DNA from: a virus
IMG/VR virus record: IMGVR_UViG_3300045988_052544
Direction: 5' to 3' (one strand)
Length of the DNA stretch: 12,084 nt
Part shown: positions 1-12,084 of the stretch, one piece after another
Numbering within the stretch: the first letter of the stretch is position 1
Layout: the number at the start of each line of letters is the position of its first letter
Program-made: the position numbers and the translations under genes
The notes under the pieces: model-generated
Database searches by the model: none
The model's input: the letters and a program-made list of their open reading frames with translations, nothing else
Told to the model about the DNA's origin: nothing

Positions 1-29
1 TGGAGTTCAGACGTGTGCTCTTCCGATCT
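1..29. other. Illumina TruSeq adapter remnant (technical, not biological)
   Basis: tggagttcagacgtgtgctcttccgatct is the 3' part of GTGACTGGAGTTCAGACGTGTGCTCTTCCGATCT. Its exact reverse complement is at 12056..12084. Confidence 0.97.
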
Positions 30-51
30 AAAGGTACACAAAACACGCAGA

Positions 52-90
52 TTTAACATTTCCCAACGCATTTTTAACACTTGGCAACAT
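52..90. repeat. Helically phased AACR/AACAY repeats in the ITR (cluster 1)
   Basis: AACA/AACG/AACA/AACA begin at 55, 65, 76 and 86, giving spacings of 10, 11 and 10 bp. They are embedded in TTTAACAYT-like units. Mirrored in the right ITR. Confidence 0.6.
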
Positions 91-140
91 AGTTTGGCAC
101 GGTTTTTGTTGTGTCGCCTGTACCGTACCCTTTATTATTC

Positions 141-168
141 TTTAACACTTTCAACATTTGTCAACACT
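141..168. repeat. Helically phased AACAY repeats in the ITR (cluster 2)
   Basis: tttAACACtttcAACATttgtcAACAC has AACA starts at 144, 153 and 163 (spacings 9 and 10 bp). TTTAACACT at 141..149 is identical to 73..81. Confidence 0.6.
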
Positions 169-189
169 GCTAAATTTTTGCAAAAGAAG

Positions 190-232
190 TGTTTCACGTG
201 GAACAGTAAGGGCAAATGTTTCATGTGAAACA
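190..232. promoter_or_regulatory. Two operator-like palindromes, TGTTTCA-N2-TGAAACA
   Basis: 190..205 is tgtttca-cg-tggaaca (1 mismatch). 217..232 is tgtttca-tg-tgaaaca (perfect 7-bp arms). Centres are 27 bp apart, upstream of the ITR promoter. Confidence 0.5.
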
Positions 233-283
233 AAGTGTTAACAACTATTAAATTAATTCTTTCACACTATTTAACACAAATAA

Positions 284-315
284 TTTGGTGGTTTCGCAAA
301 TTTGCCGTATCTTTG
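284..315 (+). promoter_or_regulatory. Bacteroidota-type promoter (-33 TTTG / -7 TAnnTTTG) inside the left ITR, firing inward
   Basis: TTTG at 284..287, a 20-nt spacer, then TATCTTTG at 308..315. The core TATCTTTGCA is also found at the internal promoter (5091..5100). The first ORF starts about 40 nt downstream. Confidence 0.65.
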
Positions 316-362
316 CACCGTGTTTAAGAAACAATAAGTTTAACAAATTAATTTAGGTAATT

Positions 363-530
363 ATGAACGAAAATTTTAATGAGACTGTTTTTAACTGTAT
401 TACAAGTGTTAACGCTTTGATGACTTCTAACGAAGTTGCAAAAGATGATAAGGCGGTTATTAAGTTGAACCGCTTTAAGAAATGGCTTAACGAATTCGCA
501 GCAGCTAACGGGGTGAACGAAGTAAAGTAA
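363..530 (+). CDS. Hypothetical small early protein, 55 aa (below the ORF-track cutoff)
   Basis: Hand translation gives ATG 363 to TAA 528..530: MNENFNETVFNCITSVNALMTSNEVAKDDKAVIKLNRFKKWLNEFAAANGVNEVK. It is co-oriented with the whole left arm and is the first ORF after the ITR promoter. An in-frame TAG lies at 354..356. Confidence 0.55.
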   Translation: MNENFNETVFNCITSVNALMTSNEVAKDDKAVIKLNRFKKWLNEFAAANGVNEVK

Positions 531-576
531 ATACCCCTTACAGGTAACAAAAGTTTAACGTTAAATATTTTAAGTT

Positions 577-942
577 ATGGCTAAAGGTTTTAGTTTCGCT
601 AGTACTTTTAATAAGACTAGTTTTGACATTGACACAACGGATTTTCCGTATGTGAAATTGGGTGACATCTATAACGACAAGGAAGAGGGCGGCGATGATG
701 TGGTACACCCTATCAACGGTTTGTACGTTCACATTTCAAAGTTGGGCGATTCACCTGTAATTATTGACGCAGAAAGCAAACGCCTTGTCAATTTGCCACA
801 GTTCACAGGTAACACAATTCGTGAAATTTTGGCTAACGAACAAGCGGTTGACGCTATCAAAGCCAATAAGGTAGGTTATACTATTTATGAGTATGAATCG
901 CACGCTAAAAAGTGTTACGGTATTACCTTTGTAGATAAGTAA
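577..942 (+). CDS. Hypothetical early protein, 121 aa; candidate ssDNA-binding protein (phi29 p5-like by size and position only)
   Basis: ORF-track ORF with an ATG start. It lies in the early operon upstream of the TP/DNAP genes and is followed by an attenuator hairpin. Its size is close to phi29 p5 (124 aa). No diagnostic motif was seen. Confidence 0.6.
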   Translation: MAKGFSFASTFNKTSFDIDTTDFPYVKLGDIYNDKEEGGDDVVHPINGLYVHISKLGDSPVIIDAESKRLVNLPQFTGNTIREILANEQAVDAIKANKVGYTIYEYESHAKKCYGITFVDK

Positions 943-971
943 CATATTGTAGTGTAAAGGGTGATAATTTT

Positions 972-1013
972 ACAGGGGTAACAGTAGTTTTATTGTTATC
1001 CCTGTTTTTGTTT
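972..1013 (+). terminator. Intrinsic terminator/attenuator between the small early genes and the TP-DNAP genes
   Basis: Stem acaggggtaaca (972..983) pairs with tgttatccctgt (994..1005), 12 bp with one G-U pair. The loop is 10 nt, followed by ttttgttt. Confidence 0.6.
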
Positions 1014-1033
1014 CATTTAAACTAACAAATAGT

Positions 1034-1663
1034 ATGGCAAATAAAAACCCTATAGGCTTTAGCGGTCGCACGTTTCGGGCAACAAAAAGGGCGCACGTTA
1101 AAAAAGAAATTATAAATGCTGTTGAGAGTAGTCCATCCCTCAGAAAACAAATATCTAAAGTATTCCAACAGGCAAACAGACGTATACAGAATATTGAAAA
1201 AAACAAAGTTGTTTCGCCTGCTGTTGTAGCATTAAATAAAGGTGACGTAAAGGGATTTACAAAATTTTCTATGCGTCACGAATGGAACGATTTAAAAATT
1301 GAATATTCAAAGGCTATTGCGTTTTTGCAGCAACCAACGTCAACGGCAACGGGAACGGATGAGTATGCAAAACACCTAAAGAAAACTTACAAACTTTCAG
1401 ATGATGAGTTTTCTTTGATGCAAGAAAAATTAATCGGTAAGATTGCAAGTGTATCAGACCAAAAATTTTTGGAACAATATTTAATGCAATATAAAGACTT
1501 TACAGGAGAACTTGAACAGGACGCACGGGACGTGTCCGACCAAATAGAAAGTGACGCTGTAAAGATAGCCGACAATTTACAAAACAGTATCAACAACGTA
1601 GGTGAAGTTGCAGAAGAAACCGTGCAAAAGATTTTAGACACTTTTAAAGATTTTGGTTTATAA
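1034..1663 (+). CDS. Candidate terminal protein (replication primer), 209 aa
   Basis: It lies immediately upstream of the protein-primed DNAP, and its stop overlaps the DNAP start (TAATG at 1661..1665), as in the phi29 gene 3 / gene 2 order. The N-terminus is basic (RTFRATKRAHVKKE, QQANRRIQNIEKNK) and the C-terminal third is acidic and helical (ELEQDARDVSDQIESDAVKIADNL). No catalytic motif can confirm the call. Confidence 0.5.
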   Translation: MANKNPIGFSGRTFRATKRAHVKKEIINAVESSPSLRKQISKVFQQANRRIQNIEKNKVVSPAVVALNKGDVKGFTKFSMRHEWNDLKIEYSKAIAFLQQPTSTATGTDEYAKHLKKTYKLSDDEFSLMQEKLIGKIASVSDQKFLEQYLMQYKDFTGELEQDARDVSDQIESDAVKIADNLQNSINNVGEVAEETVQKILDTFKDFGL

Positions 1664-3873
1664 TGAAGAAAATACCCTTTGAACTACATGAAGAAGTTTA
1701 CACCCCGAAAGATATTGCGAAAGTTTTATCTTTGGCGGTAAACGAAAAAAATTTCACAGGAAACAATAAGGGCAATAAATTCTTAAATGTTCCTGTTTCC
1801 TTTGATATTGAAACAACGTCTTTCTACAGGGACGCAGACGGGGAAACCTACAGTTATGAACGTTATATAAAATTAGGCGGTAAAGATACCAAAATGGAAA
1901 AATGTAGTTTAATGTACGTTTGGCAATTTGGTGTAAACGGTTATTGCATAATAGGTCGCACTTGGGACGAATTTTTAGAAATGTTGTCTGAGATAGTACG
2001 TTTGCTAAACTTAAACCCAAAAAGACGTATTATTATATACGTTCACAATTTGGCTTATGAGTTCCAATTTTTGAGGGAGTTGTTACAATGGGAAAAAGTT
2101 TTCTCTATTGATTTACGCAAACCGATTTACGGGATAACTAAAGACGGTTTAGAGTTCCGCTGTAGTTATTTGTTATCGGGTTATTCGTTGGCAAAGTTGG
2201 GTGAACAGTTACACACTTATAAGTGTTCAAAGTTAGTCGGGGATTTAGATTACAGTCTATTGCGTCACAGTCAAACACCGTTAACGAAAAAAGAAGTCGG
2301 TTACTGTTTGAATGATATAAAAGTAGTTATGTGTTACGTACAGGAACTAATAGAACGTTATAAAGGAATAACGAAACTACCTTTAACTAAGACGGGTTTT
2401 GTACGCAAATATTGTCGTTCTGTATGTTTCAAGAAAACAGACGAAGAAACAGGAAAAACAACACCAAACTTTAAGTATTTCGACAAAATACATGATTTAA
2501 ACATAACAGGTACAGGAGAGTTCGAAATGTTGCAGCGTGCTTTTTCGGGTGGTTTTACACATGCAAATGCAAAGTATACAGACGAAGTAATAGAAAATGT
2601 AGATAGTTACGACTTTACAAGTAGTTACCCCTATGTTATGGTTTCCGAAAAGTTCCCGATGAGTACGGGTGTTGTTGTGCCTGTTAAATCAATGAAACAG
2701 TTTGATTTTATGACTAGTAAATTTTGTTGTGTCTTTGATATTGAGATAACAAACATTTTTGCTAAATCAGAGAACGAAAACCCTATATCGGTAAGTAAGT
2801 GTTTCGTAAAAGAAAATGTTTCTGAGAATAACGGGCGGTTGGTTTGTGCAAGTAAAATCTGTATGACAATAACGGAAATAGATTTTAAAGTATTTTCGCA
2901 GTTTTATTCGTGGGAACGTGTACGTATAGGCAAAATGATTTGTTACCGAAAAGAATATTTACCGACTGAGTTTGTTTTGTCGATTTTGCACCTGTACGAA
3001 ATGAAAACCAAATTAAAGGGCGTAAAGGGAAAAGAAGTAGAATATTTGAATAGCAAAGAAATGTTGAATAGTTGTTACGGCATGTGCGTTACAAATCCGT
3101 TACGCGATGAAATTTTATGTGACGGTGAAACATGGGACGTTGAACACCTAACAGGTATGAAACAGTTAGAAATGCTGAACAAATACAATGACAGTAGAAA
3201 CAGGTTTCTTTTTTACCCTTGGGGTATATATGTAACGGCTTATGCTAGACGCAACCTATTTACGGGTATTTCTGAATGTGGAGACGATTACATTTATAGT
3301 GATACCGATTCGGTTAAAATTATGAACGGTGATGCACACAAAGAGTACTTTAAGCTATATAATGAACTAGCACAAAGAAAATTGCGTGCAGCCTGTAAGT
3401 TCCACAAAATACCATTTGAAAAGGTTGAACCCGTCACGATAAAGGGAATAGCGAAACCGCTTGGTGTGTGGGATTACGAAGGACGGTACAGACGTTTTAA
3501 GACTTTAGGTGCAAAGCGTTATATGGTTGAAGAACAAAACGCACTTACCGTTAACGGTGAAAATTACAATTATAGTATGACTGTTTCGGGTGTAAACAAA
3601 AAATCTGCTATCCCCTACATGTTAGAAACATTTGGGGAAAACGGCATATTTGACGCTTTTACTAATTACTTAGACATACCGCCGACGGCAACAGGTAAGA
3701 ATATACACACATATATAGATTACGAACAGACAGGCACAATAAAAGACTACTTAGGCACGGTTTCAAGTTACGACACGGTAACGGGTGTACACTTAGAGCC
3801 AACGGGGTATACTTTGAGCCTATCAGTACTTTATATAAATTATTTAATGGGTATCAGATTAAAGAAAGAATAA
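1663..3873 (+). CDS. Protein-primed family B DNA polymerase (phi29 gp2-like), 736 aa
   Basis: Exo I is FDIETTS, Exo II is HNLAYEFQF and Exo III is YCLNDIKVV. Pol motif A is DFTSSYPYVM, motif B is KEMLNSCYG, motif C is YSDTDSV and the KxY motif is GAKRYM. About 75 aa separate motifs B and C, consistent with a TPR2-type insertion. Confidence 0.95.
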   Translation: MKKIPFELHEEVYTPKDIAKVLSLAVNEKNFTGNNKGNKFLNVPVSFDIETTSFYRDADGETYSYERYIKLGGKDTKMEKCSLMYVWQFGVNGYCIIGRTWDEFLEMLSEIVRLLNLNPKRRIIIYVHNLAYEFQFLRELLQWEKVFSIDLRKPIYGITKDGLEFRCSYLLSGYSLAKLGEQLHTYKCSKLVGDLDYSLLRHSQTPLTKKEVGYCLNDIKVVMCYVQELIERYKGITKLPLTKTGFVRKYCRSVCFKKTDEETGKTTPNFKYFDKIHDLNITGTGEFEMLQRAFSGGFTHANAKYTDEVIENVDSYDFTSSYPYVMVSEKFPMSTGVVVPVKSMKQFDFMTSKFCCVFDIEITNIFAKSENENPISVSKCFVKENVSENNGRLVCASKICMTITEIDFKVFSQFYSWERVRIGKMICYRKEYLPTEFVLSILHLYEMKTKLKGVKGKEVEYLNSKEMLNSCYGMCVTNPLRDEILCDGETWDVEHLTGMKQLEMLNKYNDSRNRFLFYPWGIYVTAYARRNLFTGISECGDDYIYSDTDSVKIMNGDAHKEYFKLYNELAQRKLRAACKFHKIPFEKVEPVTIKGIAKPLGVWDYEGRYRRFKTLGAKRYMVEEQNALTVNGENYNYSMTVSGVNKKSAIPYMLETFGENGIFDAFTNYLDIPPTATGKNIHTYIDYEQTGTIKDYLGTVSSYDTVTGVHLEPTGYTLSLSVLYINYLMGIRLKKE

Positions 3874-3874
3874 T

Positions 3875-5011
3875 ATGAAACAGAAAAAAGAAAAAGTGGA
3901 AACACCGAAATTTTACAGTTTAAACCGTATTTTGGCAAAAAACGCAGATTACAATGTAATTTTCGGTGAACGCTCCAACGGTAAGACTTATGCAACTTTG
4001 TTGTATGGTATCAAAGAATATTTGAAAACAGGTAAACAAATGGCGTATATTAGGCGTTGGCGTGAAGATTTAAGGGGTAAACGTGCAGAAAGTTTGTTTA
4101 GTAATCATGTAGCCAACGGGGTAATACAGGAACTAACAGACGGTAAGTTTAACGAAGTGTTTTACGTATCGGGTAAATGGTTTCTTTCGTCTTATGACCC
4201 CGAAACTAAAAAGCGTGTACCCGATAACACCCCGTTTTGTTTCGGTTTCTGTTTATCAGAACAGGAACACGAAAAATCTAGTAGTTACCCAAATATAACT
4301 ACAGTCGTGTTTGATGAGTTCTTAACTAGACGTTATTATTTGCCTGATGAATTTATGTTATATATGAACCTGTTGAGCACAATAATACGACAACGTAATG
4401 ACGTTAAAGTTTTTATGCTTGGTAACACGGTAAATCAGTTTTGCCCGTACTTTACCGAAATGGGTTTGAAACAGGTTAGAGTAATGGAACAGGGAACTAT
4501 TGATATTTACCGTTTCGGTGAACACGGTGCAACTGTTGCAGTAGAATACTGTAGTACGATTGTTAAACAAAAAGCTAGTAACAAATATTTCTGTTTCGAC
4601 AATGAAAATTTGCAGATGATTACAGGCGGTAAATGGGAACTTGCAGTATATCCACATTTGCCTGTAAAATACAAACCGAATGATGTTTTATTTGTGTTCT
4701 ATATTCAGTTTAACGAAATGACGTTACAGGGTAACGTTATTCAAGTAGACAACGAAAGAGGGGTTAACAATTTTATATATATTCATAATAAAACGACCCC
4801 TATTAAAGATACAGATAATAGTTTGATTTATTCGTTACAGATGAACGGCAAACCAAACTACAAACGAAAGTTACTGAGTACTGCAAGTTATCTTGAGCAA
4901 CAAATAACAAAGTATTTCGCCACCGATAAGGTATTTTATCAGAATAACGAAATAGGCGAAATTGTACGCAATTATTTAATGGCAAGTGCTCGCAGCAACA
5001 TAATTACCTAA
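3875..5011 (+). CDS. DNA encapsidation ATPase (phi29 gp16-like), 378 aa
   Basis: Walker A is GERSNGKTY and Walker B is TTVVFDEF. The N-terminus FYSLNRIL...NVIFGERSNGKTYA...YIRRWREDL parallels phi29 gp16 FYNPQKML...FVIGARGIGKSYA...YVRRYKPEL. EKSSSYPNITTVVFDEFL parallels EKSNAYPNVSTIVFDEFI. Confidence 0.9.
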   Translation: MKQKKEKVETPKFYSLNRILAKNADYNVIFGERSNGKTYATLLYGIKEYLKTGKQMAYIRRWREDLRGKRAESLFSNHVANGVIQELTDGKFNEVFYVSGKWFLSSYDPETKKRVPDNTPFCFGFCLSEQEHEKSSSYPNITTVVFDEFLTRRYYLPDEFMLYMNLLSTIIRQRNDVKVFMLGNTVNQFCPYFTEMGLKQVRVMEQGTIDIYRFGEHGATVAVEYCSTIVKQKASNKYFCFDNENLQMITGGKWELAVYPHLPVKYKPNDVLFVFYIQFNEMTLQGNVIQVDNERGVNNFIYIHNKTTPIKDTDNSLIYSLQMNGKPNYKRKLLSTASYLEQQITKYFATDKVFYQNNEIGEIVRNYLMASARSNIIT

Positions 5012-5019
5012 TATCTGTT

Positions 5020-5066
5020 AACAGGGGTTAAAAATGTTTTACGTGAAACACTTTTCCCCTGTTTTA
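5020..5066 (+). terminator. Intrinsic terminator ending the left (replication/packaging) operon
   Basis: aacagggg (5020..5027) pairs with cccctgtt (5056..5063), with further internal pairing, followed by a T-rich tract. The loop holds the third TGTTT(T/C)A-N2-TGAAACA palindrome. Confidence 0.6.
5035..5050. promoter_or_regulatory. Operator-like palindrome (third locus) upstream of the internal promoter
   Basis: tgtttta-cg-tgaaaca has 1 mismatch to the ITR sites. Its centre is about 25 bp upstream of the -33 box at 5067. Confidence 0.5.
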
Positions 5067-5098
5067 TTTGGTGATACCAAATAAAAGTATTATCTTTG
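5067..5098 (+). promoter_or_regulatory. Internal Bacteroidota-type promoter for the structural (late) operon
   Basis: TTTG at 5067..5070, a 20-nt spacer, then TATCTTTG at 5091..5098. The geometry and the -7 core match the ITR promoter. ATG 5131 follows. Confidence 0.65.
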
Positions 5099-5130
5099 CA
5101 TCATAAAATAACAAAGTTAAATTTTGCTAT

Positions 5131-5325
5131 ATGGATTTAAACGCTATTGTATCACTAGTTAGTAACGTGGGTTTTCCTGTTGCCGTGTGCATTGCCCTGT
5201 TTTGCTATATGGAGAAACAGAATGAACGACATCAACAGGAAACCGACAAGTTAAATGAAACCGTACAAAGTAACACGAAAGTGTTAACAGAACTTTGTAC
5301 CTTAATTAAAACACTTGTTAAATAA
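5131..5325 (+). CDS. Small single-pass membrane protein, 64 aa; holin-like topology (possibly YvrJ-like)
   Basis: The N-terminal hydrophobic segment IVSLVSNVGFPVAVCIALFCY is followed by a charged helical tail (EKQNERHQQETDKLNE). The stop overlaps the portal start (TAATG). The function is inferred only. Confidence 0.55.
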   Translation: MDLNAIVSLVSNVGFPVAVCIALFCYMEKQNERHQQETDKLNETVQSNTKVLTELCTLIKTLVK

Positions 5326-6317
5326 TGGAGAAAGAAAACTTATATAACAGGTATCAAACAGAAGTTAAAAACAAAGATACTGCATTATTCACATTTATGC
5401 AACGTACTTTGTGCATGACTTCAAAAATGTTTGAGTATACGGGTACACCCGAAACGTTACCGCCTATAGAACTTGAAAAGATTCTGCAAACATCGGGAAA
5501 CGTGGGTATAGCAGAAGTGAACGGTAATTTATACGCACTACAGGGTTCACGGGGTGGAGAATGTGACGCTTACGGGTACGGCAAAGATTACGTGGTTGCA
5601 AACCCTTGGCTACAGTTGAACAAAACCTTTAAAATTGGTTCTGATATTGTCGTTATCAACAACACACCGTTTGCAGATTCAATTTTACCTATTATTGGAA
5701 AATACGGTGTTCTTTACGTTGACGCAACAATAACGCTTAATATGACTAGTATTCTAACTAGAATTTTAATGCTTATTTCTGCAAGTGATGACAAAACCAA
5801 ACAAAGTGCCGAAATGTTTCTGCAAAAGGTTTTAAACGGGGATTTCTCAGTAATTGGCGAAAATGCCTTTTTTAAAGGTGTTAACATGCAAACCCCCCCA
5901 ACAAACAGTAACCAACAGATAACGCAACTTATTGAGTTATTGCAGTATTACAAAGCGTCAATGTTTAACGACCTTGGTTTGAACGCAAACTATAACATGA
6001 AACGTGAACGTTTAAATACGCAAGAGGTTTCAATGAATATAGACGCTTTAATGCCTTTCGTTGATTCAATGTTAAAGGAACGTGTAGACGGTGTGCAAAA
6101 GGTTAACGAAATGTTCGGTACAGAGATTTCCGTAACGCTTGGTTCTAGTTGGAAAATTGAGCACGAAAACTATTTGTCGCTATTACAGGCAACAGAGGAC
6201 GGACACGACCACACCGATACAGAAGACATCGACCCCGTACAGGAAAACGAAACAGAAGAAACAGAAGAAACAGAAGAAACAGAAGAAACAGAAGAAACAG
6301 AAGAAAAAAGAAGATGA
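5325..6317 (+). CDS. Portal / head-tail connector (phi29 gp10-like), 330 aa, with an acidic (TEE)6 C-terminal tail
   Basis: [29 protein letters not shown] parallels phi29 gp10 [44 protein letters not shown]...[12 protein letters not shown] parallels NLEKKERMVTDEVSSN...KINELYGLNVKV. Confidence 0.85.
   Translation: [330 protein letters not shown]
6249..6302 (+). repeat. Perfect 9-bp tandem repeat (gaaacagaa) x6 inside the portal gene
   Basis: Six head-to-tail copies lie at 6249..6302 and encode (TEE)6. They stay in frame at any copy number. Confidence 0.95.
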
Positions 6318-6883
6318 AAATAAATGAACTTTTCACGGGTGAAAATGGTTTGTTTGAAAAAATCTTTAAACCCCTTTTCCCTGTTTTGTATGATTCAATA
6401 TTTGAGGCTGATGACCCAAAAATTATAGATATTGATTTTCGGTTCAAATACGGGGACAGAACTCTAGTTAACGCTATTACAAACGAAACTGCAAATGATA
6501 TTGTAAAAGGTATTATTACGGTAAAGTTTGATGAATGGCAAAAACAGATTCAAGTATTTAAAAAAGAATATGACGTGTTAGACCCTGTTACAGAAAAGAC
6601 AACGGAAACGGTAAATAACACCGTGGACGAAACAGGGAATAATAACACGGTCGATTCAAGTGTAACATTTAATAATGGAGATTTCGGAAATGACACAAAA
6701 CAGCAGCGAGATTCCACAGGGAACAGACAAGAAACAGGCACGAAAACAACTGTTAAAAACGGTGTTCCGTCTAGCGTTCTTACTAGCGAAATTATTCAAA
6801 AAGAAATGAGTTTACGCAAAACTAATTTCAGAACGCAAGTTATAACAGAACTTGCAAAAGAGTTAACAGTAGATATTTATTAA
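6314..6883 (+). CDS. Hypothetical virion protein, 189 aa; candidate lower collar/adaptor or scaffold
   Basis: It overlaps the portal stop by ATGA (6314..6317) and sits between the portal and capsid genes. The central T/N/G/D-rich segment (TEKTTETVNNTVDETGNNNTVDSSVTFNNGDFGNDTK) is flanked by helical ends. There is no diagnostic motif. Confidence 0.6.
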   Translation: MKINELFTGENGLFEKIFKPLFPVLYDSIFEADDPKIIDIDFRFKYGDRTLVNAITNETANDIVKGIITVKFDEWQKQIQVFKKEYDVLDPVTEKTTETVNNTVDETGNNNTVDSSVTFNNGDFGNDTKQQRDSTGNRQETGTKTTVKNGVPSSVLTSEIIQKEMSLRKTNFRTQVITELAKELTVDIY

Positions 6884-6901
6884 TACTTAATTTTTATAAA
6901 A

Positions 6902-8086
6902 ATGGAAGTAAAACAGATTTTTAATTTAGTTAACACCGTATCGGGTGAAGTATTGGGCAAAACTGATTTGGTACATGAAGACTTAACGGGCTTGGTTGAC
7001 CTTGGCACGGAAGTGTTCAACCAAAACGCAGTCGACAATTATGTTAAATCCCTTGTAAACCATATCGGCAAAGTGGTTTTCGTAAACCGTCCTTACAGTG
7101 GTAAAGTTCCTTCTGTTCTCATGGACGCTTGGGAGTTCGGTTCAGTATTGGAGAAAATTTCTGCTGACGTTCCAAACGCAGAAGAGAATGACACATGGAA
7201 CTTACAGGACGGCAAGGAATACAAACAGGACGTTTTCCATAAACCGACTGTTTCCGCTAAGTTCTTCAACTCTAAGGTAACTTTTGAGGTGCCCGTATCT
7301 ATCACGGAAAGACAGGTTAAAGAGTCTTTCAGTAGTGCTGAACAAATGAACGGCTTTTTGTCAATGATTTATTCAGCAGTTGACAAGTCGATGACTATCA
7401 AGACGGACGCACTTATTATGCGTACTATCTGCAACATGGTAGCCGAAACTTTGGACGCAGATAAAACCGATTTCGGTTTCGTACCGTCTACACACGAAAC
7501 AGTCGACTACACTGCTGCTAGTACTGTGCGATGTGTAAATCTGTTGAAACTTTACAAAGACAAGACGGGTGCACAGTTGACCCCTGCAACCGCTATCACA
7601 ACACCCGACTTTATCCGTTTTGCGGCATATATCATGGGTTTGTACTCAGACCGTTTGCAGACCATTTCGACCCTGTTTAACGTTGGCGGTAAGGAACGTT
7701 TCACACCGAAAGATATTTTGCACACTGTTTTGTTGTCGGATTTCGCTTCTGCTGCAAAAACGTATTTGTACGCTGATACTTACCATAACGACAACGTTTT
7801 GTTACCACAGGCTGAAACGGTTGCAAGTTGGCAAGCAACAGGCAAAGATTACGCCTTTGAGAACACTTCAAAGATTGACGTGAAGAGTGCAAGCGGCGCA
7901 AGCGTTTCTATTGGTGGTGTATTGGGTGTTATGTTCGACCGTGACGCTTTGGGTGTAACAAACCTTGATAAGCGAGTAACAACCAACTACAACGCAAAGG
8001 CAGAGTTCTTCAATAACTACTTCAAGTTTGATGCTGGTTACTTCAACGACACAAACGAAAACTTTGTTGTGTTCTTTGTTGCCTAA
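6902..8086 (+). CDS. Major capsid protein (phi29 gp8-like), 394 aa
   Basis: NAVDNYVKSLVNHIGKVVFVNR parallels phi29 gp8 [22 protein letters not shown]. The gene lies after the portal and is followed by a strong terminator, typical of a highly expressed capsid gene. Confidence 0.85.
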   Translation: MEVKQIFNLVNTVSGEVLGKTDLVHEDLTGLVDLGTEVFNQNAVDNYVKSLVNHIGKVVFVNRPYSGKVPSVLMDAWEFGSVLEKISADVPNAEENDTWNLQDGKEYKQDVFHKPTVSAKFFNSKVTFEVPVSITERQVKESFSSAEQMNGFLSMIYSAVDKSMTIKTDALIMRTICNMVAETLDADKTDFGFVPSTHETVDYTAASTVRCVNLLKLYKDKTGAQLTPATAITTPDFIRFAAYIMGLYSDRLQTISTLFNVGGKERFTPKDILHTVLLSDFASAAKTYLYADTYHNDNVLLPQAETVASWQATGKDYAFENTSKIDVKSASGASVSIGGVLGVMFDRDALGVTNLDKRVTTNYNAKAEFFNNYFKFDAGYFNDTNENFVVFFVA

Positions 8087-8105
8087 GTTTTGTTGTTTAA
8101 CTGTT

Positions 8106-8148
8106 GGGTGTGTTTCCTGTAGTTGATAGCACAGGGACACACCCTTTT
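8106..8148 (+). terminator. Intrinsic terminator/attenuator just after the capsid gene
   Basis: gggtgtgtttcctgt (8106..8120) pairs with acagggacacaccc (8131..8144), 14 bp with one bulge and one G-U pair. The loop is 10 nt, followed by tttt at 8145..8148. Confidence 0.65.
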
Positions 8149-8160
8149 AAATTTAGTGGT

Positions 8161-8598
8161 ATGCTGATAAAAACTTATAATTATAATGGAGAACCTAACA
8201 GGGTTAGCAAAACACTCCAGGAAAACGAAGAGTATACGGGTGTATTAAATTCAACTGTAAACGTATTAGAGCCTGTTATCCGTTTTCGTACACGCAACGT
8301 TGTCACGTTTAATTACGTTTATATCGAAAGTTTGAAACGTTATTATTTCGTGTCGGAAATACGACAAGACGGTGATGTTTGCACGGTTTATTTGCGTACT
8401 GATGTTTTAATGACGTACAAAGATAAAATCTTAGATTCTACAGGAACGTTAACAAAGGGTGCAACGGTTAACGGGTATGCGTCAAACCGTTCAAATACTT
8501 ACGATTTGCGCCCTAAACTCAAAAAGCTAGATTTCCCAAACAAAGGGTTATTTAACGATAGTGATAACATTATAATGGTAACTATTAAAGGCAATTAG
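8161..8598 (+). CDS. Tail protein resembling the N-terminal domain of the phi29 gp9 tail knob, 146 aa from ATG 8161
   Basis: NYVYIESLKRYYFVSEIRQDGDVCTVYLRTDVLMTYKDKI parallels phi29 gp9 [45 protein letters not shown]. The ORF-track start at 8104 is a TTG inside the terminator hairpin, so ATG 8161 is preferred. The gene ends in the only TAG stop among the called genes. Confidence 0.65.
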   Translation: MLIKTYNYNGEPNRVSKTLQENEEYTGVLNSTVNVLEPVIRFRTRNVVTFNYVYIESLKRYYFVSEIRQDGDVCTVYLRTDVLMTYKDKILDSTGTLTKGATVNGYASNRSNTYDLRPKLKKLDFPNKGLFNDSDNIIMVTIKGN

Positions 8599-8600
8599 TT

Positions 8601-10448
8601 ATGAGTATAGCGATAAAGAAATTTAACCTGTACGGTGCAACGGCTAATTTAAAAATACAGGGTTTAGACGTTATTTGTACTTTTACGCTAAATACAAATA
8701 CCGTTTGGAACGGTGAACCGTTTACACTTGAATTCGTAGATAACGATAGCAGTTTTCACAACAAAACCGTAACAGTTGAAACTGTAAAAGATAGTACAGA
8801 AGTAATAACAAAAAAGGTTGCGTACAGTTACGCAAGTATGAGTGTTAGCGTTATCGGTTATTCTACAACTTACAACGGTGAACAACTTACTTTAGGCAAT
8901 TTGGTTAATAAAGTCCCACACAGTACGTTAGAACAAATGTATACGGGTGTAAATAGTGATGACGGAAAAAGCGCCTACAGTAGAATAACGTTAAAAGCCG
9001 ATGATGGTTTTAAATTTGTTAACGGTACATTAAAAAACGATATTAATTACGGTTTCGATTATTATTATGATGATAGTGTAGCGCAACAAATTGTTGGTAC
9101 ACCATTAAATAATTTAAATATAGGTTGGGAGTTTACAGGTGAAACGGTTGCAAAAGGAACTGAGATACAAAATAATATAACTGGTAATTGTGAAGAAACA
9201 CACACTATAAACGGTACAAACGTTTCTATAACTATTACGGGTAATAGTGATGCAGCAAAGTTTGTTGGGGTTTCTGTAGAATATACAGACGTTAACGGGG
9301 AAACAAAAACAGTTGTACCCGATTTTACGGGCAACGTTATAAATATCTCTTTAACTGATGTAAAAAAAGGTACAACGGTTATTTTGTCAGGTGCTTACCG
9401 TTTGGTATGTAACACGGTTAATTCTATGACAGGTTGCACCGTAACAGGGTTAAAAGATTATTATATAGAAAACGAAACCGTTAGCGTAATTGCAACGGCT
9501 AGTGGAAAAACTCATTTTGACGCGGCAAATTTGCCTTTGGCTAAATGGGAAATGCTTATCGGTGGAACAGAAGAATACGAATTTACTTTGAGTAACAAAG
9601 GCAAAACGGCAACATTAAATTTTACGTTTCCTAACGACAAAGAAAAAGTTAGTGATTCCACATTTACTTTGTTAGGTGGTACAGTTCCCGACACAGAAAT
9701 AACGGGCTATGGTAGTATTAATGTTTATTTGGTCGACACAAAGACTTTAGAGGATTTTTCAAAAATTCGTTTCACTAAAAAGTTAAATGAAAGTTATGAA
9801 TATGAATACTATGACATCGGGGACTATGTGAACAGGTTACACAAAGTTTATGTAAATGTGCCTAACATTTCGCCTACATCTTTAAAGTTGGCTAACTTTG
9901 ATACAAGTATCACAACAAATAGTGTAGATGATTCTAAAGTACATGTAGATTTCGGTAACGTACTGTTACCTGTTGTTTCGGATAATAGCAACGACTTTAA
10001 CGCTACAATACAATGTTTTATCCCGTTTGTCGGTTTTGTCCCTGTAGATAGTGACTTTATAGGAAAAGAAATAAATCTTAGTTATGATGTAGATTTAGTT
10101 ACAGGATATTGTGCCTATAACTTATTTTGTGACGGTATCACTATTAATAACGGTACGGCAAATTGTAGCAGTGAAATTATTTACAAAACGTTGGCAAATG
10201 ACGAAATAAGCACGGTTGGAGACTTGAGCGACCTTAATACGGTTTTAATGGGTCTTGAACCTTTTATTACTATTAAGTACTTCGACCCTTTAAACGTTCC
10301 TGTTAACAACACGACAGAACAAAAACGTATCGGGGACGTTACAGGGTTTGCACAATTTGAAAACGTTGACTTATCAACAACTAACAGTATGTTAGTTGAT
10401 GAATTTAATGAGATTGTTTCACAACTTGGAAACGGTGTTTATCTATAA
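8601..10448 (+). CDS. Tail knob C-terminal homolog with a large beta-rich N-terminal extension; probable receptor-binding tail protein, 615 aa
   Basis: The C-terminal ~170 aa resemble phi29 gp9. [30 protein letters not shown] parallels [62 protein letters not shown] parallels [34 protein letters not shown]. The N-terminal ~440 aa look like several beta-sandwich modules. Confidence 0.65.
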   Translation: [615 protein letters not shown]

Positions 10449-10451
10449 AAT

Positions 10452-10486
10452 AAAACAGGCGGTAAATATGTTACCGCCTGTTTTTT
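10452..10486. terminator. Bidirectional intrinsic terminator between the convergent operons
   Basis: acaggcggtaa (10455..10465) pairs with ttaccgcctgt (10471..10481) around a 5-nt loop. An A-run lies on the left and a T-run on the right. Confidence 0.8.
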
Positions 10487-10731
10487 CATTTCTTGTAAAA
10501 ATCATTTAATAACCCTTTGTTATTAAGATAAGTTATTAATTTATCCCGTTCTGTTTTATAAATTTGAGCGGTCAACTCTAGAGCGTCAATATATTTTATA
10601 TTTGCCTGTAGAGTGTCAGCACATGAAGAAGTTAACAAACTAGTTTCGCCGCCTGTATTATTTGCTACAACGTTCAAACTTTTTATTGTTATAGCCAACG
10701 AACCTTTTAAAATTTCAAAATTTTCTTTCAT
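10486..10731 (-). CDS. Hypothetical protein, 81 aa, translationally coupled to the endolysin
   Basis: Its start overlaps the endolysin stop by ATGA (10728..10731, minus strand). It looks helical. No transmembrane segment, signal peptide or convincing lipobox was seen. Confidence 0.55.
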   Translation of the reverse strand: MKENFEILKGSLAITIKSLNVVANNTGGETSLLTSSCADTLQANIKYIDALELTAQIYKTERDKLITYLNNKGLLNDFYKK

Positions 10732-11150
10732 TTCTTTTCTAGATTCATTATAATTTGGTTGCGTGGTTTCCCGTTACGATTGCAAACTGAAACGTGATAC
10801 CAAAAAGACGTTGACCCCTTACGGTGTTCTTTTATAAGTTGGTCAAAACCGCCTGTTTCCCTCAGAACCTTTTCTAAAGTTTCCATATCACTACAAACAA
10901 TATCAGCCGCCAAACCTTTTAAGTGTTGACTATTAGCCACACCGCCAACGGCTTTGTTTAACATCGGACATCGAAAACCGCTATTTACTAATATAGGTTT
11001 ACCCAACTTTTCACGTATCTTGTCTAAGTAATCGGCTAAACGGTTTAAGTTGTCGACTACTTCAAATGTAGGCATATTGTCTATACCTAAACGCTTTGCG
11101 GTTGCTGAATTGATGAACTCAGACAATGTAAAATACTTAATTCTTTTCAT
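10728..11150 (-). CDS. Endolysin, zinc peptidase of the Peptidase_M15_3 (M15A) family, 140 aa
   Basis: FTLSEFINSATAKRLGIDNMP...SGFRCPMLNKAVGGVANSQHLKGLAADI...WYHVSV matches the family signature (SxHxxGxAxD plus a downstream His as zinc ligands). Confidence 0.9.
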   Translation of the reverse strand: MKRIKYFTLSEFINSATAKRLGIDNMPTFEVVDNLNRLADYLDKIREKLGKPILVNSGFRCPMLNKAVGGVANSQHLKGLAADIVCSDMETLEKVLRETGGFDQLIKEHRKGSTSFWYHVSVCNRNGKPRNQIIMNLEKK

Positions 11151-11154
11151 ATCA

Positions 11155-11349
11155 TTATTTAGTTGAAACTACAAACCATTTTCTACTCTCTTTGTGTGTC
11201 GGAAAACGTCCCTTTACAGTTACCGAACTATCACCCTGTAAGTAATCGATTTTGTTATTAAAGAACTCGCTTACTTTGTCAGAACGTACCATATAACACA
11301 CTTCTTTACTAGCCTGTTTTAATGTGACTTTGAAATAACTATGTTCCAT
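11155..11349 (-). CDS. Hypothetical protein, 64 aa
   Basis: ATG-started ORF co-oriented with the right-arm operon, lying 4 nt from the endolysin start. No recognisable motif. Confidence 0.5.
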   Translation of the reverse strand: MEHSYFKVTLKQASKEVCYMVRSDKVSEFFNNKIDYLQGDSSVTVKGRFPTHKESRKWFVVSTK

Positions 11350-11365
11350 ATAATAAATAATTTGT

Positions 11366-11389
11366 GCCTGTAGCTTTTATACTACAGGC
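11366..11389 (-). terminator. Hairpin (weak attenuator) between the first and second right-arm genes
   Basis: gcctgtag (11366..11373) pairs with ctacaggc (11382..11389) around an 8-nt loop. The downstream minus-strand sequence is A/T-rich but has no clean U-tract. Confidence 0.35.
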
Positions 11390-11397
11390 GGTTAAAC

Positions 11398-11724
11398 TTA
11401 TGCTATTCTTTCACTTGTTTGTATCAACTGCAAAAACGAACTTGCATCTTTTCCCAACTTGTTACAAAGTTGTGTAACACAGCACCCATATTCATTAATG
11501 TAGTTCAAACTATCTTTTGATTCAAAGATAGTATACACGTCTTTAGTTAACTTTGGCAAACTGTTGTGTTTAATACAGTTAACTTCGTACTCATACATAA
11601 CTTTTGCAACATCTGCAAAAACACCTGTAACTACTTGCGTGTTACGTGTTGTTTCACTCTTTACTCTAACACCTTTAACAGATATAACTGTTTCGAACTC
11701 AAATGTAATTTTATACTTTGCCAT
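11398..11724 (-). CDS. Hypothetical protein, 108 aa, first gene of the right-arm operon; possible C-terminal helix-turn-helix
   Basis: ATG-started ORF downstream of the right ITR promoter. The C-terminal VTQLCNKLGKDASSFLQLIQ has a helix-turn-helix-like pattern. This is weak and from inspection only. Confidence 0.55.
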   Translation of the reverse strand: MAKYKITFEFETVISVKGVRVKSETTRNTQVVTGVFADVAKVMYEYEVNCIKHNSLPKLTKDVYTIFESKDSLNYINEYGCCVTQLCNKLGKDASSFLQLIQTSERIA

Positions 11725-11769
11725 AATTTTGTATTTTAAAGGGTTTAACTTTGTTTCTTAATCACGGTG

Positions 11770-11801
11770 CAAAGATACGGCAAATTTGCGAAACCACCAA
11801 G
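11770..11801 (-). promoter_or_regulatory. Right ITR promoter firing inward (minus strand)
   Basis: This is the mirror of 284..315. caaagata at 11770..11777 is TATCTTTG on the minus strand. The -33 box reads CTTG instead of TTTG because of the ITR mismatch at 11801. Confidence 0.6.
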
Positions 11802-11852
11802 TTATTTGTGTTAAATAGTGTGAAAATATTAATTTAATAGTTGTTAACACTT

Positions 11853-11895
11853 TGTTTCACATGAAACATTTGCCCTTACTGTTCCACGTGAAACA
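11853..11895. promoter_or_regulatory. Two operator-like palindromes (right ITR copies)
   Basis: 11853..11868 is tgtttca-ca-tgaaaca and 11880..11895 is tgttcca-cg-tgaaaca. They mirror 217..232 and 190..205. Confidence 0.5.
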
Positions 11896-12055
11896 CTTCT
11901 TTTGCAAAAATTTAGCAGTGTTGACAAATGTTGAAAGTGTTAAAGAATAATAAAGGGTACGGTACAGGCGACACAACAAAAACCGTGCCAAACTATGTTG
12001 CCAAGTGTTAAAAATGCGTTGGGAAATGTTAAATCTGCGTGTTTTGTGTACCTTT

Positions 12056-12084
12056 AGATCGGAAGAGCACACGTCTGAACTCCA
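12056..12084. other. Illumina TruSeq adapter read-through (technical)
   Basis: agatcggaagagcacacgtctgaactcca is the start of AGATCGGAAGAGCACACGTCTGAACTCCAGTCAC. Confidence 0.97.

Follow-up and report, generated by a model that had tools for sequence, protein, structure and literature searches.

The window, by which we mean the whole 12,084-nt stretch of DNA analysed here, most probably carries the whole linear genome of a phi29-type phage, virulent and uncultivated, that is common in the human gut and belongs to the Astrithrvirus-like miniature podophages. The genome proper is 12,026 bp long (positions 30–12055), has a GC content of 36.0%, and carries 15 ORFs that cover 91% of its length. An earlier note on this DNA described a complete linear replicon of this size between two adapters, with a phi29-type set of about 15 genes, and in both respects it was right: adapters, inverted terminal repeats (ITRs) and conserved termini agree, and the ORFs include genes for PolB, ATPase, portal, capsid, split knob and M15 lysin. 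Its overall picture of a protein-primed, phi29-type genome of ~12 kb stands, then, but not the new lineage, nor the outdated premise about hosts that accompanied it.

The extremities are organized as follows:

1–29, no strand: Illumina adapter, a library artefact and not phage DNA; TGGAGTTCAGACGTGTGCTCTTCCGATCT, read directly
30–334, + strand: left ITR, 305 nt, holding the replication origin, whose terminus is 5'-AAA, a 16-bp palindrome in two copies, and the left promoter
11751–12055, – strand: right ITR, with the right promoter and two palindrome copies
12056–12084, no strand: Illumina adapter, a library artefact; reverse complement of TGGAGTTCAGACGTGTGCTCTTCCGATCT

With the adapters included, the inverted repeat arms span 1–334 and 11751–12084 and are 99% complementary; with the adapters removed, each is 305 nt and the two differ by four mismatches. 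The genome then reads 5'-AAAGGTACAC...GTGTACCTTT-3'. AAAGGTACAC is the shared terminus in many independent assemblies of relatives, and in five independently assembled relatives the adapter directly adjoins it; the ends are therefore physical, and the genome complete. When the ITRs are aligned, the first ~85 nt and the palindromes prove to be conserved in 29 relatives.

Such relatives are numerous. One IMG/VR genome (L008) matches 98% of the present genome at 97.6% identity, and hence belongs to the same species, and ~65 further IMG/VR relatives at the level of genus (77–89% nucleotide identity) share its ends, ITRs, promoters and order of genes. Gut relatives such as IMGVR_UViG_3300045988_036917 differ from the present genome chiefly in the distal knob, the 81-aa protein and the terminal-protein allele. 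Among public assemblies, 44 blocks contain an identical capsid protein, and gut catalogues list dozens of relatives; the clade abounds in gut metagenomes, and in diverse forms. For these uncultivated IMG/VR and GenBank relatives we found no described host, taxonomy or biology. The nearest kin are Astrithrvirus-like phages of 10.4–11.9 kb that infect Salmonella, Acinetobacter, Pectobacterium, Enterobacter, Shigella and Vibrio, and with two of these, Salmonella phage Astrid and Acinetobacter phage Phanie, 10 of the 15 genes are homologous and collinear. About 170 human-gut MAGs of 11–14 kb have already been clustered with Astrid (Evseev et al. 2024, PMC11476376). The lineage, then, does not represent a new kind but is a member of a known group of Astrid-like miniature phages; 'undescribed lineage', as the earlier note had it, was an overstatement, and its premise that the characterised phi29-like lineages infect Firmicutes, Mollicutes or Actinomyces has been overtaken by the hosts just listed. 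In a neighbor-joining tree of capsid proteins, the clade, which lacks Shine-Dalgarno (SD) sites, is monophyletic and sister to the SD-using Astrid, Phanie, Vibrio K58 g2 and L081–L083.

The left operon would supply replication and packaging:

363–530, + strand: 55-aa protein, no family match in Pfam or PHROG profile searches, strongly conserved in the clade
577–942, + strand: 121-aa probable single-stranded-DNA-binding protein (SSB) of the protein-primed phage type, from tblastn
1034–1663, + strand: candidate terminal protein, 209 aa, the replication primer, from position and homology to Astrid and Phanie
1663–3873, + strand: protein-primed PolB (PF03175, E = 4.6e-15; PHROG 1907, E = 3.9e-71)
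3875–5011, + strand: gp16-type DNA packaging ATPase, 378 aa (PF05894, E = 1e-23)

Median identity of the 55-aa protein within the clade is 98%. The probable SSB shares 29–34% identity with annotated SSBs of Staphylococcus phi29-like phages (tblastn, E down to 3e-5), and has no detectable similarity to p5 of phi29. The gene for the 209-aa protein is the immediate 5' neighbour of the PolB gene, with which it overlaps. This position, together with 29–33% identity to Astrid ORF2 and Phanie gp2 and with published models of homologues, makes its product a candidate terminal protein; residues T102, S103 and Y149 are invariant, and similarity to phi29 gp3 was not found. In PolB, the Exo I–III and polymerase A/B/C motifs are complete (FDIET, NLAYEFQF, YCLND, DFTSSYP, KEMLNSCYG, YSDTDS). 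By analogy with phi29, replication would begin at both ends, with the terminal protein priming PolB on the 305-bp ITRs, and the 5'-AAA ends are consistent with a sliding-back mechanism. The ATPase, whose Walker A motif is GERSNGKT, would drive the DNA by way of the portal into a small capsid of the phi29 type. We looked for a pRNA in the genome and did not find one, which leaves one component of the phi29 packaging motor unaccounted for.

The central operon appears to encode the virion, and a holin-like protein:

5131–5325, + strand: holin-like single-pass membrane protein, 64 aa (PHROG 4898, holin, E = 8e-8)
5325–6317, + strand: portal (upper collar connector), 330 aa (PF05352, E = 1.2e-14; PHROG 2038, E = 1e-37)
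6314–6883, + strand: putative short lower collar (tail tube), 189 aa, from homology and position after the portal
6902–8086, + strand: phi29-type major capsid protein, 394 aa (Phi29_MCP, PF25622, E = 1.5e-52)
8161–8598, + strand: tail knob N-terminal piece, 145 aa, from profile matches and homology to Astrid and Phanie
8601–10448, + strand: distal tail knob protein, 615 aa, from C-terminal homology to Astrid ORF10

The holin-like protein is homologous to Astrid ORF5 and Phanie gp5. The portal ends in an acidic (ETE)n repeat, encoded by 6.4 copies of a 9-nt unit (6249–6306). The 189-aa protein that follows is 22–25% identical (E = 5e-4) to Astrid ORF7 and Phanie gp7, which likewise come after the portal; no sequence match to phi29 gp11 or gp7 was found, and its AF2 model is unusable. 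Short lower collar proteins have been reported for the Astrid-type clade (Evseev et al. 2024, PMC11476376), and synteny and the published modelling of homologues suggest a putative role of this kind here. The tail knob seems to be split between two genes. The first, for which we take ATG 8161 as the start, in agreement with homologues, rather than the TTG at 8104 of the ORF list, is homologous to Astrid ORF9 and Phanie gp9; its product gives profile matches, weak but specific, to the phage C1 major tail protein (4eo2, E = 2.5e-4) and to phi29 gp9 (5fb4; residues 91–128 by hhalign, E = 3.7e-4), which point to the N-terminal piece of the knob. The second encodes a protein of ~360 variable, beta-rich N-terminal amino acids, an Ig-like array, followed by ~250 conserved ones that are 25% identical to Astrid ORF10 (E = 6e-13). 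No significant PDB or Pfam match to it was found, and its AF2 model has a pLDDT of 39; homology to ORF10, synteny and published modelling of homologues support its assignment as distal knob. It is the most variable of the long genes, with a median identity in the clade of 35%, against 90% for the capsid, and its product probably contacts the host or a partner.

No gene for a tail fibre or spike, a head fibre or a scaffold is recognizable among the 15 ORFs in Pfam or PHROG profile searches. The earlier note had said as much of fibres and scaffold; lack of fibres is a trait of the clade, though, and not special to this genome. With no fibre gene, adsorption must use the hypervariable distal knob or, as in Phanie, the tail of a helper phage. 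Acinetobacter phage Phanie, according to the summary in PMC11476376 of Pourcel et al. 2024, needs the contractile tail of the myophage Aci01-1, and other Gram-negative phi29-like phages have been proposed to behave likewise (PMC11476376). It is possible, then, that the present phage is a tail-hijacking satellite, its own short tail non-infectious and its virions binding the tail of an unrelated helper in the same host: Phanie, in the sister clade, has the matching gene order and split knob and also lacks fibre genes, and the designation 'K58 g2' of a Vibrio phage hints at one lysate that yielded a second genome. On balance we doubt it. Helper dependence has left no sign in the sequence, a preprint (bioRxiv 10.1101/2025.06.18.659913) cites Astrid as a phage that is not a satellite, and strong diversification of the distal knob is to be expected of a knob in direct touch with variable host surfaces, though variation in a helper's tail could have the same effect.

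The right operon, on the opposite strand, comprises the lysin and small genes:

10486–10731, – strand: 81-aa protein, highly variable in the clade
10728–11150, – strand: endolysin, peptidase M15_3, 140 aa (PF08291, E = 2.3e-23; PHROG 894, E = 6e-39)
11155–11349, – strand: 64-aa protein
11398–11724, – strand: 108-aa protein, first gene of the operon

Signals for expression are found within and around these operons:

190–232, no strand: two copies (190–205, 217–232) of the palindrome TGTTTCACGTGAAACA, a candidate operator, conserved in the ITR alignment
284–315, + strand: left promoter, Bacteroidota type, TTTG-N20-TATCTTTG
972–1005, + strand: hairpin and T-run, terminator or attenuator between the SSB and terminal-protein genes (–20.6 kcal/mol, z = –7.4)
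5020–5063, + strand: terminator hairpin after the left operon, whose loop holds a palindrome copy (–17.8 kcal/mol, z = –3.0)
5067–5098, + strand: late promoter, Bacteroidota type, TTTG-N20-TATCTTTG
10452–10484, both strands: bidirectional terminator between the convergent operons, 14-bp stem (–20.5 kcal/mol, z = –6.7)
11770–11777, – strand: –7 box of the right promoter, TATCTTTG, inside the right ITR

On these signals, three promoters would serve three operons, each closed by hairpin terminators. The 16-bp palindrome occurs five times in the window, against 0.18 expected—twice in each ITR and once at 5035–5050—and lies close to all three promoters; it is a candidate for a switch operator. TAnnTTTG occurs in precisely the three large non-coding regions of the genome, correctly oriented in each, and across the clade its TA and TTTG are invariant and its nn variable, even where the flanks no longer align. 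The late-promoter box is in the same place in all 70+ clade relatives (nn being TC, AT, TT, AC or CC in divergent ones) but is absent from Astrid, Phanie and L081–L083. The left box is kept in L009, L034, L072, L075 (TACCTTTG), L077 and L080 (TATATTTG). Sigma-70-type sites are not enriched (34 found, 35.7 expected), and none of the 15 genes has an SD site; SD motifs number 1/83 in the clade, versus 8/15 in Astrid, 9/13 in Phanie and 9/17 in L081–L083.

The TAnnTTTG –7 box is a hallmark of Bacteroidota. Because of these promoters and the missing SD sites, a gut species of Bacteroidota is the likeliest host, a call that is supported but unproven; the earlier note had already thought the expression signals Bacteroidota-like, and the case is now stronger. 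Among the matches listed to isolated phages, the lysin is closest to those of Bacteroides fragilis phages (48–52%) and next to those of Achromobacter phages (44–45%), a modest margin of ~50% over ~45%. The signals suggest that this branch of the Astrid-like mini-phages has shifted to hosts in the Bacteroidota.

Alternatively, this phage might infect a gut bacterium of the Gastranaerophilales (Melainabacteria). The sole two matches in a collection of species-representative genomes are whole phage contigs, of 11.8 and 11.4 kb, that two separate studies binned into MAGs labelled Candidatus Melainabacteria and Candidatus Gastranaerophilales, and the 36% GC of the phage suits low-GC hosts. The cyanobacterial relatives of Gastranaerophilales are likewise sparing in their use of SD sites. 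Composition and coverage are, however, an unreliable guide for binning a 12-kb contig, and other long contigs that contain this phage are plain chimeras carrying SD-using bacterial genes, so that it is evidently easily mis-joined. Conservation of the –7 box in the clade, the resemblance of the lysin to those of Bacteroides phages among the matches listed, and the commonness and diversity of the clade in the gut, which suit a host that is abundant more than one that is rare, also speak against this host, and we consider it quite unlikely. Least credible is a host among the Proteobacteria, like those of Astrid and Phanie, or among the Firmicutes, like those of the classical phi29-like phages: the isolated relatives do all infect Gammaproteobacteria, and the majority of phi29-like phages Firmicutes, but Proteobacteria-infecting relatives carry the SD sites that are missing here, sigma-70-type sites show no enrichment, the clade is a separate monophyletic branch, and the M15 lysin is of a type for Gram-negative walls and nearest, among the matches listed, to Bacteroides phage lysins.

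A Bacteroidales host has been proposed for the phi29-like MAG Bacteriophage sp. isolate 2692_55609 (cluster 30 of Evseev et al. 2024, PMC11476376), a 12.1-kb faecal genome with a split knob and no fibres; its capsid falls in a distinct cluster of those authors, nearer Amedibacillus phages, and its GC content is 42.5%, versus 36% here. With phi29 itself, a Bacillus phage of the Salasmaviridae, the present phage shares a linear genome whose terminus reads 5'-AAAG, inverted terminal repeats, the protein-primed type of PolB, a gp16-type ATPase, portal, tail knob and family of capsid fold. The phi29 genome is larger (19.3 kb), its ITRs are only 6 bp, and the order of its genes differs, the ATPase gene being in the left operon here. 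We found no counterparts in the present genome of phi29's pRNA, scaffold protein, head fibres, gp12 appendages or gp13, and no tblastn match to the phi29 capsid gene at 1e-5.

The closest comparison is with Astrid and Phanie. At the nucleotide level there is no similarity (no megablast match; blastn coverage 9–13%), and the differences are several. ITRs are 305 nt here and 83 nt in Astrid; an additional, promoter-bearing gap follows the ATPase gene; TAnnTTTG promoters without SD sites replace an SD-using organization that lacks this box; the small early genes are different; and the lysin is an M15 peptidase on the opposite strand rather than a CHAP amidase that closes the late operon. Known Astrithrvirus-like phages, moreover, have Gammaproteobacteria as hosts. 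Against this, these known phages have genomes of 10.4–11.9 kb with ITRs, no fibre, head-fibre or recognizable scaffold genes, a tail knob in two genes, and the same order of genes from terminal protein to distal knob, and identities to the proteins of Astrid and Phanie are 57–58% for the capsid, 51–53% for the ATPase, 44–46% for PolB (46% to that of Astrid) and 40% for the portal.

The first and last 29 bases of the window are Illumina adapter, read from the sequence, in opposite orientations. Between them lie 12,026 bp (GC 36.0%) that start 5' with AAAGGTACAC and end 3' with the reverse complement of AAAGGTACAC. The repeat finder picked out two inverted arms, 1–334 and 11751–12084, with 99% complementarity; with the adapters removed, these reduce to an inverted terminal repeat (ITR) of 305 nt, with four mismatches, flush with the adapters. 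AAAGGTACAC is the stop point in many independent assemblies, among 87 related contigs, and adapter directly abuts it in five. Since independent assemblies stop at the same sequence, and adapter abuts it, the molecule must physically end at these points, which makes the genome linear and complete. It has 15 ORFs, covering 91% of its length. Adapters, ITR, shared termini and gene set thus bear out the earlier note, which had proposed a complete phi29-like genome at 30–12055.

The linear form with ITRs is that of the phi29-like group, and so is the combination of a gp16-type ATPase with a phi29-type portal and capsid protein. In family scans, the DNA polymerase, of the protein-primed family B type (PolB), matches PF03175 (E = 4.6e-15) and PHROG 1907 (E = 3.9e-71), and its motifs—Exo I–III plus A, B and C—form a complete set. 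The packaging ATPase matches PF05894 (E = 1e-23) and has a Walker A motif; the portal matches PF05352 (E = 1e-14) and PHROG 2038 (E = 1e-37), and the capsid protein PF25622 (E = 1.5e-52). One membrane protein is holin-like (PHROG 4898, E = 8e-8), and the endolysin is of the M15_3 type (PF08291, E = 2e-23); a DUF4998 match in the window's tail protein (E = 0.006) was too weak and was discounted as evidence. GC is 43–45% in the capsid gene (window 7001–8000) versus 32–38% in the remaining genome. The portal gene contains, at 6249–6306, a perfect 9-nt tandem repeat of GAAACAGAA (6.4 copies) that encodes an acidic (ETE)n tail. The copy number of this repeat differs between genomes that are 99.5–99.8% identical, and the portal is 330 aa long here, 333 aa in the related contigs L003 and L005, 336 aa in L004 and 339 aa in L002.

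The gene at 1034–1663 is the candidate terminal protein (TP) gene, from its position and from its 29–33% identity to ORF2 of Astrid and gp2 of Phanie (a Salmonella and an Acinetobacter phage, respectively, both Astrithrvirus-like mini-phages); profile comparison with phi29 gp3 gave no detectable similarity, and a profile search of PDB sequences no significant match. Residues T102, S103 and Y149 are invariant, and are candidates for the priming residue. In related contigs L008–L072, TP alleles fall into two classes, ~62–66% and ~88–98% identical to that of the window, while the adjacent PolB stays at ~91% throughout, which suggests that TP alleles are exchanged within the clade, that is, among the uncultivated gut relatives that have TAnnTTTG boxes and no Shine-Dalgarno (SD) sites. 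A 121-aa protein is ~30% identical (E = 3e-5) to annotated single-stranded-DNA-binding proteins (SSBs) of Staphylococcus phi29-like phages; comparison with phi29 p5 found nothing. If replication proceeds as in phi29, TP would prime PolB at both ITR ends, and the 5'-AAA terminus would permit sliding-back. The first ~85 nt of the ITR, strongly conserved, are the likely origin. Eight of the 12 window copies of the heptamer TTAACAC lie within the ITRs (30–334 and 11751–12055), and these heptamers may be binding sites for an origin-organising protein.

An Rfam search of the whole window found no pRNA at E ≤ 1 (phi29, L088:147–320, served as the comparison), and no other Rfam RNA family or tRNA. Because the review describes pRNA as a trait of phi29 and related Bacillus phages (PMC11476376), its absence is compatible with membership of the broad phi29-like group. 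Despite its gp16-type ATPase, the motor of the clade may work without pRNA, or with an unrecognised RNA, from the long ITR for example.

Sequences of the form TTTG-N17–23-TAnnTTTG occur at two plus-strand sites, 284–315 and 5067–5098, both non-coding, the one ahead of the first gene and the other ahead of the late genes. An ITR copy of the −7 box precedes the rightmost leftward gene, which brings to three the sites at which Bacteroidota-type promoters (−33 TTTG, −7 TAnnTTTG) stand before operons. About one match is expected in the window by chance, so the count alone proves little; the argument is one of conservation. All 70+ clade relatives have a TAnnTTTG box in the stretch that separates the ATPase gene from the one after it. 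In divergent members, whose ATPases are 71–81% identical, the box reads TATCTTTG, TATATTTG, TATTTTTG, TAACTTTG or TACCTTTG: alignment around it is lost, TA and TTTG do not change, and nn varies freely. The end promoters behave likewise. Neither the gap nor the box after the ATPase gene is found in Astrid, Phanie or three related contigs, L081–L083, and sigma-70-type sites show no enrichment in the window (34 found versus 35.7 expected). From promoter and hairpin signals, the following layout is predicted:

284–315 (promoter) to ~5020–5063 (terminator), plus strand: left operon, encoding a 55-aa protein, SSB, TP, Pol and ATPase
972–1005, plus strand: strong hairpin after the SSB gene
5067–5098 (promoter) to 10452–10484 (bidirectional terminator), plus strand: late operon
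From the ITR promoter, minus strand: right operon, four leftward genes including the lysin
190–205, 217–232, 5035–5050, 11853–11868 and 11880–11895: copies of the palindrome TGTTTCACGTGAAACA, two per ITR and one central

This 16-bp palindrome, counted at one mismatch or fewer, has five copies versus 0.18 expected. The central copy sits in the terminator loop that immediately precedes the late promoter, all three promoters have a copy nearby, and TGTTTCACGTGAAACA is conserved in the ITRs of 29 relatives. It may be the operator of a phage regulator, perhaps in an early/late switch.

Bacteroidota typically have promoters of the TTTG/TAnnTTTG kind and lack SD sites, and the promoter motif is not known to be used outside the phylum. 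SD sites (GGAG or GAGG at −20 to −4) precede none of the 15 genes here and one of 83 in clade relatives, versus 8/15 in Astrid, 9/13 in Phanie and 9/17 in L081–L083; their lack is a trait of Bacteroidota phages that also occurs outside Bacteroidota. The earlier note had called the expression signals Bacteroidota-like, and the conserved boxes and SD-less genes support that description. In a capsid neighbour-joining tree, the SD-less genomes with TAnnTTTG boxes form one branch beside the SD-using genomes. Among the isolated-phage matches listed for the lysin, Bacteroides fragilis phages have the highest identities (48–52%), followed by Achromobacter phages (44–45%); in a set of 5.8 billion proteins, clade members dominated the matches, which therefore pointed to no taxon. 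Taken together, promoters, start sites, phylogeny and lysin make Bacteroidota the best reading of the host, and a likely one.

Two metagenome-assembled genomes (MAGs) bear on a different host. A lysin scan of species-representative genomes gave two matches only, both of them whole phage contigs in Melainabacteria/Gastranaerophilales MAGs, and two independent bins in favour of a Gastranaerophilales host are not negligible; for a contig of 12 kb and 36% GC, however, binning counts as weak evidence, and the phage is readily mis-joined, since two longer contigs that bear it are chimeras. We consider this host rather improbable. The matched contigs, L086 (QHMG01000022.1) and L087 (CAAGHI010000088.1), are whole 11.4–11.8-kb clade genomes in GTDB species-representative MAGs labelled Melainabacteria and Gastranaerophilales, one with adapter at its end, and their placement is either mis-binning or a hint of the host. 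The chimeras, L090 (16.8 kb, flank 1–1335) and L092 (15.2 kb, flank 1–1452), are joined inside the left end of the phage, and their flanks carry SD-using, low-GC bacterial genes (GNAT acetyltransferases, FtsX permease) unrelated to it. These 15–17-kb contigs were rejected as host junctions, the chimeric joins lying within the phage, 8 nt and 108 nt from its end; they may have arisen by ligation at abundant blunt genome ends. A Proteobacterium or a Firmicute as host is very improbable.

For the Bacteroidota reading, promoters, start sites and lysin combine into a coherent argument: a large branch of the Astrithrvirus-like group, found in the human gut, has probably adapted to this phylum. If so, its promoters and start sites were rewired in one clean jump between host phyla, inside a tiny, otherwise conserved genome, and this widespread 12-kb clade would supply a linear DNA chassis for Bacteroidota that is very small and replicates itself. 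We know of no phi29-type phage isolated on a Bacteroidota host. A literature search for a described phi29-like phage of Bacteroidota, Prevotella or Gastranaerophilales found none beyond the 2024 review, in which a Bacteroidales host is proposed for a different phi29-like MAG (PMC11476376).

The tail knob is probably encoded by two genes, for a 145-aa N-terminal piece and a putative 615-aa distal piece. The profile of the 145-aa protein weakly matches the tail knobs of phage C1 (4eo2, E = 2.5e-4) and phi29 (5fb4) in their N-terminal regions, and hhalign places it on phi29 gp9 residues 91–128 (E = 3.7e-4); a start at ATG 8161 yields the 145 aa of its homologues, and the ORF list begins at TTG 8104. 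Profile searches of the 615-aa protein and of the 189-aa protein, the putative lower collar, against PDB sequences and phi29 gp7, gp11 and gp9 gave nothing significant, and a Pfam scan of the tail proteins of nine relatives found no significant domain. Structure predictions reached a pLDDT of 39 for the 615-aa protein, from a shallow alignment (84–100% identity), and 46 for the 189-aa protein as a single chain, values too low to support a search by fold. The putative roles of these two proteins, and of TP, come from their Astrid and Phanie homologues only.

In the putative distal knob protein, the C-terminal ~250 aa are conserved and have counterparts in Astrid and Phanie; the N-terminal array varies in sequence and length (525 to 1023 aa in relatives). 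Because its median identity in the genus-level clade is 35%, beside 90% for the capsid and 95% for the ATPase, the pattern fits a protein whose contact partner varies. That partner could be the host surface, capsules being highly variable in Bacteroidota, or else the tail of a helper phage, as in Phanie. No tail fibre, head fibre or scaffold gene was found in family scans of the window's ORFs; the earlier note had likewise seen no fibre genes, and their absence is a clade-wide trait (PMC11476376). Reportedly, Phanie virions infect only when bound to a contractile tail, that of myophage Aci01-1 (Pourcel et al. 2024, as summarized in PMC11476376). By analogy, the abundant gut clade might be a satellite of this type, its stub-tailed capsids gaining infectivity when they attach to tails that belong to unrelated Bacteroidota phages, and its hypervariable distal knob protein acting as the docking adaptor. 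We think this unlikely; its only support is the ancestry and the lack of fibres that the clade has in common with Phanie. Since fibre genes are absent and Phanie is, on that summary, helper-dependent, the clade is a concrete candidate for testing tail-borrowing satellites in the gut and, were the idea true, it would be the first such satellite–helper system in the dominant human-gut phylum.

Megablast of the genome against 50,697 GenBank phage records gave no match. The exact capsid protein occurs in 44 blocks of public assemblies, Fiji human-gut metagenomes among them. Clustering at 90% identity gives more than 120 capsid clusters that match the window's at 91% identity or higher, and clustering at 50% gives at least 480 in the family at E < 1e-30. 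Of 76 related contigs in IMG/VR, one matches 98% of the genome at 97.6% identity, ~65 have 77–89% nucleotide identity (11.4–12.7 kb, ITRs ~180–500 bp), and 11 are more distant, with capsid identities of 61–80%. The Astrid capsid cluster includes ~170 human-gut or faecal MAGs of 11–14 kb (Table S1, Evseev et al. 2024, PMC11476376). By these records the lineage, which the earlier note had thought possibly undescribed, is public, abundant and grouped with Astrid; it does stand as uncultivated, and the literature yielded no published host. The note's premise that characterised phi29-like phages are limited to Firmicutes, Mollicutes and Actinomyces is out of date, since phi29-like phages of Gram-negative bacteria have been described, with genomes of 11–14 kb, a short lower collar, a two-gene tail knob, and no fibre or spike genes (PMC11476376). 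Genome type, size class and gene set are already known, then, and near-identical sequences are public; the window contributes a clean reference that runs from end to end, and no new kind of element.

We regard the genome as new at the level of species to genus, within a known group, the Astrithrvirus-like mini phi29-type phages. It falls in the Astrithrvirus-like clade (MCP cluster 23, Evseev et al. 2024) by capsid clustering, size (10–14 kb), lack of fibres, and the order TP-Pol-ATPase-TM-portal-collar-MCP-knobN-knobC; the best complete capsid representative at 50% clustering is 57% identical. It lies outside the genus Astrithrvirus, for which ~70% nucleotide identity over the genome to Astrithrvirus astrithr is expected: blastn aligns 13% of the genome to Astrid, with 67% identity. 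Nor is it close to Salasmaviridae. The capsid query matched no Bacillus phage at 1e-5, and Chedec 11, the sole Bacillus phage among the PolB matches listed, is 25% identical. Contigs L081, L082 and L083 (IMG/VR 3300000494, 3300025589 and 3300010327; uncultivated relatives with capsids 61–62% identical) group with Proteobacteria-infecting phages, keeping SD sites and lacking the TAnnTTTG box, and the terminal sequence of L082, GGGTTATCC, is common to Phanie. The PolBs of Astrithrvirus-like phages of Gram-negative bacteria are 42–46% identical to the window's. Astrid and Phanie have collinear homologues of 10 of the 15 window proteins, and the gene order is theirs: small ORF, ~200-aa protein, Pol, ATPase, small membrane protein, portal, ~185-aa protein, capsid, ~146-aa protein and large protein. 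After the large protein, the Astrid and Phanie annotations continue with the lysin and then a few leftward genes; their lysin is a CHAP enzyme, whereas that of the window is an M15 enzyme, encoded on the other strand.

Follow-up and report, generated by a model that had tools for sequence, protein, structure and literature searches.

Genome organization and physical ends

The window, i.e., the whole 12,084-nt stretch of DNA that was analysed, contained a complete linear phage genome of 12,026 bp (positions 30-12055) bounded by two long inverted terminal repeats (ITRs) (Table 1). On the plus strand, ORFs of 55, 121, and 209 aa were followed, in this order, by the genes for a PF03175 polymerase and a gp16-like packaging ATPase, and then by those for a holin-like protein, a gp10-type connector, a phi29-type major capsid protein, and tail proteins. 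The right end carried four genes on the minus strand (ORF108, ORF64, an M15 peptidase lysin, and ORF81). A preliminary description of this DNA had placed replication genes in the left arm and a lysin plus unknown genes in the right arm, and gene annotation confirmed this. When the polymerase was compared with solved structures in the PDB, phi29 DNA polymerase was the sole match (E 1.8e-8). The 209-aa ORF had no family or structure match (Pfam, PHROG). It was homologous to the gene preceding the polymerase gene in phages Astrid (E 4e-9) and Phanie (E 1e-7), and that gene is regarded as the counterpart of phi29 p3 (PMC11476376). By its position and this weak homology, the 209-aa ORF is a candidate for the terminal protein.

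The capsid protein was 55-58% identical to those of Astrid, Phanie, and DU_PP_III, and the nearest isolates were Astrithrvirus phages. Astrid, Phanie, and DU_PP_III are Astrithrvirus-like phages whose genomes are 11-12 kb long and share the gene order of the window. By sequence comparison, the phage is classed as a phi29-like, Astrithrvirus-related podovirus. A relative of 12,148 bp, predicted to infect Bacteroidales, is mentioned in a recent review (PMC11476376). Megablast of the genome against GenBank phages gave no match. IMG/VR contained at least 276 relatives, and the exact ORF55 protein was present in 1331 blocks of the assembly collection; this clade of ~12-kb gut phages is very common and uncultured. 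In some relatives, "ITRs" of exactly 55, 99, 119, or 141 nt were k-mer overlap artefacts. The small ORFs gave no matches in Pfam or PHROG. ORF55 was predicted to fold into a helical hairpin (pLDDT 86.6) that had no meaningful PDB match, and it showed no similarity to the first gene of Astrid. The model of ORF108 was unusable (pLDDT 42), and exact protein look-ups of ORF108 and ORF64 gave no matches.

A Shine-Dalgarno sequence was found upstream of none of the 15 genes; its absence is a trait of Bacteroidota (PMC6847099). Because of this feature and of the promoter type described below, the host is probably a member of the Bacteroidota. A host search in genome contigs returned just two MAG contigs, which were of whole-phage size and probably mis-binned. 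A search with the lysin gave >1000 clusters; every one of the 120 that were listed had an identity of 84-93% and apparently came from the same phage clade.

The 29 outermost nucleotides on each side of the window were TGGAGTTCAGACGTGTGCTCTTCCGATCT, the 3′ part of the TruSeq read-2 adapter. Its presence at both ends indicates that positions 30 and 12055 are physical ends of the DNA. The adapter also stood directly before AAAGGTACAC in contigs L001, L021, L055, L071, and L076. More than 12 further contigs started exactly with AAAGGTACAC, and dozens of independent relatives began and ended in this way. The recurrence of the adapter-AAAGGTACAC junction in several contigs therefore identifies position 30 as the true 5′ terminal base. 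The terminal adapter was of read-2 type, the type that ligates to a 3′-OH, in all six contigs in which it could be resolved. Adapters of read-2 type only would be expected if a terminal protein blocks the 5′ ends.

Both ends had the 5′ terminus AAAGG. The terminal AAA is a reiteration, and would therefore permit sliding-back initiation as in phi29; a terminal reiteration is required for initiation of this kind (PMC4974454). Because the phage encodes a protein-primed type-B polymerase and a terminal-protein candidate, and because its ends carry the AAA reiteration, the ITR termini most likely serve as protein-primed replication origins.

Table 1. Coordinates of features in the 12,084-nt window
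Feature	Position	Strand	Remarks
Illumina TruSeq read-2 adapter remnant	1..29	.	TGGAGTTCAGACGTGTGCTCTTCCGATCT; not phage DNA
Left ITR, 305 bp	30..334	+	Repeat finder and arm alignment
Conserved terminal block AAAGGTACACAAnnCAC...TTTAACATTTCCCAAC	30..67	+	At least 95% conserved in 61 complete arms; putative minimal origin
Conserved block CTTTGGCACGnTTTTTG	92..108	+	Inverted GTGCC partner in most relatives; presumed protein-binding site
TTTAACAC-type iterons	139..170	+	Copy number 1 to 5 among relatives
Palindromic putative operator 1, 16 nt	190..205	.	TGTTTCACGTGGAACA
Palindromic putative operator 2, 16 nt	217..232	.	TGTTTCATGTGAAACA
Left early promoter (predicted)	284..315	+	-33 TTTG 284-287, 20-nt spacer, -7 TATCTTTG 308-315; start ~320
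Terminal-protein candidate, 209 aa	1034..1663	+	Directly upstream of polymerase gene
Protein-primed family-B DNA polymerase	1663..3873	+	PF03175 E 4.6e-15; phrog_1907 E 3.9e-71
Mid-genome promoter (presumed late)	5035..5098	+	Palindrome 5035-5050, TTTG 5067-5070, N20, TATCTTTG 5091-5098; predicted start ~5103
Bidirectional terminator between convergent transcription units	10452..10484	.	–
Right ITR, 305 bp	11751..12055	-	Four mismatches vs left copy: 11827, 11826, 11801, 11762
Right early promoter (predicted)	11770..11801	-	-33 CTTG 11801-11798, 20-nt spacer, -7 TATCTTTG 11777-11770; start ~11765
Illumina TruSeq read-2 adapter remnant	12056..12084	.	Right end

Structure of the terminal repeats and predicted promoters

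A repeat finder detected one long inverted repeat in the window, with arms 1-334 and 11751-12084 (334 nt, 99% complementary, adapters included). Alignment of the two arms gave exactly four mismatches (left/right): 258 t/a, 259 c/t, 284 t/c, and 323 t/a. Both analyses bore out the earlier statement that 30-334 is the reverse complement of 11751-12055, and the alignment placed all four differences in the inner 77 bp, as had been described. An inverted repeat of 305 nt in which just four positions mismatch greatly exceeds chance expectation. The outer 228 nt (30-257), also described as identical, were identical in the assembly; isolated differences there would be hidden by a de Bruijn assembler. 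Position 284 is the first base of the -33 box, which read TTTG in the left arm and CTTG in the right arm, in agreement with the preliminary description.

The anatomy of the ITR was deduced from an alignment of 61 complete arms. In these arms, the terminus at 30-47 was nearly invariant, and TTTAACATTTCCCAAC at 52-67 was invariant. TTAACA was enriched ~7-fold in the ITR and occurred nearly always in one orientation. The palindrome TGTTTCACGTG(G/A)AACA was present in two or three copies per arm in the alignment of relatives; inward of the palindromes came AAGTGTTAACAAC, then an A/T-rich stretch, and then the promoter. The last palindrome lay 50-71 nt from the -33 box in the arms, and its distance from the terminus varied. 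A copy of this palindrome also preceded the mid-genome promoter of the window, 16 nt before TTTG, and 78 of 81 genomes had it 14-17 nt upstream of the -33 box of this promoter. Since the spacing of the palindromes follows the promoter and not the terminus, they are assigned to the promoter and not to the origin core. An internal inverted copy of the terminus (GTACCGTACCCTTT, 119-134) was dropped, as it was not conserved in relatives. We propose that the outer ~200 bp constitute the true ITR, with the origin AAAGGTACAC, the iterons, and the two palindromic operators, and are maintained as identical copies at both ends. The inner ~100 bp would form an inward-firing promoter module, TTTG-N20-TATCTTTG.

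The -7 consensus of the Bacteroidota primary sigma factor (sigma-ABfr) is TAnnTTTG, with no G at n, and spans -12 to -5 (PMC6847099). The strict Bacteroidota pattern, defined as TTTG-N17-23-TAnnTTTG, occurred in the window just at 284-315 and 5067-5098; both sites were non-coding and faced downstream genes. The right arm missed the strict pattern solely through CTTG, and the 20-nt spacer was identical in the left and right promoters. With starts predicted from the -7 geometry (Table 1), TTTG is placed at -36 to -33, and the distance from the predicted start to the start codon is 41-43 nt.

When relatives were searched for the promoter core AATAATTTGGTGG-N16-TATCTTTG, 78 left arms and 71 right arms, out of 81 each, contained it. 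Among these 149 arms, 148 had the 20-nt spacing, 144 had TTTG as -33 box, and 139 had TATCTTTG as -7 box, the remainder being single-base variants. The spacer itself comprised dozens of different sequences. A pattern in which the boxes and their distance stay the same and the sequence between them is free to change is what comparative analysis classically shows for a promoter. The occurrence of the strict pattern and the conservation in 149 arms support the earlier proposal that the inner end of each ITR carries an inward-facing promoter, here predicted to be of Bacteroidota type. The left promoter presumably drives ORF55, ORF121, the terminal-protein candidate, the polymerase, and the packaging ATPase; the right promoter presumably drives ORF108, ORF64, the M15 lysin, and ORF81. 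The reading of the window ends as ITRs plus promoters is well supported by comparison with relatives, and promoter and origin activity are the functions that these sequences suggest.

The ITR or its four mismatches could in principle be the product of assembly or strain mixture (fold-back chimeras, a collapsed repeat, or mixed strains); adapter was present at both contig ends, no assembler k reaches the length of the outer repeat, and k-mer artefact "ITRs" of the lengths given above do occur in some relatives. We consider this explanation very improbable, and it is already largely refuted. The same terminus was found in dozens of independent contigs and beside adapters, and the ITRs of cultured relatives are perfect (Astrid, 84 bp; Phanie, 171 bp; DU_PP_III, 219 bp). 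The four variants form a chain, with links of 11-39 nt, that reaches into unique sequence, and the same linkage recurred across pipelines (MEGAHIT k127, SPAdes NODE contigs). The adapter at AAAGGTACAC in several contigs and the ITRs of relatives thus sustain the earlier view that the repeat is real and not an assembly fold-back. There is similarly little likelihood that the conserved part of the ITR encodes a structured RNA, e.g., a phi29-like packaging pRNA, instead of protein-binding DNA sites. This idea draws on the location of the phi29 pRNA gene near the left end (PMC11476376), on the gp16-like nature of the packaging ATPase, and on the ITR being the largest non-coding stretch of the genome. 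It was rejected on the following results: Rfam gave no match except chance-level terminator matches; the RNAalifold consensus of 28 arms had 0 compensatory pairs and a covariation term of -0.62; and the fold energy of the ITR strand was no better than that of shuffled sequences (z = 0.06). In addition, no Bacteroidota-type -7 box was positioned to transcribe the outer ITR. The reading of the ITR as putative origin, protein-binding sites, and promoter is preferred over both.

The CTTG variant and probable sequence exchange between arms

Contigs of the same strain from other samples were retrieved from ENA by exact look-up of the capsid protein. The same-strain assemblies differed by 0-1 mismatch over 5.6-10.6 kb plus one gap. 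The connector was 330 aa long in the window and 333-339 aa in the other same-strain assemblies, a length difference which suggests that the gap lies in the 9-nt repeat. At 258/259, 284, and 323, the right arms of L219, L220, L223, and L224 carried AT / C / A, as in the window; L224 came from a different project and a different assembler. The left arms of L221 (same strain) and L089 (a 99.35%-identical strain) carried TC / T / T. The preliminary description had called for confirmation that each variant is linked to its own arm. At the assembly level this was found in four right-arm and two left-arm assemblies. The recurrence of the same states in independent assemblies shows that the asymmetry is arm-linked and not an error.

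In the 26 genomes with both ends complete, the arms were 100% identical over the first 169-384 nt (median, 203). Beyond the identical part, most of these genomes had 25-56 arm differences over the next ~100 nt. The outer 160 nt were 100% identical within each genome and 77% identical between genomes; such identity fits concerted evolution, and assemblers also collapse repeats longer than k. Judged from their sequences, the promoter regions of most relatives are arm-specific paralogues located just outside the identical ITR. Spacer types were associated with arms across relatives, and L001, the closest IMG/VR relative of the window, had a right-type spacer on its right arm. The right arm of the window matched that of L001 at 258/259 and at 323. 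Between these positions it was left-type, and the L001 right arm differed from it at 8 positions. The right arm is thus mosaic in structure, and the simplest reading of the aligned sequences is that the near-identity of the two window promoters was derived by conversion.

According to this reading, left-type sequence (~41-63 bp, including the whole spacer) would have been copied into the right arm, and the conversion patch would have lengthened the apparent ITR to 305 bp. The mismatches at 258/259 and 323 may be leftover right-type bases that flank the patch, and the mismatch at 284 (-33 T to C) may be a strain-specific substitution newly arisen inside it. By analogy, the conversion could have occurred through heteroduplex repair in a panhandle or through recombination between the arms. 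A scan with the mosaic-junction 27-mer gave no matches. The left-to-right direction is deduced by parsimony, with L001 as the single close relative compared, and from the way spacer types go with one arm or the other; if the right arm of L001 were itself recombinant, the same four-sequence pattern would result. We hold it likely that the best explanation of the window combines a complete genome, composite ITRs, inward promoters, and left-to-right conversion in the right arm.

Left types on right arms were found almost only where the two arms were identical (L044, L049, L050, L054, and L055, and further L063, L067, L068, L072, and L076). Right types were found on the left arms of L026, L031, L035, L059, and L066. 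The presence of spacer types on opposite arms indicates that exchanges recur in both directions.

The preliminary description had suggested that a single-base difference in the -33 box may set the strengths of the two arms. In its strongest form, this would mean that the -33 T-to-C change was selected to weaken the right (lysin) arm relative to the left (replication) arm. The variant is indeed tied to one arm and recurs unchanged in four or more independent assemblies of the strain, it sits in a recognised promoter element (PMC7366714), and a compensating down-mutation is conceivable once conversion had made the promoters otherwise identical. However, the -33 box in the right arms of relatives was TTTG in 67 of 71, TTTT in 3, and CTTG in 1. 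None of the relatives in IMG/VR carried CTTG (the pattern scan matched just two unrelated contigs), and a 25-mer of the CTTG variant had no match in IMG/VR or JGI contigs. CTTG is confined to one strain and is fixed there. As all CTTG assemblies represent this one strain (0-1 mismatch, at most 10.6 kb), persistence of the variant through divergence is unsupported. The -33 box is also the weaker and less well defined promoter element, poorly defined or dispensable in Bacteroidota (PMC7366714, PMC6847099). Finally, the arm asymmetry of relatives consists of whole diverged modules and not of this base. The suggestion that a single base sets the arm strengths was thus not upheld, and selection for a weaker right arm is unlikely. 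The preferred reading is that of a strain-specific substitution within a conversion patch.

Beyond the preliminary description, we regard the moving ITR boundary and the shared palindromic operator as the most interesting aspects of this genome. The boundary of the ITR may "breathe", the paralogous inner ~100-bp modules being repeatedly overwritten. The palindromes common to both ITRs and the late promoter could be sites through which one regulator couples the origin-side early promoters to the late switch, comparable to p4/p6 of phi29. A joint version of these ideas, in which modules overwrite each other in both directions in many lineages, the -33 change re-tunes the right arm, and the palindromes are the sites of one regulator, is speculative, and we consider it rather doubtful as a whole. 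If it is true, the conversion tracts of a protein-primed replicon are preserved in hundreds of natural genomes.

Comparison with known protein-primed genomes

As a rule, phi29-like and other protein-primed viruses have ITRs, with an origin and an early operon at each end of the genome. The present results leave the known working of protein-primed phage ends unchanged, and the ITR-promoter layout is ordinary for phi29-like phages. They define exact termini, the anatomy of the ITR, and three predicted promoters for a widespread uncultured gut phage clade. They also indicate that ITR length in such phages marks where a moving conversion boundary currently stands and is no fixed feature. The termini, ITR anatomy, and promoters can be used in annotation, in recognising complete genomes, and in building Bacteroidota-active promoters or protein-primed replicons.

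Adenovirus has terminal-protein-primed origins within ITRs of ~100 bp, and promoter or enhancer elements are adjacent to or overlap with them; its two ITR copies repair each other via panhandle intermediates. Unlike the phage of the window, adenovirus infects eukaryotes, its sequences and host factors are unrelated, and the panhandle serves just as an analogy for the conversion proposed here.

Phage phi29 of Bacillus has protein-primed replication from both ends, as presumed for the window, and resembles it in a terminal AAAG reiteration (3′-TTTCAT; PMC4974454). It also has early operons at the two ends and a central late operon (PMC4974454, PMC11476376), the arrangement predicted for the window. 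The early promoter C2 of phi29 lies close to the genome end and overlaps with the p6 nucleoprotein complex at the origin, which silences it; the regulator p4 has binding sites upstream of both the early and the late promoters (PMC4974454, PMC11476376). p4 and p6 may thus be a functional parallel for the palindromes of the window. In contrast to the window, the ITR of phi29 is 6 bp long, its left early genes are read outward, and it has a pRNA. The proteins of the two phages are unrelated save for the polymerase, the ATPase, the connector, and the capsid protein.

The Pectobacterium phage DU_PP_III is closer to the window in layout. Its phi29-like genome of 11.5 kb has the same gene order and perfect ITRs (219 bp), and an inward predicted site, TTGACG-17-TAGAAT (189-217), lies at the inner edge of the ITR and is identical in both arms. 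It differs from the window in its sigma-70-type predicted promoter, its proteobacterial host, its GGG... terminus, and its shorter ITR.

Astrid (a Salmonella phage) and Phanie (an Acinetobacter phage) have capsid proteins 57-58% identical to that of the window. Like the window, they have a terminal-protein candidate and a polymerase in the left arm, and their right arm holds a short operon read leftward. Phanie depends on a helper myophage (PMC11476376). Unlike the window, both phages use Shine-Dalgarno sequences, and their promoter-like sites are located beyond the ITR in the unique arms. This position just beyond the ITR is the majority state in the clade of the window.

Predicted promoters, palindromes and hairpins

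The coordinates of the features described here are collected in the table. Besides the inward-facing promoters in the inverted terminal repeats (ITRs), the phage has a third promoter of Bacteroidota type near the middle of the genome. The genes downstream of it encode the holin-like protein, the connector, the capsid protein and the tail proteins, and it is presumed to be the late promoter. A 16-nt palindrome was found in two to three copies per ITR, and in 78 of 81 genomes another copy precedes the mid-genome promoter by 14-17 nt. The palindrome is probably the operator of a regulator. Of the two hairpins, the one within the left operon may act as an attenuator.

Features of the phage contig
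Feature	Position (nt)	Remarks
Illumina TruSeq read-2 adapter remnant	1-29, 12056-12084	both contig ends
16-nt palindrome TGTTTCACGTG(G/A)AACA	190-205, 217-232, 5035-5050, 11853-11868, 11880-11895	
ORF55	363-530	55 aa
Second hairpin, with T-run	972-1005	between ORF121 and the terminal-protein candidate
Third promoter, TTTG-N20-TATCTTTG	5067-5098	only sizeable internal intergenic gap
9-nt tandem repeat GAAACAGAA	6240-6311	encodes (TEE)n tail of connector protein
Strong bidirectional terminator hairpin	10452-10484	between convergent operons

CTTG, the right-arm variant of the -33 box, was also found outside the clade. The arrangement CTTGG-N19-TATCTTTGCA is present upstream of genes in two unrelated IMG/VR contigs, L218 (10994-11031) and L217 (3350-3387); therefore, promoter-like sites with CTTG at -33 exist in other phages. 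The phages of L217 and L218 presumably infect Bacteroidota.

ORF55 and the connector protein

The exact ORF55 protein was found in 1331 blocks of a public assembly collection, and its sequence was unchanged across strains that differ elsewhere. The predicted fold (pLDDT 86.6) is a helical hairpin, for which no structural match was found. ORF55 is a candidate, as yet unproven, DNA-binding or regulatory protein.

Assemblies that come from different samples and agree in all else give connector lengths of 330, 333, 336 or 339 aa, a variation in keeping with altered copy number of the 9-nt repeat. The contig of one relative, L012, ends inside this repeat.

Host clues

No Shine-Dalgarno motif was present in the 25 nt upstream of any of the 15 start codons, whereas the cultured relatives Astrid and Phanie have such motifs. 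Their lack here is consistent with a Bacteroidota host. Two clade contigs of whole-genome size, L085 (CAAGHI010000088.1) and L086 (JAZRKO010000018.1), lie inside MAGs labeled Gastranaerophilales and Christensenellaceae; this placement probably reflects mis-binning and is not host evidence.

Contig ends and phage termini

The leftover adapter marks the true termini of the phage. Several IMG/VR relatives (L001, L021, L055, L071, L076 and L078) showed the same contamination. In L087, a 22-kb MEGAHIT contig, unrelated DNA with a Sel1-like gene (1-1120) is joined exactly at the phage terminus AAAGGTACAC (1121), most likely a chimeric join at a physical DNA end. Contigs of other relatives (L005, L008, L013, L025, L044 and L060) start with 4 to 6 A's, rather than 3, before GGTACAC; these extra A's could be real heterogeneity of the terminus arising through sliding-back, or a library artefact.

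Follow-up and report, generated by a model that had tools for sequence, protein, structure and literature searches.

Five copies of a 16-nt palindrome on the linear genome of a phi29-like phage are, judged by their match to the universal consensus, chromosomal-type parS centromere sites, very probably bound by the ParB protein of the bacterial host, which would be by far the simplest binder. On balance we lean towards the fuller reading, in which orphan parS on the phage recruits host ParB and the phage DNA would be segregated or positioned like the origin region of the host, and we give segregation or positioning of the phage genome an even chance of being the main function of the sites.

The window analysed here, that is, the whole 12,084-nt stretch of IMG/VR record IMGVR_UViG_3300045988_052544, holds a linear phage genome in full, 12,026 bp between physical ends at positions 30 and 12055 (Table 1). 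Because sequencing adapter stands at both contig ends, the assembly must have reached the physical ends of the linear genome. The terminal inverted repeat (ITR) measures 334 nt with adapter and 305 nt as phage sequence, and the genome start, AAAGGTACAC, resembles the phi29 terminal AAAGTA and fits protein-primed sliding-back initiation. Polymerase, Gp16 ATPase, connector, capsid protein and ITRs are all present, and the phage is phi29-like. Its closest cultured phages are those of the Astrithrvirus group, with DNA identity of 65-70% over small parts of the genome. The promoters are of the Bacteroidota type, no Shine-Dalgarno sequences were found at the start codons of the window, and a 12,148-bp faecal phi29-like genome described in a review was predicted to infect Bacteroidales. 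From the promoter type, the missing Shine-Dalgarno sites and the review's prediction for this similar faecal phage, we infer that the host is a non-sporulating member of the Bacteroidales.

Table 1. Features of the window and their coordinates (position 1 is the first letter of the 12,084-nt stretch).
Feature	Coordinates	Strand	Remarks
Illumina TruSeq adapter (…AGATCGGAAGAGCACACGTCTGAACTCCA + reverse complement)	1-29 and 12056-12084		both contig ends
Left ITR	30..334	.	
parS site, left ITR, distal, TGTTTCACGTGGAACA	190..205	.	reverse complement TGTTCCACGTGAAACA is a perfect TGTTNCACGTGAAACA match
parS site, left ITR, promoter-proximal, TGTTTCATGTGAAACA	217..232	.	one consensus mismatch
Left ITR promoter, Bacteroidota type, TTTG-N20-TATCTTTG	284..315	+	conserved in relatives
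Protein-primed family-B polymerase	1663-3873		Pfam DNA_pol_B_2
Gp16 packaging ATPase	3875-5011		Pfam Podovirus_Gp16
Intrinsic terminator, left (early) operon	5020..5069	+	-19.1 kcal/mol, z -2.6
Central parS site, TGTTTTACGTGAAACA	5035..5050	.	one consensus mismatch
Central promoter, structural operon, TTTG-N20-TATCTTTG	5067..5098	+	conserved in relatives
phi29-type connector	5325-6317		Pfam Phage_connector
phi29-type major capsid protein	6902-8086		Pfam Phi29_MCP
M15 endolysin	10728-11150	minus	
Right ITR	11751..12055	.	
Right ITR promoter, mirror copy, CTTG instead of TTTG at -33	11770..11801	-	read from sequence
parS site, right ITR, mirror of 217..232	11853..11868	.	one consensus mismatch
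parS site, right ITR, mirror of 190..205, TGTTCCACGTGAAACA	11880..11895	.	perfect consensus

Two further repeats were seen in the window. A 9-nt tandem repeat, GAAACAGAA (7 copies, 6240-6311), gives the connector protein an acidic C-terminal tail, (ETE)n. The ITRs hold the heptamer TYAACAY, seven times per 305-nt ITR (window 53-277 and its mirror 11808-12032); 14 of its 24 genome copies lie in the ITRs, six of the seven per ITR share one orientation, and the ITRs of relatives have it too. This repeat, distinct from parS, may serve as an origin element or as an element for a DNA-binding protein.

A first-pass annotation of this DNA had reported the palindrome TGTTTCA-N2-TGAAACA at five places, and all five positions proved correct. 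The motif in that form is exact only at 217..232 and 11853..11868, whereas the copies at 190, 11880 and 5035 each depart from it by one mismatch. Because four of the five are ITR mirror copies of one another, only three sites are independent. The excess over chance is nevertheless large: with up to two mismatches allowed, the palindrome has 5 matches in the whole window against 0.25 expected, a number reached by none of 200 shuffles, and the parS consensus with at most one mismatch has 3 sites in the non-redundant part (30..11750) and 0 in each of 200 shuffles. As the annotation had claimed, the sites lie upstream of all three promoters. They are in non-coding DNA only, and no gene holds a full site, so that the outcome named there as a refutation, a palindrome as common within genes as chance predicts, did not occur. 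The heptamer half-site occurs 17 times in the whole window against about 4.1 expected, and nine of these occurrences, mostly in the polymerase gene, are the isolated half-sites outside the full ones that it had also described.

Chromosomal parS, at which ParB/Spo0J loads, has the conserved sequence TGTTNCACGTGAAACA (PMC7022226), and the window sites differ from it by one mismatch at most (Table 1). Its perfectly palindromic form, TGTTTCACGTGAAACA, was found in at least 120 bacterial stretches (one genome per species) from many phyla. In the stretches listed, the copies are often several and clustered, even in GC-rich Streptomyces, and 42 of the 120 have a parB gene (GERRxRA box) within the same 8 kb; none of the 120 listed stretches with the 16-mer encodes a relative of the window phage. 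In a Prevotella genome, two perfect sites adjoin gidA/mnmG in intergenic DNA, and a Hi-C study of 12 gut bacteria, including Bacteroides caecimuris, reported ParABS homologues and ori-proximal clusters of consensus parS in all of them (PMC10197239). The same parS is thus in use in the Bacteroidales, the group to which the host of the window phage would belong. No ParB domain was found among the 15 window proteins scanned against Pfam. A search of the searchable literature found no earlier report of parS on gut or Bacteroidales phages, and a review of phi29-like phages does not mention parS.

Searching IMG/VR with the ATPase brought up 319 relatives, of which we analysed 80 whose ATPases are 93-100% identical. 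The first-pass annotation had proposed conservation near promoters in relatives as a check, and the sites do occupy the same places in these 80 genomes: nearly every relative has 1-5 copies of the motif per ITR plus one about 27 nt after the ATPase stop codon, and genomes carry 3-9 sites each. With up to two mismatches allowed, the ITRs and the central position together account for 400 sites in 81 genomes, compared with only 11 at other places, and 218 of the 400 are perfect TGTTNCACGTGAAACA matches. Conservation centres on the 16-mer, which in 226 distinct ITR-site contexts has an information content of 1.82 bits per position, compared with 0.35 in the 20-nt flanks. Position 12 is the one variable inner position in these contexts (G in 186, A in 40), the other inner positions being at least 91% invariant, and it corresponds to the N of the parS consensus read on the other strand. 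The spacers between ITR copies have lengths of 27-29 or 35-39 nt and freely differing sequences, and the copies themselves vary in number.

Two departures from this pattern were observed among the relatives. In three of them a single-base indel hits the central parS (L002 at ~5038, L003 at ~4925 and L031 at ~4950), while the terminator and the ITR sites are intact; either these are assembly errors or the central site is dispensable. In ten others (L015, L020, L022, L025, L040, L041, L046, L054, L055 and L060) a near-parS sequence, TGTTGCAAGTGAAACA, with 1-2 mismatches lies in a variable tail gene at ~8900-9660; the tail gene of the window is without it. Either it arose by coincidence from the coding sequence or it is an additional weak site.

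The central site, which in most relatives is the perfect palindrome TGTTTCACGTGAAACA, is embedded in a terminator. The first-pass annotation was right to assign it to the terminator of the early operon; it forms the apical stem of the hairpin (5020..5063), however, and not its loop. In the window an outer stem, AACAGGGG/CCCCTGTT, is followed inwards by the parS palindrome as apical stem, and the hairpin by a T-run. RNAalifold on a MAFFT alignment of the central regions gave the inner stem only, indels misaligning the outer one, and the sequences were then folded singly; an outer stem encloses the 16-mer in 71 of the 71 distinct central-region sequences. This outer stem comes in compensatory variants (AACAGGGG/CCCCTGTT, AACGGGGG/CCCCCGTT and GACAGGG/CCCTGTT), whereas the 16-mer retains its sequence. 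Selection thus acts on pairing in the outer stem and on the sequence itself in the 16-mer, as is characteristic of a site bound by a protein. Strongly conserved and sequence-specific, the palindrome fits the earlier suggestion that it is a site for a dimeric DNA-binding protein.

Two other terminator-like structures were noted. A strong hairpin of 15 pairs with a T-run (972-1005, plus strand) stands within the early operon, between the gene for a 121-aa protein and the putative terminal-protein gene, directly followed by an isolated TGTTTCA half-site (1009-1015); it may be an attenuator setting the ratio of upstream to downstream early genes. A perfect 14-pair bidirectional terminator (10452-10484) separates the convergent structural and right-end operons and is analogous to TD1 of phi29.

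Host-type parS on a phi29-like phage has a precedent in phi29 itself, which, according to a passage in a later article, has five parS sites and undergoes segregation into the prespore dependent on host Spo0J (Meijer et al. 2005, in PMC2731898). In the phi29 record NC_011048 we found four perfect TGTTTCACGTGGAACA sites, the same 16-mer as the ITR form of the window. One of them (17243-17258) starts directly after the stop of gene 16, the ATPase gene, at 17242 and beside TD1, so that both genomes, despite their differing gene order, have one parS directly after the packaging ATPase gene and beside a terminator. The two phages also have in common a protein-primed polymerase, a Gp16 ATPase and a phi29-type capsid protein, and both carry several copies of the host parS 16-mer and no ParB of their own. 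In contrast to the window, where all sites are non-coding and promoter-upstream, those of phi29 lie mostly inside genes and in the right half of the genome; the ITR of phi29 is only 6 bp long, whereas the window has tandem parS arrays in its 305-bp ITRs together with the one central site. Since the inferred Bacteroidales host does not sporulate, entrapment in spores cannot be the pay-off here. A link to Spo0A boxes as in phi29 was also considered and dropped: two boxes (TGTCGAA) occur in the window against 1.7 expected, both inside genes and none at promoters.

Within two mismatches, no parS was found in the cultured phi29-like phages Cp-1, 44AHJD, asccphi28 and GA-1, nor in Astrid, Phanie and K58 g2, which are the closest relatives in culture. 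Carriage of parS is therefore lineage-specific and inessential to the lifestyle. In IMG/VR the 16-mer was found in at least 120 viral stretches, many of them with several copies, compared with 39 matches, all single-copy, for the matched control palindrome TGTTTCAGCTGAAACA. Core proteins of the phi29 type are encoded by 23 of the 120 parS stretches listed, some of which hold 4-6 sites, and by none of the 39 controls; the 16-mer also occurs in unrelated viral contigs. Five distant phi29-like contigs (L210, L224, L251, L298 and L310, with polymerases 23-36% identical) have 4-6 parS each with at most one mismatch, spread along the genome and several of them at gene boundaries. Carriage of host parS may thus be common in several phi29-like lineages. 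Another distant relative, L304 (polymerase 44% and capsid protein 59% identical to the window), has a promoter of the sigma-70 type, Shine-Dalgarno sites and one perfect parS per ITR. The site therefore travels across host types, as fits the site of a universal host protein rather than a private operator.

A generalisation that we regard as possible, though on the doubtful side, is the following: a whole clade of virulent 12-kb protein-primed phages of non-sporulating gut Bacteroidales would keep orphan host parS arrays on its ITRs and ride the ParABS/SMC machinery as a plasmid-like carrier state, and, given that 23 of the 120 listed parS stretches are phi29-like, host parS would be widespread, and unrecognised, in several phi29-like lineages.

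The mechanism that we propose runs as follows. Once the phage DNA has been injected, and as it replicates, dimers of host ParB would nucleate at the central site and at both sites of either ITR, where they would bind CTP, shut as clamps and travel along the 12-kb genome. The resulting partition complex would couple the phage DNA to the ParA/SMC segregation machinery of the host, and the phage genome would, with lysis delayed, be positioned and inherited like an origin-proximal piece of the host chromosome. In vitro, free ends allow ParB clamps to escape from the DNA, and their retention on a linear genome of 12 kb would need the terminal proteins as roadblocks. Segregation or persistence as the pay-off is speculative. 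Segregation alone, moreover, does not explain why the sites adjoin promoters; because every site stands 25-125 bp upstream of one, loading of ParB may also modulate transcription.

Three operons each stand behind one of the three promoters, of which the left and the central one match the host consensus and the right copy is off by one base at -33. With TTTG at 284-287 and CTTG at 11798-11801, the promoters at the two ends may be of unequal strength in this isolate. The site at 217..232 has its centre 59.5 nt upstream of the -33 box, and the centre of the internal site lies 24.5 nt from the TTTG at 5067, in agreement with the approximately 25 bp given by the first-pass annotation. Across all relatives the latter distance is 22.5-25.5 nt, and the centre of the proximal ITR site is ~60 nt from the -33 box in most relatives and ~79 nt in a minority. 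Site-promoter distances are thus kept, yet they are unequal between promoters (24.5 nt at the central one, ~60 nt in the ITRs), and no site overlaps a -33 or -7 box.

One alternative is a mainly transcriptional role, in which host ParB spreading from the sites would dampen or time phage transcription and lysis would be deferred in ParB-rich cells; in effect this is the switch of the first-pass annotation, with a host protein in the part of the regulator. We hold this to be rather unlikely. It would account for sites that are promoter-upstream without exception, at conserved distances and in non-coding DNA only, where those of phi29 are mostly intragenic, and in some systems ParB-family proteins are known to silence nearby genes (P1 ParB, F SopB, KorB, and S. 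pneumoniae ParB at com). However, the core promoter elements are left free, the left and central promoters already fit the host consensus, and chromosomal ParB hardly affects transcription in B. subtilis. As nearly all non-coding DNA in this genome is promoter-upstream, the placement may only reflect where the 16-mer is tolerated; and because an identical site precedes early and late promoters, a ParB site cannot alone make a temporal switch.

A second possibility is that the sites act as a sponge, hundreds of replicating phage genomes titrating ParB away from the host origin and so disturbing segregation, SMC loading or replication control to the advantage of the phage. The density of sites (3-9 per 12 kb, compared with 1-22 per bacterial chromosome) speaks for this, tandem arrays of variable copy number would fit selection on dosage, and the sites, being perfect or near-perfect, are probably of high affinity. 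Nevertheless, arrays could equally aid robust loading on a short linear DNA, a fast lytic phage would gain little from disturbed segregation, and the studied precedent, phi29, is described in the passage cited above as using parS to segregate its own genome (PMC2731898). We therefore judge titration to be quite unlikely as an explanation.

The first-pass annotation had instead read the palindrome as a phage-specific operator, by which a dimeric regulator encoded by the phage, the 55-, 64- or 108-aa protein, would repress the ITR promoters and activate the structural promoter. The palindrome is indeed conserved and promoter-upstream, the 55-aa protein is present in 80 of 80 relatives (median identity 96%) and the 64-aa protein in 74 of 80, and the central site is centred ~60 nt before the point where transcription would start, a distance at which activators classically bind. 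But a private operator would have to coincide with parS at 15-16 of 16 positions, the degenerate one included, and the 16-mer is the universal parS, present also in phi29 and L304. In L304 the motif is unchanged despite the other promoter type, and tblastn of the 55-, 64- and 108-aa proteins gave no match there at E <= 1e-5. Nor does anything point to opposite effects on early and late promoters, since the same site precedes both and overlaps no core promoter. Taken together, these observations make a phage-encoded regulator very improbable in our view.

The individual candidates fare no better. The 108-aa protein was found in 35 of 80 relatives; L010, L030 and L064 lack its gene while keeping every site, and a helix-turn-helix that we had considered by eye at its C-terminus was dropped on account of these relatives. 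Homologue searches with the 55- and 64-aa proteins brought up only near-identical proteins without a name, all of this phage family and on contigs no longer than about 12 kb. AlphaFold predicts a plain helical hairpin for the former (pLDDT 87) and a small alpha/beta domain for the latter (pLDDT 82); in these models no DNA-binding fold or family is recognisable, and Foldseek against the PDB returned nothing better than E = 0.6. Neither Pfam nor PHROGs had a match to the 55-, 121-, 108-, 64- and 81-aa proteins, and PDB sequence searches of the candidate binders gave nothing beyond a weak hint for the 121-aa protein, and no p4-like protein. A novel DNA-binding fold or a very divergent binder could possibly exist among the phage proteins.

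The 108-aa gene (11398-11724, minus strand), the first of the right-end operon, occupies an accessory slot, which in the relatives compared (L010, L030, L064, L077 and L080) is either without the gene or filled by unrelated proteins of 100-109 aa, and L047 and L060 have an extra 64-aa gene inserted. The weak hint for the 121-aa protein (577-942, plus strand) is a match to the S1/OB domain of archaeal Rpo7 (E = 0.3); the protein may be the single-stranded-DNA-binding protein of the phage.

Lastly, a purely structural palindrome with no protein partner, acting as RNA in the terminator or as a hairpin in displaced single-stranded DNA, is barely credible and was rejected after the single-sequence folding: although the central copy belongs to a real terminator hairpin and some of its variants keep G-U pairing (T at position 6 in the window, G at position 12), it is the outer stem that varies with compensation while the 16-mer stays fixed, the ITR copies, lying upstream of outward-facing ends and promoters, are not expected to be transcribed, and sequence identity with parS across phyla would be left unexplained.

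The reading we prefer, orphan parS recruiting host ParB, has parallels in several known systems. Chromosomal ParABS centromeres (TGTTNCACGTGAAACA near oriC) share the 16-bp palindrome, the degenerate position and the clustering of copies, whereas here it is a linear viral genome of 12 kb, without parAB genes, that carries them, at an approximately thousandfold higher site density. The linear phage-plasmid N15 has dispersed sopC-like centromeres, some of them near promoters; it is temperate and encodes its own SopAB, in contrast to the window phage, which is without lysogeny or plasmid-maintenance genes. SGI1, a mobile element with an orphan centromere, is described as hijacking the parABS of IncC plasmids (PMC10954446), a plasmid system and not a chromosomal one. 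In such elements and, by this reading, in the window phage, a site in cis is enough to reach a partition machine encoded elsewhere.

The operators of phi29 p4, to which the first-pass annotation had likened the logic of its switch, are, like the window sites, inverted repeats near the early and late promoters of a phi29-like phage. According to the phi29 annotation, however, p4 is phage-encoded, and its phage-specific sites stand between divergent promoters, where they overlap elements of the early ones, unlike the window site, which is a host-type parS and overlaps no promoter element. With the presence of such parS already known from phi29, the tandem ITR arrays, the exclusively promoter-upstream placement and the presumably non-sporulating host are the notable differences of the present case.

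For annotation, these results call for caution, as a conserved promoter-upstream palindrome on a phage need not be a phage operator. The ITRs would also offer a natural compact parS array, capped by terminal protein, for the study of ParB clamps on linear DNA. For strictly lytic gut phages, parS suggests a testable route to persistence beside their hosts, in which the phage genome would be tethered, positioned or silenced by host ParB. If true, the phi29/Spo0J paradigm would extend beyond spore formers.
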